NCBI GenBank assembly: GCA_965231045.1 | Contig: OZ246406.1 | Coordinates: forward strand, 52,295-116,294 | Direction: 5' to 3' | Length of the DNA stretch: 64,000 nt | DNA from: an uncultured Candidatus Saccharibacteria bacterium | GTDB lineage: Bacteria; Patescibacteriota; Saccharimonadia; Saccharimonadales; JAGQNJ01 | Position numbers and translations under genes: made by a program | Shown here: piece by piece, positions 1 to 64,000 of the stretch | Layout of the letters: the number at the start of each line of letters is the position of its first letter | Numbering within the stretch: position 1 is the stretch's first letter | The notes under the pieces: generated by a model | Told to the model about the DNA's origin: nothing | Database searches by the model: none | The model's input: the letters and a program-made list of their open reading frames with translations, nothing else

Positions 1-1
1 T

Positions 2-490
2 GCCGCGGAAGTTGAGCTGGTATCTGTACAACAGAGAGAATCAAAGCTAAAAAAAGTACTTGAGACTTCGGCATATGATTATGTACTAATTGACTGTCCG
101 CCATCACTTGGCCTGCTGAGTATCAATGCTTTAACGGCAGCTGACTGGGTGCTAATACCTGTTCAGGCCGAATATTATGCACTGGAAGGTCTGAGCCAAC
201 TACTTGATGTTATTCAGCGTATCAGAGGCGGGCTCAATCCTCATCTTGAGTTACTAGGTGTTGTAGTTACCATGTACGATGGACGAACTACGCTGTCAGA
301 GAACGTATATGCTGAACTTAAAAAGCACTTTGGAAAGAAGTTATTTGATACAGTTGTGCCGCGAAATGTGCGCTTGGCCGAAGCACCGAGTTTTGGAAAG
401 AGTATTGCTGATCATGATAAGTGGTCCAAGGGTGCCAGGGCCTATAAGCAACTAGCCAAAGAAGTTAATAAGCGGGTGGGAGAAAGGTAG
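2..490 (+). CDS. parA: ParA/Soj-family chromosome partitioning ATPase, 5' end cut by window edge
   Basis: Frame 2 is open from the window edge. Translation ...YDYVLIDCPPSLGLLSINALTAADWVLIPVQAEYYALEGLSQLLDVI... is the ParA/Soj core. parB starts 6 nt downstream. Confidence 0.85.
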   Translation, partial: AAEVELVSVQQRESKLKKVLETSAYDYVLIDCPPSLGLLSINALTAADWVLIPVQAEYYALEGLSQLLDVIQRIRGGLNPHLELLGVVVTMYDGRTTLSENVYAELKKHFGKKLFDTVVPRNVRLAEAPSFGKSIADHDKWSKGARAYKQLAKEVNKRVGER

Positions 491-496
491 GCAACT

Positions 497-1366
497 ATGC
501 CAGCCAAAACCGCAGCAAAAGGGTTGGGAAAGGGGTTTGATGCATTAATCCCCCAAGATCTTGATGGTTCACTTCTAACTGAGAAGGGGGAGCGAATCCA
601 ACAACTATCAGTAACTAAGGTTACACCGAATCCGGATCAGCCTAGAAAGCACTTTGACGAGCAAGCGTTAGAGGAGTTGGCTGCCTCAATAAAACAGTAC
701 GGGATTGTACAGCCACTTGTAGTTACCGAATCAGGAGAGGGCTACGTTATTATTGCCGGCGAACGACGCTGGCGAGCTGCACAAATTGCTGGTCTTAAAC
801 ACGTACCAGCTATTGTGCGCTCAAGCCAAGAGCTAGAACAGTTAGAGATTGCCTTAGTTGAGAATGTTCAGCGCGTTGATCTGTCGCCCCTAGAGCAAGC
901 TCTCTCGATTGAGCGACTTCATGATCAATTTAGCCTTAGCTATGGAGACATTGCCAAGCGTTTGAGCAAGGCCACAACCACTGTTAATAACATTGTTAGG
1001 CTATTGCAATTACCTGATGATGCCAAACAAGCACTCAGGGAGCAACGGATCACCGAAGGACATGCTCGGGCAATCCTGGCCTTAAAAGACTTGCCAGAGA
1101 AGCAAGAAGAGTTATTAACCTCAATTGAGAAGTACGGTTGGTCGGTTCGTCAGGCTGAACAGTTTGTCGTGTCCACAAAACAGGGCGCCAAAACTACACA
1201 GGCTGTTCGGTCTAAAATGGCCAAAACAACACCTCAAACGCAGGCATTAAGCGATCACGTACATGCCCCAGTTACCATAAAGCGTACAGCAAAGGGCGGA
1301 CGCCTGGAGATTCATTTTAGCGATGATAAAGATCTGGAGAAGATTATCAAGCAGCTGCTAGGCTAA
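497..1366 (+). CDS. parB: ParB/Spo0J chromosome partitioning protein
   Basis: 289 aa. ParB box IIAGERRWRAA and an HTH-like region (GDIAKRLSKATTTVNNIVRLLQLP). Directly follows parA. Confidence 0.9.
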   Translation: MPAKTAAKGLGKGFDALIPQDLDGSLLTEKGERIQQLSVTKVTPNPDQPRKHFDEQALEELAASIKQYGIVQPLVVTESGEGYVIIAGERRWRAAQIAGLKHVPAIVRSSQELEQLEIALVENVQRVDLSPLEQALSIERLHDQFSLSYGDIAKRLSKATTTVNNIVRLLQLPDDAKQALREQRITEGHARAILALKDLPEKQEELLTSIEKYGWSVRQAEQFVVSTKQGAKTTQAVRSKMAKTTPQTQALSDHVHAPVTIKRTAKGGRLEIHFSDDKDLEKIIKQLLG

Positions 1367-2052
1367 AACGTTTTAGTATTTGGCCAGAGTCTTAAGACTA
1401 ACTTGCCAACCACATCGTTGACCGGAACTGTGCCAAAATATCGTGAATCAAGTGAGTTTGTACGGTTATCACCAGATACAAATATCTGACCTTGAGGTAC
1501 AACTAAGTCAACATTCCCAGGAGTAACAGCATCGTTGGCAGTACTGGGAATATTAACGTCAGGGTCAAAGCCTTCTGGATGCTCCTTGTTATAGACTTTT
1601 ATCTTATTATTAGTTACCACTACTCTATCACCGGGCAAACCGATAACGCGCTTAACTAATTGCTTATTTCCACCACTAGTGCTTGAATCGACAAGGTCAC
1701 TCTTCTCGAAGATAATAATGTCATATCTTTTTGGCATGTATGAATGATGGGTAACTCTAGCGATTGTACGAGGTAATTTATAGACAATTAGGCGATCTTG
1801 ATTGTGCAGTGTATTTTGCATACTTGGCCCATCGACCTCATATGATTGAAAAACAAACAGAGTAAATAATACGGCTATTAAGGGAGCTGCAACCAACAGA
1901 ATAATCGTGCCTAATATACTCTTCAAGCCTTCGTGATTTGGCTCTTTTGGAGCATGAGGAAGATTGCTCGGTGATGGAGCCGGACTTGGTGTATGACTCT
2001 GGTGTGTTGATGGGTGCGAGTTAGGATGTTGATTATGCATATTCAAGTTCAA
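1363..2052 (-). CDS. lepB: Signal peptidase I (S26) with His/Pro/Ser-rich N-terminal extension
   Basis: Motifs GPSMQNTL (catalytic Ser), KRVIGLPGD (Lys box) and GDNRTNSLDSRYFG. One N-terminal TM helix. Confidence 0.9.
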   Translation of the reverse strand: MNLNMHNQHPNSHPSTHQSHTPSPAPSPSNLPHAPKEPNHEGLKSILGTIILLVAAPLIAVLFTLFVFQSYEVDGPSMQNTLHNQDRLIVYKLPRTIARVTHHSYMPKRYDIIIFEKSDLVDSSTSGGNKQLVKRVIGLPGDRVVVTNNKIKVYNKEHPEGFDPDVNIPSTANDAVTPGNVDLVVPQGQIFVSGDNRTNSLDSRYFGTVPVNDVVGKLVLRLWPNTKTF

Positions 2053-2154
2053 ACTATACCTTATTTTGCTTAATAAAAGGAAAAAATACTGAGATTTTAA
2101 ACGAAAGCACCTTTATCCATATGACGATTCCCGGTATACTATTAATCTGCAACT

Positions 2155-3789
2155 ATGGATAATTTTCGACGACATTCACCGCGCCGCAATAAACCAACAT
2201 CGATTGATGGCTTTGTACGCAACCCGAAAAATGATACATCTGATGCCTTAGGGGAAGGCAACTTTCGACGTAGCCGATCTTATAGCAATATTACACCTAA
2301 AAAACTTGATGATTTTAATGTTAAATCTGATGGTTTTACAGCCAGAGTTTCAAATGGAAGTGTTGGCCCTGACGGCACGGCTACCGGCCGACGACGGCCT
2401 ACTAAAAAAGATGTAGTTGATCTTGAACTGGACAATGATAAACCAGATAAGAAAAAGAAGCGCCTAAGTTTCAAGATTGTTGCCAGATCATTCGCCTGTC
2501 TCTTAATTATCTCCGTATTACTCAGTGGCTATGTATTTGGTAAGGGATATTTGCGTGCCCGACAAGTGTTTAACGGTGGTGGAAGTGCCGCTTCACTTAG
2601 TGATGATATAGATCCTTCTAAGCTAAAAGGCGAAGGTGATGGGCGCATCAATGTCCTCTTGCTAGCAGTTGGTGGCGAAGGCCACGATGGCTCCGAGCTT
2701 ACAGACACTATCCTTGTAGCTAGTATCGACCCAATAAATAAAGATGCCGGGCTACTAAGTATTCCACGCGATCTATGGGTTAAATCCAACGGTAGCTCGA
2801 TGAAGATCAATGCCGTTTACGCTCTGACCAAAGAAAGTGCGTTGGCTAAGGGTAAAACTCAAAAACAGGCCGAGGATGCAGGGTTTAGTGCACTAGAGAG
2901 TAAAGTAGCTGATGTTTCGGGTCTAAAAATCAACTATCATGCTCTCGTGGACTTCACTGGTTTTAAAGAGGCAATTGATACTGTCGGTGGCGTGACAATA
3001 AATGTTCCAACTCCGCTTGTAGATTCGTCCATGGCTCACCTTAATGGCGGCAACCCAGTTCTTGCTCCAGCCGGTGTTCAAACCATGAATGGCACCAAGG
3101 CTCTATACTACGCTCAATCACGTCACGGTAGTGCCAGAGGCGACTTTGACCGTACTGAACGGCAGAGACAGGTGTTGATAGCTCTTAAGGACAAAGTATT
3201 TACAGCTGGGACTTACGGCAACCCAGTTAAGATTACTCAGCTTATGGATAACTTTGGTAATCATATTAAGACGAACTTTAGTATTGATGACATTATGAAG
3301 ATGTATAACCTCGGTAAGGGAATTGATAGCTCCAAAGTAACTTCTATTGGCCTGGCAGATCCGCCACAAGAATTAGTAACCACCGGGTTTATATCTAGTC
3401 AGTCAGTTGTTGTGCCAAAAGCAGGAACATTTGAGTATGCCGCTATTCGGAGTTTTGTTAGAAATACTTTCAAAGATGGTTTCTTAAAGAAAGAAAATCC
3501 ATCCGTGCTGGTACTGAATGGAACGGCACGATCAGGCGTTGCTTCATCTACCGCAGATGTTCTTAAGTCATACGGTTACAATGTTGTTCGTGCTGATGAT
3601 GCACCATCGAAAGATTATCAACAAAATGTCCTAGTTGATCTTACCGGTGGTAAGAAGAAGTACACCAAACGATATCTTGAGCTGCGATTCAAGACATCGG
3701 CAGTTAGTAAGTTGCCAGAAGGTGTTACTAACCCAGAGAATGCAGACTTTGTTATAATAGTAGGGCAAAATGGGACAACTCAAAACTAA
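2155..3789 (+). CDS. LytR-CpsA-Psr (LCP) family cell-wall glycopolymer transferase
   Basis: LCP core RINVLLLAVGGEGHDGSELTDTILVASIDP...LLSIPRDLWV. Basic N-terminal tail plus one TM. C-terminal LytR_C-like segment VLVLNGTARSGVASSTADVLKSYGY. Confidence 0.8.
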   Translation: MDNFRRHSPRRNKPTSIDGFVRNPKNDTSDALGEGNFRRSRSYSNITPKKLDDFNVKSDGFTARVSNGSVGPDGTATGRRRPTKKDVVDLELDNDKPDKKKKRLSFKIVARSFACLLIISVLLSGYVFGKGYLRARQVFNGGGSAASLSDDIDPSKLKGEGDGRINVLLLAVGGEGHDGSELTDTILVASIDPINKDAGLLSIPRDLWVKSNGSSMKINAVYALTKESALAKGKTQKQAEDAGFSALESKVADVSGLKINYHALVDFTGFKEAIDTVGGVTINVPTPLVDSSMAHLNGGNPVLAPAGVQTMNGTKALYYAQSRHGSARGDFDRTERQRQVLIALKDKVFTAGTYGNPVKITQLMDNFGNHIKTNFSIDDIMKMYNLGKGIDSSKVTSIGLADPPQELVTTGFISSQSVVVPKAGTFEYAAIRSFVRNTFKDGFLKKENPSVLVLNGTARSGVASSTADVLKSYGYNVVRADDAPSKDYQQNVLVDLTGGKKKYTKRYLELRFKTSAVSKLPEGVTNPENADFVIIVGQNGTTQN

Positions 3790-4519
3790 GATTCGCCCGG
3801 TAAACGGCTTTTCTCACTTACTACACATTGTCCTGACAATACTTCTACCTATTGTCATCTTTATTTTGGTGCGAATTCATTTTGTAGAAATTGCTATAGC
3901 TGTCTTACTTCTTAGCAAATGGCGTATGTTTGCAGTTCGTCCTCGACATTGGCTGGCCAATATCCGGGCAAATGCCGTGGATCTGTTAGTTGGTATTTCG
4001 ATAATTGTTTTCATGTCACATACCGATGCACAGATAGTACAAGCTATATGGGCGACAGTTTATGCGTTGTGGTTGATACTACTCAAGCCAAGTGCGACTT
4101 TGCTTGGTGTTTCACTCCAGGCTTTAGTTGGACAGACGTTTGGCCTAATGGCCATTTTCCTAGCTTGGCCATCCTCGCCACTGTATGTTTTGGTGGCTGC
4201 AGCTTGGGCGGTATGTAATGTAAGCGCCAGACACTTTTTCACCAGCTTTGATGAGCCATACACTCGCTTCTTAACAGATCTATGGGCATTTTTTGGGGCA
4301 GCACTTGTGTGGGTGCTTGGGCATTGGTTACTTTTTTACGGAGTCATTGCACAACCGACTTTGCTGCTGACTGTTATCGGTTTTGGTCTAGCAACACTCT
4401 ATTACTTAGACCGCACTGATCGACTCTCTGATCTTCTACGAAGGCAGTTTATATTTATCATGATAGCTATTATAATAGTTGTACTAGTGTTTTCTGATTG
4501 GGGTGACAAAGCGATCTAG
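3770..4519 (+). CDS. Polytopic membrane protein, unknown function
   Basis: 249 aa with about 7 hydrophobic helices. Overlaps the LCP stop by 20 nt, suggesting translational coupling. No recognisable motif. Confidence 0.6.
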   Translation: MGQLKTKIRPVNGFSHLLHIVLTILLPIVIFILVRIHFVEIAIAVLLLSKWRMFAVRPRHWLANIRANAVDLLVGISIIVFMSHTDAQIVQAIWATVYALWLILLKPSATLLGVSLQALVGQTFGLMAIFLAWPSSPLYVLVAAAWAVCNVSARHFFTSFDEPYTRFLTDLWAFFGAALVWVLGHWLLFYGVIAQPTLLLTVIGFGLATLYYLDRTDRLSDLLRRQFIFIMIAIIIVVLVFSDWGDKAI

Positions 4520-4541
4520 TCAACTTTAAGAGAGGGAAAAT

Positions 4542-5768
4542 ATGAGCGAAGAAAAATCGCCTAAGGATGTAGTGGCTACTGATCCTAAGGTAAAAAGCAG
4601 CACGCCTGCAGAAAAGACAAATCCAAAAGTATTACTTGCCAGTGGTCTTGTAATGCTATCGTTATTTGTTGGGTTTGCTGGAGGTTGGGTTGGTAGCCTG
4701 GCTCATAAGAATGGAGCTGGGAATACTCATGCCAACACTGATCAAGCACGCAAGGTTGCCGAGGATGAAAGCCAACTCATTAGTACAATCGCCAAGGATG
4801 TTGGCCCGAGCGTGGTATCCATAGATGTGACTAGTCAAGCGCCACAGCAGGACTTCTTTGGCAATGTCAGTACACGTCAGCAGCAAAGTGCTGGAACAGG
4901 ATTTATTATTAGTGACAAAGGGGATATTTTAACTAATCGCCATGTTGTTCCGAGCGGTGCCACAACGGTTAGTGTGACGCTATCTGATGGTACCAAGCTT
5001 GATAATGTAGAAGTTATAGGACGTACCAGTGAAAATGATCCGATTGATGTTGCCTTCTTAAGGGTTAAAGATACTAAGGGTAAAAAACTTGTGCCCGTAA
5101 AGTTAGGGGACTCTAGTAAAACTCAAGTTGGAAATATGGTTATAGCTATCGGTAACGCACTCGGTCAGTTTCAAAATACTGTAACCTCAGGAATTATTTC
5201 TGGATATGGTCGAAGTGTTCAAGCTCAAGGTCAGGGCAACCAGCTGGAGACATTACAAAATCTATTCCAGACCGATGCGGCCATAAATCAAGGCAATTCA
5301 GGCGGACCATTGGTTAATGCTAACGGCGAAGTCATCGGCATAAATACAGCTGTGGCTGGTGACGGAGCAACTAATATTGGATTTGCCATACCTATTAATG
5401 ATGTTCAGGGCCTAGTAAAAAGTGTGCTTAATAAAGGCAAGCTGGAGAGGCCATACTTGGGCGTACGATACATTTCGTTAACAGATGATTACGCCTACCA
5501 ATATAACCTGAATACCAAACGCGGTGCCTACTTAGCTCCAAGTCAGAACGGACAATCGCCAGTTATTCCTGACTCACCGGCTGAGAAAGCTGGTCTACAA
5601 GAAAAAGACATCATTACTAAGGTAAATGATCAGACTGTTGATGAAAAGAATAGTCTGACATCGATACTAGGTCGTTACGCAGTTGGAGATACGGTTAAGC
5701 TTACGGTTGTTAGGGACGGAAAAGAGATAACTCTTAACGCTACCCTCGGGGCAGCACCACAAAACTAA
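4542..5768 (+). CDS. htrA: HtrA/DegP-family serine protease with C-terminal PDZ
   Basis: Catalytic triad contexts TNRHVV, DVAFLRV and GNSGGPLVN. N-terminal TM anchor. PDZ-like C-terminus. Confidence 0.9.
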   Translation: MSEEKSPKDVVATDPKVKSSTPAEKTNPKVLLASGLVMLSLFVGFAGGWVGSLAHKNGAGNTHANTDQARKVAEDESQLISTIAKDVGPSVVSIDVTSQAPQQDFFGNVSTRQQQSAGTGFIISDKGDILTNRHVVPSGATTVSVTLSDGTKLDNVEVIGRTSENDPIDVAFLRVKDTKGKKLVPVKLGDSSKTQVGNMVIAIGNALGQFQNTVTSGIISGYGRSVQAQGQGNQLETLQNLFQTDAAINQGNSGGPLVNANGEVIGINTAVAGDGATNIGFAIPINDVQGLVKSVLNKGKLERPYLGVRYISLTDDYAYQYNLNTKRGAYLAPSQNGQSPVIPDSPAEKAGLQEKDIITKVNDQTVDEKNSLTSILGRYAVGDTVKLTVVRDGKEITLNATLGAAPQN

Positions 5769-5806
5769 TTGACTAATAGTGAGAAAATTGTATAATATAC
5801 CTCACT

Positions 5807-6550
5807 ATGAGAACACATTTTCGGGATTCAGATCCCTCAAGTACTGGTGGAAATAAGGTAGTAAGAACAGCGGTAGCGGCTTCACTAGTTGGGCTTATGG
5901 CTCTAGCTGGTTGTAGCGGTGATAATGCAGGTTATCGAGATGGAACTATATCTACTCCGACAACAGCACCTGCGCCAGAAATAGCTACCCCCAAAGAAGT
6001 AATGCTAAGGGAAAACGTTAAGAAAGAGTTCTACCTATTTGCAAACGCTATAAACGATACTACAAATACCAATAACACACATTTTAGAGTGGTGACCACT
6101 CCGAGCCCTCAAAATAATAATCAAGGCCTAACAACTGTTGAGATTACTCCTGACTCAAGTCTGATTGGAACCTCTGGTGAAGCTCACTATACCATGATGA
6201 TTTCCGGTGACATTGACCCTCAAACCCATAATGTAGATCCCTCAAAAGCGACATCTATATTTCTTGGTATGGACACTGAAAAAGGTGGTCCAAAAGCTGG
6301 ACAGCTATATATGTTTGGTATAGAGCAAGCCGCTGATTCCTTAAACTGGGAAGTCTACTATGCTGCTGAAACAAAAGGTGGGGAAAAAGACTACAACGAC
6401 TACATAACTGGTAATGCAAGCCCCATAACTCCAAGATCACACGTAGAACCTTTGACAGCTGATCAATTTGGTAGAATGACCACACAAGCTGAGAAGGTTT
6501 TGAATTGGGCAGTTGGCGCGGTGCCTATCAATTACGCCCCGGCACAGTAA
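5807..6550 (+). CDS. Putative lipoprotein, unknown function
   Basis: Lipobox LMALAGCSG after a hydrophobic h-region. Thr/Asn/Pro-rich mature part. Own promoter at 5769-5796. Confidence 0.6.
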   Translation: MRTHFRDSDPSSTGGNKVVRTAVAASLVGLMALAGCSGDNAGYRDGTISTPTTAPAPEIATPKEVMLRENVKKEFYLFANAINDTTNTNNTHFRVVTTPSPQNNNQGLTTVEITPDSSLIGTSGEAHYTMMISGDIDPQTHNVDPSKATSIFLGMDTEKGGPKAGQLYMFGIEQAADSLNWEVYYAAETKGGEKDYNDYITGNASPITPRSHVEPLTADQFGRMTTQAEKVLNWAVGAVPINYAPAQ

Positions 6551-7385
6551 AAACCTGAATAAAATCATCGGTTTTATCAAGTTTGTATCCATGCTGACTC
6601 GCAATTTTGTTCAACTGTTCATGTTGAAATGGCAGTGACTCGGTCAGGACCCATTTTGGCGTGTGCATGGCTGTTAGTAATTGATCGAACAACTTGCGGT
6701 ACAAGTCCAGTCCGTCATCACCACCAAAAATGGCAAGGTGGGGTTCATTCAAGGCCGCTTTGTTAATACCAAAGTCGTTAGGTACATAGGGTAGGTTGGC
6801 TAAGACAGTGTCGACCTTTTCATTTAATAGTGGTTCAAATAAGTCTCCATGTAAAAACTTAAGCGTTGTTTTAAAAACTCGATTATTTTTTTCAGAAACT
6901 TTCAAACACTTTTTATCGATATCTGTAGCGTATACTTTTGAGCCAGGAAATTCGAGCTGAGCCGTAATACCAATGGCACCCGAACCAGTGCCGATGTCAG
7001 CAAAAGACCGTAGGCTATTTTTTGTGACTAAATCCTTCAAAACATCTATCATCGTCTCTGTTTCAGGTCGGGGAACAAGCACGCTCTCATCTACAAAAAA
7101 CTCTCGACCATAGAACTCTACTTTACGCCTTATATAAGCCATCGGCTCATGATTAATCCGCCGTAGTAAACTTTTTTTCAAAAATACCTGTTGTTCTTTA
7201 TTCAACACAATTTCTGGGTGCGCTAAAATAAAAGCCTTATTTTTGCCGAGTGCGTCTTGTAGCAAAACTAGGCTATCAAGCTCGGCCGTGGCAATGTCAG
7301 CAGCCGTTAATTTTGACTTAGCGTGAGCCAACCAGTCATGAATTGTCATGGATGAGTTGGCGTTCATAGCTTTGTAGTTGCTCAA
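6528..7385 (-). CDS. prmC: Release-factor glutamine N5-methyltransferase PrmC/HemK
   Basis: SAM motif [12 protein letters not shown]. Substrate motif is NLPY (ANLPYVPN) instead of canonical NPPY. Overlaps the prfA stop by 50 nt. Confidence 0.85.
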
Positions 7386-8394
7386 TCAAATCGTCAATAT
7401 TGCCGTCTAAAGCACCCGGAATGTTGGACCGAGAATAGCCAATCCGATGGTCGGTTATGCGATCTTGCGGGAAATTATAGGTCCGAATTTTTTCGGATCG
7501 GTCGCCTGAACCAATTAATTTACGTCGTGCATCAGAAAGTTGTTTTTGTTCGTCCTCAATCTTGGCCGCCAAGAGGCGAGAGCGCAAAACACCCAAGGCT
7601 TTCTCCTTATTTTTGATCTGTGATTTTTCGTCCTGACAGGTCACAACAATGCCGCTGGGTACATGAGTTATTCGCACGGCAGAGTCGGTTGTGTTCACGG
7701 ACTGTCCGCCATGCCCGCTGGATCGGTAGACGTCAATTCGAAGGTCATTAGGATTTACTTCAACATCACTTTCCTCAGCTTCAGGCAGTACGGCCACGGT
7801 TACGGTGCTCGTATGAATTCGTCCCTGGCTTTCGGTGGTTGGAACACGTTGGACACGGTGCACACCAGCTTCGAACTTAAGATTCTTATAAGCTTCATCA
7901 CCCCGAACCGCAAATATAACTTCTTTATAACCTCCAACTTCATTGGCGCTATGATCAATTAGCTCAAGCTTAAAGTTGTGGGCTTCCGCCCAGCGAGCGT
8001 ACATTCTGTATAGGTCACCAGCAAACAAACTGGCTTCATCACCACCAGCAGCGGCTCGGATTTCAATAATTGCATCACGCTCATCATTAGGGTCTTTGGG
8101 AACTAATGCTTCAGTTAATGCCTCATCATTAGCCTGAATTTTTTGTGCTAATTCATCGAGCTCAGATTGTGCTAGGCTACTCATTTCAGCATCAGAACTC
8201 TTTAATAAATCTTCAGCTTCGGCTTTTGACTTAGCGAGATTAGTTTTTTCATCAAATAACGCAATCAATTGCTCGAGGCTATTTTGTCGTTTAGCAAGTT
8301 TCGGGTAACTTGGATCACTAAATATAGTCGGATCCTGCAATTTGGCTTGCAGTTCCTCTAGCTCGGCTCGTAGTTCTTGCTCTTTTTGATCCAT
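7336..8394 (-). CDS. prfA: Peptide chain release factor 1
   Basis: GGQ motif ([19 protein letters not shown]) and RF1-type PxT tripeptide ([14 protein letters not shown]). Confidence 0.95.
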
Positions 8395-8410
8395 GTCTTA
8401 CCTCTAGTAT

Positions 8411-8443
8411 AAAAAAACTACCTCCAAATAGATAGGGAGGTAG
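8411..8443 (-). terminator. Rho-independent terminator or attenuator between rpmE and prfA
   Basis: On the - strand: CTACCTCC, a 10-nt loop, GGAGGTAG (8-bp stem), then a T7 run (A7 at 8411-8417 on +). Confidence 0.55.
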
Positions 8444-8460
8444 TTATTAGATAATCAAAG

Positions 8461-8820
8461 TTATTTATTATCGGCGGTTGCTTCTTCTTTTTTCTCGACC
8501 TTTTTAGCTTCTTTATGAGCCTTGTGGTCAACTTTCTTCTTAGCGGCAGCTTTTCGGGCTTCAAGGGCTTTCTCGGCGGCTTCACGGCGAGCCTTAAACT
8601 TATCAACACGACCTTCGATATCAACTAATTTTTCTTGTCCTGTGAAGAACGGGTGAGAACTGCTACTGATGTGAACCTTAACTAATGGGTATTCATTGCC
8701 GTCTTCCCATTTGGTGGTTTCCTCAGAGGTGACAGTCGAGCGCGTCAAAATACGAGTACCATCATTTAGGTCCTCGAAGACTACAAGTCGATAATTGTCT
8801 GGGTGTAAATCCTTTTTCAT
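8461..8820 (-). CDS. rpmE: Ribosomal protein L31, Cys-less type B, with Lys/Ala/Glu-rich C-terminal tail
   Basis: [10 protein letters not shown]...[24 protein letters not shown] matches L31 and has no CxxC zinc motif. I take the start at the internal MKKDLHP rather than the ORF-track start at 8859. Confidence 0.85.
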
Positions 8821-8878
8821 AACTTGCAACAGTATACATATCAGGGGTACAATAGTCAACAGATAAGCAAAAATAAAA

Positions 8879-11800
8879 ATGTCTACAATACTACTAGAAG
8901 GACCAGCTCAAGATGACCATATTTTAGATGACCCCATTATTGAGGCTCCAGAAATACATGTTTCAGAAACAGCTCTTAAAGCTCCCGAAATTCCCGTAGG
9001 CATAGTTGCATTGCATGATTTGGGAATTGTACAAGTTCTTCCCCCTGTTACTGAAGCGCAGGAGCCTGTAGAGAGCAAAAAAGCCTCGCCAGAAGGCATA
9101 AATCAGCGTACGGTTAATGATCTACATGCAATATTATCTGATGATCCAGATCCTGAACCAAAGGCTGCAGCACGGGCTAGGCTCGAAAAAGGCACTATAA
9201 CTGAACGGGCGCTGGCCTTTTCGCTAGATATCTTAATAGGCTATAAGTACGATAACCCAGTCTACAACGATATAACTCCGCCCGATACACGATCGACAAC
9301 TGGCTTGCGCAGTACAGAACTTGCTGTTATGGACCCAGAAAATAGTTTCTTGAAACGAGCAAATAAAAACAAATATCGGGATGAAAGAAAGCTTTCAAAT
9401 GTCATTTATTCCGACATATCAGGCCTTGCCTACAGTGCTGAGAACAGAGCTAAGGCTGGGAATGTAAATAGTAAGTATTTTGAAAGAGATAGTGAACTAA
9501 CAAGATATGCCGTAAACCTTGTTCTTGATCTGGCAGAACAACTAGATGCCGAAATTTTATATAAGGTCATTGGCTCGGTTCCAAACCTTTCACATTATTT
9601 TAGCCGACCAGAGAGGTTGTATAGATCCTTGGAGAAAGTTCTGGAAAAAAGTGATCAGCCATCAGCTGCCGATGCTTTCTTGTGCGCGCATCTTTGGTAC
9701 GAGCACAATAGGTTAGAGCTCAAAATAAGTGGCAAGGGCCCACAAAGCATAGAGCCTGGTGACGCAGATCACCTGCACAAAAGGGACTTAGAAAATCAGC
9801 GTCTGCTGCAGGATATACTTGCTCGAGCTAATAAATCCAGGGGCTATACAGCAAATGAGTTAAACGCTATTGGCCGGCCTGATCAGATCAAAGAAGAAGA
9901 TTTCCAGGCTATGCATAGATTGAGGGATAAGCTTCCTAACTGGACGGCGGCTGGCGATCTCCCAACAATGCGTAAGTACATTGTCGAGAATCCTAAAGCC
10001 CTGGCTTTAGTTGATAACTCTGAGGGAAGCGCGGTACTTACGTCATTAACAAGACTTGCGAGCAATGATTTGGCGCTTGACGGGCGCCTTATGCGTCAAG
10101 ATACCGAAAAGCTTGCTACGGCGGAAGAAGCCTTCAGAAAGTTCATTGATTTTGTTGATGGGATTCAAGATGTTGAAAAACAATCACTAATAATAGAATC
10201 GACTAGTAACATGGGGGCAATAGTCTTTGGAGATATTGATGAAAAAAATGGTGGTCGTATATATCACCCCGAGCGCTTAACTTGGATTTTGGACAATGCC
10301 CCTGACTTATTAGCAACAGGTAATGCTAGTGAATATATCCACGGCTTATCATGGGCTATGAGACCATCTGACTCATTTATAGAAAAATATGGAGAATTGT
10401 CCGACGAGCAAGTTTGGGAATACATCCAAGAAGCAGTTCTTATTCTTGATGATTTACCAAAAGACAGCCGAACATATGCACTATTAACTGAAGAGCTGAG
10501 TTATAACTATCATAGATCTTCTGAATTTGTTGATGCCTTGCTGACAGGCAAGGCACAAGCTATGGTTGAGGTCATTAGGCAATTAGACGAAAACAGCCCA
10601 ACCTGGTTTGGTGAGCTCCACGGAAAAGATAATATATTTAGACCTTATGCAAGGATTTGGATTGATCAAGCTTTAGGTGACGTGCCGCCGAGTGAAGGTT
10701 TTGAGTCTTTTAAAAACTTCTTGCTTGAATTAAAGAACTACACTGACCTTAGTCCTGAATTACAGCATATTGCTACTGAGCTAATAGTCCAGACAAGTCT
10801 GGCTAATGGTTTTGAACCCTATAGAGTTATATTCAAGCCAGAGAACCGGCAAGTTCTAGAACTGTTTGCCAAACTGAATTTGGCTAATCCATTTATGAGG
10901 GGTTTTGGCCTATTGGAAGACAAATTGGACGTCTTAAGACCGATTGCACAAGAGATAACAGATCACCCACTTATGACAATCCTGGGCACCGAAGCTGCAA
11001 AGGGCATAGGCTCCTTTGCTAAAGATATCCTAACGGCTGATGAGCCGCTAAAATATGCCGATGCACTATATCAAAGTGCTAAAATATTTGGCCAAAATAG
11101 CTCAGAAGAGCTTGTCGATATGCTTTATGCAGTTTACAAAGGCGGCAAAGCTCTGGAAGTTCAAGATGAAGAGCTTAGAAAAATTGTTGGTAAAGGCGGA
11201 CAACCAGGCATCGATAAATTAACAGCGCATCTCAATAAGTTTAAGGAACAAGTAATTACGGGCGATATTGACCTTGAATCATTAGAGCACTCACGACTTT
11301 ATCTTGCATATTTTAAAGCTCTAACCAGATATGAAGTGAGCCAGTGGGGGAGTCATTATGACGATCGGCTTTTGCTACAAATTAAGTTTCAGGCCGAAAA
11401 CCCAGATAGAAAGCGATTTAGTCTAATAGACGATGAGGCATATAAGCCAAGTGAAGTTGTTCAAGTTGCCGAACTTGACCAAGAAAAAGTCCAAGCCTTC
11501 AAAATTACCAAAGATGGCGAAGACCAATTTTGGGAATTGTTAAATGACTTATCTACGGCTAATGACATAGTTAATAATCACCCTGAAATGGTAGCCGACA
11601 TTGTCAGTGATGTGCTGATGAAGATTTCAACACATCAGACTAGACTCGAGCAAGGAAGGGTTAGACTGGCCGAAAAACTTGAGACTGTGCCAGAAGAAAA
11701 GAGTGCTAAACTCCGCCAAAAACTTGAAGATCTTGATGCTGAAATTGCCGAACTAGCTCAGATTGATGAAGCCACACTAATAAATCCAACATTATTTATG

Positions 11801-12613
11801 AGAAACGTTAGCGTTATCGGCCGGTACAAAGATACGCATGGCTCAATTCGTCAGATGCTTTTTGTGGCGGCATTAACAAAATATCCAGAAGAAAACGAAA
11901 GAGTTTCTCAGCTTGCTCGTGGTGGTCTTGATGGCCCAACAATTAACGAATTTCAAGAAGTCGCCGATCTTGTACAACACGTTACTAACCAAGAAACCTG
12001 GGGACAAGTATTTAAGAACTTTGGGCTCTACAAGTCACTTGACCAAATCCTTAATGTCAACGCTATCAATGAAAATATCCAGAGGAGTCTTAACATTGGT
12101 AATGCCGGCACAAGATCTATGCAGTTTATGCCAACCAGGGGTATTCTTATGGAACTTTCTGGTCATATTGGTGATGCCTGCTGGGCTTCAAAATATGAGT
12201 CTATTGCAGGGCAATTCCCTGAATTTACTAGTGTTATCATGACACAAAAACCTGGCACAAAAGATGCTAGGTTTGTAGGTAGCGCCTTCTTAATTGAGGC
12301 CAACGATAAAGACGGTAATCCTGTGCTTGTCATAAGGGGTCTCAACCCAATTCAAAATGTCATCGAACAACTTGATCCAAAAGATTTCTTTAATCAATTT
12401 AGTGCCTATGCCAGAGAAATAGCCGAGAAACGTGGCATGAAACTTGCAGTTGTGATCGATGATCACTGTGGTGGGTCAGCAACTAATCGCCCTGCATTAT
12501 ATGAGTACTTAAGTAAGCAGCTAAAACCTCAGGCAAAACCTGTTGAGCTAGCAGGTTATCCAGAGACTACCTTTAACGGCTACAACATACAAGGCAATAC
12601 CTTTCTTATTTAG
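8879..12613 (+). CDS. Very large (1244 aa) soluble protein of unknown function
   Basis: Uninterrupted 3.7-kb ORF. No signal peptide or TM helix seen. Acidic, helix-rich composition. No catalytic motif recognised. Confidence 0.75.
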
Positions 12614-12614
12614 C

Positions 12615-12643
12615 TTGCCATAACAGAGGTTGTGCGCTATACT
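12615..12643 (+). promoter_or_regulatory. Sigma-70-type promoter for the rpsB-tsf operon
   Basis: TTGCCA, 17-nt spacer, TATACT, about 105 nt upstream of the rpsB ATG. Confidence 0.5.
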
Positions 12644-12747
12644 AGCCGAGTAATTAATTAAGCAGGGGAGTTGATAATCCTTCCTGAATGCGTACCGTGC
12701 AGGGCGCTTCGGGCTGCGACTCTACCGAAGATGAAAGGATTTACACC

Positions 12748-13473
12748 ATGGCTACAGTTGATGTAGACATTAAAAAATTATTAGAATCTGGGGCTCACTT
12801 TGGTCACAAGACCAGTCGTTGGCACCCTAAAATGGCACCATATATTCACAGTAAGCGTGAAGGTAGCCACATTATTGACTTAACCAAGACAGTCGCCGAG
12901 ATAGAAGAGGCTCTTGAGTTCATCCAAAAGACAGCTTCAGAGGGTAAGCAAGTACTTATTGTTGGCACTAAGCGCCAAGCACGCGACATTGCGTTTAAAC
13001 TAGCTGAAGCAACCAAAATGCCATATGTAACAGAGCGTTGGGTTGGTGGGATGCTAACTAATAACAAGACTATGAGCGGGCGCATTAAGCACCTTAAGGA
13101 TCTTGAAAGCAAGATGGAGTCTGGTCAGTTAGCTGCTAAGTATAACAAGCTTGAATTGCAACGTTACCAAGAAGAAATCGATCTAATGAATCACCTTTAT
13201 GGTGGTATTAAAGACATGGCTGCTAAGCCAGGTGCGGTTTTTGTATTTGATATGGTACACGACGTAAATGCTGTTCGCGAGGCCACTAAACTCGGTATTC
13301 CAGTTGTCGCTTTGGCTGATACTAATGCCAATCCGACTACTGTTAAGTATCCAATTCCTTGCAACGATGATGCAATTAAGGCACTACAACTGATTGCTGA
13401 CTACGTACAAAAATCTATTGAAGCTGGTCAAGCAAAACGACAAACTAAATCTGCAGATAAAGAGGAGAAATAA
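12748..13473 (+). CDS. rpsB: Ribosomal protein S2
   Basis: MATVDVDIKKLLESGAHFGHKTSRWHPKM is a canonical S2 N-terminus. SD-like GAAAGGA lies 9 nt upstream. The ORF-track start at 12688 adds a non-homologous 20 aa. Confidence 0.95.
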   Translation: MATVDVDIKKLLESGAHFGHKTSRWHPKMAPYIHSKREGSHIIDLTKTVAEIEEALEFIQKTASEGKQVLIVGTKRQARDIAFKLAEATKMPYVTERWVGGMLTNNKTMSGRIKHLKDLESKMESGQLAAKYNKLELQRYQEEIDLMNHLYGGIKDMAAKPGAVFVFDMVHDVNAVREATKLGIPVVALADTNANPTTVKYPIPCNDDAIKALQLIADYVQKSIEAGQAKRQTKSADKEEK

Positions 13474-13475
13474 GG

Positions 13476-14072
13476 ATGGGCGTATCAATTGATGACATTA
13501 AGCGACTTAAAAGTCTTACTGGTGTTGGTTTAACTGATGCTAAGGCCGCATTACAAGAGGCAAAAGGCGATTTTGATAAAGCACTCGAAGCTATGCGTAA
13601 AAAAGGTCTTACGAAGGCTGAAAAACGCGGAGAGCGTGAAGCGCGTGCCGGTGTTGTTGGCAACTATAACCACGACGGCCGGATCGGTGTATTAGTTGAA
13701 ATTAACTGTGAGACCGACTTTGTAGCTCGTAACGAAATCTTTACTGATCTTGTTAAGGACGTTGCTATGCACATTGCAGCCAGTGCACCAGAGTACGTAA
13801 GTATCGATGAAGTTCCAGCCGAAGCCAAAGATAAGGTAAAGGCTGAATTCAGCGAAAAGGCTAAAGCCGAAGGCAAGCCAGCTGATATGGTTGATAAGAT
13901 TGTTGAAGGTCAAATCAAGAAGTATTTTGCCGAAAAATGTTTGCTAGATCAGCCGTTTGTAAAAGATCCAGATATGACAGTTGGTGACTATGTGAAAGAG
14001 CATAACGCCAAACTTGGTGAAAATATCGTAGTGCGTCGCTTTAGTCGAATGGCTTTAGGCGAAGTAAACTAG
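13476..14072 (+). CDS. tsf: Elongation factor Ts (short form)
   Basis: N-terminal UBA-like IKRLKSLTGVGLTDAKAALQEAKGDFDKALEAMRKKG and core EINCETDFVARN. Confidence 0.9.
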   Translation: MGVSIDDIKRLKSLTGVGLTDAKAALQEAKGDFDKALEAMRKKGLTKAEKRGEREARAGVVGNYNHDGRIGVLVEINCETDFVARNEIFTDLVKDVAMHIAASAPEYVSIDEVPAEAKDKVKAEFSEKAKAEGKPADMVDKIVEGQIKKYFAEKCLLDQPFVKDPDMTVGDYVKEHNAKLGENIVVRRFSRMALGEVN

Positions 14073-14127
14073 GCTTTTTGGTCGAGCTCATCTACAATAG
14101 AATTACCAAAGTGAGGTAAGGGGATAT

Positions 14128-14691
14128 ATGGATACAAATCAGGTTCTAAAAGAAGTAAAAGACAAGTTCGATAAAACAATCGAGCATTTTCAAGAAGAAC
14201 TTAAGAAGGTTAGAACAGGGCGTGCCACACCAGCTATGCTTGATGGCATTACAGTTGAAGCTTACGGAACACCAATGCCACTTATCCAGGTAGCAACAGT
14301 TACGGCACCAGAAGCTCAACTACTCCAAATTAGTCCTTTTGATCCAAATAATCTGCAAGCCATTGCTGCAGCTATTCGAGATAATCAAACATTAGGTCTT
14401 AACCCAACAGATGATGGGCGTGTTATCCGTGTGCCAGTGCCACCACTGACCACAGAGCGTCGAGCCGAAATTGCTAAACAGCTTGGTGTAAAGGTAGAAG
14501 AGTCTATGATTCGACTTAGAAACATTCGCCATGAAGGTCTAAAGCAAGCTGAGCAGGCTAAAAAAGACAAACAGATTAGCGAAGATGATTATTCACGACT
14601 TCAAAAGCAAGTTGATGAAAGCATGCAGGAGTACAAATCCAAGATAGAAGAGCTGTCCAAAGCCAAAGAAACAGAAATAATGACTATATAA
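14128..14691 (+). CDS. frr: Ribosome recycling factor
   Basis: 187 aa. GRATPAMLDGITVEAYG...LNPTDDGRVIRVPVPPLTTERR is typical Frr. Confidence 0.95.
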   Translation: MDTNQVLKEVKDKFDKTIEHFQEELKKVRTGRATPAMLDGITVEAYGTPMPLIQVATVTAPEAQLLQISPFDPNNLQAIAAAIRDNQTLGLNPTDDGRVIRVPVPPLTTERRAEIAKQLGVKVEESMIRLRNIRHEGLKQAEQAKKDKQISEDDYSRLQKQVDESMQEYKSKIEELSKAKETEIMTI

Positions 14692-14750
14692 TAAATGAGT
14701 AGAATCGAACAAAATATGTATTCACTATTAACAGGGGTAGAAGCACAATA

Positions 14751-15899
14751 ATGAACATTTATTTACTGATTTTTGGGCTTATTTTGTTCGTTGGTCTAGT
14801 CGTTGTACATGAGTTTGGACATTATATTGCTGCCAGACGAAATGGGGTTGAAGTTGAGGAATTTGGGATTGGCTTCCCACCACGAATTTGGAAGAAAAAA
14901 CTTAAGAATAAAACCCTATTTACACTGAATCTGCTGCCATTAGGAGGCTTTGTAAAGCTTAAAGGTGAGCATGATGCTGACACTGAGCCAGGAAGTTATG
15001 GTGCGAGCAGTTTATGGGCAAAATCCAAGATTATTCTCGCTGGCGTCGTGATGAATTTGATTGTTGCGTGGGTGCTTTTTACCATTGTTGCCCTGATAGG
15101 AATGCCAAAGGTTATAGATAATCAGTTTAGCGTTAAAAGTGACTCAATAAACGTTAAAAGTCAGGTGTTAGTTGGTGATGTTGAAGCTGGTTCTCCAGCC
15201 GAAAAGCTACAACTAAAACCAAATGATCAAATCGTATCAATAGGGGCGGTTGGCGGCTCAACTACCAAAGTTACAGCCTCGGAGCAGATATCGAATTTCA
15301 CCCGGCAAAACGCCGGTAAAACAATCGAAGTTACTTATTTGCATGACGGTGTCAGCCATACAGCGCAAACGACTTTGCGCCAATCTCAAGAAGTTAATGA
15401 TAGCCAAAAGGTTGATCCATGCACTCAGCAAACCTATCTTTCAAAGGGTTACTTAGGGGTCTACCCAGCCCAGCACATTATTGATCGATCAACGTGGTCG
15501 GCGCCCATAGTCTCGGCCGGTACGATGGTACAGTTTACGAAGCTAACATTCCAGGGACTAGGCAGTGCAATAGGCGGATTATTCAGGGGTAAGACCTGTG
15601 AAGCAGCCAATCAAGTTTCTGGCCCTGTGGGCATATTTGTAATCTTAAAAGATGGTAGTTTGCTAGGCATACAATTTATTTTACTTATCGTGGCGATAAT
15701 ATCTTTGACACTGGCAATTATGAATGTGTTACCGATCCCAGCACTAGATGGTGGACGACTTTTTGTAACGCTCTTATTTAGGATAATGAGAAAACCATTA
15801 AGTGCCAAAACAGAGGAAATAATTCATGGAACTGGTTTCTTCCTGCTGATCGCACTGTTTATTGTGGTGACGGTAGTTGATATTAGGCGGTTTTTCTAG
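14751..15899 (+). CDS. rseP: RseP/RasP-type site-2 protease (M50) with PDZ
   Basis: HEFGHY zinc motif in TM1. NVLPIPALDGG motif. Central PDZ-like segment. Confidence 0.9.
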   Translation: MNIYLLIFGLILFVGLVVVHEFGHYIAARRNGVEVEEFGIGFPPRIWKKKLKNKTLFTLNLLPLGGFVKLKGEHDADTEPGSYGASSLWAKSKIILAGVVMNLIVAWVLFTIVALIGMPKVIDNQFSVKSDSINVKSQVLVGDVEAGSPAEKLQLKPNDQIVSIGAVGGSTTKVTASEQISNFTRQNAGKTIEVTYLHDGVSHTAQTTLRQSQEVNDSQKVDPCTQQTYLSKGYLGVYPAQHIIDRSTWSAPIVSAGTMVQFTKLTFQGLGSAIGGLFRGKTCEAANQVSGPVGIFVILKDGSLLGIQFILLIVAIISLTLAIMNVLPIPALDGGRLFVTLLFRIMRKPLSAKTEEIIHGTGFFLLIALFIVVTVVDIRRFF

Positions 15900-16691
15900 A
15901 TGACGATTGCCAACCAGTCAAAGTCATCCCTAGCAACTCTTGAGCAGGCCGAAAATAACGCTTGGGGTCCAATCGGAGCTGTGCTATTAACAGTTGCTAT
16001 TTACTTTGTTTCGCAGATTATAGCTTTGGAAGCACTAAGTATCTATGCGATTCTTAGAGGTTGGGGTGAGACAAGAACAGAGGTTTGGTTTAAGACATCT
16101 ACGGTTGCTCAAACTATGCTTATTTTGTTTGTCGAAGCACTTGTAGTGGCTATGGTTTTAGGCCTTTTAAAGATAAAAAAACAGCGACCAAAAGATATTG
16201 GTATTGTAAAACCCAAGCCCCGTGATGCTCTCTATGCAATATCAGCACTCGGGATTTATTTCATACTCTATATAGCGCTATTTATTGTTATTAAGTTGTT
16301 GTTCCCACATGTTAATTTTGATGGTAAACAAGACGTTGGCTTTGAGTCGGCCAAACACGGTACACAATTGGTTCTAGTATTCTTTAGTCTTGTAATTTTA
16401 CCGCCGATTGGTGAGGAGATACTATGTCGAGGATTCTTATATACCGGCTTGCGTAAGAAGCTTGCTCTTTGGCCGGCGGCGGTGATTACTAGTCTGTTAT
16501 TTGCATCGGCTCATCTGTTTGGTGGGACGAATACGGCTCCACTTTGGGCAGCCTCCATCGATACATTCGTTTTATCAATGGTACTTGTGTACTTGCGAGA
16601 GATTACTGGTTCACTTGCTGCATCTATGGGCGTTCACATGCTTAAAAACTTCGTTGCGTTTATGCTACTCTTCATCTTTGTCGTGCGCTAG
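15900..16691 (+). CDS. CPBP (CAAX) family intramembrane metalloprotease
   Basis: Motifs EEILCRGFLY (EExxxR), FASAHL (FxxxH) and GVHMLKN (HxxxN). Polytopic. Confidence 0.85.
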   Translation: MTIANQSKSSLATLEQAENNAWGPIGAVLLTVAIYFVSQIIALEALSIYAILRGWGETRTEVWFKTSTVAQTMLILFVEALVVAMVLGLLKIKKQRPKDIGIVKPKPRDALYAISALGIYFILYIALFIVIKLLFPHVNFDGKQDVGFESAKHGTQLVLVFFSLVILPPIGEEILCRGFLYTGLRKKLALWPAAVITSLLFASAHLFGGTNTAPLWAASIDTFVLSMVLVYLREITGSLAASMGVHMLKNFVAFMLLFIFVVR

Positions 16692-16807
16692 GGTACAATG
16701 TTCGACAAGGTATGTGTGATCTAGAAAATACTCAACCAATGCTCCCGGCCTGCGGCCGTTAGATTTTTGATTATATATTGAGTTATTTTTAAGATAAGAG
16801 GAAAAAA

Positions 16808-18523
16808 ATGAGAGCATCAAAACTATTTGGAAGAACATCAAAGACAGAGGGTAAAGACCTAGCGATTAAGTCACATAGGTTATTAATTCAGGCTGGTTTT
16901 ATACGTGAGTCGAGTGCCGGACGATATTATTTATTGCCACTAGGTTTAAAAGTTCACGATAATATCATTAATATTGTTCGAAAGCATATGGACGCCCACG
17001 GGGCTCAAGAAGTCGTAATGCCGGTTCTTCACCCGCTGGAACTCTGGAAAGAAACTAATCGAACAACCAGCGCAGGCTTCGAGCTCATGAAAATCGAGGA
17101 TCGACGTGGCGCCGAGTTTGCTTTGGGCGGAACGGCCGAGGAAATGGCAGTTGATTTAGTCCGCAAATTTAACATTAGCTACAAAGATCTACCGTTTAAC
17201 ATCTATCAATTCTCGATGAAATTCCGCGATGAGATGAGAGCCCGCGGTGGTCTACTTCGTGTGCGTGAATTTATCATGAAAGACGCCTATAGCTTTAGTA
17301 CAGAAGAGCAGTTTAAGAAGATTTATTCTGATATGGCTAAAGCCTACACTGATATTTTCAGTGAACTTGGCCTTAAAACTCACATGGTTGATGCCGACAA
17401 TGGCTATATTGGTGGTGAATACTGCCATGAGTTTATTGTTGAATCCGATGCTGGTGAGAGTAGTTATTTTGTCGATGAGCAGGGTGAATATGCCGCTCAC
17501 GAAGATGTCGCCACGTTTGAAGTTGACTCCAAAAATACTGACGATAAGTTTGCTGAGCTTAAGGAAGTCGAAGCAGTGCGTGGTAAAACCATGGAAGATG
17601 GTGCAAAATTGCATGGCTTGCCACTTTGGCAGCAGACGAAAGACGTTCTGTACTTTGACGAAGCTACTAAACGTTATATTTTGGCCGTAATTCGGGGCGA
17701 CTTTGATGTTAACGAGACAAAATTAATGCATGTAAGTGGGGCATGGGACATACGACCGGCAACTGACGAAGAAATTCGTGAAGATCTAAAGAGTGAACCA
17801 GGCTTTATATCTCCTGTGAAAATGGTTGAAAAAGGCGTTAAGAGTGGCCATAAGGTGGTGATCGTAGCCGACCTTAGCTTGCGATCAGTTCATAACATGT
17901 ACGGTGGAGCGAACAAGAAAAACCGCGATCTATTGAATATAAACATTGACCGTGATTATAAACCTGACATCGAAGCGGACATTGCTTTAGCTCAGCCGGG
18001 CATGAAAACCAAGAAAGGCCACAAGCTTGTGGCTGGTAAGGGGATAGAGGTCGGTAACATTTTTCAGCTTGGCTATCATTACACGAACCTGATGCACGAT
18101 GCCGAATATACTGACGAAGCTGGCACAAGACAAAAGTATTACATGGGTTGTTATGGAATTGGTATTGGCCGAACATTAGCGGCGATTGCCGAAGTAATGG
18201 GTGATGATAAAGGCTTGGTGTGGCCAGAGAATATCGCACCTGCTCAGGTTTACTTGGCTCGGCTTGGCGAGGAAGAAGATGTTGTCAAGGCTGCTGATGA
18301 GCTATACGAAAGCCTAACTAAGCAGGGAGTAAGTGTGCTATATGACGATCGTGATGTTCGCCCTGGCGAGAAATTTGCCGACGCTGATTTAATTGGCATC
18401 CCACACCGTGTAGTTATAAGCACAAAAACAATTAATGCCGGGAAATTGGAACATAAAATGCGCACTGCAACAGAGAGTAAGTTGATTTCAAAAGAGGAAT
18501 TAACAAAATTGTTGGCAGTATAG
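16808..18523 (+). CDS. proS: Prolyl-tRNA synthetase, bacterial type with insertion domain
   Basis: 571 aa. Class II motifs RARGGLLRVREFIMKDAYSF and GCYGIGIGR. Confidence 0.95.
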   Translation: MRASKLFGRTSKTEGKDLAIKSHRLLIQAGFIRESSAGRYYLLPLGLKVHDNIINIVRKHMDAHGAQEVVMPVLHPLELWKETNRTTSAGFELMKIEDRRGAEFALGGTAEEMAVDLVRKFNISYKDLPFNIYQFSMKFRDEMRARGGLLRVREFIMKDAYSFSTEEQFKKIYSDMAKAYTDIFSELGLKTHMVDADNGYIGGEYCHEFIVESDAGESSYFVDEQGEYAAHEDVATFEVDSKNTDDKFAELKEVEAVRGKTMEDGAKLHGLPLWQQTKDVLYFDEATKRYILAVIRGDFDVNETKLMHVSGAWDIRPATDEEIREDLKSEPGFISPVKMVEKGVKSGHKVVIVADLSLRSVHNMYGGANKKNRDLLNINIDRDYKPDIEADIALAQPGMKTKKGHKLVAGKGIEVGNIFQLGYHYTNLMHDAEYTDEAGTRQKYYMGCYGIGIGRTLAAIAEVMGDDKGLVWPENIAPAQVYLARLGEEEDVVKAADELYESLTKQGVSVLYDDRDVRPGEKFADADLIGIPHRVVISTKTINAGKLEHKMRTATESKLISKEELTKLLAV

Positions 18524-18583
18524 GCATGTGTTGGTATACTACGGTAACTCCCTAAACCAACATAAGCATTAAAGGAGTAAAGC

Positions 18584-19045
18584 ATGAAGAAGCAGTTTCA
18601 TCTAACCAAAGAGGGTGTTGACGAGCTAAAACAGGAGTGCGACGGTCTAGTATCGCAGCGTCCAGTGATTGCTGAGCGAATTAAAACTGCTCGTGAATTT
18701 GGCGACTTGGCAGAAAATGCCGAGTACACATCTGCCCGTCAAGAACAAGAACGTGTTGAAGGCCGTATTGCGGAAATTGAACACATCTTACAGAATGTTG
18801 AGTTGATCAAGAAGCCTAAGGGCGATAAAAAAGTTCAGCTTGGATCACATGTAACGCTTAAAGGCGACAGTGGCAAGCAAAAAGAATTCCAGGTTGTTGG
18901 TACAGTCGAGGCCGATCCAATGAATGGTAAGATTTCTGATGAATCTCCAATTGGCAAAGCACTACTAAACAAGAAGCTTGGTGATGCTGTTGAAATTAAA
19001 ACTCCAGCCGAAACCGCTACCTATAAAGTAGTTGATGTAGCCTAA
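18584..19045 (+). CDS. greA: Transcription elongation factor GreA
   Basis: GDLAENAEYTSARQEQ coiled-coil tip and C-terminal ISDESPIGKALLNKKLGD. Confidence 0.9.
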   Translation: MKKQFHLTKEGVDELKQECDGLVSQRPVIAERIKTAREFGDLAENAEYTSARQEQERVEGRIAEIEHILQNVELIKKPKGDKKVQLGSHVTLKGDSGKQKEFQVVGTVEADPMNGKISDESPIGKALLNKKLGDAVEIKTPAETATYKVVDVA

Positions 19046-19090
19046 AACTGTAGTGCCAAACATGTTTTTTGAGGTACTATTAAGGTAACT

Positions 19091-20623
19091 ATGTTGTGGT
19101 TAAGTAAAGTCGTTGATGAGCTTGAGAAGCGCCATCCTGAAGGCGAAATTGTGTTGTCTTCTGGTGTTTCGCCATCCGGTACTTATCATTTGGGCACTTT
19201 GCGAGAAGTCCTGACGGCGGAAGCTTTGGCTCGAGAAATTCGTCGCCGTGGCCGTAAAGCTCACCATATACATGTCGTTGATGACTTAGACGTTTTTCGC
19301 AAGGTACCAGCCGGTGTGCCCGAAAAGTGGCAAGAATATCTTGGCATGCCACTTTGTGATGTCCCGGCACCAGATGGTTCAGATCGATCATACGCTGATT
19401 ATTACTTTGCCGATATGCTTGAGGCCGCCAAAGCCCTTAAGTTGGATATTGATGTCATGCGCTCACATCTAAAATATCGTGATGGATTTTTTGTTCCAGC
19501 GATTGAAAAAGCCCTGACACATACCGAAGATATCAAAAAAATCCTTGAAGATGTTTCGGGTCGCAAGCTCGAAGAGTCCTGGACTCCAATTCAAGTCATA
19601 GAAGATGGTCGGCTCAAGAACCGCCCATTTGTAAGTATCGATACCGCCAAAACGGAAGTTACTTACCTTAATAAAGATGATAAAGAACAAGCCGTGTCAT
19701 ATGCTAAGGGTGAAGTTAAGCTAAGTTGGCGCATTGATTGGCCGGCCAGGTGGTGGCTACTCAAAGTTGATGCTGAGCCATTTGGTAGAGATCACGGTAC
19801 TAAAGGTGGATCATATGATACCGGCAAGCCAATTGCCAAGGAAGTCTTTAGCATTGATGCACCATTTCCGCTAACTTATAACTTTATAAATCGTACTGGT
19901 GCGACGAAAAAAATGAGCAAGAGTTCTGGTGATACGATTACGGCTGCTGAATTGCTGAAAATGTTGCCAGCCGAAGTCGTTTGGTACTTTGTTATTCGTT
20001 ACGCACCAGATAAATTGCTGTTTTTTGATGAGGGCGATACCTTGATGCGCGTCATTGATGAGTTTAGTGAACTGTTGGCCAAACAAAACAAGACCGAAGA
20101 AGAACAACAGTTGATCGACATATGTACAGATGGTGTTACAGATCGAACGATAAGTCACATCCCGTTCACTTTACTAGTCGCCAGTTATCAAGCCGGACTG
20201 AAAGATCCTGATCGCACACTCGAAATTATTAAGCGAAGTGAGTATAAAGAAGTAGCTGAACAACAAGAGGAAATTATTAAGGCCGAGCTGTCATTTATTG
20301 ACGAATGGCTTAAAAAGTCAGCATCTGATGATGTTAAATTCGAGTTACTAGAGACTGTTGATTCAGCAAAATTTAGCCCTGAGCAAAAAACATTTATGTC
20401 ACAACTGGCTGATAAGATCGAAAAAGCGCCAGATGATGTTGACGGCGAATGGTTTCACAAGGCAGTTTATGAATTTAAAGACACAACTAATTTTGAGCCC
20501 AAGGAATTATTCAGCACTTTGTACCAAGCCTTGATCGGAAAAAATTCTGGCCCGAGGGCAGGGTGGTTTTTAAGTTTATTACCGCGCGATTGGCTTATCA
20601 AACGCTTAAAACTTGAGGGGTAG
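19091..20623 (+). CDS. lysK: Lysyl-tRNA synthetase, class I
   Basis: Rossmann-type signatures: HIGH-like SGTYHLGTLREV and KMSKS (KKMSKSSG). 510 aa. No class II motifs. Confidence 0.85.
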   Translation: MLWLSKVVDELEKRHPEGEIVLSSGVSPSGTYHLGTLREVLTAEALAREIRRRGRKAHHIHVVDDLDVFRKVPAGVPEKWQEYLGMPLCDVPAPDGSDRSYADYYFADMLEAAKALKLDIDVMRSHLKYRDGFFVPAIEKALTHTEDIKKILEDVSGRKLEESWTPIQVIEDGRLKNRPFVSIDTAKTEVTYLNKDDKEQAVSYAKGEVKLSWRIDWPARWWLLKVDAEPFGRDHGTKGGSYDTGKPIAKEVFSIDAPFPLTYNFINRTGATKKMSKSSGDTITAAELLKMLPAEVVWYFVIRYAPDKLLFFDEGDTLMRVIDEFSELLAKQNKTEEEQQLIDICTDGVTDRTISHIPFTLLVASYQAGLKDPDRTLEIIKRSEYKEVAEQQEEIIKAELSFIDEWLKKSASDDVKFELLETVDSAKFSPEQKTFMSQLADKIEKAPDDVDGEWFHKAVYEFKDTTNFEPKELFSTLYQALIGKNSGPRAGWFLSLLPRDWLIKRLKLEG

Positions 20624-20624
20624 T

Positions 20625-21455
20625 ATGGGTGAGATTAAAGCAATAATATCTGATGCCGATGGGACACTCGTAGATACACTGTATCTTATTCGACATGGTC
20701 AATATGAGGCCGCAGTTGAATACTTAACAGCACGGGGTGTGTCGCGTGCACATCTCCCACTGTACGAAATATACGAAGACTTTATAAATAAATCTGTTGG
20801 GGGGCCAACACGAGATACATTCGAAAAAACCTTATCCTTACTGTTTGAAAAGCATGCTTCTGTTGATTTAGGTGAGCATGACTATAGTGAGCTTGATCTG
20901 AGTTTGCGACCAATTCAGGATAGAATTGCCCCTCTTTATGTACATCCATTCCATGGGTTAACCGAACTATTTTCATGGCTTGGTGAGAACAATATTGCAC
21001 TAGGTATTTTCACCAGTGGAGAACCTCACCATATTGTTCGCAACTTTGGCGTATCTTTGCCGGCTTTGGGGTATGAGGATTTATATAAAGACACCAACTC
21101 TAGCGACCAAGAAAAACTAAATGCGTTTATAACACGGACAAAGGCAGTGTTTAATATACCTAAATTTGCTATATCGACTTGCGATGACGTCACTGCATTT
21201 AAACCAGACCCTGAAGGAATTCTACGGCTTATGGATGAACTTGGTGTTGCTCCTGATGAGGTAATTGCACTAGGTGATCATCCGGTTGATATGCACGCTG
21301 CAAAGGCAGCAAATATTTACGCCATAGGCATTACTCATGGTTTTGGTAGCCCGGCAGAACTTAAATCAGCAGGGGCTATTGATACAACAAGCTCATTACA
21401 CGAAGTCATGAGCGCAATTAGTGATCACAATAAAGGCCATAGGAGTTTATTCTAA
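20625..21455 (+). CDS. HAD-superfamily hydrolase
   Basis: Motif I IISDADGT, late motif ALGDHPVDMHAAKAA. GAGGGG SD lies 5 nt before the ATG at 20625; the ORF-track TTG start at 20613 is rejected. Confidence 0.75.
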   Translation: MGEIKAIISDADGTLVDTLYLIRHGQYEAAVEYLTARGVSRAHLPLYEIYEDFINKSVGGPTRDTFEKTLSLLFEKHASVDLGEHDYSELDLSLRPIQDRIAPLYVHPFHGLTELFSWLGENNIALGIFTSGEPHHIVRNFGVSLPALGYEDLYKDTNSSDQEKLNAFITRTKAVFNIPKFAISTCDDVTAFKPDPEGILRLMDELGVAPDEVIALGDHPVDMHAAKAANIYAIGITHGFGSPAELKSAGAIDTTSSLHEVMSAISDHNKGHRSLF

Positions 21456-21896
21456 GTGGCAAAAGTTATTACTGTTTGTTCGAGTGCATCGTTTTATAAG
21501 CATGTGAATGAAATTGCCGACAAGCTGCGGCAAAAGGGCTTTGAAGTTATCGTGCCTGAAAGTGCTGAAAAAATGCGTAAGACTGGTAACTATGATGTCA
21601 AAAGCCATAAAACTTGGTATGACAACCCAGCAGATTTTAAGCGCAAAAAAGAACTTATGGATGCTCATTTTGCTGAGGTAGAGAAAGCTGATGCAATCCT
21701 GATGGTCAACGATGAGAAACATGGTAAGTCTGGTTATATTGGTCCAAATGGACTCATGGAAATGACGCTGGCTTATTACCTTAAAAAGCCAATATATGTA
21801 CTGAATGATGTGCCAAAAGATTTGAATGTTTATGAGGAAGTAATTGGCATGGGCTGCCAACTGCTCAATGGCAATTTGGAAGGGATAAATATCTAG
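21456..21896 (+). CDS. Nucleoside 2-deoxyribosyltransferase-like Rossmann protein
   Basis: VITVCSSASF N-terminal strand. GPNGLMEMTLAYYLKKPIYVL resembles the D-x-G-T-x-x-E-x-G-x-A...KP catalytic-Glu block of NDT/Rcl-like proteins. GTG start. Confidence 0.45.
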   Translation: MAKVITVCSSASFYKHVNEIADKLRQKGFEVIVPESAEKMRKTGNYDVKSHKTWYDNPADFKRKKELMDAHFAEVEKADAILMVNDEKHGKSGYIGPNGLMEMTLAYYLKKPIYVLNDVPKDLNVYEEVIGMGCQLLNGNLEGINI

Positions 21897-22264
21897 TGCA
21901 GATGCCAACAGATGATGAATTCGATCAAATAATTTCGGAAGCTCTTGATAAGCTACCAGAGAAATACACATCACGGCTCAAAAATGTGGCCATTCTATAT
22001 GAAGATGAACCCAGTCAGACGCAACGTGAAGCCGTGCAACTAAGGTGCGATCAGACGTTATTTGGATTGTACGAAGGGATACCATTACCAAAACGTGGCG
22101 GTATGCAACCGATCATGCCCGATAAAATTACTATTTTTAAAGTACCGCTCGCCCTAACAAGTCGTAACCTTGCAGAACTCAAAGAAAAGGTTAGACATAC
22201 CCTGTGGCATGAGATGGCACACTATTTTGGCCTAGACCACAAACGTATCCATGAACTAGAATAA
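21896..22264 (+). CDS. Small zincin-like metallopeptidase (DUF1025-type)
   Basis: C-terminal HEMAHYFG (HExxH) in a 122-aa protein. General layout matches the minimal zincin family. Confidence 0.6.
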   Translation: MQMPTDDEFDQIISEALDKLPEKYTSRLKNVAILYEDEPSQTQREAVQLRCDQTLFGLYEGIPLPKRGGMQPIMPDKITIFKVPLALTSRNLAELKEKVRHTLWHEMAHYFGLDHKRIHELE

Positions 22265-22269
22265 AAGGG

Positions 22270-22575
22270 ATGAGAGCACTTCTGGGAGATAAAGTTATTG
22301 CTGAGGCCGACAAAGATGATTTGATTTATATTGAAGATCATTGGTATTTCCCGCCTTCAAAAGTTAACCAAGAATTATTACAAAAGAGTAGCACTCCATA
22401 CTATTGCCCATGGAAGGGTAAATGCCAGTATTTTAATGTGAATAACGGCTCAGAATCATGCCAGGACTGCGCGTTTAGCTATCCAAACCCCAAAAAATCA
22501 GCTATCAAAATTGTTAAAGATGATTTTAGCGACTACATAGCCTTTTGGCAGGAAGTTAAGGTAGAAGATGATTGA
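22270..22575 (+). CDS. DUF427-domain protein
   Basis: IEDHWYFPPSKVN...YYCPWKGKCQYFNV matches the DUF427 signature as I remember it. Confidence 0.6.
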   Translation: MRALLGDKVIAEADKDDLIYIEDHWYFPPSKVNQELLQKSSTPYYCPWKGKCQYFNVNNGSESCQDCAFSYPNPKKSAIKIVKDDFSDYIAFWQEVKVEDD

Positions 22576-23260
22576 AGTTCAGAACTTATCAAAGGTCTAT
22601 GGCAAAAAAGAAAACACTTTTTGGGCCTTGAAAGACGTAAGTTTTTCTATTCCCGAGGGGGCAACAGTCGCCATAGTTGGTAAGAGTGGCTCGGGCAAGA
22701 GCACTCTTATGCATATTATGAGTGGACTTGATCATCCATCAGACGGCACAGTTACAATTAATAAAACAGTGCTTCACTCTATGAAGAAAAAACAAATGGA
22801 TGCTTTTAGAGCTAATGAAATGAGCTTTATCTTTCAGTCATTCTTCGTAGAAGCCAATCAAACGTGCTTCCAGAACGTTATGCTACCACTTGAAATAGCT
22901 CAAACTGGGCGTCGTGAGCGAAAGAATAAAGTTCTTGATGCCCTAAAAAAAGTTGATCTTGATTCGAAAGTAAACGATAAAGCCGGCAACCTATCTGGTG
23001 GCCAAAAACAACGGCTAGCAATTGCTCGAGCGATTGTTAATAAGCCAAAATTAATCTTTGCCGATGAACCAACTGGAAATCTAGATAGTGTTACCGGCGA
23101 TAAAGTAACTGAGTTGTTATTTGATCTAAACAAGAGTCTTAAATGTACGTTAGTAATTGTTACTCACGATTTGGATATGGCCAAAAAATGTAAGGTACAG
23201 ATACATCTTAAGGATGGACAAATTGAGTCAATTATTGGTACGAAGAAAGGGCGTAAATAA
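22568..23260 (+). CDS. ABC transporter ATP-binding protein (MacB/LolD-like)
   Basis: Walker [10 protein letters not shown], signature [14 protein letters not shown], Walker B LIFADEPT. Confidence 0.9.
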
Positions 23261-24630
23261 TGTATATAAGTGACATATTGCGTCGTAGTGGGCGGAGCTT
23301 AAGGCAGGCCAAAGCGCGGACTTTATTGACTGCGTTAGCCATTGCCGTCGGTACATTTGCTTTAACGTTAACTCTGGCAGCCAGCAATGGGGCACAAGCG
23401 TTTGTTAATCGGATTATTTCAGATAATTTTGATCCAGCTGAACTCATAGTAGCTAAAGATGAATCACTTTTTGGTCGTACAGATAGCTCAAAACCCAAAG
23501 AATACGACCCAAACTACAGCGATGCTCGCTCTGGTGCCGGTGCCACAATTCAGATTAAACAACTTAACGAGGAAGACATCCAAACGATAAAGAAAACAGC
23601 TGGTGTTGAAAGAGTTAGAGAAGGAATACAGCTTAATTTACAGTACGTTACTCGCCCTGATCAAAAGAAGTACATCGGGACAGTTGAGGCTTTTAATCCA
23701 GCGCAGCATCCAGACTTAGTGGCTGGGAAAATTCCAGAAACCCTAACCAATAAAAATATACTCATTCCGGAAGCTTATATAGATTCTCTTGGGTTCGAAA
23801 ACGCTCAGGATGCAGTGGGCAAAACCATAATTTTGGCCGTAAGAAAACCAGTCGACCCTGATGCTATCCAAGCGGCTCTGAAGCAGGGACTTGTCTCGAC
23901 ACAAGAGTTGCAGAACCTTAGTACTCCCCAAAGTGTTGAGGAAGTTTTTACGGTGGTTGGAGTTATGAAAAAACCAACAACTTCACAGCCGGGTACCGAA
24001 CTGTACATGTACATTGGTAATGACGATGCGATTGCTCTAAATGACATCGCCACAAAAGGAACCCAAAATTATCACAAATATACTTACGCTTACGTTGGCG
24101 TTAAGGATGGCCGTGATAAGCAAAAACTTCAGGCAGTTCAAAACAAACTAAAAGACATGAAATATAATGTTCAGAGCGTCGAAGACACACAGAAATTCCT
24201 AACCCAGATAATAAGCATCCTGCAGGGAATTGTGGTTGCTTTTGGTCTTATAGCTGTCGTGGCATCAGTGTTTGGAATTGTGAACACGATGTATATAAGT
24301 GTGTTACAACGCACCCGCGAAATTGGGTTAATGAAGGCACTAGGCATGCGTAAACGCGACATCGGTAGGTTATTCCGGTTTGAGGCCGCTTGGATTGGGT
24401 TCATTGGTGGTCTGATTGGCTCGGTAATTGCGTTTTTATTAGGAACGGCTCTAAACCCCTGGATTACGAAAAAACTCGCTTTAGGAGCTGGTGAGAAGCT
24501 TCTGATTTTTAAATTGCCACAGATTATTATCTTGATTGTTATCCTGATGGTTATAGCCACGCTAGCCGGTTTGTTGCCGTCACGTAAAGCTGCCAAACTA
24601 GATCCAATTGAAGCCTTGAGGACTGAGTAA
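23260..24630 (+). CDS. ABC transporter permease, FtsX/MacB-type with large extracytoplasmic domain
   Basis: N-terminal TM, about 270-aa loop, C-terminal FtsX-like 3-TM bundle (REIGLMKALGMRKRDI). Start overlaps the ATPase stop. Confidence 0.85.
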   Translation: MYISDILRRSGRSLRQAKARTLLTALAIAVGTFALTLTLAASNGAQAFVNRIISDNFDPAELIVAKDESLFGRTDSSKPKEYDPNYSDARSGAGATIQIKQLNEEDIQTIKKTAGVERVREGIQLNLQYVTRPDQKKYIGTVEAFNPAQHPDLVAGKIPETLTNKNILIPEAYIDSLGFENAQDAVGKTIILAVRKPVDPDAIQAALKQGLVSTQELQNLSTPQSVEEVFTVVGVMKKPTTSQPGTELYMYIGNDDAIALNDIATKGTQNYHKYTYAYVGVKDGRDKQKLQAVQNKLKDMKYNVQSVEDTQKFLTQIISILQGIVVAFGLIAVVASVFGIVNTMYISVLQRTREIGLMKALGMRKRDIGRLFRFEAAWIGFIGGLIGSVIAFLLGTALNPWITKKLALGAGEKLLIFKLPQIIILIVILMVIATLAGLLPSRKAAKLDPIEALRTE

Positions 24631-25152
24631 ATGGAAGAAGCAGTACTCGGCGGTGGGTGTTTTTGGTGCTTGGAAGCGAGCTTCCAGCTGATCAAAGGAG
24701 TACATAAAGTAACATCTGGGTATGCAGGTGGAAAATCAAAAAACCCAAGTTATTGGGATCTACATTCACCTCACAATACTCACGCAGAAGTAGTTAAAAT
24801 TGAGTTTGACCCAAAAATTATTAGTTATGAAGACATTCTGGATATATTTTGGGCAATACATGATCCGACTACTCTAAATCGACAGGGCCCGGATATTGGA
24901 GCTGAGTACAGATCGATTATTCTTTATATGAATGATGAGCAAAAGAAGATCGCCTTTGACTCAAAAGATAAAACTCAAAAACTCTGGGATGACCCGATTG
25001 TAACTGAAATAGAACCGCTAACGGAATTCCATGAGGCTGAAGAAGAACATCAAAACTTCTTTAAAAAGCATCCTGAACTTGGATACTGCCAAGTTGTTAT
25101 TAACCCAAAGCTCGAAAAACTTCGCAAAAAATTTGCAGCAAAACTAAAATAA
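24631..25152 (+). CDS. msrA: Peptide methionine (S)-sulfoxide reductase MsrA
   Basis: Active site GGGCFWCLEA plus GYAGG and HDPTTLNRQG. Confidence 0.95.
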   Translation: MEEAVLGGGCFWCLEASFQLIKGVHKVTSGYAGGKSKNPSYWDLHSPHNTHAEVVKIEFDPKIISYEDILDIFWAIHDPTTLNRQGPDIGAEYRSIILYMNDEQKKIAFDSKDKTQKLWDDPIVTEIEPLTEFHEAEEEHQNFFKKHPELGYCQVVINPKLEKLRKKFAAKLK

Positions 25153-25191
25153 GTGCATGGTAAACAATATTCATGCTAAACTAACCTTAAT

Positions 25192-25977
25192 ATGGCTGTG
25201 AGTAAAAAAAGAGACGTTTATACTGATATCCGGGTATTACAGCTTGCAAGAGTGGTAGCTTTCTTAATTGGCGCTGTGGTTGTCGGAGTATTATTGTGGG
25301 GCAAAACACTGCCACTAAACGTGACATACGTGACGAAAGACTCATTAGCGAGTGATGTCTCAACAGTATTTGTGCCAGCACTGCGTAACTTGCTAGATGT
25401 ACCAGTTGGCTTGTTAGCTGCCCTGGCGCTAGCGATTTCAGGTTTCTTTGGCCTGTATCGTTATACAAAAGGTGAGTCTGAGTATAAAAAATCAGTTAAG
25501 AAAAGTAGCGATAGCCTGAAATGGATTGACTTAGGTGCCAGTTCATCAATTATTATCAGCGTAGTAGCACTAACTTCAGGGGTCGCTGACGCAGGAACTA
25601 TAAAGATTGTAGCTGGCCTATTACTTGTTACAGCCGCCCTTGGCTGGCTGGCTGATAAGCAAAACGTTGCTGCGAAGAAACCTGATTACAGTGCTTTTGG
25701 TATAAGTGTTCTTAGCGGTCTGTTAGCCTGGGTTACGATAGTTGTGACTCTAATTTGCACGACTCTTTATGGTGAAGTTCGCATGCCTTGGTTTAGTTAT
25801 GCCTTAGCAGGTGTAGTCTTTGTCGGCTTCGCGGCTCTGGCTGTCAATCAGCTTTATAACATCCAAACGCGTAAACAGTGGAAGCAATATCCCTTCACTG
25901 AACGTAATTATTTGCTAATCGATATTGTACTTAAGGTAGCCTTCGTCGCAATTTTGACTATTGGTCTGAGAGGCTAG
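25192..25977 (+). CDS. Heliorhodopsin-like seven-transmembrane protein (divergent)
   Basis: Seven hydrophobic helices with a long loop after TM1. Blocks DVPVGLLAALALAISGFFGLY, SLKWIDLGASSSIIISVVALTSGVAD and ERNYLLIDIVLKVAFVAIL parallel TM2, TM3 and TM7 of prototype heliorhodopsin 48C12, recalled from memory, including the TM7 Lys. Confidence 0.6.
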   Translation: MAVSKKRDVYTDIRVLQLARVVAFLIGAVVVGVLLWGKTLPLNVTYVTKDSLASDVSTVFVPALRNLLDVPVGLLAALALAISGFFGLYRYTKGESEYKKSVKKSSDSLKWIDLGASSSIIISVVALTSGVADAGTIKIVAGLLLVTAALGWLADKQNVAAKKPDYSAFGISVLSGLLAWVTIVVTLICTTLYGEVRMPWFSYALAGVVFVGFAALAVNQLYNIQTRKQWKQYPFTERNYLLIDIVLKVAFVAILTIGLRG

Positions 25978-25981
25978 TATA

Positions 25982-26662
25982 GTGCGTGGCAATATTGCCA
26001 AAAAGGCTCAGTTGCCTCTGAGTGTTAATACGCCTAAAAATATTATTTTTGACTTCGATGGGACGATTGCCAACACTTTGCCAATTGTAATTGACCTAGT
26101 TGAACATTGGTCGGTAAGTAACATAAAACTTACACCAGAATTAATTGACGAACTTCGCGGTTTACCAGCCCAGCAAGTCATTAAACGCGCTGGCATACCA
26201 CTGAGAAAAATTCCTGGGCTAATTACTAGGGGGCGCAAAGAGCTGATTGAGAAACTGGCGGATGCCAAACCATTCGAAGACATTATCGAGGTTATTGAAA
26301 GATTGGCCGAAAAGCATAATTTATATGTGATGAGTAGTAATAGTAGCGGCAATATCAATCAATTCCTGCAAACCTATAACGTTTCGCAGCACTTCCGAGC
26401 GATTTATGGAAATGTATCAGTCTTTGGTAAAACTAAGATGATGAAAAAGATCATCAAGCTTGAACGATTAGACAAAGATGCTTGTATATATGTTGGTGAT
26501 GAAACACGTGATATTGAGGCGGCACATCGAGCGAAACTACCAATTGTATCTGTAACATGGGGTTTTAATAGCAAAAAGATTTTAGTTAAATACAAGCCAG
26601 ACTTTTTAGCTAACCAACCAAATGATTTGTTAAAAATACTGAATAAGAATGCGACTACATAG
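25982..26662 (+). CDS. HAD-superfamily phosphatase (phosphoglycolate phosphatase-like)
   Basis: Motif I IIFDFDGTIANT, motif IV YVGDETRDIEAAHRA. Confidence 0.8.
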   Translation: MRGNIAKKAQLPLSVNTPKNIIFDFDGTIANTLPIVIDLVEHWSVSNIKLTPELIDELRGLPAQQVIKRAGIPLRKIPGLITRGRKELIEKLADAKPFEDIIEVIERLAEKHNLYVMSSNSSGNINQFLQTYNVSQHFRAIYGNVSVFGKTKMMKKIIKLERLDKDACIYVGDETRDIEAAHRAKLPIVSVTWGFNSKKILVKYKPDFLANQPNDLLKILNKNATT

Positions 26663-27341
26663 ATTTTACATTAGCCCAAAAACTCACAAGCTAGCCAATA
26701 AGTTTTGGCTACAAGACAAAGACATTGTAAATCAATGGCAAAGAGTTCTGCGCTATAAAGTTGGTCAACAAGTTGTGCTATTTGATGGCGAACAGCATGA
26801 ACGACTGTACAAGATTACTAAGTTTGAGCCCGAAGCCGCGGATCTTGAACTGGTGACTGAAATGACTAGAAAACTGCCAAGCAAAGATATTTATTTGGCT
26901 TGGGCTTTGCTAAAGAAGGACAAGAACGATTGGGTGCTACAAAAATGTACTGAGCTGGGAGTAAACCACTTTATCCCTATTTTGAGCGAACGTTGTGAAA
27001 AAACTGGCTTTAATATGGATCGGGCTAAAAAGATTGTTACTGAAGCTAGTGAGCAGTGCGGACGCGGCAACATACCAAATGTAAGAGAACCAATTCTTTT
27101 AGACACATTATTCGAGGAATTTGAGCGCAAAATACCTATAATGGTCTGCGAGCAAGGCGGACAAAGTCAATTCGATATGGATGCAAACAAATTTGTCTTG
27201 GTTGTAGGCCCGGAAGGTGGTTGGACTGATAAAGAATTAGCTATGTTTAAGGATAATAACGTACAAGTTGTAACTATGGGTGACTTTACGCATCGCGCGG
27301 AAACAGCATCAGTAGCAGCAGTTAGTAAGCTGGTATTATAA
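26649..27341 (+). CDS. rsmE: 16S rRNA (uracil1498-N3)-methyltransferase RsmE
   Basis: MRLHRFYI N-terminus and GPEGGWT SAM-binding knot motif. Confidence 0.85.
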   Translation: MRLHRFYISPKTHKLANKFWLQDKDIVNQWQRVLRYKVGQQVVLFDGEQHERLYKITKFEPEAADLELVTEMTRKLPSKDIYLAWALLKKDKNDWVLQKCTELGVNHFIPILSERCEKTGFNMDRAKKIVTEASEQCGRGNIPNVREPILLDTLFEEFERKIPIMVCEQGGQSQFDMDANKFVLVVGPEGGWTDKELAMFKDNNVQVVTMGDFTHRAETASVAAVSKLVL

Positions 27342-27345
27342 CCAC

Positions 27346-27777
27346 ATGAAAGAAGCCGAAGAAATATCCAAAGAGGAAGCTGCACTTATAAAATCAGCTG
27401 AATATAATGGCGATGAGTTTGCGATTCCATTCTGGTTTCGATGGATATCAGTAGTTGTATATTTGATTGGCCTGCTGGCATCTCTAGCAATATTTGTGTG
27501 GCTAATATCTAAGCAAGGTTCAGGACAAGGATTTGGCCTGGTTATCTATTTCATAAATGGCTGCATAATGTTTGTGCTATTTCCATTCTGGATCGTAGCC
27601 AACATCGTTAAGTACAAAAAATTTCTCGGAGCATTAACGCCAGAACAAAAACAGGCTTTTTACGAGATCCAGAAATCAAAACTCGTCAGAATCAAAATTC
27701 TAGTTTTCTTTGCTTCTGTGGGCACAATATTATTCGTATCAATATTATTGATTATTCTCCAATTGTTTTTCACCTAG
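27346..27777 (+). CDS. Small membrane protein, unknown function
   Basis: 143 aa with three or four hydrophobic helices. No motif recognised. Confidence 0.5.
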   Translation: MKEAEEISKEEAALIKSAEYNGDEFAIPFWFRWISVVVYLIGLLASLAIFVWLISKQGSGQGFGLVIYFINGCIMFVLFPFWIVANIVKYKKFLGALTPEQKQAFYEIQKSKLVRIKILVFFASVGTILFVSILLIILQLFFT

Positions 27778-27809
27778 GCTCGGATAATTAAGATATAATA
27801 CCTGACACT

Positions 27810-28580
27810 ATGGGGTATACACGATCAGAGCCATATAAACCGGGTCAAACTGAGCCATATAAACTCAGTCGTACACGGATTGATAATTTTATGTGGTGCC
27901 CACGCTGTTTTTGGCTAGAAGAAAGACTTAAAATTAAACGTCCAAGTTCGCCACCGTTCCGAATTAACTCGGCAATCGATGAACTACTAAAGAAAGAATT
28001 CGACTCTTTTCGGGCTAAGAACGAACCACACCCAATAATGGTTGAATTTGGCGTTGATGCCACACCGTTTTCTCACGACAATCTAGATAAATGGCGCCAA
28101 AATTTTGTAGGTGTTCAGGCGCTGCATGAGCCGACAAATCTGCTTATTTTTGGTGCCGTTGATGACATCTGGGTTAAGGATAACGGCGAATTAATAGTCG
28201 TTGACTACAAAGCGACGGCTAAAGAATCAGAAGTAAATATCGATTCTGATTGGCAGATTATGTACAAACGCCAGATGGAAGTTTATCAGTGGTTGTTGCG
28301 CCAAAATGGATTCAATGTAAGTGATACTGGCTACTTTGTATACGCCAATGGTCGTTTGGACCTCGATGGCTTTTTTGATAAGGTTGAGTTTAGAACAAAG
28401 ATTATTGAATATACAGGTGATGATTCATGGATTGAGCCAACACTCAAGAAAATGAAAAAATGCTTAGAAGGTGATATGCCTCCAGTGGGCAAGGCAGTGA
28501 TGGGTGGCGAATGTGATTATTGTGCCTACGCCAAAAAACGCACAGAATTGACGTTAAAACACCTAAAAACTAGCAAATAG
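27810..28580 (+). CDS. PD-(D/E)XK nuclease, Cas4/RecB-like, with four-Cys cluster
   Basis: FGAVDDIW...LIVVDYKAT (D...D/ExK), QMEVYQWLL (QxxxY). CPRC near the N-terminus and CDYC near the C-terminus. Confidence 0.7.
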   Translation: MGYTRSEPYKPGQTEPYKLSRTRIDNFMWCPRCFWLEERLKIKRPSSPPFRINSAIDELLKKEFDSFRAKNEPHPIMVEFGVDATPFSHDNLDKWRQNFVGVQALHEPTNLLIFGAVDDIWVKDNGELIVVDYKATAKESEVNIDSDWQIMYKRQMEVYQWLLRQNGFNVSDTGYFVYANGRLDLDGFFDKVEFRTKIIEYTGDDSWIEPTLKKMKKCLEGDMPPVGKAVMGGECDYCAYAKKRTELTLKHLKTSK

Positions 28581-28596
28581 AGGGTATAATAGAAGT

Positions 28597-29841
28597 ATGT
28601 TAGATATTCAGTTTATTCGTGAAAATCAAAAACTGGTCGAGGAGAAAGCAAAACAAAAGAACATCAACATCGATGTAAACAAGTTACTTGAACTTGATGA
28701 AAAACTGAGGGAATTAACTCCTGTTGTTGATGATCTTCGACATCAAAGGCGTGAAAATGCTGAGGCGGCCAAAGGCCAAAAGCCAAGCGAAGAAGATATC
28801 AAAAAAGGGCAGCAGATTAAGGATGAGTTAGCCCCTAAAGAAGAAGAGCTTAGTAAGTTACAGGCGGCATATAAGTCTGAGCTAAAGCAAGTTCCAAATA
28901 TCTTTCCAAATGATACTCCACTAGGTGGCGAAGAAGCTAACCGGCCAGAAAAGCAAGTTGGAGAAGCCAGCAAAAAAGCGGTGCTTGATCATGCGACTTG
29001 GGCAGAGCAAAGAGGCTACCTAGATTTTGAACGCGGCGCAAAGGTAGCCGGCAATAAGTTCTACTATCAAAAAGGGGCACTTGTTGAACTTGAACTAGCA
29101 GCTATTCAGCTAGCTATGCAAATTGCTATCAAACATGGCTTTACACCTATGACCGTGCCTCACATGGTTAATGAAAAAACCGCCGAGGGTACTGGCTTTT
29201 CTCCAAGAGGTGAAGAAGATCAAATCTATACAATAGAGAAGGAAGACCTAAGCTTGATTGCCACAGCTGAAATACCAATAACTGGTTATCACAGCGGTGA
29301 AATTTTAAACTCCGATCAGTTACCGATATTGTATGTGGGGTTGAGCCCAGCCTATCGCAAAGAAGCTGGTGCCTATGGTAAGCACAGCAGGGGGCTTTAC
29401 CGTGTTCACCAGTTTAACAAAGTGGAAATGTACGTTTTTTGTCAGCCAGAAGAGAATGAAAAATGGCATCAAAAGCTGATGGAAATCGAAGAAGAACTTT
29501 GCCAAGCCTTTGAAATCCCATATCAGGTTGTTAGAATTGCGGCTGGCGATTTAGGAGCACCTGCTTATAAAAAGTATGATATTGAATACTGGAGCCCCGT
29601 TGATGGTGAATATCGTGAACTAATGAGTTGTTCAAACGTTACTGATTACCAGTCGAGACGTTTAAATATTAAGTACCGCGATGCCAGCGGTAAGACAGAA
29701 TTAGTACATACATTAAATGGAACCGCTATGGCCTTTAGTAGGGTCGCAATTGCCTTGATTGAAAATCATCAAGACAACAACGGTAATGTACGTATACCGA
29801 AAGCATTACAGCCATATATGGGCGGAAAGGAAGAAATATAA
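28597..29841 (+). CDS. serS: Seryl-tRNA synthetase
   Basis: N-terminal coiled-coil arm. Class II motifs RGLYRVHQFNKVE and TLNGTAMAFSR. Confidence 0.95.
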   Translation: MLDIQFIRENQKLVEEKAKQKNINIDVNKLLELDEKLRELTPVVDDLRHQRRENAEAAKGQKPSEEDIKKGQQIKDELAPKEEELSKLQAAYKSELKQVPNIFPNDTPLGGEEANRPEKQVGEASKKAVLDHATWAEQRGYLDFERGAKVAGNKFYYQKGALVELELAAIQLAMQIAIKHGFTPMTVPHMVNEKTAEGTGFSPRGEEDQIYTIEKEDLSLIATAEIPITGYHSGEILNSDQLPILYVGLSPAYRKEAGAYGKHSRGLYRVHQFNKVEMYVFCQPEENEKWHQKLMEIEEELCQAFEIPYQVVRIAAGDLGAPAYKKYDIEYWSPVDGEYRELMSCSNVTDYQSRRLNIKYRDASGKTELVHTLNGTAMAFSRVAIALIENHQDNNGNVRIPKALQPYMGGKEEI

Positions 29842-30200
29842 TGATAGCTAAGATGGAGATTAGTGGTGTTCATACGGATATTGATAATGACCTCCGCAAA
29901 TATGTAACCAAGAAAATTGGTCGTATGGATCGATACTTGCCTAAGGCCGCTCGAGACTCAGCTCACGCCGAAGTTCAGCTAAAGGAAGGTAAAGCCAAAG
30001 ATAAGAAACAATGCACCTGTGAAGTTGTATTGAGGTTGCCTCAAGATACCATTACAGTGAAAGAAACAACTCTCAACATGTTTGCAGCCGTAGATATTGT
30101 CGAGACAAAACTTAAGAATCAAATCAAGAAGTATAAGGATAAACACGGGGTCAAACGAGTACCACGTCGTTTGTTGACTAAAATACGTTCGCGCAAGTAG
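29841..30200 (+). CDS. hpf: Ribosome hibernation promoting factor (short HPF/RaiA)
   Basis: 119 aa. ISGVHTDIDNDLRKYVTKKIGRMDRYL matches the sigma-54-modulation/HPF fold. Precedes secA as in Bacillus. Confidence 0.8.
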   Translation: MIAKMEISGVHTDIDNDLRKYVTKKIGRMDRYLPKAARDSAHAEVQLKEGKAKDKKQCTCEVVLRLPQDTITVKETTLNMFAAVDIVETKLKNQIKKYKDKHGVKRVPRRLLTKIRSRK

Positions 30201-30262
30201 TCGGTTATACGATACAATAGAGGCCGACCGTATTGATATATTGGTGAGTAAACAGGGGATAC

Positions 30263-32896
30263 ATGAAGAAAGTTTTTAAACGTATATTAGGCGATCCACA
30301 GGCACGAACCGTTAAGCGTATGCAACGGCGTGTTAAGGACATTAATGATTTAGCGCCCAAATATAAAAAGATGAGCGACACTAAGCTCAAAGAGCAAACA
30401 GCAGTATTAAAGAAGCGACTTGAAAAAGGTGAGACTCTTGATAGCATATTGCCTGATGCTTTTGCGTTGGTACGTGAAACAGCTGACCGCAAATTAAAAA
30501 TGCGGCACTTTGATGTGCAGCTTGTTGGTGGTATGGCTCTACATGAGGGAAATGTCGCCGAAATGAAAACTGGTGAAGGAAAGACTCTTGTGGCAACTCT
30601 GGCACTTTACCTAAATGCTTTATCGGGCAAGGGCGCACACCTTGTGACAGTTAATGATTATCTAGCTCAGCGTGACGCCGGTTGGATGGCTCCAGTTTAT
30701 GAATTCTTAGGTCTAAGTGTTGGAGTAATTATTCCAGATGAATCATTTATATTCGATAGTAAATTCGAGAATCAAAAGCATGACGATCCTCGATTAAAAC
30801 ATCTCAAACCAGCAACTCGACAAGAAGCTTATGCCGCCGATATTACTTATGGGACAAATAACGAGTTCGGATTCGATTATTTGCGCGACAATATGGTGCG
30901 TGAAGAAGATCAGCTACGCCAGCGTGAACTGCACTATGCGATTGTTGACGAGGTTGACTCAATTTTAATTGACGAGGCCCGGACGCCACTTATTATTTCA
31001 GCACCGGCGGCGGCTAGTGCAACAGCCTATGAGCAGTTCTCTAAAGTGGCTCGACGACTAAAGGCTGAAAAAGATTATGAGATTGATGAGAAACGCCGAG
31101 CAGTTATATTGACTGACGATGGTGTTGAGGCGGTTGAGAAAGCCCTTGGCATAGAGAGTCTTTATGCTACCGAAAATATCCGAAATATTTATCACCTGGA
31201 GCAAGCTCTTAAAGCCGAAGCATTGTTTAAGCGCGACAAGGACTATGTAGTCACAAAAGATGGTGAAGTGGTGATTGTTGATGAGTTTACTGGCCGTTTA
31301 CTGAAAGGGCGTCGATACAACGAGGGATTGCATCAGGCTATTGAAGCTAAGGAAGGTGTTGATGTTCAAGAAGAATCAATGACACTTGCTACAATTAGCT
31401 TCCAAAACTATTTCCGTTTGTATGAAAAACTTTCTGGTATGACGGGTACTGCCGTTACTGAAGCTGAAGAATTTCATCAGATTTACGAACTAGATGTTTT
31501 GGAGATCCCACCAAACCGAAAGGTAATTCGTGAAGATAGGCCAGATCGAATTTATAAAACTGAGGATGCTAAGTTTAAAGCCATCGTTCGTGAGCTAAAA
31601 GTACTCCATCAAAAAGGCCAACCAGTATTGATCGGAACAGTGTCTATTGAGAAAAACGAACAACTTAGTCGAATGCTCAAGAAAGCTGGTGTTCCACACC
31701 AAATCCTTAATGCTAAAAATAACGAAAAAGAGGCCAGTATTGTGGCTAAGGCTGGACAAAAGGGTGCAGTGACCTTAGCTACGAACATTGCCGGTCGTGG
31801 TACAGATATTGTCTTAGATAAAGATGCCAAGAAAGCTGGCGGGTTATTTATTTTAGGTAGCGAGCGACACGAGTCCCGACGAATTGATAATCAGCTTCGT
31901 GGGCGGGCAGGTCGTCAAGGTGACCCGGGTGTCAGCCAGTTCTTCGTTTCTTGCGAAGACGACTTGATGCGTATATTCGGTGGTGAACGAATCCAGAGCT
32001 TGATGGAAATGAGCAAGTTGGACGATGAGACGCCGATTGAGAACCGGATTATTTCGCGTAGCCTAGAGACTGCTCAGAAGAAAGTTGAAGGCTTTAACTT
32101 CGATCAACGTAAAAATGTTGTTCAGTACGACGATGTTATGAATCGACACCGAAAGGCAGTCTATACTATTCGTCGTAAAATGCTTGTCCAGCCAGACATG
32201 AAACCGCGTATCCAAGCGCTTATTGATGAAGAGGCCGAGGCTTTGGCTAATTCACCAAAGATTCATTCAGAAGATTTTGAATCAATGGTAACTCATGTGT
32301 TTCCGTTTGATAGTAAAACCCTAGATAAATTGTTCGATAGTGAAGCCGAACAGTTTGGCAAAAAGCTCAAGAAAGAGGCCGATAAACTATATGCGAAGCA
32401 AGAAGAAGCCTTCACCACAGAAATTATGCGAAAAATTGAACGGGATGTTTACTTACAGGCACTTGATAACTTATGGATGGAGCACCTAGAAAATATGGAC
32501 CATCTTCGAGAAGGTATCCATTGGATTAGTGTTGGACAACGTGATCCGCTTGTTGAGTATCGTCGCCAAAGTCAGATTCTATTCGATGAGATGCAAGGGA
32601 CCTTGCGTCACGAAGTGGTTAAGACTTTATTCCATGCGCGACCAATTAGTGAGGATGAGCTTGATGAGCCTGCCGAAACCGAGCTAACTAGGGCAGCTCG
32701 CCAAGCAGTTGATAATGCCGACAGAATCATAGATGTAGATGAATTCGAAGAAACCGATTTTGTAAGTGGGCCAGTGCAGGGTGCTAGTAGCGCGGTTACA
32801 TCTGCTTCACCAACCAAAAAAGTTACAAGCCAAAAAAATCGTAAAAAAGCCCGAAAAGCAGAACGAAAACGACGAGCAAAAGGCCGCAAACACTAG
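30263..32896 (+). CDS. secA: Preprotein translocase ATPase SecA
   Basis: MKTGEGKTLVATL Walker A, DEVDSILIDEARTPLIIS, TNIAGRGTDI. 877 aa with a basic C-terminal tail lacking the Cys-rich zinc finger. Confidence 0.97.
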   Translation: MKKVFKRILGDPQARTVKRMQRRVKDINDLAPKYKKMSDTKLKEQTAVLKKRLEKGETLDSILPDAFALVRETADRKLKMRHFDVQLVGGMALHEGNVAEMKTGEGKTLVATLALYLNALSGKGAHLVTVNDYLAQRDAGWMAPVYEFLGLSVGVIIPDESFIFDSKFENQKHDDPRLKHLKPATRQEAYAADITYGTNNEFGFDYLRDNMVREEDQLRQRELHYAIVDEVDSILIDEARTPLIISAPAAASATAYEQFSKVARRLKAEKDYEIDEKRRAVILTDDGVEAVEKALGIESLYATENIRNIYHLEQALKAEALFKRDKDYVVTKDGEVVIVDEFTGRLLKGRRYNEGLHQAIEAKEGVDVQEESMTLATISFQNYFRLYEKLSGMTGTAVTEAEEFHQIYELDVLEIPPNRKVIREDRPDRIYKTEDAKFKAIVRELKVLHQKGQPVLIGTVSIEKNEQLSRMLKKAGVPHQILNAKNNEKEASIVAKAGQKGAVTLATNIAGRGTDIVLDKDAKKAGGLFILGSERHESRRIDNQLRGRAGRQGDPGVSQFFVSCEDDLMRIFGGERIQSLMEMSKLDDETPIENRIISRSLETAQKKVEGFNFDQRKNVVQYDDVMNRHRKAVYTIRRKMLVQPDMKPRIQALIDEEAEALANSPKIHSEDFESMVTHVFPFDSKTLDKLFDSEAEQFGKKLKKEADKLYAKQEEAFTTEIMRKIERDVYLQALDNLWMEHLENMDHLREGIHWISVGQRDPLVEYRRQSQILFDEMQGTLRHEVVKTLFHARPISEDELDEPAETELTRAARQAVDNADRIIDVDEFEETDFVSGPVQGASSAVTSASPTKKVTSQKNRKKARKAERKRRAKGRKH

Positions 32897-32905
32897 CTAA
32901 AATCT

Positions 32906-34189
32906 ATGAAACACACCGTCCACGAAATTAGTCTTAAAAATGGCGCCAAAGGCCTTTTAATACATATTCCTGATGCCAGTGTAATGACTTTCGAGTTTAA
33001 TTTTAGAGCCGGTGAATACTTAGTGAAACGCAACAAGTGGGAGACACCACATCTTATGGAGCATATCTTGCTTGGAGCAAACGAGCTGTATCCGCGAGCG
33101 CGAGATTTCCAAGCTGAACTCGAGAAAAATGGTGCCTATGGCAATGCTTCCACAGGTACATATGACATTACATATGAGGCAGAGTGTGCGGACTTTGAGT
33201 GGGATCGAATATTCGGTTTGTTACTTGTGGCTATCACACAGCCTTTGTTCTTGGCTGAAGAATTTCAAGCTGAATTCGGTAATGTAAGAGAGGAATTAAC
33301 CGCACGATCAAACAATCATTTTAGACACTTAAGTCTTAAGTTGCGTGAAAAATACGGCTTCAAGGTAATGACAGATCAAGAACGTCTTACTAAGATGGAA
33401 AATGTAACGCTTGAGGATGTTCAAGCCCACTACAAAGCAACGCACACTAGCGATAACTTACGTTTTGTTATCGGTGGTAACTTAAATGCCGATAGACGAA
33501 GGAGCCTGGAAAAACTCTTAGAGGAATTAAATCTACCCCAAGCTAAAGGACGACGAGCATTGCCTGATGAACGACCTAAAGTGCTAAAAAAACCTTTATA
33601 TATTCATAATGATACCGTTGAAAATCTGTACTTTTATGTGGATACATTTATGCAAAGACGTATGCACGACAAAGAAGTTGACGCTCTTTCAATAGCCAAT
33701 ATTATTTTAACTGAAACACTTCATTCACGTATTTTTGGTACGGCCCGCGAAAAAGGCTTGGTTTATGGCATGAGTTCTCATTACGGTCAGGCGGCAACAA
33801 GTAGTAACTGGTGGTTTGGCGCCCAAGTTATGCCTAAAAACGTGCCGGCACTAATGGAAATTATGATTCGGGAAATATTAGATTTAAGAGCAGGTAAGTT
33901 AGACAATGCTGACTTTGAGGCGGCCAAGCAATATGCACTGGGGCGCTATCAAAGGAGTGCCCAAACAGTTGGGGGTACGGCCGGGGGTTATGCGGGGCGG
34001 TTCTTTTTTGACGAGGTTATTGATGACTACTACAAAGTTCCAGAACGTATTGAGGCGGTCAGTCGAAAGCAACTCATTGAGATCACAAACGCCTTGTTTG
34101 AGCCAGGTATCGGCGGTTTTGGAGTTTTAGGGAGTTGTGGGGAAGAATTTACCCAAACTTTACAGCAACAATTAAAGGCTTTGTGGTAA
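32906..34189 (+). CDS. M16 (pitrilysin/insulinase) family zinc peptidase
   Basis: Inverted zinc motif HLMEH (HxxEH) at the expected N-terminal position. 427 aa. Confidence 0.8.
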   Translation: MKHTVHEISLKNGAKGLLIHIPDASVMTFEFNFRAGEYLVKRNKWETPHLMEHILLGANELYPRARDFQAELEKNGAYGNASTGTYDITYEAECADFEWDRIFGLLLVAITQPLFLAEEFQAEFGNVREELTARSNNHFRHLSLKLREKYGFKVMTDQERLTKMENVTLEDVQAHYKATHTSDNLRFVIGGNLNADRRRSLEKLLEELNLPQAKGRRALPDERPKVLKKPLYIHNDTVENLYFYVDTFMQRRMHDKEVDALSIANIILTETLHSRIFGTAREKGLVYGMSSHYGQAATSSNWWFGAQVMPKNVPALMEIMIREILDLRAGKLDNADFEAAKQYALGRYQRSAQTVGGTAGGYAGRFFFDEVIDDYYKVPERIEAVSRKQLIEITNALFEPGIGGFGVLGSCGEEFTQTLQQQLKALW

Positions 34190-34250
34190 TTTGAAAAACC
34201 ATAAGCATAAGAGTACACTAGATTTAACTAGTGCCTAAGAGGGGAATAGA

Positions 34251-34751
34251 ATGGATCCAAATAACCAGCAGAATCAACCTATGCCACCTGCGATGCCGCA
34301 GATGCCACAAGATCAAGGAGGTGGCTTGCCACCATCAATGCCAAATCCATTGCCACCAGAACCAGTAGCGCCAGCCATGCCTGCTACTCCTCCAGTTGAT
34401 AATTTTGGGGCTGATCCTGGCTTAGCAGCTATGCCCCCAACACCAGCAGCCCCAGTTGCACCAGCGTTTCCTGAGCAGCCAGCGGCTATGCCACCAGAAC
34501 CATCTCCAATGCTCGGAACAGACCCTATGGCAGGTGGATTACCTCAACAGTCAGACCAACAATCGCCAGCTCCAGTGGGTATGCCAAGCGTAGAACCGAC
34601 ATCACCAAATCCAATGGCAATGCCTCCAGCTGATATGGCAACAAGTGTTCATGGTGGCGGCGGGGCATCAAAGAAGATAATTGGTGTGCTCCTAATACTT
34701 TTTGCCCTTGTTGTTCTCGCGGGACTTATTATTGTCATCTTCAAAAAATAA
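34251..34751 (+). CDS. Pro/Met/Ala-rich low-complexity protein with C-terminal TM anchor
   Basis: About 135 aa of reiterated (A/P)MP-type motifs, then one helix IIGVLLILFALVVLAGLIIVIF followed by KK. No signal peptide. Confidence 0.6.
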   Translation: MDPNNQQNQPMPPAMPQMPQDQGGGLPPSMPNPLPPEPVAPAMPATPPVDNFGADPGLAAMPPTPAAPVAPAFPEQPAAMPPEPSPMLGTDPMAGGLPQQSDQQSPAPVGMPSVEPTSPNPMAMPPADMATSVHGGGGASKKIIGVLLILFALVVLAGLIIVIFKK

Positions 34752-34795
34752 TCAAAAAAACTATAGTTAGTAATAGATTGTTATAATCTATAACT

Positions 34796-35881
34796 ATGCA
34801 TGATCTTGCAAAACGCACAGCCGCACTAATTGATGCCATTTCAGCTGCCACCAAGCAGATCAAACTTGATCAATTAAAAGATGATCTAAGTAGCTTGACT
34901 GCCAAAATGGCCAGTCCTGATTTTTGGTCTGACCAGCAAGCTGCCCAGTCGATTAGCAAACAACACGCACAGCTTGAATCACGTATTCATCCCTGGGAAG
35001 ATCTATTAAAAGAGAGCCAGGAACTCCAGGAACTGGTTCAGCTTGATGATAATAAATTAGCCGATGATCTAGAGAAGCAATATAACAAAACTATTAAAGA
35101 TTTTGAGGCACTAAAGACAGAATTGCAGTTTTCGGGTCCGTTTGATAGCCACAATGTAATTTTGCAACTTCATGCTGGGGCAGGTGGTACGGATGCTCAA
35201 GATTGGGCGCAAATGCTAATGAGAATGTATGTACGTTGGGCGGAAGCACATAACTATAGTGTGGAAGTCATTGATCAATCAGCGGGCGAAGAAGCGGGGA
35301 TTAAAAGCGCGACGCTAGAAATTGCAGGATCCTTTATATATGGCAAGCTAAAGGGAGAGCATGGTGTTCATCGCTTAGTGAGGCTAAGCCCATTTAACTC
35401 CGATAATCTTAGACAAACTAGCTTTGCGAAGGTTGAGATCTTACCAGTTATCGATAAGCCGGATGAGCTTGAGCTCGACGATAAAGACCTAAAGATTGAT
35501 GTTTATCGTAGTGGGGGTCACGGTGGGCAATCGGTGAATACAACTGATTCAGCAGTACGAGTTACTCATATACCAACTGGTATAACTGTCGCTATTCAAA
35601 ACGAACGCTCTCAGCTCCAAAATAAAGAAACAGCTATGACTATTTTGCGATCTCGTCTAGCACAACTTCAGCTTGAACAACATAAAGAAAAAATTGCTGA
35701 AATAAAAGGGCCAAATCAATCAGCCGAGTGGGGAAATCAGATTAGAAGTTACGTACTACACCCTTATAAGCAAGTGAAAGACTTGCGCACGCGTTACGAG
35801 AGCAGTGACCCAGATAAAGTCCTGTCAGGTGACCTCGATCCGTTTATAAAAGCCTACCTAGAACAAACACTTAGTCACTAA
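34796..35881 (+). CDS. prfB: Peptide chain release factor 2, encoded in one continuous frame
   Basis: SPF tripeptide (LVRLSPFNSD), GGQ ([20 protein letters not shown]). The N-terminal region is in frame, with no CTT-TGA shift site. Confidence 0.95.
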   Translation: MHDLAKRTAALIDAISAATKQIKLDQLKDDLSSLTAKMASPDFWSDQQAAQSISKQHAQLESRIHPWEDLLKESQELQELVQLDDNKLADDLEKQYNKTIKDFEALKTELQFSGPFDSHNVILQLHAGAGGTDAQDWAQMLMRMYVRWAEAHNYSVEVIDQSAGEEAGIKSATLEIAGSFIYGKLKGEHGVHRLVRLSPFNSDNLRQTSFAKVEILPVIDKPDELELDDKDLKIDVYRSGGHGGQSVNTTDSAVRVTHIPTGITVAIQNERSQLQNKETAMTILRSRLAQLQLEQHKEKIAEIKGPNQSAEWGNQIRSYVLHPYKQVKDLRTRYESSDPDKVLSGDLDPFIKAYLEQTLSH

Positions 35882-35920
35882 GGTTGGCTTATAAGCAATA
35901 GCATTGCTATAATAGGACAC

Positions 35921-36601
35921 GTGATTTTACTCGATCGAGTTACCAAAATATACAACCGAACAAATGTTGCCTTGGATCGTGCTAGTCTGCATGTCGAACC
36001 AAAGGAATTCGTTATTATTGTTGGGCCTAGTGGCGCCGGTAAATCAACATTTTTAAAGTTGTTAACCCGCGAAGAACGTCCAAATAGTGGCAAGATTATT
36101 GTTGGTGGTATCGATTACGATCATCTTAAAGATCGTGATATCCCACTGTTACGCCGAAAAATTGGCGTTGTGTTCCAGGACTTTAAGCTTCTACCAAACA
36201 AAACAGCTTATGAAAATGTTTCATTTGCTTTGGAGATTGTGGGCATGGGAAATAGTGAGATAAAACATACCGTTCCAAGAGTTTTGCAGATCGTTGGTCT
36301 TACTGGCAAAGAACAAAACTACCCATATGAGCTATCAGGTGGGGAACGACAACGTGTGGCCATCGCTAGAGCGATTGCCCGACAACCAAAGATTCTTATT
36401 GCCGACGAACCGACGGGTAACCTTGACCCAAAGCATGCTTGGGATGTTATTAAGGTATTGGAAAAGGTTAATAAGTACGGCACAACAGTAATTCTTACGA
36501 CTCATAACCAAGAAATTGTGAATAAGCTAAAAAGACGGGTAATTACTGTAAAAGACGGCAAAATTGTCAGTGATCGAGCTAATGGGGAGTACAAGGCCTA
36601 A
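35921..36601 (+). CDS. ftsE: Cell-division ABC ATPase FtsE
   Basis: [37 protein letters not shown] start. Followed by ftsX. Confidence 0.9.
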   Translation: MILLDRVTKIYNRTNVALDRASLHVEPKEFVIIVGPSGAGKSTFLKLLTREERPNSGKIIVGGIDYDHLKDRDIPLLRRKIGVVFQDFKLLPNKTAYENVSFALEIVGMGNSEIKHTVPRVLQIVGLTGKEQNYPYELSGGERQRVAIARAIARQPKILIADEPTGNLDPKHAWDVIKVLEKVNKYGTTVILTTHNQEIVNKLKRRVITVKDGKIVSDRANGEYKA

Positions 36602-37581
36602 TGAAACGTAAGTTAATAACTCTCTGGCGAATTATTAAGGCTGGTATGGTTAACTTTATTCGCAATGCCTGGCTAGCTATTGCGGCCATGGCGGTGATGG
36701 TGATTACGCTTACTATTGTCCTATTTTCAGTAATTGCAAATGCCACATTCACAGAAACTGTCAGACAAATAACTGATAAGATTGATGTCTCGGTGTATTT
36801 AAAAGATGATGTAAACAAAAAACAAACCGATAATTTAATCTCTCAAGTGAAAGGTATACCAAACGTTAAGTCTGTTGAATATGTATCAAAAGAGGAAGCT
36901 CTAAAACGCTATCAAGCGCAAAACAAAGATAACTTAGATCTGTTATTAGCTATATCACAAACTGATAACCCGCTGCCGGCCAGTTTGCAGATTAAGCCAA
37001 AGGATCCAAATAATATTCAACAAATAAAAGATTTTCTTGAACGTAAGGATATAAAAAATCTTCAGTCTGAAGAAACTTCTTATTCAGGTGATCGTAAAGA
37101 GGCCATTGATAAAATTACCCAAGCCACTAAGTTTTTCCGCGAAGCCGGGTTCGTAGGAGTGGTCATATTTGCCGTGATATCAATGTTGATTATCTTTAAT
37201 ACTATAAGAATGGCTATCTTTAACCGGCGTGATGAGCTATCGATAATGCGATTACTTGGCGCCAGCACTTGGTATATCAGGGGGCCATTCGTTGTAGAGA
37301 CGGTTATATATGGAATAGTTGCGGCTATTGTTTCGGTGACTATATGTAACTTGTTGTTCACGGTTAGTTCCTCGGCGTTTGGGGCGAGTAGCCTAGGATT
37401 ACTAGACATTACCTACGCCAATAATTACTTCGCGCAGCACTTCTGGGTCATATTGCTTGTGCAAATGATAATTGGTATTCTTATAGGTGCGACTTCATCA
37501 GTAATTGCTACTAGAAGATATCTGAAATTCAAGCCAAGTCGTTCGAGAAAAATATCCCGCAAAAAAACCACAACACAATAA
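36601..37581 (+). CDS. ftsX: Cell-division permease FtsX
   Basis: TM1, about 130-aa extracytoplasmic loop, then a 3-TM bundle with RRDELSIMRLLGAS. Start overlaps the ftsE stop. Confidence 0.9.
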   Translation: MKRKLITLWRIIKAGMVNFIRNAWLAIAAMAVMVITLTIVLFSVIANATFTETVRQITDKIDVSVYLKDDVNKKQTDNLISQVKGIPNVKSVEYVSKEEALKRYQAQNKDNLDLLLAISQTDNPLPASLQIKPKDPNNIQQIKDFLERKDIKNLQSEETSYSGDRKEAIDKITQATKFFREAGFVGVVIFAVISMLIIFNTIRMAIFNRRDELSIMRLLGASTWYIRGPFVVETVIYGIVAAIVSVTICNLLFTVSSSAFGASSLGLLDITYANNYFAQHFWVILLVQMIIGILIGATSSVIATRRYLKFKPSRSRKISRKKTTTQ

Positions 37582-37655
37582 TATCAAATATATTGCAAAG
37601 CACAGGAGGGTATGATATTATACTTATGCTTATATATAAACGTACGCGTACAGCG

Positions 37656-38792
37656 ATGAAAAAAGAAAAAAAGCAAAAAAACCACAACCGATCTTTTAGA
37701 ACAGCCCCAAGACTGTTTGTAATTGTATTGGTTTTATCAGTTTTAGCATTCGGGGCAACTCGTTTTGCATCTGTTCTTGCTGATCAATATGACGAACAAA
37801 TAAAGCAATTGAATGCTGATAGTAGTAATAAAAAACAATCAGTAAATCAGTTGGGCGCACAAGCTTCAGGGTATCAAGATCAGATTAATAAGTTGCAGCA
37901 ACAAATCTCCAGCCTACAAAATCAGATTACAGTTAATCAGAACCGTGTAACTGATCTAAAAAATCAAATTGCTCAAGCCGAGGAAGAGCTTGCCAAGCAA
38001 AAGAAATTGCTGGGCGAGAATATTAGGGCAATGTATGTAGAAGATGATATTACAACTCTTGAAATGTTAGCTTCAAGCAAGGATTTAAGTGACTTCGTTG
38101 ACAAACAACAATATCGTAACAGTGTTAAAGACAAGATAAAGACTACACTTGATAAAGTAAATGATCTTAAGCACCAACTAAAGACTCAACAAGAGGCATT
38201 AGAAAATACTATTAAAGATCAACAGAATGTTCAGGCGCAACTAGCCGATCAACAGGGTCAACAAAATCAATTACTATCATTAAATCAACAGCAACAAGCT
38301 GATTTAAATAATCAGATTCAGAATAATAATGCTCAGGTATCACAGCTACGAAAACAACAGGCGATTGAAAATGCCAAAATCTTTGGTGGTAGTGTCCCTA
38401 GAGGTGTCCCCGGTGGTGGTGGCTATCCTGGCGCTTGGGCCTTCGCACCACAAGATTCTATTATCGACACATGGGGAATGTATAATCGCGAATGTGTGAG
38501 TTATACAGCTTGGAAAGTATGGAATTCAGGACGATATATGCCTTACTGGGGCGGTCGAGGTAATGCCAACCAGTGGGATGATAATGCTCGAGCCGCAGGC
38601 ATCCCAGTTGATACAACTCCACACCCAGGCGACGTTGCGATTAAGAACTCAGGATTTTATGGTCACGCGATGTATGTGGAGGCTGTTTACGGTGACGGTA
38701 CTATCTACATAAGTCAGTACAATGCTGGTCTGGACGGTTATTATAGTGAAGCCCGAATTAGTGCTTCGGGTCTTGTCTTCATTCATTTCTAG
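37656..38792 (+). CDS. Coiled-coil plus CHAP-domain peptidoglycan hydrolase (PcsB/CwlO-like)
   Basis: N-terminal TM/signal, about 230 aa of Gln-rich heptad-like coiled coil. C-terminal CHAP with Cys context NRECVSYTAWKV and His context GHAMYVE. Start chosen at MKKEKKQ. Confidence 0.8.
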   Translation: MKKEKKQKNHNRSFRTAPRLFVIVLVLSVLAFGATRFASVLADQYDEQIKQLNADSSNKKQSVNQLGAQASGYQDQINKLQQQISSLQNQITVNQNRVTDLKNQIAQAEEELAKQKKLLGENIRAMYVEDDITTLEMLASSKDLSDFVDKQQYRNSVKDKIKTTLDKVNDLKHQLKTQQEALENTIKDQQNVQAQLADQQGQQNQLLSLNQQQQADLNNQIQNNNAQVSQLRKQQAIENAKIFGGSVPRGVPGGGGYPGAWAFAPQDSIIDTWGMYNRECVSYTAWKVWNSGRYMPYWGGRGNANQWDDNARAAGIPVDTTPHPGDVAIKNSGFYGHAMYVEAVYGDGTIYISQYNAGLDGYYSEARISASGLVFIHF

Positions 38793-38884
38793 AAATAATT
38801 GTCTAACAATCCGCTAGCCTCAAATGTTCAAAATCTGTATACTATATGCATATGCTTAGTATTCGTGTGGAGGCTATTTAAAAC

Positions 38885-40117
38885 GTGCCTCAACTACCTG
38901 TTCCAGATAACTTACCAGATCACAAGCCAAGACGTAAAGGCTTGAAAAAGTTTGTAAAGGTAACAGCTTTTGTTGCTACTGGTGCATGTCTTGTGTTTGT
39001 TGGCTGGGCATGGGGTCAGGGCAGGATTAGTCTTCATGGCTTTAATAAGTCCAAGAATGTCAGTTCATCGCAGAGCCTTGATTACACATCACTAAATGAG
39101 GTTTATCAAATACTTCAAAAACGCTATGATGGCAAACTTGATAACGAGAAAATCATGGATGGGCTCAAGGCTGGGCTGGCTAGGTCGGCCGGTGATCCAT
39201 ACACCGAATATATGACCCCGCAACAAGCCAAGGAGTTTGATGAAGGACTTTCGGGCTCATTTACGGGTATTGGGGCTGAACTTAGTAAAGACAAAGATAA
39301 TATTGTTATTGTCTCACCAATAAGTGGATTTCCTGCTGAAAAAGCTGGTCTAAAACCAAAAGATATTATTGTGGCAATTGACGGGCAGCCAGTTAATGAT
39401 ATGGGTCTTAGTGAAGCAGTTCAGAAAATTCGTGGGCCAAAAGATTCCACGGTTAAACTTAAAATTGCTCGAGATGGACAACTGCTGGAATTTAGTATAG
39501 TCCGTGACAATATTAATATCCCAAGTGTTAAGACAGAGATATTGCCAGGGAATATTGGCTACATGCAAATTAGTCGCTTTTCCGAAGATACTGCCGAACT
39601 ATCGCAAAAGGGTGCTCAACAATTCAAAGATGCTGGCGTAAAGGGCGTTATACTGGATGTCCGTGGTGATCCAGGCGGCTTGCTGGACGCGGCGGTTGAT
39701 GTTGGCAGCTTGTGGTTGCCACAAGGTAAAACTATACTCCAAGAAAAACGTGACGGTATTATTGTTCGTACCTACAGTGCGACAGGCAACGACATACTTA
39801 AGGGTATTCCTACAGTCGTCTTGGTTGACGGCGGTAGCGCCAGTGCTAGTGAAATCGTTTCAGGTGCTCTGAAAGATAATGGTGTCGCCACGTTAATTGG
39901 CGTAAAAACCTTCGGTAAGGGTAGCGTCCAAGAATTGGATCGACTGCCAGGTGGTGGCGTTTTGAAGGTTACAATTGCTCGCTGGTACACTCCTGGTGGC
40001 CGTAATATTGATAAAGAAGGCATTGAGCCGGACAAGACGGTGAAGATCACAGACGATGATATAAAAGCCGGTCATGACCTTCAAAAAGATGCTGCAATTC
40101 AGGCTTTGAAGCAATAA
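38885..40117 (+). CDS. ctpA: C-terminal processing peptidase (S41) with PDZ
   Basis: GGSASASEIVSGAL (Ser) and TFGKGSVQ (Lys). PDZ segment GFPAEKAGLKPKDIIVAIDG. GTG start. Confidence 0.9.
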   Translation: MPQLPVPDNLPDHKPRRKGLKKFVKVTAFVATGACLVFVGWAWGQGRISLHGFNKSKNVSSSQSLDYTSLNEVYQILQKRYDGKLDNEKIMDGLKAGLARSAGDPYTEYMTPQQAKEFDEGLSGSFTGIGAELSKDKDNIVIVSPISGFPAEKAGLKPKDIIVAIDGQPVNDMGLSEAVQKIRGPKDSTVKLKIARDGQLLEFSIVRDNINIPSVKTEILPGNIGYMQISRFSEDTAELSQKGAQQFKDAGVKGVILDVRGDPGGLLDAAVDVGSLWLPQGKTILQEKRDGIIVRTYSATGNDILKGIPTVVLVDGGSASASEIVSGALKDNGVATLIGVKTFGKGSVQELDRLPGGGVLKVTIARWYTPGGRNIDKEGIEPDKTVKITDDDIKAGHDLQKDAAIQALKQ

Positions 40118-40198
40118 AATACAAAAAAAGCTTTTCTTATAGATGACCCTTATGGTAGTATCTATAACGTTAAGTAAGAAGAGGGAGAGATAGAAGGC

Positions 40199-41806
40199 GT
40201 GGCAAAATCGCCAACTAAATATGTGTTTGTAACAGGGGGCGTGTTATCTGGCCTCGGAAAAGGCATCACTGCAGCTTCTATCGGCACCATTCTTAAATCT
40301 CGTGGACTAAAGGTAAATATTCAAAAACTTGATCCGTATCTAAATGTTGATGCAGGAACTCTTAATCCGGCTGAGCATGGCGAGTGCTTTGTAACCAAAG
40401 ACGGCGCCGAGACAGATCTAGACCTTGGTCACTATGAGCGATTCTTGGATGTTGAATTGACTCAGACTAGTTCAATAATGAGCGGTCGCATATTGCGAAA
40501 ACTGATCGATGATGAGCGAAATGGCAAATTCCTAGGCAAGACGGTTCAAGTAGTACCTCATTTAACCAATGCTATACAGGAATATATAACAAAAGCCAGC
40601 AAGGACTTCGATGTACATATCGTAGAAATTGGTGGCACAGTCGGCGATTACGAGAGCCCAGCATTTTATGAAGCAATCCGGGAATATAGTTCACGTGTTG
40701 GTGCCGAAAACTGCATGTATGTCCAGGTTGTTTATTTGCCATATCTTTCAACAAGTAAGGAGATAAAGACAAAACCAGCGCAAAATGCTACTAGGGATCT
40801 TCGCAGTATGGGTATTGTGCCAGACCTACTGGTTGCAAGATGTGAGTCATCGGCTAATAAAGCCGTCAAAGCCAAGCTAGCAGCGTTCTGTGGTGTCCCA
40901 GAGAAGGGTATAGCTGTTCTGCCGAATGCTCGAACGGTGTATGAAGTACCGTTGACGCTAGAAGATCAAGGCATTGGTAGTTACATTGTCGATAAGCTAC
41001 AACTTAAAGCTAAAAAGCCTAATCTTAAAGATTGGCAACATGTTGTGCGCACAATCCTTTCTAAGCCAGAGAAAACAGTTAAGATCGGCATTGTAGCTAA
41101 ATATCTAGACAACGAGGACACTTACTTCTCAGTTATGGAGGCACTTAAGAGCGCTGCGTGGCACAACAAGGTCGGTATTGATTACAAATGGATTGATGCT
41201 GAGGAGCTTGATAAGCCTCACTCTAACCTATCAAAAGCACTTCATGGTCTGGATGGGGTTGTTGTCCCTGGTGGTTTTGGAACTAGAGGCGTCGAAGGCA
41301 AAATCAAAGCTGCTGAATACGCTTTAAAGCATAAATTGCCATACCTAGGACTTTGTTTGGGCTTGCAAGTGGCAGTTATAGGGGCCGCTCGTGCTCATGG
41401 CCTGGCGCACGCCAATACAACTGAAATCGACCCAGACTCACCGCACCCAGTTATTGCCACTATGGCCGATCAAAAGGGTAAAGAAAACACCGGTGGAACC
41501 ATGCGATTAGGCAACTATCCTTGTGTGCTGGCTAAAGATAGTAAATCAATCAAGTTGTACCACAAACGTGAGATCCAGGAGCGCCATCGGCATCGTTATG
41601 AGTGTAATAATGCTTATCGTGATCAATATGAAAGCTGGGGCATTAAAGTAGTCGGTACTTCACCAAATAATAACTTAGTTGAGGTTATTGAAGGTATCGA
41701 TCATCCATTCTTTATTGCTAGCCAATTCCACCCTGAATTTACTTCACGTCCAAATCGCCCACAACCTCTGTTCAATGGATTTATCGCAACGGTAGCAGGG
41801 AGGTAG
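40199..41806 (+). CDS. pyrG: CTP synthase
   Basis: N-terminal YVFVTGGVLSGLGKG. Amidotransferase GLCLGLQ (Cys) and QFHPEF. GTG start. Confidence 0.97.
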   Translation: MAKSPTKYVFVTGGVLSGLGKGITAASIGTILKSRGLKVNIQKLDPYLNVDAGTLNPAEHGECFVTKDGAETDLDLGHYERFLDVELTQTSSIMSGRILRKLIDDERNGKFLGKTVQVVPHLTNAIQEYITKASKDFDVHIVEIGGTVGDYESPAFYEAIREYSSRVGAENCMYVQVVYLPYLSTSKEIKTKPAQNATRDLRSMGIVPDLLVARCESSANKAVKAKLAAFCGVPEKGIAVLPNARTVYEVPLTLEDQGIGSYIVDKLQLKAKKPNLKDWQHVVRTILSKPEKTVKIGIVAKYLDNEDTYFSVMEALKSAAWHNKVGIDYKWIDAEELDKPHSNLSKALHGLDGVVVPGGFGTRGVEGKIKAAEYALKHKLPYLGLCLGLQVAVIGAARAHGLAHANTTEIDPDSPHPVIATMADQKGKENTGGTMRLGNYPCVLAKDSKSIKLYHKREIQERHRHRYECNNAYRDQYESWGIKVVGTSPNNNLVEVIEGIDHPFFIASQFHPEFTSRPNRPQPLFNGFIATVAGR

Positions 41807-41836
41807 AGGTTGCAAAAATAGTGCAAATCCTCTAGC

Positions 41837-42304
41837 ATGAGCATCATGGAACCTACGCAAAATACAAATCAAAATCCAGTAACTGTACCCGAACCAACAC
41901 CACAAGCGCCTGCGAATTCTAAGGATCTTAAAGGCAAAAAAATTCTTCTAGTTGAAGACGACGATGGATTAGCGAATGTTTACCTAACCCGTCTTGAAGC
42001 CGAAGGCTTTAATGTTAAGCGTGTTCCAAATGGCGAAGATGCATTGGCTGTAGCTATTGAATACCGGCCTGATTTAATTTTGCTTGATGTTATGATGCCA
42101 AAAGTTAGCGGTTTTGACGTACTAGATATATTGCGAAATACACCCGAGACAGCCAACGTTAAGGTTGTTATGCTAACGGCACTTAGCCAAGATACCGATA
42201 AAGAAAAAGCCGAAAAATTAGGGGCTGACGACTACTTGGTTAAATCGCAGGTAGTAATTGCTGACGTAGTTGAGAGAATCAAACACCATCTATCAGGTAT
42301 GTAA
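41837..42304 (+). CDS. Single-domain response regulator (CheY-like receiver), canonical residues intact
   Basis: LLVEDDD, phospho-acceptor in LILLDVMMP, LTA Thr and YLVKS Lys all present. No output domain and no adjacent kinase. Confidence 0.85.
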   Translation: MSIMEPTQNTNQNPVTVPEPTPQAPANSKDLKGKKILLVEDDDGLANVYLTRLEAEGFNVKRVPNGEDALAVAIEYRPDLILLDVMMPKVSGFDVLDILRNTPETANVKVVMLTALSQDTDKEKAEKLGADDYLVKSQVVIADVVERIKHHLSGM

Positions 42305-42359
42305 TAATCAAAATGCCTATGCTTGCACCCCTAATTCAGGAGTGTTTTAATTATAAGTC

Positions 42360-42665
42360 ATGAATATTGAGAGAGGCGCACATAGTTTCGGAGCTCGTGA
42401 AGGATTTGTTGATGATTTAAGTGTCATGTCAACAAGCTTAATAGAGAGCGTTAATATTGCTAGGGATGTATTCGATCGTCTTAGTGATAAAAACGAGCGA
42501 AAATACGTTATTGCAGCTGGTGCAGCACTTGCGATTGCTGGGGCTGTAACCGTAGTTCTTCGATCGGCGAAAGCAGTTGGTGAAGCCGGAGCTTCGTTAA
42601 AAAAAGTTATGTCTGATTCAACACCGCAAACTTTCACCAGCATGAGAGTTGATGCCGAAGAGTAG
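42360..42665 (+). CDS. Hypothetical small protein with one central hydrophobic helix
   Basis: 101 aa. A fully overlapping antisense ORF (42347-42643) exists. The + strand is preferred only from gene context. Confidence 0.35.
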   Translation: MNIERGAHSFGAREGFVDDLSVMSTSLIESVNIARDVFDRLSDKNERKYVIAAGAALAIAGAVTVVLRSAKAVGEAGASLKKVMSDSTPQTFTSMRVDAEE

Positions 42666-42678
42666 ACAGCATAAATTA

Positions 42679-42707
42679 TTGACTTTTAATCGTGTTTATG
42701 CTAATAT
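42679..42707 (+). promoter_or_regulatory. Sigma-70 promoter with extended -10
   Basis: TTGACT, 17-nt spacer, TGcTAATAT. 36 nt upstream of the ATG at 42744, which has an AAGGA SD-like element. Confidence 0.55.
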
Positions 42708-42743
42708 GTACTTAATCTAAATAAAACAAAAAAGGATTAAAAA

Positions 42744-43259
42744 ATGCCAGCTGAAGGACAACCAACAAACCCAGACATGATAACAAGCGTTCCAGGAATG
42801 GAACCTAGAGAACCTGGTGCGGATGTGATCCAGGCTGGTAATAATATGCCTCTTGATCCTGAAAGCCCACAAGTAGGTGCCTTCCAAGTACGTGCTCAGC
42901 GAGCAGCTGATAACGGCGGGGTTGGCCCAGAATATGTTATGCCTGAAGTTCATGGATCAACTTTTAGTGCTCCTACTGAAAAGGGTGCCATGGATGGCCC
43001 TCGCATAACTGGTGCAATTACCCGACCAGACGGAGTAACTATTGATAGCCAAATTGTTGGTGGCGCAAAAGAAACTCAAATCCACGGTATGGGCAGTCAA
43101 CACAATCTACCGGAGACAGCTGCTGAATATGCCGCCCGAATGCGTGACGGTAAATCAGCCGTACAAAGAGAAACTGAACGACAAATGGGAATAGCCGCTG
43201 CAGATCGTAGTGAACGAGCTCGCAAAGGCATGCCACCACCGTCAGCCGATTTACGATAA
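42744..43259 (+). CDS. Hypothetical Pro/Gly/Ala-rich, probably disordered protein
   Basis: 171 aa with no hydrophobic segments. Own promoter and a strong terminator. Confidence 0.55.
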   Translation: MPAEGQPTNPDMITSVPGMEPREPGADVIQAGNNMPLDPESPQVGAFQVRAQRAADNGGVGPEYVMPEVHGSTFSAPTEKGAMDGPRITGAITRPDGVTIDSQIVGGAKETQIHGMGSQHNLPETAAEYAARMRDGKSAVQRETERQMGIAAADRSERARKGMPPPSADLR

Positions 43260-43261
43260 AT

Positions 43262-43294
43262 AAAAAACCGCCCCGAAAGGGCGGTTTTGCTTTT
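43262..43294. terminator. Bidirectional rho-independent terminator
   Basis: A6-CCGCCC-cgaaa-GGGCGG-TTTTgcTTTT, between the convergent 42744 ORF (+) and rpmA (-). Confidence 0.8.
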
Positions 43295-43306
43295 ACATGG
43301 GTTAAT

Positions 43307-43579
43307 TTACTCGACAGTAACTTCAGTTCGTCGAACTGAACGGCCAGTGAAAAGTCGAACTTTGCGTTGAGTGAACTTAACGGTGCCGTCTTTGGTAGCG
43401 TGAATAGTGAAGTTACGGCTAATCTTCGTGCCTTTACCAGGTCGCTTAGTCATACCAACTTGTCGAACAATAACTTGGCCAGTTTTAACTTTTTGACCAC
43501 CAAATAGCTTAACACCAAGTCGTTGACCCGGGCTATCATGGACGTTTTTACTTGAACCACCAGCTTTGACTTTACTCAT
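43307..43579 (-). CDS. rpmA: Ribosomal protein L27
   Basis: KAGGSSKNVHDSPGQRLGVKLFGGQKV...GTKISRNFTIHATKDG matches L27. No Firmicute-type N-terminal propeptide. Confidence 0.95.
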   Translation of the reverse strand: MSKVKAGGSSKNVHDSPGQRLGVKLFGGQKVKTGQVIVRQVGMTKRPGKGTKISRNFTIHATKDGTVKFTQRKVRLFTGRSVRRTEVTVE

Positions 43580-43580
43580 T

Positions 43581-44750
43581 TTACTTCCTTATTAGCGTAA
43601 CTAATTCTCGGCCAACTATTTGACCTTCACGGTGATAGATAAGATCTTTATTATCAACGTGTTTAAAGCTCGCCCTAGTATATCCCAACTCCTCGAGGTG
43701 GTCAAGGGTAGAAAGGTGTTCAAAACGACCATTGATTTGCCAGGCAGGCACGGCAACTGTCATACGAAAGCCAGATTTTGTCTGAGAAGCAACATTTTTC
43801 AGGAACTTCTTATGAATAGTGTTCACATCACTAATAACTTGTCGTAGGATAGCTGGGTCTGGTTTATCTGAAAAAGGGCGGCCTAAATAAGTCTCGGCAG
43901 CTATGCAGTCAAATGGTTTTTCCCAGTGGTGGGAGGTAGCATCGGCCACTTCAAGTGCATGAGTCCCCTTAATTGTAGTTTTTTGGGATAACCACGTTAA
44001 ATTTTGTTCACTATAATCAATCATTCGTGGCTCTAGATCCGTACCGATGACATCGTAATCCATCAGCAAGGCCTCTTGAAGAAGAACTCCAGTGCCACAA
44101 AAAGGGTCTAGAACGGTTTTTGTTGGGTGAGCCATATTTATGATTATTTGAGCTAGTTTTGGTGGCAACATACCAACTTTAGAATCACGCTTAGGTCGAG
44201 CCTGGTCGCGTGCAGTGTAGGCATCAATATCTTGAATGCCACTGGTTTGAGCAAGCCAAACTGAGTTACCATCCTGAACAAGCAATAATTCCATACCAAA
44301 AGGCATGAGGTACATTTTGTTATGCAAAACTTGAGCGCTGCTCAGTTCGGTGCCTTTGGTCGGCACGACTCGCACAGGTCGATTATCGGAGCTTCTGACT
44401 GCCTTTTTAACAGATAGGGCAGTGCGTTCAATGGCTTTTTGGTTAGTTTTAAGTCTATAAGCACTAATACCAAATGTTAATTTGCCTGGCCCAATACAAC
44501 ACGTGTGTTTTGGTACATGTTCAACTAAATAGCGTTCGATACGGTGCCAATCAGTAAAATCCAACTTTGTCAGTAGTTTAGCAACTTTAATAGTTCCACC
44601 AAGGTTATTAATGTTTACCTGATCATATGGTTTATCGATGATGGCAGCTTGATTACCAGCAAGTTGAACAGACTCAGAGCCAAATAAACTCTCTAGCTCA
44701 GCCATACCAAGAGCTGGTTGTCTTCCCAAAATAGCAAGTGTTTGTGACAT
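43581..44750 (-). CDS. Putative RNA methyltransferase (UPF0020/Trm11-like class I SAM MTase)
   Basis: GMLPPKLAQIIINMA followed by VLDPFCGTGVLLQEA (SAM motif I) and IGTDLEP. The motif IV position reads AAETYLG instead of (D/N)PPY. Stop lies 1 nt before the rpmA start. Confidence 0.5.
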   Translation of the reverse strand: MSQTLAILGRQPALGMAELESLFGSESVQLAGNQAAIIDKPYDQVNINNLGGTIKVAKLLTKLDFTDWHRIERYLVEHVPKHTCCIGPGKLTFGISAYRLKTNQKAIERTALSVKKAVRSSDNRPVRVVPTKGTELSSAQVLHNKMYLMPFGMELLLVQDGNSVWLAQTSGIQDIDAYTARDQARPKRDSKVGMLPPKLAQIIINMAHPTKTVLDPFCGTGVLLQEALLMDYDVIGTDLEPRMIDYSEQNLTWLSQKTTIKGTHALEVADATSHHWEKPFDCIAAETYLGRPFSDKPDPAILRQVISDVNTIHKKFLKNVASQTKSGFRMTVAVPAWQINGRFEHLSTLDHLEELGYTRASFKHVDNKDLIYHREGQIVGRELVTLIRK

Positions 44751-44795
44751 GTAGCTAGTATACCCAATTTTGACGTATAATAGGCATTAACACAT

Positions 44796-45836
44796 ATGGC
44801 AGAAGAAAAGAAGCAAAGCTCCTGGAAGCTCATTCTCACACTGGTTACATTCATCGCACTGTTAGCGCTCTGTTATTTTGCTCGTACTCAAATAAAAGAA
44901 ACTTTCGAAAACTTCGGTAAAGTAAACAGTTACGCGCTACTTTTCATGTTTGTAGGGCAATTTATAAACTACTTTGCATACGGGAGAATGTACGTTAATT
45001 TATTTGAAATTCTAGGCGAAAAGATTGATTTTAAACGAATGATTCGTATCGTTCTTGAGCTCAACTTTGTTAACAACATTTTTCCAAGTGGTGGAGTGTC
45101 AAGTTTTTCTTACTTTGGTCTTAGGATGAAGTCCGAAGGGGTAACTACAGGTAAATCAACGTTAATTCAAATGATGCGCTTTGTTCTGACGTTTGTTTCA
45201 TTCCAAGTTTTACTCTTCTTCGGATTATTTGTACTGGCTCTTGGCCACAGCGCCAACGGTCTAACATTACTTGTTGGTGGATCATTGGCCACCCTGTTGT
45301 TGGTCGGTACATTTGTAGTGGCCTATATTGTCGGAAGTGAAAAGCGTATAAATAGTTTTTTCACTTATATAACCAAGTTTGTTAATCGCTTAATTCATGT
45401 ATTTAGGCGCAAACACCCTGAAACGATTAACATTGCACGAGTAGAAAGAGTATTTACGGAGTTGCACGAGAACTATATGTATCTTAAAAGCGATCCGAAA
45501 GTTCTCAAAAAACCCTTGTGGTATGCATTTTTAGCCAATGTTGGCGAGATAGTTACTATTTATGTGGTATTCATAGCTTTTGGTCAGTGGGTTAACCCTG
45601 GCGCAGTCATCATTGCTTATGCCGTAGCAAATTTTGCTGGGCTTATTTCAGTTCTGCCGGGCGGTGTTGGAATCTACGAAGCCTTGATGACAGGAGTTTT
45701 AGCGGCTGCGGGCGTACCAGCTGGAACAAGCTTGCCAATTATCGTTATGTATCGAATCCTTAACATGCTTATACAGCTCACGCCAGGTTATTACTTCTAT
45801 CACAAGAGCCTTCGCGAAGGTAAAGTACGTGTATGA
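44796..45836 (+). CDS. Flippase-like / LPG-synthase-TM (UPF0104) family membrane protein
   Basis: About 8 TM helices. Characteristic late motif ISVLPGGVGIYEALMTGVL. Confidence 0.6.
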   Translation: MAEEKKQSSWKLILTLVTFIALLALCYFARTQIKETFENFGKVNSYALLFMFVGQFINYFAYGRMYVNLFEILGEKIDFKRMIRIVLELNFVNNIFPSGGVSSFSYFGLRMKSEGVTTGKSTLIQMMRFVLTFVSFQVLLFFGLFVLALGHSANGLTLLVGGSLATLLLVGTFVVAYIVGSEKRINSFFTYITKFVNRLIHVFRRKHPETINIARVERVFTELHENYMYLKSDPKVLKKPLWYAFLANVGEIVTIYVVFIAFGQWVNPGAVIIAYAVANFAGLISVLPGGVGIYEALMTGVLAAAGVPAGTSLPIIVMYRILNMLIQLTPGYYFYHKSLREGKVRV

Positions 45837-46954
45837 GCAAGATTGAAATCACTTTTGCAGTTAGTGATTTTGTCGCCGCCTTCAACCAAACTATAAATTA
45901 TGCCTATCCCACTGTTAGCATAGTGGGCGAAATGGCAAATTTTAGAGTCAGTAAAAACAAGTGGGTTTATTTTGATCTTAAAGACGAAGGCGCTAGCGTT
46001 AAGTTTTTTGGCTCGGTGTACCAGCTTCAGGGGCCATTGGAGGAAGGAATGGTCCTGACCGTCAGAGGTGTGCCACAGCTACATCCACAATTTGGATTTA
46101 GTGTCACTATTCAATCAATTTCACTTACTGGAGAGGGAACGCTCAAGCGAGCTGCTCAGTTACTTGAAAAAAAGTTACGTGCTGAAGGTTTGTTCGATGA
46201 AAGCCGTAAGCGGGGGCTGCCATATCCGCCATCCTCAATTGGCCTAATTACATCCGGGGAGTCGGCAGCTTATGCTGATTTTGTAAAGATATTGAATGAG
46301 CGGTGGGGAGGGGTTGAAGTTCAGCTTTATGATGTGCAAGTTCAGGGGGAAGATGCCCCTAATCAAATAGCCGAAGCTCTGAAGTATTTTAATTCACGTG
46401 CTGAAACGCCAGAGGTTTTGGTTATCACCAGGGGTGGTGGTAGTCCTGATGATTTGCAAGCGTTTAATACTGAGATTGTAACTCGGGCCGTAGCCGCTAG
46501 TCGCATTCCTACAATAGTAGCCATTGGTCATGAAGTCGACGTGAGTCTAGCGGAGCTAGCGGCGGATTATCGAGCAAGCACACCAAGTAACGCTGCGCAG
46601 GCTTTGGTTCCAACTAGAGAAGATGTCAGAAACCTAATTCATTCACAACTACAGCAAGCAATTAATACCTATAAGACGGCAATTCAGGATGAGAAAAGGT
46701 CAGCACGGGAGGCGGTTAATCTTGCAGGCTTACAGCTAACTCACGATATTCAGTCGCAGATACATAATTTAAAAAGTATCAAGCAGTTACTACTGGCGCT
46801 GCATCCGGAAACTTTACTTAAAAGGGGCTATGCCATCGCCCGAAGCTCCGGACAGCTAGTAAAAAGTGTTAAAGGTGTTAAGGAAGGGGCAGAACTGTCC
46901 GTTCAGTTACAAGACGGAACATTATTAACACTAGTAAAAGGTAAGGTACAATAA
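45833..46954 (+). CDS. xseA: Exodeoxyribonuclease VII large subunit
   Basis: N-terminal OB-fold segment (SIVGEMANFRVSKNKWVYFDLKD). ITRGGGSPDDL and VAIGHEVD. Confidence 0.9.
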   Translation: MSKIEITFAVSDFVAAFNQTINYAYPTVSIVGEMANFRVSKNKWVYFDLKDEGASVKFFGSVYQLQGPLEEGMVLTVRGVPQLHPQFGFSVTIQSISLTGEGTLKRAAQLLEKKLRAEGLFDESRKRGLPYPPSSIGLITSGESAAYADFVKILNERWGGVEVQLYDVQVQGEDAPNQIAEALKYFNSRAETPEVLVITRGGGSPDDLQAFNTEIVTRAVAASRIPTIVAIGHEVDVSLAELAADYRASTPSNAAQALVPTREDVRNLIHSQLQQAINTYKTAIQDEKRSAREAVNLAGLQLTHDIQSQIHNLKSIKQLLLALHPETLLKRGYAIARSSGQLVKSVKGVKEGAELSVQLQDGTLLTLVKGKVQ

Positions 46955-46958
46955 AACT

Positions 46959-47168
46959 ATGTCTCAAAAACAAGAATCATACCGCAATCTTCGACAAGAG
47001 CTGGATGAAATTCTTAGCTCCATACAATCTGGTGATCTAGAAATAGATGAAGCAACTAAGCAATATGAACGAGCTATGGATATAGTTGCCAAGCTTGAAA
47101 AATACTTAAACGAAGCCGAGAATAAAATAACCAAAGTTCAAAAATCTTCCAAAAGAACAGGGGTCTAA
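46959..47168 (+). CDS. xseB: Exodeoxyribonuclease VII small subunit
   Basis: 69-aa helical protein (YRNLRQELDEILSSIQSGDLEIDEATKQYERAM) immediately after xseA. Confidence 0.85.
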   Translation: MSQKQESYRNLRQELDEILSSIQSGDLEIDEATKQYERAMDIVAKLEKYLNEAENKITKVQKSSKRTGV

Positions 47169-47669
47169 ATGCAAACAGCCTGGAATATTGCGGTTGTCCT
47201 ATGCGCTATTTTGTTTGTCTGTTTTGTGTTTGTAATTGCCTTTGGTGCGCCGTATCTACCAACCTTAAAGCCTCAAGTACAAAGAGCACTTAACATGGCC
47301 AATCTTAAGCCGGGAGATACCTTGCTGGAACTTGGTAGCGGAGATGGGCGAATTCTAATAGAAGCTGCTAAGAGGGGCATTAATAGTGTTGGCTATGAAC
47401 TAAATCCGCTCCTAGTTATCTACTCTTGGATAATTACACTTCGTTACAGGGGTAAAATCAAGATTGTTTGGGGTAACTTTTGGCACAAAAAACTGCCACC
47501 TGCCGATGGTATATTTGTATTTCTGCTCCAGCCATATATGGAAAAGTTGGATACAAAAATTACTCAAGAATCCAAAAAGCCTGTCAAGTTAGTAAGTTTC
47601 GCATTTCACATACCCAATAAGAAGCCGGTCAAAGAAGAAAAGGGGATGTACTTATATAGCTACAAGTAA
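47169..47669 (+). CDS. Membrane-anchored class I SAM-dependent methyltransferase
   Basis: N-terminal TM, then LLELGSGDGRILIEAAKRG (motif I) and VGYELNP. Confidence 0.65.
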   Translation: MQTAWNIAVVLCAILFVCFVFVIAFGAPYLPTLKPQVQRALNMANLKPGDTLLELGSGDGRILIEAAKRGINSVGYELNPLLVIYSWIITLRYRGKIKIVWGNFWHKKLPPADGIFVFLLQPYMEKLDTKITQESKKPVKLVSFAFHIPNKKPVKEEKGMYLYSYK

Positions 47670-47709
47670 TGCTTGCACAACCTCGAGTGTTTAGGTTACC
47701 ATTAGCGTT

Positions 47710-48378
47710 ATGAGAAATGTACGTTCTGACGAGAGGGGTATAAACGCCCTTATCTTTCCACTTATAGCACTAGTATTGTTTTTTATTGCCGCTCTTGTGT
47801 TTGGGCTCTGGGCTTACAACAGTCGACAAGATTATAAAAACAATGTTGATCAGAAGATTCAAGCTGCTGTAGACGTGGCTAAGAAAGAAACAGCCACTCA
47901 AAAGGATAATGAGTTCATCGACCGAGAGAAACAGCCACTCAAGGATTACCAGGGGCCGACATCTTACGGAAGTGTTCAGGTGAAATACCCTAAGACTTGG
48001 AGTGCTTATGTCGATGAGTCAGGTAAAGCCGGTGTGCCTGTCGATGGTTATTTCCAGCCAAACTATGTACAAGGTGTTAATACCCCAGATGTCAGCTATG
48101 CTTTAAGACTCCAGGTTCTTAATCGAACATTTGCTAACGAACTCGGTAGCTATGATGCCCAAATAAAGGGCGGAAAGGCTACAACCCAGCCGTATAAGCC
48201 TGTCAATGTTCCAGGAGTTGTTGGCGTGCGGCTTGATGGTGAGCCAGAAATTGGCAAGAAGGGTGTTGTTATCTTGATTCCACTTCGTGATAAAACAATC
48301 AAGCTCTCAACAGAGGCCGATCAGTATAAGCAAGACTTCACAGATAACATTTTGCCAAACTTCAGCTTTACGCCTTAG
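47710..48378 (+). CDS. Hypothetical N-terminally anchored extracytoplasmic protein
   Basis: One TM (ALIFPLIALVLFFIAALVFGLWAY), then about 180 aa of beta-rich sequence. No motif recognised. Confidence 0.55.
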   Translation: MRNVRSDERGINALIFPLIALVLFFIAALVFGLWAYNSRQDYKNNVDQKIQAAVDVAKKETATQKDNEFIDREKQPLKDYQGPTSYGSVQVKYPKTWSAYVDESGKAGVPVDGYFQPNYVQGVNTPDVSYALRLQVLNRTFANELGSYDAQIKGGKATTQPYKPVNVPGVVGVRLDGEPEIGKKGVVILIPLRDKTIKLSTEADQYKQDFTDNILPNFSFTP

Positions 48379-48429
48379 TTGGCAAAAATGCTATAATATA
48401 CCCAAACTAAGTGAGGGTTAGAAAAAACG

Positions 48430-49149
48430 GTGAATGCCAGCGTGTCAGCGCCATATGAAAAGGAATCGCAAAGTCGATTACTTCGGTCATTAGCCGAAGA
48501 ACTAAAGTTGCCGTTAATGCAGATTGCACGATCGGCTGAGTTGGCTCTACTAAGTGGAGATCTAAAGGAAATTCAACATGCTGAAGTGTTAGCTGATACG
48601 GCACTTCGTTTAATAGATAGTTACGTGTTGAGTACCCAAACAATGCTTGGGCAGCAAATACTACATCTTGAACCTGTGTCAGTTAGCGCCACAATGTACG
48701 ACACCGCGCAATACCTCAATAAAGTCGCAAAGTTATATGATTGCTCAATAGATTTAACAATTTCTGGTAAATGCGGGCTAGTCATGGCTCATCCAGCAGG
48801 ATTACAGGCCGCTTTAACTAGTTTGGCCTATAGTTTTATTAATGCATTGGGTAGTAGTAACAAGAAATCCAAGATAGTTCTTACGGCTCACAAAACTAAA
48901 CAGGGCATTATTACAGGTGTGCAAACGTCCGACCAGGAGGTTAGTGCAAATCTAATGAAGCAGGCAAAAAAACTATATGGTGTTGCTCGCCAGCCGATGG
49001 CTGATTTAACCCATTCAAGCGGTGCGGGTATTATGGTGGCAAACTCATTATTCGATGCTATGGCTACAAATTTGAGGGTGGTTAAGACCAAGGCTAATAC
49101 TGGGCTGGCAGCAACATTATTGCCAAGTCAGCAACTGGCGTTACTATAG
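48430..49149 (+). CDS. Soluble histidine-kinase-like protein lacking the phospho-acceptor His (Glu instead) and the G1 box
   Basis: H-box position reads LRSLAEELKLPLMQI (typical xxSHELRTPL). N-box-like LAYSFINAL. G2-like SSGAGIMVANSLFDAM. No DxGxG. GTG start. Confidence 0.55.
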   Translation: MNASVSAPYEKESQSRLLRSLAEELKLPLMQIARSAELALLSGDLKEIQHAEVLADTALRLIDSYVLSTQTMLGQQILHLEPVSVSATMYDTAQYLNKVAKLYDCSIDLTISGKCGLVMAHPAGLQAALTSLAYSFINALGSSNKKSKIVLTAHKTKQGIITGVQTSDQEVSANLMKQAKKLYGVARQPMADLTHSSGAGIMVANSLFDAMATNLRVVKTKANTGLAATLLPSQQLALL

Positions 49150-49153
49150 TCCT

Positions 49154-49537
49154 ATGACAAGTGTGTTGTTGATAGAGCCAGACAAGCTTCTAGCTATGAC
49201 TTATATTAAGGCTCTGAAGTCTGAGAATATTACATTGCACTGGGAGTCTTCGGCCCAGAACTCCGTAAGTTATATCGATAAACATCCCCCAACGCTAATT
49301 ATTTTGGAACTACAACTTGCTTCACATAATGGGGTAGAGTTTCTGCACGAACTTCGATCGCATAGTGATTGGCAAAAAATCCCAGTTATTCTGCACACAG
49401 TTGTACCAATGGCTGAGATAAATCTTAGTGATGATGCAGCTAAGCAACTTGGGATTGTAGAGTACTTATATAAGCCACAAACTTCATTGGCTCAATTAAT
49501 AGCTAAAGTTGGTAAACACCTATTTGAGGATAACTAA
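49154..49537 (+). CDS. Receiver-domain protein with Glu at the phospho-acceptor position
   Basis: Receiver layout VLLIEPD...LIILELQLASHNG...ILHTVV...EYLYKP. Acceptor Asp replaced by Glu; Thr and Lys retained. Confidence 0.6.
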   Translation: MTSVLLIEPDKLLAMTYIKALKSENITLHWESSAQNSVSYIDKHPPTLIILELQLASHNGVEFLHELRSHSDWQKIPVILHTVVPMAEINLSDDAAKQLGIVEYLYKPQTSLAQLIAKVGKHLFEDN

Positions 49538-50223
49538 TGAACCAAATAGTAACGACCGGTATTATTTTGACGAGGTTAAATTATGGTGAGGCTGATAGAA
49601 TAATTACGATCATCACGCCTGACCATGGCAAATTAAGACTGATGGCCAAAGGGGTGCGCAAAAGTGCTAGTAAGTTAGCGGGCGGTATTGAGCTGTTTAG
49701 CATTAGCGCTATAACATACATACCGGGCAAAAGAGATATCAGCACACTAATATCCACACGGATGGTTACTCACTGGGGGAACATAGTTAAAAATATTGAT
49801 CGTACAATGCTTGGCTATGATTTTTTGAAAGTTATAAATAAAGTAACTGAAGATGTGTGTGAAGAAGATTATTATCACATTCTGGTGGCCGGACTAACTA
49901 GCCTTAACCACATAGATGTTGAGCCAAAACTCACATATGCATGGTTTTGTTTACGACTGCTCAGACTTTTGGGCCATGAACCAAATCTAGCTACTGATGC
50001 AAAAGGCGATAAGCTACAAGTTGGAAGATATATTTTTGACTTTGACTGCGTAGCTTTTGTGCAGACAAAAGACGGTAAGTATAGTGATAAACACATAAAA
50101 CTCATGCGTCTTCTTTTGCAACAATCGCCCGAGAAACTTAAATCAATAACTGACCTTAGTGAAGTTTCACTGGCGATTCAGCCACTAATAAAGCAACTAA
50201 TGCTTCAGTTTGCAAACGGCTAA
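49537..50223 (+). CDS. recO: DNA repair protein RecO
   Basis: N-terminal OB-fold pattern GIILTRLNYGEADRIITIITPDHGKLRLMAKGVRK. 228 aa. Confidence 0.8.
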   Translation: MNQIVTTGIILTRLNYGEADRIITIITPDHGKLRLMAKGVRKSASKLAGGIELFSISAITYIPGKRDISTLISTRMVTHWGNIVKNIDRTMLGYDFLKVINKVTEDVCEEDYYHILVAGLTSLNHIDVEPKLTYAWFCLRLLRLLGHEPNLATDAKGDKLQVGRYIFDFDCVAFVQTKDGKYSDKHIKLMRLLLQQSPEKLKSITDLSEVSLAIQPLIKQLMLQFANG

Positions 50224-50243
50224 AGGTATAATAAAAAATAACT

Positions 50244-51644
50244 ATGAGCAAAAAGGTAAGTTTAGAAGACATTGTTAGCTTGTGTAAGCGCCGAGGTTTT
50301 ATTTATCCTGGCTCTGATGTATATGGTGGTTTAAGTGGTACTTGGGACTATGGCCCACTTGGTTTAGCGCTCAAAAAGAACATTATGAATTTGTGGTGGA
50401 AGACGTTTGTTGATGATCGTGATGATATTTATGGTGTCGACGCAGCTATACTTATGAACCAAAAAGTGTGGCAAGCCAGCGGCCACACCGAAACATTTAC
50501 TGACCCACTTGTTGAATGTAGTAACTGTAAATCTCGTTTTCGTGCTGATCATCTAGAAGGCGATAAATGTCCGAACTGTGGCAAGACTGGCACGTTCGGC
50601 GAGCCACGACAATTCAATATGATGTTCGAAACAAAAGTTGGCCCCACTGCCGATACAATCAATATTCAACTGAAAAGCGATGTAATTGATCAGATGCATA
50701 AAAAGGGTGGCGATCATGACATTATGCTTAACAGCAGCAATATTAGTAATGTTGGCCCCCACGTTGTTTATTTGCGCCCAGAAACTGCCCAAGGTATTTT
50801 TACTAATTACAAAAACGTTCTTGATAGTTTTTATCCAGATCTACCATTTGGAGTTGCGCAGCAAGGTAAAGCTTTTCGTAATGAAATCAGCCCACGTGAT
50901 TTTGTTTTTCGCTCACGCGAGTTTGAACAAATGGAAGTTGAATACTTCATCGAGCCAAAATCTTGGGAGAAAGAATTCGACAAATGGGTCAAAGACATCC
51001 ACGAATTTTTGGAACAACTTGGACTACCTAAAGATTCTGTGCATGAGCTTGAAGTGCCAGAAGAAGATCGAGCGCACTATAGCAAACGCACAATTGATTT
51101 TGAGTTTGATTTTCCGCACAAGCGGGACGAACTCTTAGGTTTGGCGTATCGTACAGATTTTGATTTGATGAATATTCAAAACGCCAGTGGTAAGAGCATG
51201 GAATATACAGTCAAGGGCACAAACGATAAGTTTGTACCACATGTCATTGAGCCAAGTTTTGGTGTCGAGCGTGCAGTTATGGCCGTTTTGACTTCGGCAT
51301 ATCATGAGGATGAAGTAGAAGGCGAGAAAAGAGTTTATCTAAAACTACCAGCGCACCTAGCGCCAGTTAAAGTTGCTGTGTCACCACTACTTAAGAACAA
51401 ACCAGAACTAGTTAAGAAAGCTCAAGAAGTTTACAAAATGCTTAAGAGCGAACTTGGCAATGTTATGTGGGATGACAACGGCAACATTGGTAAACGCTAT
51501 CGTCGCCAAGATGAAATCGGTACACCATACTGTGTAACGATTGACTTTGATACTTTGGATGACAACACAGTAACTCTACGCAATCGTGACACAACCAAAC
51601 AAGAACGCGTAAAAGTTACTAACCTTATAGAAGCTATTCGTTAA
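50244..51644 (+). CDS. glyQS: Glycyl-tRNA synthetase, homodimeric (GlyQS) type
   Basis: RRGFIYPGSDVYGGLSGTWDYGPLG, FRNEISPR, EPSFGVERA. C-terminal anticodon-binding domain. Confidence 0.95.
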   Translation: MSKKVSLEDIVSLCKRRGFIYPGSDVYGGLSGTWDYGPLGLALKKNIMNLWWKTFVDDRDDIYGVDAAILMNQKVWQASGHTETFTDPLVECSNCKSRFRADHLEGDKCPNCGKTGTFGEPRQFNMMFETKVGPTADTINIQLKSDVIDQMHKKGGDHDIMLNSSNISNVGPHVVYLRPETAQGIFTNYKNVLDSFYPDLPFGVAQQGKAFRNEISPRDFVFRSREFEQMEVEYFIEPKSWEKEFDKWVKDIHEFLEQLGLPKDSVHELEVPEEDRAHYSKRTIDFEFDFPHKRDELLGLAYRTDFDLMNIQNASGKSMEYTVKGTNDKFVPHVIEPSFGVERAVMAVLTSAYHEDEVEGEKRVYLKLPAHLAPVKVAVSPLLKNKPELVKKAQEVYKMLKSELGNVMWDDNGNIGKRYRRQDEIGTPYCVTIDFDTLDDNTVTLRNRDTTKQERVKVTNLIEAIR

Positions 51645-51695
51645 GAAAATAACAATCTTATTTTTATTTCAGCACCGTAGGGCAGTATTAGTACA

Positions 51696-51724
51696 TTGAC
51701 AATTTATAGCATAAGCAGTATAAT
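51696..51724 (+). promoter_or_regulatory. Perfect-consensus sigma-70 promoter
   Basis: TTGACA (51696-51701), exactly 17 nt, TATAAT (51719-51724). The ORF-track TTG start is the -35 box itself. Confidence 0.65.
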
Positions 51725-51749
51725 TTGTAAAAGGTTAGCAAAAACAAAA

Positions 51750-52058
51750 ATGAAAGCTCAAGACTCAACCCCACCCATCTTTAGTTCACTCGATGCTATA
51801 AATAAAAAGATCGAAGCCTATGATGCAGGTGGTGGCGCCTATACTCCAGAAGAACTTAACCCTGTACTAGCCCAAGCAAGACAGTATGCCGAGGCTTCAA
51901 ATGACGTTTTGGCTAAAGCACTGGTTACGCTTGCAACAGATAAGATTCGTTCAGATGAAAGATTGGGCCAACCAGTAGTTTTGCCCAATGAAGTAACAAA
52001 AAGCCTAGCAACTCTAGCAACCAAAGACCTGAGACCACAGATCAAACGCGTTGCGTAA
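51750..52058 (+). CDS. Hypothetical protein (103 aa)
   Basis: First ATG downstream of the consensus promoter. Helical, Ala/Leu-rich. No motif recognised. Confidence 0.5.
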   Translation: MKAQDSTPPIFSSLDAINKKIEAYDAGGGAYTPEELNPVLAQARQYAEASNDVLAKALVTLATDKIRSDERLGQPVVLPNEVTKSLATLATKDLRPQIKRVA

Positions 52059-52071
52059 TAAAGCCTATTGA

Positions 52072-52100
52072 TTGCTGGGCAGTGATTACAATTCTATAAT
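52072..52100 (+). promoter_or_regulatory. Sigma-70-type promoter for the small ORF
   Basis: TTGCTG, 17-nt spacer, TATAAT. Confidence 0.45.
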
Positions 52101-52124
52101 CTGAATAACTGCTACAATTTAGGT

Positions 52125-52256
52125 ATGGCAATAGCATTATTAGCGTTTCTGGGATCTTTGGTCATTGGTTTAATCGGTGCCGGTATCTATATTATATACA
52201 CTAAGCTTCGGACAAAAGAAGAAGAGTTTGTTGAGCATCACAAAGACAAAAAATAA
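52125..52256 (+). CDS. Small single-TM protein (43 aa), below the ORF-track cut-off
   Basis: Hand translation: MAIALLAFLGSLVIGLIGAGIYIIYTKLRTKEEEFVEHHKDKK then stop. Hydrophobic helix plus charged tail. Promoter 25 nt upstream. Confidence 0.45.
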   Translation: MAIALLAFLGSLVIGLIGAGIYIIYTKLRTKEEEFVEHHKDKK

Positions 52257-52293
52257 CTTGTGTTTTGTTATTTTAGTTGCATAATAAATTACT

Positions 52294-52839
52294 ATGACAG
52301 AGACAACCGGTCTTGGGCCAAATGACCGTAGCTGGGAATTGGGACCGCCAACTTATGATGATTTTGATGTGCTTAAGCATGCAGTGCTGGCTGTTGGTGA
52401 AGAGCCCGATGCTAGAGTTATCGTCATTGATCCTTGCCGTACAGGCATTATCCTGGAGAGAACTTTTGTAGATATGGATACTATGCAGTGGCCCCCCATG
52501 ATCGTGCGAGTCAGTGGAATATTGGCAATTCATGGGCAAAGGACTAAAGTGGTTGTTCGCTACAGAGAGTTATCTGGTCACGACAAGACAATGAACTCAA
52601 GCGTTAATCATGATTATATTTTGGCTGCAGAAGGTGAGGAAGTTGTCGAATGGTGGCATACAATGAGAGCTTGCCCTGATATACGGCCTCCAAGAATTGA
52701 ATTTCCAACAAGTAATTCCAAGATGAATCAGGCTGCAGAAGGTGAGCGTATCCTTCGTGCTAACACTAGCAATCAACTTGAGTTATCGGCTGGAGATTGC
52801 GGGGTGTTGTATGATCGTTTACTTGGTTTACTTGCATAA
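52294..52839 (+). CDS. Hypothetical soluble protein (181 aa)
   Basis: Clean ORF. CATAAT -10 ends 8 nt before the ATG. No motif recognised. Confidence 0.5.
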   Translation: MTETTGLGPNDRSWELGPPTYDDFDVLKHAVLAVGEEPDARVIVIDPCRTGIILERTFVDMDTMQWPPMIVRVSGILAIHGQRTKVVVRYRELSGHDKTMNSSVNHDYILAAEGEEVVEWWHTMRACPDIRPPRIEFPTSNSKMNQAAEGERILRANTSNQLELSAGDCGVLYDRLLGLLA

Positions 52840-52874
52840 TCGGCGTTACAATAGACTAGAAAATTGGAGGTAAC

Positions 52875-53099
52875 ATGTCTCAAGATTTTATTAATCATTA
52901 TGCCTGGCTAATTGCAATTCTGGCTTTATGGGAATTAGCTTGGAAGGGCGTAGCACTGTGGAAGGCTGCTCGTAATAACGACAAGGCTTGGTTTATTATT
53001 TTGCTACTAATAAATGCCGTTGGTTTACTCTCAATTGCCTATATTTTTGTGTTCAGTAAACGTCCATCAAAAACAGAGGTAAAAACTAGCCAAAGCTAA
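52875..53099 (+). CDS. Small two-TM protein, DUF5652-like
   Basis: LWELAWKGVALWKAARNNDKAWFIILLLINAVGLLSIAYIF matches my recollection of the DUF5652 signature. Strong GGAGG SD. Confidence 0.55.
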   Translation: MSQDFINHYAWLIAILALWELAWKGVALWKAARNNDKAWFIILLLINAVGLLSIAYIFVFSKRPSKTEVKTSQS

Positions 53100-53163
53100 G
53101 TATATAGTTCAGTTACACTTGTTATGGGGCGTATACTGTAAGGGTAACTAAGGAGGGTTTATT

Positions 53164-53541
53164 ATGTTGGGCGAATCAAATGTACATGCTATTGTAGCGG
53201 TCAAAGATTTGGAAGAATCAAAAAAGTTTTATGAAGAGGTAGTGGGGCTAACAAAAGTTGACGAAAACCCCGGCGGCATTATGTATAAGAGTGGTGATTC
53301 AAAAATTTTCGTATATAAATCAGAGTTTGCAGGTACAAATAAGGCTAACGCAGCATCATGGGAAGTATCTGACATAAATGCTGTCGTAGCTGACCTTAAG
53401 GGTAAAGGCGTGAGTTTCGAGCATTATGACAACATGCCCGGGGTAACTCTTGAAGGCGACGTGCATGTTATGGGAGATATGAAAGCCGCGTGGTTCAAGG
53501 ACCCGTCAGGCAACATTCTTTGCCTTGGCAATGCCATGTAA
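53164..53541 (+). CDS. VOC/glyoxalase-bleomycin-resistance family protein
   Basis: 125 aa. HAIVAVKDLEESKKFYEEVVGL beta-alpha-beta-beta-beta start and C-terminal AAWFKDPSGNIL. AAGGAGGG SD. Confidence 0.7.
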   Translation: MLGESNVHAIVAVKDLEESKKFYEEVVGLTKVDENPGGIMYKSGDSKIFVYKSEFAGTNKANAASWEVSDINAVVADLKGKGVSFEHYDNMPGVTLEGDVHVMGDMKAAWFKDPSGNILCLGNAM

Positions 53542-53589
53542 TCTTGGTTATTTCTTGCTGCGAACAGATACATGCTATGATTAAATCAG

Positions 53590-54126
53590 ATGAAAAAACC
53601 ATTTGATAGAAAACCGACTGTATTTGCTTTTATTGATAGTCAAAATCTAAATCTCGGCACCCAAAAGGCTGGGTGGAAAATGGACTGGAAGAAATTTAGG
53701 GACTACCTACAGGTAGAGCATAATGTTTCACGTGCATATCTGTTTATTGGCTATATGCAAGAGCATGAGGATATGTACAATCAATTGCACGACTTAGGCT
53801 ACTTAATTGTACTTAAGCCAACAGTTGACGTTATGCCTAAACCTGAGGATGGTAAAGGCAAAAAGCCGATAATAAAAGGGAACATTGATGCTGAGTTGGT
53901 ACTGTACGCCATGAAAGAAATGCCAAATTATCAGCAAGCGATTATTGTTTCGGGAGATGGTGACTTTTATTGTTTGGCTGAGTATCTAGCTGATAAAAAA
54001 CGGCTTAAACACATAATGACTCCTAATCGACAGTATTCCTCACTTCTCAAACCATACGAGCAATACATCCTAAGAATTGATGAGCTGCGTAGTCAGCTTC
54101 AGCATTTTGATAAGCCAAGACGCTAA
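53590..54126 (+). CDS. NYN-domain (LabA-like) putative ribonuclease
   Basis: AFIDSQNLNLG N-terminal Asp block, GNIDAELV, IIVSGDGDF. Confidence 0.7.
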   Translation: MKKPFDRKPTVFAFIDSQNLNLGTQKAGWKMDWKKFRDYLQVEHNVSRAYLFIGYMQEHEDMYNQLHDLGYLIVLKPTVDVMPKPEDGKGKKPIIKGNIDAELVLYAMKEMPNYQQAIIVSGDGDFYCLAEYLADKKRLKHIMTPNRQYSSLLKPYEQYILRIDELRSQLQHFDKPRR

Positions 54127-54188
54127 ATAACTAGCCAGCTCTACACTCGGGACATCAACAATCTGATTGTGCTATGATGCTTATGTAA

Positions 54189-55454
54189 ATGGACAAATAC
54201 AAACGCGAATTTCCACCAAACTTTTTCTGGGGCGCTAGTACGGCCAGCCATCAGGTTGAAGGAGGCGCTCATAACCAATGGAGTGTTTGGGAATTAGGTG
54301 TAGCTAAGCAACAAGCTGAAACAGCCCACCAGCGTCTGTCATGGTTGCCTGGATGGCGAGACATAAAAGACCAGGCCGAAACGCCTGATAATTATGTTTC
54401 TGGCGCGGGTGTTGAACATTACAAGCGTTATAAGGAAGATTTTAAACTACTAAAAGATCTAAACCTTAATTCTTTTCGTTTTGGTATTGAGTGGGCAAGA
54501 ATCGAACCAAAAGAAGGCGAGTGGGATGAAAAGGAAATCGAACACTACCGTAACTATATTGCTGAGCTTCGCAAACAAAAAATTGAGCCTTTTCTAAATA
54601 TCTGGCACTGGACATTGCCTGTGTGGTTTGCCGAAAAGGGTGGCTTTAAAAACCGAGCTAACCTAAAGTATTTTGATCGTTTTGTCGAGAAAGTAGGCCA
54701 GGAATTCTGTGATGATATTACTTACGTTATTACTATCAATGAACCAAATGTCTACGCGTCCTTTAGCTATTTCTCAGGTGAATGGCCACCTCAAGAGAAA
54801 AGTATAATCAGTACAATCAAAGTTTACTTTAACCTGATTGCAGCCCACAAGCGGGCTTATAGAATTCTTAAGAAGCAACGTCCAAGTTTAATGATTGGGA
54901 TTGCTCAGCAGCTAGCCAACATTCAAGCCAAAAGACCACATAATTTAGGCGATGAGATGACAACGAAGTGGATGCGTTTTATGTGGAACTGGTGGTTTCT
55001 GAATCGTATTAAGCGTCAACAAGATTTCGTAGGCTTTAATTATTACTTTAGTGACTATTACCGTTGGTTTAAACGAGACAATCCTAAGGTTCCACTTAAT
55101 GACCTGGGATGGTATATGGAGCCGGAAGGATTATACCCACTATTACTAAGAGCCTGGGCGCACTACCGAAAACCTATCATTGTAACCGAAAATGGTCTAG
55201 CAGATACTGGTGATCAATTTAGAACTTGGTGGCTTGAAGAGACGATTGTGGCTATGGAACGAGCTTTAAGCGAGGGTGTTGATCTTAGGGGTTATTTTCA
55301 CTGGAGTTTATTGGATAACTTTGAGTGGGCATATGGATGGTGGCCAAAATTTGGTTTGGTAGAAGTAGATCGTGAACACAATATGAAACGCACAATTCGG
55401 CCAAGTGGTCATAAATTTGCGAAATACGTCAAAGAGATAGAAGAGCAGTATTAG
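54189..55454 (+). CDS. Glycoside hydrolase family 1 beta-glucosidase
   Basis: FFWGASTASHQVEGG, acid/base ITINEPNVY, nucleophile IVTENGLAD, WSLLDNFEW. Confidence 0.9.
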   Translation: MDKYKREFPPNFFWGASTASHQVEGGAHNQWSVWELGVAKQQAETAHQRLSWLPGWRDIKDQAETPDNYVSGAGVEHYKRYKEDFKLLKDLNLNSFRFGIEWARIEPKEGEWDEKEIEHYRNYIAELRKQKIEPFLNIWHWTLPVWFAEKGGFKNRANLKYFDRFVEKVGQEFCDDITYVITINEPNVYASFSYFSGEWPPQEKSIISTIKVYFNLIAAHKRAYRILKKQRPSLMIGIAQQLANIQAKRPHNLGDEMTTKWMRFMWNWWFLNRIKRQQDFVGFNYYFSDYYRWFKRDNPKVPLNDLGWYMEPEGLYPLLLRAWAHYRKPIIVTENGLADTGDQFRTWWLEETIVAMERALSEGVDLRGYFHWSLLDNFEWAYGWWPKFGLVEVDREHNMKRTIRPSGHKFAKYVKEIEEQY

Positions 55455-55466
55455 CAGTTCATAATA

Positions 55467-55495
55467 TTGACAAAATAGCTTATGCTTGATATAAT
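55467..55495 (+). promoter_or_regulatory. Perfect-consensus sigma-70 promoter with extended -10
   Basis: TTGACA (55467-55472), 17 nt ending in TGa, TATAAT (55490-55495). The ATG lies 9 nt after the -10. Confidence 0.65.
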
Positions 55496-55504
55496 GTGTA
55501 TATT

Positions 55505-55972
55505 ATGTCAGAAGCAAGCAAACACCAACCAAATAATTCACCTAAACTATCTCGTCGTTTTCGTCGGGGGATGTCAGCCGCTGTTTTCAGTGCTGGTGCA
55601 TTAGCTGGTGCTAGTGCTCACGCTGTAGTCAGTAATGCAAACGAATACAACAAACTACCAGCTTGCGAATTTGTAGCTGAGCCGAATGGATTAAATAGCC
55701 CCTCTGCAGCAACAAATAAACTTGAAGCTAATGGTGCTGATGTTTCTGGCTCTGAGTTAAGTATCATTGCTAGTGATGGTCATCAACGTCGTCGCGATAC
55801 TGACCCTGTGGATCGCAAGGGCAACATTATTGTTCGAGCAGGTGATCGTCTTGACGTGGAGCATGTTCCTCCTGTTGCCTGTATTGAAGCTGGCGGACGT
55901 GTTGTTGTAGGCTCAACCGTTGAAGTCCCAACACAAACCCAGGTAGATCAATCAAACGCAAGCGGTAATTAA
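55505..55972 (+). CDS. Hypothetical exported protein with twin-arginine-like signal peptide
   Basis: LSRRFRRGMSAAVFSAGALAGASAHA, then the mature part. AxA cleavage-like site. The ORF-track GTG start at 55496 abuts the -10 box and is rejected. Confidence 0.55.
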   Translation: MSEASKHQPNNSPKLSRRFRRGMSAAVFSAGALAGASAHAVVSNANEYNKLPACEFVAEPNGLNSPSAATNKLEANGADVSGSELSIIASDGHQRRRDTDPVDRKGNIIVRAGDRLDVEHVPPVACIEAGGRVVVGSTVEVPTQTQVDQSNASGN

Positions 55973-55994
55973 TAGCGCCTGATATATCATCCGA

Positions 55995-56025
55995 AACACC
56001 ACATGTTGTGGTGTTTTTTCTTTTT
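55995..56025 (+). terminator. Rho-independent terminator
   Basis: AACACCAC-atgtt-GTGGTGTT (8-bp stem), then TTTTCTTTTT. Confidence 0.8.
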
Positions 56026-56075
56026 GGTCAAATCTGTGGATAAGTATGCAAAGAAACAGATAAAAAGACTTGCGC

Positions 56076-56122
56076 GTGGGTAGTTGTGGGTTGTATGCTC
56101 ATGTCAGTGGGTAATCGTGGGT
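56076..56122 (+). promoter_or_regulatory. MraZ operator: four direct GTGGGT repeats
   Basis: GTGGGT at 56076, 56086, 56107 and 56117, all in the same orientation, as two pairs 10 bp apart. 56 nt upstream of mraZ. The first pair fills the spacer of a possible TTGCGC-N18-TATGCT promoter (56070-56099). Confidence 0.7.
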
Positions 56123-56177
56123 AAAACCATTGCCACATAAAAAAACAAAAACCCAAGAACAATAACAATTAAAGCCT

Positions 56178-56537
56178 ATGGCCAATACTGATTACTTTGA
56201 GAGGAAACTAGATGACAAACGTCGGTTAACCATACCGACCGAGCTTCGTAGTGAATTTGCCTCAGGAGTAGTCATAACTCGTGGCTTCAAAGATTATCTC
56301 CACATGTATCCAAAAGCTGTGTGGGATGAACAAGTTGAGCCACAACTGCAAGGCAATATATTAGATGAGCAAATTGCTGATCTAAACGTACAGTTCCGAA
56401 TGGGTAAGACGGACAGTACGATTGATGCCAAGCAGGGAAGAGTAACCATAGAGCAGCACTTACTAGATTATGCACATATCGACCGTGCGGTCGTAGCTGT
56501 GAGGGTAGGCAAGTACTGGCGCATTAGCGCAGCTTGA
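56178..56537 (+). CDS. mraZ: Transcriptional regulator MraZ (short form)
   Basis: Duplicated DxxxR motifs LDDKRRLTIPTELR and IDAKQGRVTIEQHL. First gene of the dcw cluster. Confidence 0.85.
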   Translation: MANTDYFERKLDDKRRLTIPTELRSEFASGVVITRGFKDYLHMYPKAVWDEQVEPQLQGNILDEQIADLNVQFRMGKTDSTIDAKQGRVTIEQHLLDYAHIDRAVVAVRVGKYWRISAA

Positions 56538-56915
56538 ATTGATTATCAATACGCGGGAAAGGCTCATTAACAATTAAAAACGAATAGAAACCAAGACGAG
56601 GTTAGCTATTCGGCAGTCATCAGGTGGACCGGGGCACCACCTTATAAAAACCCTCGCACATTACATAAACAACACCTCCCAAAACTCCACCTCACACAAA
56701 GTCTCTCAAGTATGTAAGTAGTGAAAAATTTTGATGGTTTTCTTTGAAAAATCATTGTTATGATTTTTTACACCAACGCTTTCATACGACAAACAAAAAC
56801 AAAAACGACAAAAAACAAAAAGTTGACTGCTGATTAGGTGACCTTGTGCACACAAGGGCAGCTATCCTTCGCCCCAAACGGCGAAGATAGAAAAGACCTT
56901 GTAAAAACAAAAAAT

Positions 56916-57848
56916 ATGCAAAAACAAACAGATCACCATGACAAACACATCCCAGTACTTCTTAACGAAGTTCTGCAGTACCTGAAACCAGAAAAAGGCG
57001 AGACATATCTTGACTTGACGGCCGGGTACGGTGGACATGCCCAAGAAGTATTGGAACGAACCTTACAAGATGAAGGCAGTGTACTCGTAGACCGCGATGA
57101 GCGGGCAATAGAGTCGCTAAAGGAACGTTTTGCCAACCGAAGCATAGAAATCATAAATAAAGATTTCTTGAGCGCCACGAAGCAGCTACAAAGCGAAAAC
57201 AGGCAATTCGATATGATTCTAGCCGATCTTGGAGTAAGTTCACCGCACCTTGACAATGCCAGCCGAGGATTTAGTCTACAGAAAGATGGCCCTTTGGATA
57301 TGCGCATGGATCAATCTCAATCAGTTACAGCTGAGCAGATTGTAAATAACGCTGACGAAGGGGAGCTCGTTAATATTTTGTCTAACTATGGTGAGGAGCC
57401 CAAAGCTCGAACTATAGCCCGCAAGATTATTGAGAGCCGACCAATAAAGACTACCTCTGAGCTTGCTGCAGTAGTCGCAACTGCTTGGCCAGGTTATAGC
57501 AAAGTCCATCCAGCTACACGAACGTTTCAAGCACTTCGTATTGCCGTTAACGATGAACTTGGCTTACTTGAGCAAACATTACCACGCTTGATTACACTGT
57601 TAAATCCCGGCGGGAGACTAGCAATAATTAGTTTTCACAGTCTTGAAGATAGAGTGGTCAAACAGTTCATGAATGAATACGCAGGTGATCGTTTTGACGT
57701 CGAGTTACGTTTAGCGAGTAAAAAACCTGTTACTGCAGACCAAAAGGAATTAGCTTTTAATCCGCGAGCTCGTAGTGCAAAACTACGAGTCGCAGTGAAA
57801 ATAAAAACAATAGAAAGGGAGATAAATGCCAATTCAGGTAAAAAGTAG
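56916..57848 (+). CDS. rsmH: 16S rRNA (cytosine1402-N4)-methyltransferase RsmH
   Basis: HIPVLLNEV, DLTAGYGGH, ADLGVSSPHLD, SFHSLEDR. Start at MQKQTDHH; the ORF-track GTG at 56838 adds 26 non-homologous aa across hairpins. Confidence 0.9.
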   Translation: MQKQTDHHDKHIPVLLNEVLQYLKPEKGETYLDLTAGYGGHAQEVLERTLQDEGSVLVDRDERAIESLKERFANRSIEIINKDFLSATKQLQSENRQFDMILADLGVSSPHLDNASRGFSLQKDGPLDMRMDQSQSVTAEQIVNNADEGELVNILSNYGEEPKARTIARKIIESRPIKTTSELAAVVATAWPGYSKVHPATRTFQALRIAVNDELGLLEQTLPRLITLLNPGGRLAIISFHSLEDRVVKQFMNEYAGDRFDVELRLASKKPVTADQKELAFNPRARSAKLRVAVKIKTIEREINANSGKK

Positions 57849-57960
57849 CTCCCGAACTTACAAAGTTCGAGTGCGAGTGGTCTAGGCCGAATGCACAAGA
57901 GCAGTGGGCGCTAGGGTAACCCGGCGTCCACACCAATAAAAACTAAAAACAAACACAAAC

Positions 57961-58350
57961 ATGACATATTCAACAATGGCTCTTAGCCGACAAAGATTTG
58001 CCGTTCAAAACGGCCGAACAACGCAAAAATTCGGTAACAACGCTTGGGGCAGAAACCAAAATACAACTAGCTTCCAAGATCGCAAAAAGGGCATAGGTCC
58101 AATTAGCAACACAATAATATTGGTCGTACTTGCATGTTTACTGGGTCTTTTATATCTAACACAAGTAACAAAGACCAACGCGTTTGGTTATAAGATAAAC
58201 AGCCTAAAGCAACAGCAAACGCAACTTAAACAAGAACATGACGAGCTCGAAGTGGCATCAGCTCGGCTACAATCACTTGATCGAGTTAAGAACAGCGATG
58301 CTTCTAAGAATTTAGTGTCTGTAGCTCCAAGTGCAACCGTCCAGAACTAA
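57961..58350 (+). CDS. ftsL: FtsL-like cell division protein
   Basis: Position between rsmH and ftsI. One TM (IILVVLACLLGLLYL), then a short coiled coil (LKQQQTQLKQEHDELEVASARLQ). Confidence 0.65.
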   Translation: MTYSTMALSRQRFAVQNGRTTQKFGNNAWGRNQNTTSFQDRKKGIGPISNTIILVVLACLLGLLYLTQVTKTNAFGYKINSLKQQQTQLKQEHDELEVASARLQSLDRVKNSDASKNLVSVAPSATVQN

Positions 58351-58393
58351 GGCAATGTTACACTAGAAAAGCCCGTTACAACGCAGGAGATTC

Positions 58394-60166
58394 ATGCAAC
58401 CAACGCTTCCGTCAAAAAGCAGTAACAATGTTTTATTTAGAATCCGTCTGTGGTACGGATTACTTTTAGTTGTAAGCGCCATTTTTGTTATACGTTTGTT
58501 TTATCTACAGGTTATTAGGCATGATTATTATAGGAAGGTTGCATACAGTGGCCAGTTCAAGGAATATGAGGTACCGGCTGAGCGAGGCATTATTGAGGCT
58601 TATGATGGGGATAAGATAGTACCGATTGTTCTTAATGAGAAAAAGTATACCCTTTTTGCCGATCCAAAATACATAAAAGATACACGATCTACAGCTGATA
58701 AGGTACAAAAAATTATTGGTGGCGATACCAATGAGTATGAAAAGCAAATGAAAGCCGATACGCGTTATGCGGTTTTGGCTAAGAAACTTAGTAAGGATCA
58801 GAAAAATAAACTCGATGATTTAAAAGAGAAGGGGATCGGTACGCGCGAAGAAAGTTACCGAACATATCCTCAGGGTCAGTTGGCTGCTCAGTTGCTTGGT
58901 TTTGTAAATGACCAAGGTGAAGGTAAATATGGGGTGGAACAAGCCCTGCAAGATAAATTAAAGGGCTCCCCGGGGCTTCTTAAGGCCATAACAGACGCCA
59001 AAGGAGTTCCACTTGTAGCGAATAAAGATAACGTAAGTATTGAACCTACACCAGGAAAGCGCGTGGTTTTGACAATTGACCTATCCATGCAGCAGCAAGT
59101 TGAGGATTTATTAAAGAAGGGTCTTGACCGTGCTCAATCAAAATCAGGTAGCGTGGTAGTTATGGACCCTAATACTGGTGCCATAAAAGCAATGGCCAAT
59201 TATCCAACATATAACCCTGGTGAGTTCTATAAGGTTGAGGACGGCAATGTCTTTAATAATGCCAGTGTAAGCTCACCACTTGAGGTTGGCTCGTCAATGA
59301 AACCTTTAACAGCGGCAGCAGCTTTAGACAGTGGGGCAGTACGTAAAGATCAAACCTACTATGACCCAGCACATTTTACGGTGGATGACGCTAAAATTAC
59401 AAACATCGAGGAGGATGGAGGGGCTGGAACTAAGAGCATTGCGGACATTCTCCAGCTTTCGCTTAACACAGGAGCTACCTGGTTATTGATGCAAATGGGC
59501 GGCGGACAAATTAATGAAAAAGCCAGGACAACCTGGTACGACTATATGACTAATCATTATCACTTTGGTAAAGCAACCGGGATAGAGCAGGGCTTCGAGG
59601 CAGATGGATATATACCAGATCCCAAAAAAGGTTACGGTCTTAATATTCAATATGCTAACACCGCCTTTGGCCAAGGTATGACCGCCACGCCTTTACAGAT
59701 GGGGGCCGCGCTTTCGGCTGCTGTTAATGGTGGAACATACTATCGGCCTAGACTTGTTAGTGGTTATGAGGACGATTCGGATAATCTTCAGCCTGTTAAA
59801 CCCGATGTTCTTAATCCACATAGTGTTAAGCCAGATGTATCACAGTCACTACAAAACTTCATGGAGTATACATTTGCCAAAAACCACACATTATATGGAA
59901 TGCCCCAAAATCCTTCAGCCTACAACATCGGTGGTAAGACAGGGACAGCCCAGATAGCCAAGCCTGGGGGCGGATATTATGAAGATAAATTTAACGGAAC
60001 ATTTGTTGGTTTTGTTGGTGGTGATACGCCTCAATATGTTATTGTTGTTCGAGTCAACGAGCCAAAGATTGCAGGCTATGCTGGATCAAAGGCAGCAGCG
60101 CCAATATTCACTGATATAGTACAGATGATTATTAACACAGCACCAGTTAGCTCAAAAACACATTAA
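58394..60166 (+). CDS. ftsI: Class B penicillin-binding protein (FtsI/PBP2-type transpeptidase)
   Basis: N-terminal TM. SxxK (GSSMKPL), SxN (LSLNTG), KTG (GKTGTAQ). Confidence 0.92.
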   Translation: MQPTLPSKSSNNVLFRIRLWYGLLLVVSAIFVIRLFYLQVIRHDYYRKVAYSGQFKEYEVPAERGIIEAYDGDKIVPIVLNEKKYTLFADPKYIKDTRSTADKVQKIIGGDTNEYEKQMKADTRYAVLAKKLSKDQKNKLDDLKEKGIGTREESYRTYPQGQLAAQLLGFVNDQGEGKYGVEQALQDKLKGSPGLLKAITDAKGVPLVANKDNVSIEPTPGKRVVLTIDLSMQQQVEDLLKKGLDRAQSKSGSVVVMDPNTGAIKAMANYPTYNPGEFYKVEDGNVFNNASVSSPLEVGSSMKPLTAAAALDSGAVRKDQTYYDPAHFTVDDAKITNIEEDGGAGTKSIADILQLSLNTGATWLLMQMGGGQINEKARTTWYDYMTNHYHFGKATGIEQGFEADGYIPDPKKGYGLNIQYANTAFGQGMTATPLQMGAALSAAVNGGTYYRPRLVSGYEDDSDNLQPVKPDVLNPHSVKPDVSQSLQNFMEYTFAKNHTLYGMPQNPSAYNIGGKTGTAQIAKPGGGYYEDKFNGTFVGFVGGDTPQYVIVVRVNEPKIAGYAGSKAAAPIFTDIVQMIINTAPVSSKTH

Positions 60167-60191
60167 AAGGGTATAATATAGGAAATCAGCC

Positions 60192-61235
60192 ATGACAAAC
60201 ACATTCAATATCGTCGTCAACAACAGTACACTTATCCGAATACTTGGATTAGGGTTCTTCACGTTCCTACTTAGTATGCTTATCACACCCTTGTATACGA
60301 CATTGGCTTATAAATTCGAGTGGTGGAAACGACCAAGAGAAAAAGCGACTACAGGCGAAGCAGCTAAGGTTTTCAATAGTCTACATGGTGAGAAATTAAA
60401 GAGACATATTCCTACTATGGCGGGACTAATCTTTGTCATATCAGTTAGTTTGGTGACAATTTTTGCTAATTTGAGTCGCCCTCAGACATGGCTACCTTTA
60501 GCGGCTTTTGTGGGGGCAGGCGTAGTTGGCTTGGTTGATGACATTATTAACATACGAGGTACGGGCAAAGGTGTTGCTGGACTGCCTTCTAAGTTGAAGT
60601 TTTTGCTAACAACATTGGTTGCTTTGATAGGCGGGTGGTACTTCTACGCTAAGCTTGATGTTGCCGCAGTTCATATACCGGTAATTGGCGAGTGGCATAT
60701 TGGTTGGTTAATTGTGCCGTTATTTGTGCTTGTCGTAGTATCAACAGCCAACGCTGTTAATATATCGGATGGTCTTGACGGTCTTGCTGGTGGGCTAACA
60801 GCTATAGCTTTTGGTGCCTATGCCGTAATCGCGTTTTTGGAGCAGCGATATGGCGTAGCTGGATTTTGCATGAGTGTAGTCGGCGCATTACTGGCTTACA
60901 CCTGGTTTAATATTTATCCAGCAAGATTCTTTATGGGGGATGTGGGCTCTTTTGCCCTAGGAACGGCCTTGGGTGTCATAGCTATGGTCACCAATACAGT
61001 GTTTATATTGCCAATTATTGGAATTGTTTTTGTTGCCGAAGCCGGGTCAGTAATACTTCAGATCGGCTCTAAGAAGCTCAGACACGGCAAGAAAATATTT
61101 AAGATTGCACCTATTCATCATCATTTTGAAGCAAGCGGTTGGGCAGAAACCAAGGTTACGATGCGTTTCTGGATCTTAGGACAGGTTGCAGCCGTACTTG
61201 GGCTTATAATCTTTGTCCTTGGTAAATACATATGA
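60192..61235 (+). CDS. mraY: Phospho-N-acetylmuramoyl-pentapeptide transferase MraY
   Basis: NAVNISDGLDGLAGG, FMGDVGSFALG, APIHHHFE. Confidence 0.95.
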   Translation: MTNTFNIVVNNSTLIRILGLGFFTFLLSMLITPLYTTLAYKFEWWKRPREKATTGEAAKVFNSLHGEKLKRHIPTMAGLIFVISVSLVTIFANLSRPQTWLPLAAFVGAGVVGLVDDIINIRGTGKGVAGLPSKLKFLLTTLVALIGGWYFYAKLDVAAVHIPVIGEWHIGWLIVPLFVLVVVSTANAVNISDGLDGLAGGLTAIAFGAYAVIAFLEQRYGVAGFCMSVVGALLAYTWFNIYPARFFMGDVGSFALGTALGVIAMVTNTVFILPIIGIVFVAEAGSVILQIGSKKLRHGKKIFKIAPIHHHFEASGWAETKVTMRFWILGQVAAVLGLIIFVLGKYI

Positions 61236-62485
61236 GAGCCTTGACGGCACGTAGACGACCAATTGTTACAGAAGGCGGAACTACTAGGCGTCATCGCCCA
61301 GACTACGTTCTTTTACTTATTAGCGTTCTGCTGTTAGTAATAGGAATGATTGTTGTTTATGCCATAGGCCCTGGATTAGCGGCTCAAAAAAATGTCAGTG
61401 AAAACTACTATATCAGTAAGCAGTTTATCGCCATCATACTTGGTATTGCTGCTTTCGCTACTGTGAGTAACTTGCCTGTGCGGTTGTGGCGAAAACTAGA
61501 AGTGCCTCTTATAGTATTGGCAGGAGTTGCCTCTGTGGCGGTGCGTTTATTTGGCGAAAGGGTTAACGGAGCATATCGATGGATCCAAGTCGGCGGAATG
61601 TCGTTCCAAGCGGCAGAGCTTATAAAGTTCGCACTTATTATTTGGCTGGCTGGCTTTTTAAGTGATCGTATTCGTACCGGAACACTAGCTGACAGTAAGA
61701 AGACACTCAAGGTTCTGGTTATAGTACTTGGTCTAATAGGCATTATTGTGGCGATTTTACAAAGTGACTTTGGCTCTACGGCTGTGATGATTGCGATTAT
61801 GACAGCCATGTCATTTATTGCCGGGCTGCCACTAAAGAAGGCGCTCATGATAGCTGCTATCATCGCTATTGGTGGCATATTGGTAATTTTACCGGTAAGT
61901 TATCGCCGACAACGCTTAGCAACCTTCCTACAGCCAGCCAGGGATTGCCAGAACACTGGCTATCAATCATGCCAGGCGCTAATTGCTGTTGGTTCAGGAG
62001 GCGTATTTGGGCTTGGACTTGGTCGCAGTGTCCAGGCTTATGGGTATCTTCCTGAAGCCGCTAATGACTCGATATTTGCAATTTACGCCGAGAAGTTTGG
62101 TTTCTTCGGCACGGCATTACTGGTAGGCTTATTTGTCGCCTTATTTGCTAGAATCGCCCGAATTATGGAGCGCGCCCCAGATGATTATTCAAGGTTAATT
62201 GTTGCCGGAGTTTTGGCTTGGCTCAGCACCCAAACCATTATCAATGTCGGAGCTATGCTCGGTCTGTTACCGCTGAAGGGAATTACCTTGCCATTTATCA
62301 GCTACGGGGGCACAAGTCTTATATTTGTCACGGCTGCAATCGGTATAGTTTTTAACATTTCACGGTATACTACATATAGTGCAAGCACAAAAAACACAGA
62401 AGGACCAAATAATGACTATAGTTCTAGCCGGCGGGGGCTCGGGCGGCCATATTACACCACTCCTGGCCGTAGCCCAAGAGCTTAA
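61232..62485 (+). CDS. ftsW: SEDS-family peptidoglycan glycosyltransferase FtsW
   Basis: FQAAELIKFALIIWLA, PEAANDSIFA, LPLKGITLPFISYGGTSL. Confidence 0.9.
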   Translation: MRALTARRRPIVTEGGTTRRHRPDYVLLLISVLLLVIGMIVVYAIGPGLAAQKNVSENYYISKQFIAIILGIAAFATVSNLPVRLWRKLEVPLIVLAGVASVAVRLFGERVNGAYRWIQVGGMSFQAAELIKFALIIWLAGFLSDRIRTGTLADSKKTLKVLVIVLGLIGIIVAILQSDFGSTAVMIAIMTAMSFIAGLPLKKALMIAAIIAIGGILVILPVSYRRQRLATFLQPARDCQNTGYQSCQALIAVGSGGVFGLGLGRSVQAYGYLPEAANDSIFAIYAEKFGFFGTALLVGLFVALFARIARIMERAPDDYSRLIVAGVLAWLSTQTIINVGAMLGLLPLKGITLPFISYGGTSLIFVTAAIGIVFNISRYTTYSASTKNTEGPNNDYSSSRRGLGRPYYTTPGRSPRA

Positions 62486-63587
62486 ACATCAAAAACCAGA
62501 TGCCAAACTTGTATATGTTGGCGAAAAAGACGGTAAGTTTGCTGATGTAGCAAAAGGCAGTCAGTTTATCGACCAGTCTTACTCTGTAAAAGCTGGTAAA
62601 TTCCGCCGTTATAATTCACAGTCATTTTTAGCACATGTTTTTGATATTAAAACGAACTTGCTAAACGCCCGGGACTTTTTTCGTGTTGGGGTAGGTTATC
62701 GCCAAAGTCTAAAATTACTTAAAGAACTGAAACCAGAGCTGGTGTTTATTAAGGGTGGTTTTGTTGGTGTCCCTGTTGGCCGTGCTTGTGCCAAACTGGG
62801 AATTCCATATATCACACACGACTCAGACACCGTGCCAGGGTTGGCCAACCGCTTGATCGCAAAGAATGCCTTACTCCACTGCGTAGGCATGCCTAAAGAG
62901 TTTTATAGCTATCCTCCAGAAAAAACAGAGGTAGTGGGTATTCCACTGGCCAATGAATATGAGCGTGTTACCCCCGATCTTATGAAACAATATCGCAATG
63001 AACTGAAGCTGCCGTCCAATGCTCAAGTAGTGTTTGTCACGGGCGGAAGTTTAGGAGCTGAACGACTGAATGCCTATATGTCATTGGTTGCTCAGGAGTT
63101 ACTTAGCCAAAATCCAAATTTGTACATCTTGCATCAAGCAGGGAAGGGCAATTTAGGTCTATATAGCTCTCTGTCCAAAGATCTAATGCAGCGTGTTCAG
63201 TTGTTAGAGTTTGTAAATAATATGTTTGTATACAGTGGTGCGGCCGATGTTGTCGTAAGCCGCGCTGGTGCTTCAACAATTGCTGAACTCGCTCTGCAAG
63301 GGAAGGCCTGTATCCTAGTACCAAATCCTTATTTGACTGGCGGACATCAACTTATGAACGCAAAATTACTGAGTGATAGCGGAGCCGTTAAAGTTCTTCA
63401 TGAGGATACGCTGGCAAATGACCCCGATGCATTAGTCGTGGCCATAACAGGGCTTATTAATGACAAGACGGCTCAGTCTAAACTGTCATCAAAACTCCAT
63501 GAATTTGCGCACCCGAATGCAGCCCATGACCTAGCAAAGATAATTTTAGAAACAATTGATTTTGTGAAAGATCAGATGAAAAAGTAG
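62412..63587 (+). CDS. murG: UDP-GlcNAc:lipid I GlcNAc transferase MurG
   Basis: MTIVLAGGGSGGHITPLLAV G-loop and SRAGASTIAELA. Start taken at MTIV, overlapping the ftsW 3' end by 74 nt. Confidence 0.9.
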   Translation: MTIVLAGGGSGGHITPLLAVAQELKHQKPDAKLVYVGEKDGKFADVAKGSQFIDQSYSVKAGKFRRYNSQSFLAHVFDIKTNLLNARDFFRVGVGYRQSLKLLKELKPELVFIKGGFVGVPVGRACAKLGIPYITHDSDTVPGLANRLIAKNALLHCVGMPKEFYSYPPEKTEVVGIPLANEYERVTPDLMKQYRNELKLPSNAQVVFVTGGSLGAERLNAYMSLVAQELLSQNPNLYILHQAGKGNLGLYSSLSKDLMQRVQLLEFVNNMFVYSGAADVVVSRAGASTIAELALQGKACILVPNPYLTGGHQLMNAKLLSDSGAVKVLHEDTLANDPDALVVAITGLINDKTAQSKLSSKLHEFAHPNAAHDLAKIILETIDFVKDQMKK

Positions 63588-63595
63588 TTTTTAGA

Positions 63596-64000
63596 ATGTT
63601 CGGCAGAAAACAAAAACCATCAAAAAATCCTAGACGTGGCTCAGCTAATACTGACCGTGCGGTCTTTTCGTACTACCAAAATCGGGTTATCCCGGGAGAC
63701 GATAGTGTTAAAGCTTCTGAGGAACGCAAACAGAAGCAAGAGTTAAGTTTTCGTAGACATCATATATTAACTTTTCTTACATTACTTGTAATAACCGCAA
63801 GCTTTATTTATATCCTCTCACTTAGCACAAGCCCCAAAGTTATCATCGTTAACCAACAAGATCAGGCAACCCAGTCTCTGTTGCGATCAGCTGACACATA
63901 CCAACAAGCAACTCAAAAAATACTCGAAGGATCAATTTTTAATCGCAGTAAGGTTAGTATTAATACGACCTCAGTAGCTCATTCCCTTCAAGAGCAATTT
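63596..64000 (+). CDS. ftsQ: FtsQ/DivIB-like cell division protein, 3' end cut by window edge
   Basis: Hand translation from the ATG at 63596 is open to the window end. Basic cytoplasmic tail, one TM (ILTFLTLLVITASFIYILSL), then an extracytoplasmic start. Assigned mainly from its position after murG. Confidence 0.5.
   Translation, partial: MFGRKQKPSKNPRRGSANTDRAVFSYYQNRVIPGDDSVKASEERKQKQELSFRRHHILTFLTLLVITASFIYILSLSTSPKVIIVNQQDQATQSLLRSADTYQQATQKILEGSIFNRSKVSINTTSVAHSLQEQF

Follow-up and report, generated by a model that had tools for sequence, protein, structure and literature searches.

To our knowledge, the physiological role of heliorhodopsins (HeRs) has been open since 2018, and few partner proteins are known. 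HeRs have been described in CPR bacteria, including Saccharimonadia, with a proposed part in the mitigation of oxidative stress (Chiriac et al. 2022, PMC9166423). AbHeR binds and regulates glutamine synthetase (PMC9529153) and OcHeR the OmrDE ABC transporter (PMC11109279), and MsrA is absent from the ten HeR neighbour groups that have been published (PMC11109279). An S-x-x-x-K motif has been described for HeRs (PMC9166423, PMC7049168), whose Ser237 in 48C12 is equivalent to Asp212 of bacteriorhodopsin (bR), as have a β-sheet and a conserved Pro40 in the AB loop (PMC7049168). For a natural HeR without the two conserved His, HULAa30F3 from Chloroflexi, Chazan et al. (bioRxiv 10.1101/2021.02.16.431466) report retinal binding (562 nm) and a photocycle in which little M accumulates. 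Rhodopsin-bearing Saccharibacteria lack blh, and uptake of external retinal by the opsins of these bacteria is fast, as it is in TaHeR (PMC9296517). Given that both CPR HeRs (PMC9166423) and retinal scavenging by Saccharibacteria (PMC9296517) have been published, the kind of protein considered here is already known.

The locus analysed here lies in a 64,000-nucleotide stretch of Candidatus Saccharibacteria DNA (the window), and its features are collected in Table 1. The 261-aa gene product almost certainly belongs to the HeR family, as the initial annotation had proposed: Pfam PF18761 matches it far beyond chance (114.7 bits where 26.7 is required, E = 5.5e-33, 224 of 242 profile positions covered), and the NCBIfam HeR equivalog NF038020 scores 117.1 bits, above its cutoff of 100. 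Every block of the 48C12 alignment on which that annotation relied was reproduced when the PDB entry for 48C12 was compared by HMMER (E ~1e-18), and a profile of the branch recovers the PDB sequences of TaHeR at 5e-57 and of 48C12 at 2e-51. The annotation had called the protein a divergent, non-standard and HeR-like member; the divergence stands, with 25% identity to 48C12, 20-25% over 48C12 and TaHeR, and approximately 11 of the 28 residues named structurally important by Kovalev et al. 2020 altered, but the passing of the equivalog cutoff makes the protein a family member and more than merely HeR-like. The profile search of the protein returned no match to Bac_rhodopsin (PF01036) at E <= 10. 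Comparison with a strain carrying a 95%-identical protein gives a dN/dS of 0.13, showing that the gene is under purifying selection. No close relatives of its nine-sequence clade were found among the GTDB species representatives scanned; the host was assigned by its SecA, to the Saccharimonadales. No Rfam RNA families were found in the window.

Table 1. Positions, within the window, of the HeR gene, its predicted functional residues and its neighbours
Feature	Position	Strand	Basis
msrA, peptide methionine sulfoxide reductase A, 173 aa	24631..25152	+	Pfam PMSR; conserved upstream neighbour
TGnTAnACT element, extended -10-like, msrA-HeR spacer	25174..25182	+	conserved in clade
HeR-family gene, 261 aa	25192..25977	+	ATG-start ORF; Pfam and NCBIfam profiles; AF2 model; dN/dS
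Extended loop joining helices 1 and 2 (residues 39-71), predicted β-hairpin	25306..25404	+	DSSP on the pLDDT 95 model
Asp113, helix-3 counterion position	25528..25530	+	aligns to 48C12 Glu107 / bR Asp85
Asp244, D-x-x-x-K motif	25921..25923	+	aligns to 48C12 Ser237 / bR Asp212
Lys248, predicted retinal Schiff-base lysine, helix 7	25933..25935	+	aligns to 48C12 K241
HAD-family hydrolase gene	25982..26662	+	begins 4 nt past the HeR stop codon

An AF2 model built from a 99-sequence alignment, for which Lys-bearing proteins were chosen, reached a pLDDT of 95.3 and a pTM of 0.90 and superseded an earlier 9-sequence model with a pLDDT of only 65.7. The seven hydrophobic helices and the long loop after helix 1 that had been noted from the translation are both present, the modelled helices spanning residues 9-34, 72-91, 108-128, 134-158, 167-193, 200-225 and 233-260. 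Within the loop, DSSP assigns β-strands to residues 39-49 and 60-71 of the predicted model, and Pro41 corresponds to the conserved Pro40 of the AB loop. The expected seven-helix rhodopsin bundle is predicted to be of the HeR type. Crystal structures of HeRs fill the first ten places among its PDB matches (TM 0.80-0.90, rmsd 2.2-3.4 Å), whereas type-1 rhodopsin structures reach a TM of at most 0.73. A type-1 identity was rejected on this lower similarity and on the missing PF01036 match. An N-terminus-in orientation places 14 Lys and Arg residues inside and 5 outside, a positive-inside bias that fits the cytoplasmic N-terminus and inverted topology expected of a HeR, as a prediction.

The Schiff-base lysine is retained in the middle of helix 7 (K241 to K248) and is invariant in the nine-sequence clade; it is equally so in the alignment of 99 sequences, although these had been chosen for bearing it. 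The substitutions listed in the initial annotation at the counterion and beside it were also recovered (E107 to D113, R104 to K110, Y108 to L114), alongside Asn101 to Asp and Glu149 to Asp; position 113 is Asp in seven clade members and Glu in two, and Lys110 occupies the position of bR Arg82. Its reading that the two conserved His of helices 1 and 2 are absent proved correct, the protein having no His at all; H23 is replaced by F24 and H80 by G87, a correspondence that was obtained again by aligning a profile with the TaHeR sequence from the PDB. Asp244, four residues before the lysine and equivalent to Ser237 of 48C12, had been overlooked. It is present in 9/9 clade members, plus P0010 and P0011, and the helix-7 motif D244-I-V-L-K248 replaces the S-x-x-x-K of HeRs, in which Ser237 is hydrogen-bonded to the Schiff base, adding a second carboxylate beside the lysine to that of Asp113. 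Asp113 and D244-x-x-x-K248 fall on the positions of bR Asp85 and Asp212/Lys216; a HeR scaffold has here converged on a type-1-like Asp/Asp/Lys site, which does not count as evidence of type-1 membership. Pocket residues differ from 48C12 at Y108L, M141T, N138L and F72A, and K248, D244, E237, W111, Y98, S83, Q220, W180, F213 and A217 are unchanged throughout the clade. A cytoplasmic cluster of E237, D155, Y233 and W111 is present as in non-transporting HeRs. As judged from these alignments, a clade of HeRs without His, with Asp113 as the predicted counterion and Asp244 in place of the usual Ser, is new.

The msrA gene ends 39 nt upstream of the HeR gene, as first reported, a MacB-type ABC transporter gene lies two genes upstream of the HeR gene, and the surrounding region is a dense array of same-strand genes. 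Clade members as little as 52% identical still have the order msrA-HeR-HAD, and msrA neighbours the HeR gene in all clade loci. The same locus holds a HeR-family gene in 38 of 61 related species and, among these HeR-bearing Saccharimonadales loci, the gene is directly beside msrA in 20 and within 1.6 kb of it in 8 more, with msrA not seen in 10; both the shared locus and the direct pairing are new here. The adjacency is far more widely conserved than could be known from the window. At loci with canonical-type HeRs a sortase-like gene sits between the HeR gene and msrA, and the idea that an msrB or redox gene fills these gaps of 0.6-1.6 kb was rejected. A literature search combining heliorhodopsin with 'methionine sulfoxide reductase' found nothing relevant.

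Co-transcription of the HeR gene with msrA, which the initial annotation had considered, is doubtful. The TGnTAnACT element ends 9 nt before the HeR ATG, with no Shine-Dalgarno sequence, and is identical in five clade loci whose proteins are as little as 52% identical. Such conservation of an extended -10-like element suggests a putative promoter of the HeR gene's own, from which a leaderless transcript beginning just past 25182 is predicted. Moreover, msrA is on the opposite strand in 8 of the 20 directly adjacent pairs of relatives. In a generic promoter and terminator scan covering 22-28 kb, the counts did not exceed those for shuffled DNA; the scan did not report TGnTAnACT and found no terminator between the two genes.

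Thirteen of 37 syntenic homologs have lost the Schiff-base lysine, which is new here, and the position is R, T, A, V, L, Q, W or E in these and in approximately 35 of 158 family representatives. The Lys-less family proteins are intact ORFs in which E230, R104 and W105 are still conserved, and 8 of the 13 syntenic ones directly adjoin msrA. The loss of the lysine in so many syntenic homologs suggests that a covalent bond to retinal is dispensable for function in the family; a literature search on Lys-less HeRs found nothing relevant. Canonical and His-less HeR types form a deep split at one and the same locus, and a search with 20 diverse queries found no second copy, leaving one HeR per locus. 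The identity of HeRs rises with that of SecA (Spearman 0.37), HeRs being 50-75% identical where SecA is at least 85% identical, and this disfavours the view that HeR diversity at the locus arose solely by wholesale horizontal replacement.

The reading preferred here, with a probability of roughly 0.55, is that the protein is a functional HeR that binds all-trans-retinal at Lys248 and acts as a slow light sensor on a partner, for which MsrA is the leading candidate. That it is a retinal-dependent photoreceptor is, taken alone, likely. All-trans-retinal would most likely be bound at the predicted Schiff-base Lys248, in a region that appears rebuilt relative to the characterised HeRs, with no His pair, a predicted Asp113 counterion and Asp244 one turn before the lysine. 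Window-wide Pfam annotation found no carotenoid or retinal synthesis families, bearing out what had been noted initially; the host cell probably cannot make retinal, and the chromophore would be taken from a host or the surroundings. By analogy with the HeRs studied so far, the protein would cycle slowly as a light sensor, pump no ions and act through direct contact on a partner in the cytoplasm or the membrane, changing how active that partner is. MsrA mends methionine oxidised by light and oxygen stress, and the product of the neighbouring gene is the leading candidate for this partner, although the assignment is tentative even if the photoreceptor role is granted. The HeR gene appears to have a promoter-like element of its own and lies in a dense same-strand array, both of which count against the preferred reading.

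Several other readings compete with this one. The Lys-less homologs and the pocket substitutions relative to 48C12 also count against the preferred reading. In one alternative the role would be non-photic and the protein a retinal-free membrane scaffold, regulator or small-molecule binder that kept its lysine for another reason. The replacement of the lysine in intact ORFs, the persistence of most Lys-less syntenic proteins beside msrA and an organism that is most likely unable to make retinal all agree with such a role, which is nevertheless improbable for this clade, where the lysine and both flanking carboxylates are invariant from 52% to 95% identity together with pocket residues W180, F213, A217 and Q220. 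This is the pattern expected with a bound chromophore, and external retinal is plausible for Saccharibacteria. A light-driven proton pump or channel, comparable to the viral heliorhodopsin V2HeR3, for which proton transport is reported, is very unlikely. Asp113 and Asp244 on the positions of bR Asp85 and Asp212, with Lys110 on that of Arg82, form a bR-like triad, the His pair implicated in the internal proton handling of ordinary HeRs is missing, and a CPR cell would profit from a proton gradient; however, inspection of those residues that PMC7049168 names showed no chain of conserved polar or charged side groups through the extracellular half, the fold and the cytoplasmic cluster are of the non-transporting type, and HULAa30F3, which has lost the His pair, has a sensory-type photocycle with less M and is no pump.

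There is an appreciable chance, smaller than that of the preferred reading, that the protein is a photoreceptor whose adjacency to msrA is merely inherited gene order; the real partner or output would then be another, for example the HAD hydrolase, the MacB-type ABC transporter, membrane-lipid remodelling or an unlinked protein. Gene order at this locus is broadly conserved in Saccharimonadales with or without HeR, a PDDEXK-SerRS-HPF-SecA block being present in nearly all 80 loci, and in 10 species without HeR both msrA and the HAD gene are retained, the latter directly following the former; together with the 10 HeR loci in which msrA was not seen, this suggests that the adjacency could be inherited. 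The sortase-like gene that splits msrA from canonical-type HeRs points the same way, as does a recombination event that swapped msrA between two near-identical strains and left the HeR gene untouched. Few neighbour families are HeR-specific according to Chazan et al., and an ABC transporter has published precedent as a HeR partner. Inherited order accounts less well for the direct adjacency that survives inversion of msrA in 8 loci and spans HeR types just 20-37% identical, or for the positive association of HeR and msrA presence across the 61 species (odds ratio 3.6, Fisher p = 0.03, uncorrected for phylogeny).

For the preferred reading of a retinal-binding light sensor with MsrA as candidate partner, the locus offers a specific and cheap test: the candidate is a small, soluble enzyme with a standard assay, in a pairing that is conserved throughout a CPR order. 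In chromophore chemistry the clade amounts to an experiment of nature, combining a HeR scaffold with a type-1 Asp/Asp/Lys site and no His, and the Lys-less relatives at the same locus could reveal a role of the HeR fold without retinal. For CPR biology, this would be a second retinal-dependent protein family that depends on host-supplied chromophore. A bolder and rather doubtful extension is that HeRs of this locus form a new class of membrane-anchored MsrA regulators, retinal-independent where the lysine is missing and light-gated where it is present, the gating relying on scavenged retinal and a double-Asp, His-less Schiff-base site; HeRs would then be directly linked to the repair of photo-oxidative damage.

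Among known systems, 48C12 (PDB 6su3/6su4/6uh3) and TaHeR (6is6) share with this protein the family, the seven-helix fold, the AB-loop β-hairpin, the inverted topology, the helix-7 lysine, a carboxylate at the helix-3 counterion position and the cluster equivalent to E230/Y226/W105/Y92/S76/S111, but they are 20-25% identical to it and have His23 and His80 in place of F24 and G87; Ser237 of 48C12 also makes its motif S-x-x-x-K rather than D-x-x-x-K. The HeRs of PMC9166423 come from the same host group and family, yet their commonest motifs are SLVAK, SLIAK and SFVAK, whereas those of this clade are of the DIVLK/DIALK/DLLLK type, and no msrA linkage is described for them. Type-1 rhodopsins, including the Saccharibacterial SacR proton pumps (PMC9296517), have the helix-3 Asp and helix-7 D-x-x-x-K in common with it, and SacR needs externally supplied retinal in Saccharibacteria, akin to the scavenging proposed here; they are set apart by an opposite predicted topology, by profile and by fold. 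HULAa30F3 is the best experimental precedent for a photoactive HeR without His, although it is a member of branch A, the 48C12 group, carries Leu where F24 and G87 replace the two His here, and is not mentioned in the preprint text as having a second carboxylate at the Ser237 position taken here by Asp244. Finally, the genes of AbHeR and OcHeR each lie beside that of the partner that the HeR binds and regulates in the light, and it is this mode of action that is proposed here for MsrA.

The 261-aa open reading frame lies exactly where the initial annotation placed it, and its interpretation as a heliorhodopsin (HeR) is supported. The protein matches the Pfam family Heliorhodopsin (PF18761; 114.7 bits, E = 5.5e-33, cutoff 26.7) over 224 of 242 profile positions and the NCBIfam HeR equivalog NF038020 (117.1 bits, cutoff 100), and a Pfam search gave no match to Bac_rhodopsin, even with hits up to E = 10 admitted. 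HMMER comparison with PDB sequences aligned residues 38-244 of the reference HeR 48C12 to query residues 39-251 (E about 1e-18) and reproduced the TM2, TM3, TM6 and TM7 blocks of the initial annotation. AlphaFold gave a mediocre model from nine sequences (pLDDT 65.7); with 99 family sequences as input, confidence rose to pLDDT 95.3 and pTM 0.90. The latter model has seven helices, the first two joined by a loop that forms a beta-hairpin (39-49/60-71). The ten best PDB matches to the model are all heliorhodopsins (48C12 and TaHeR; TM 0.80-0.90, rmsd 2.2-3.4 A), and type-1 rhodopsin structures rank below them (TM <= 0.73). With a cytoplasmic N-terminus, 14 Lys/Arg residues fall inside and 5 outside, a distribution that fits the inverted HeR topology. 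The three points on which the initial annotation had made this identity depend thus came out in its favour: the profiles, a seven-transmembrane model of HeR type and Lys248 at the position of 48C12 K241.

Coordinates of features in the window and in related loci
Feature	Sequence	Position	Strand	Remarks
parA/parB	window	149-1366	+	start of window
Unannotated ORF	window	8879-12613	+	1244 aa; between L31 and S2 ribosomal protein genes; no Pfam match
Lysyl-tRNA synthetase	window	19091-20623	+	class I type (Pfam tRNA-synt_1f)
msrA	window	24631-25152	+	upstream of HeR, 39-nt spacer
TGnTAnACT spacer core	window	25174-25182		unchanged in clade; extended -10-like; ends 9 nt before ATG
HeR	window	25192-25977	+	ATG start, 261 aa
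HAD-family hydrolase	window			begins 4 nt past HeR end; downstream neighbour
Response-regulator receiver	window	41837-42304	+	stand-alone
Response-regulator receiver	window	49154-49537	+	stand-alone
Glyoxalase family	window	53164-53541	+
Upstream region with Peptidase_S74-domain protein	L086	1-5125		2097 aa; immediately upstream of window
msrA	L089	3440-3961		95%-identical strain
Sortase-like	L007	1631-2344	-	msrA-HeR gap
Sortase-like	L009	1814-2503	-	msrA-HeR gap
Sortase-like	L020	379-1044	-	msrA-HeR gap
Sortase-like	L027	1450-2118	-	msrA-HeR gap
Sortase-like	L057	3178-3858	-	msrA-HeR gap

With parA/parB at its start and a GC skew that is positive throughout, the window probably belongs to the leading strand shortly after the origin of replication. 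The 1244-aa product is unusually large for a protein without annotation, given how small the genome is. The receiver and glyoxalase genes, both of types discussed as HeR-associated, are 16-28 kb away from HeR, and no histidine kinase is encoded in the window.

The host was rightly described as having a reduced genome: it is a CPR bacterium, since its SecA shares 70-76% identity with the SecA of 80 GTDB species representatives, which with few exceptions carry the label Candidatus Saccharibacteria or Saccharimonadales, and genes are densely packed across the window, with the + strand predominating. The exact HeR sequence is also present on an 840,197-bp NCBI contig. Pfam annotation of the whole window revealed no phytoene synthase/desaturase, lycopene cyclase, Blh/BCD, RPE65 or polyprenyl synthase, which bears out the earlier remark that carotenoid and retinal synthesis genes are absent from it. 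Rhodopsin-bearing Saccharibacteria have been shown to lack blh, their opsins bind external retinal within seconds, like TaHeR, and actinobacterial hosts have been proposed as its source (Jaffe et al. 2022, PMC9296517). A screen of 1326 CPR genomes yielded about 98 HeRs, 80 of them from Saccharimonadia; their helix 7 usually carries SLVAK, SLIAK or SFVAK, and oxidative-stress mitigation was suggested as a HeR role (Chiriac et al. 2022, PMC9166423); a general link to oxidative-stress genes has also been reported (Bulzu et al. 2021; Chazan et al. 2021, bioRxiv 10.1101/2021.02.16.431466). All three ideas, HeRs in Saccharibacteria, retinal scavenging and the link to oxidative stress, are therefore already in the literature.

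Residues described as structurally important in 48C12 (Kovalev et al. 2020, PMC7049168) were mapped onto the query and its clade; beyond the clade, this mapping rests on alignments at 20-30% identity. Retained residues are K241 (K248 in the query), S76 (S83), S111 (S117), Y92 (Y98), E230 (E237), W105 (W111), Y226 (Y233), Q213 (Q220), W173 (W180), F206 (F213), A210 (A217), P40 (P41) and D127 (D133). The changes E107 to D113, R104 to K110, E149 to D155 and N16 to Q17 are conservative, and H23 to F24, H80 to G87, Y108 to L114, N101 to D107, F72 to A79, M141 to T147, Q26 to G27, W246 to A253 and, most notably, S237 to D244 are radical. The mapping of His23 is upheld by a profile alignment to the TaHeR PDB sequence. 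The initial annotation had correctly recognized the helix-7 Schiff-base Lys, the Asp at the counterion with its Lys and Leu neighbours, and the loss of both conserved His, the protein containing no His at all; the D244 change went unnoticed. In 48C12, Ser237 replaces Asp212 of bacteriorhodopsin (bR), Glu107 replaces bR Asp85, and S237 hydrogen-bonds the Schiff base (Kovalev et al. 2020, PMC7049168). With D113 and D244 aligned to bR Asp85 and Asp212, the predicted site brings the 'Asp ... Asp-x-x-x-Lys' pattern of type-1 rhodopsins back into a HeR framework, and D244 should adjoin the Schiff base, given the bond made by S237 and the shared helix face of residues i and i+4.

A word-indexed search returned only eight relatives at 52-95% identity, all with K110, D/E at 113, D244 and K248, and no clade member was found among GTDB species representatives. 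When 1.84 billion representatives were searched exhaustively with a profile, 979 family members were recovered at E <= 1e-3, the best 150 of which, nearest to the query rather than a random family sample, were compared together with the eight clade members (n = 158). The sequences around the query make up a large His-less branch that shares just 20-25% identity or so with 48C12; on a crude neighbour-joining tree, the query clade is a single group nested within this branch. In the compared set the counterion is usually Asp (71/158), the Ser237 position is divided among S, N, D and G, and no canonical 'HH..E..S..K' protein ranks better than 111th, such proteins being common only beyond about rank 120. 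Lys with two carboxylates is almost confined to the query clade, the outliers P0010 and P0011, and P0070. In a separate clade of about 20 of the 158 (P0050, P0053, P0107, P0117, P0120, P0137, P0094, P0083, P0075, P0084 and others), the helix-3 counterion position is taken by a non-carboxylate residue (Y, F, A, G, L or V), Lys is present and the Ser237 position holds Asp, which gives the impression that helix 7 has taken over the counterion from helix 3. Proteins of 295-380 aa are frequent in the His-less branch and carry an N-terminal stretch of 40-130 residues ahead of helix 1 (P0016-P0061 and others; loci L006, L013, L015, L019, L023, L047, L048 and L057), which at some of the loci may reflect generous start-codon choice; MORN and zinc-ribbon fusions are known in other HeRs (Bulzu et al.).

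The HeR locus was compared across 80 SecA-anchored loci of Saccharimonadales, each taken with as much as 8 kb of the sequence ahead of SecA, a stretch that spans the HeR position; counts refer to the 61 with at least 4.5 kb of it. In 38 of 61 loci a single HeR-family gene sits at the syntenic position, ahead of (HAD)-(RsmE)-PDDEXK-SerRS-HPF-SecA. The peptide methionine sulfoxide reductase gene msrA is its immediate neighbour in 20 of these: 12 pairs share a strand, with 30-50 nt typically between the genes, and 8 are divergent. It lies 0.6-1.6 kb away in eight and is not in view in ten. Five of the eight gaps hold a gene of about 225 aa called sortase-like by motif only ('AGHRFLYTA'), at loci with canonical-type HeRs, and three hold unrelated ORFs. 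Ten of the 61 loci have msrA but no HeR, and both genes are missing from 13; their occurrence at the locus is associated (odds ratio 3.6, Fisher p = 0.03, uncorrected for phylogeny, the loci not being independent). In the query clade, PMSR-HeR-HAD order and a 37-39-nt spacer are kept at 95, 66, 60 and 52% identity. Diversity among the syntenic HeRs is extraordinary, with ten of canonical type (HHREYMSK, 40-44% identity to 48C12) and most of the remainder His-less. HeR identity follows SecA identity (Spearman 0.37; HeR 50-75% where SecA >= 85%), which indicates largely vertical descent with fast divergence. The Schiff-base Lys is replaced in 13 of 37 (L011, L023, L028, L029, L036, L037, L040, L048, L051, L055, L069, L071 and L077), by R in five and otherwise by A, T, W, E, V or L, in intact ORFs that keep E230, R104 and W105 and in which the E-R-x-Y motif anchors the alignment well around the lost residue; it is also absent from about 35 of the 158 family representatives. 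MsrA is missing from the ten groups into which a published scheme sorts 448 HeR neighbour genes, a literature search found no paper mentioning heliorhodopsin together with methionine sulfoxide reductase, and a limited one found no report of Lys-less HeRs; the order-wide neighbourhood and frequent Lys loss appear to be unreported.

The HeR gene is under purifying selection (dN/dS 0.13 against the 95%-identical strain L089), looser than that on its housekeeping neighbours (0.007-0.06). The msrA-HeR spacer remains conserved even between clade members distant enough for synonymous sites to have reached saturation, and contains neither a Shine-Dalgarno sequence before HeR nor a terminator. From its conserved core we infer a putative promoter for HeR itself, and translation may be leaderless or near-leaderless. 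The extended -10-like element and the eight divergent pairs argue against co-transcription with msrA, suggested earlier, as the conserved feature, though some read-through from msrA may occur. The msrA genes of the window and L089 share 77.6% DNA identity and 78% protein identity (dS 1.28), against 92-98% DNA identity for the neighbouring genes, which points to a probable allele swap by recombination between the strains; one boundary would lie within msrA, because its last 19 nt and the spacer are identical.

The query is probably (about 0.7) a retinal-binding photoreceptor using scavenged retinal, since the Lys, the two carboxylates that flank it and a number of residues in the pocket do not vary within the clade and the gene is under purifying selection. 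A retinal-independent role is a less likely alternative, suggested by the many Lys-less homologues, eight of the 13 at the locus still directly adjoining msrA. Less likely still, the protein may transport protons by way of its bR-like triad. Under the photoreceptor reading, scavenged retinal would be bound by the HeR for light reception, and the protein would regulate a partner through its cytoplasmic face, by analogy with characterised HeRs that bind and regulate a glutamine synthetase (PMC9529153) and an ABC transporter (PMC11109279) encoded beside them. MsrA would then be the leading, if rather doubtful, candidate partner, and its adjacency may be inherited synteny only.

In a set of 479 sequences, Ser237, Glu107, His23 and His80 were highly conserved in all HeRs (Kovalev et al. 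2020, PMC7049168), so the His-less branch falls outside that description. The natural His-less HeR HULAa30F3 absorbs at 562 nm with low M accumulation (Chazan et al., bioRxiv 10.1101/2021.02.16.431466) and is an experimental precedent for photoactive His-less HeRs. The query clade, His-less with an Asp counterion and D-x-x-x-K, is a new variant within a known kind: where 48C12 has Ser237, Glu107, His23 and His80 (Kovalev et al. 2020), the query has Asp244, Asp113, Phe24 and Gly87.
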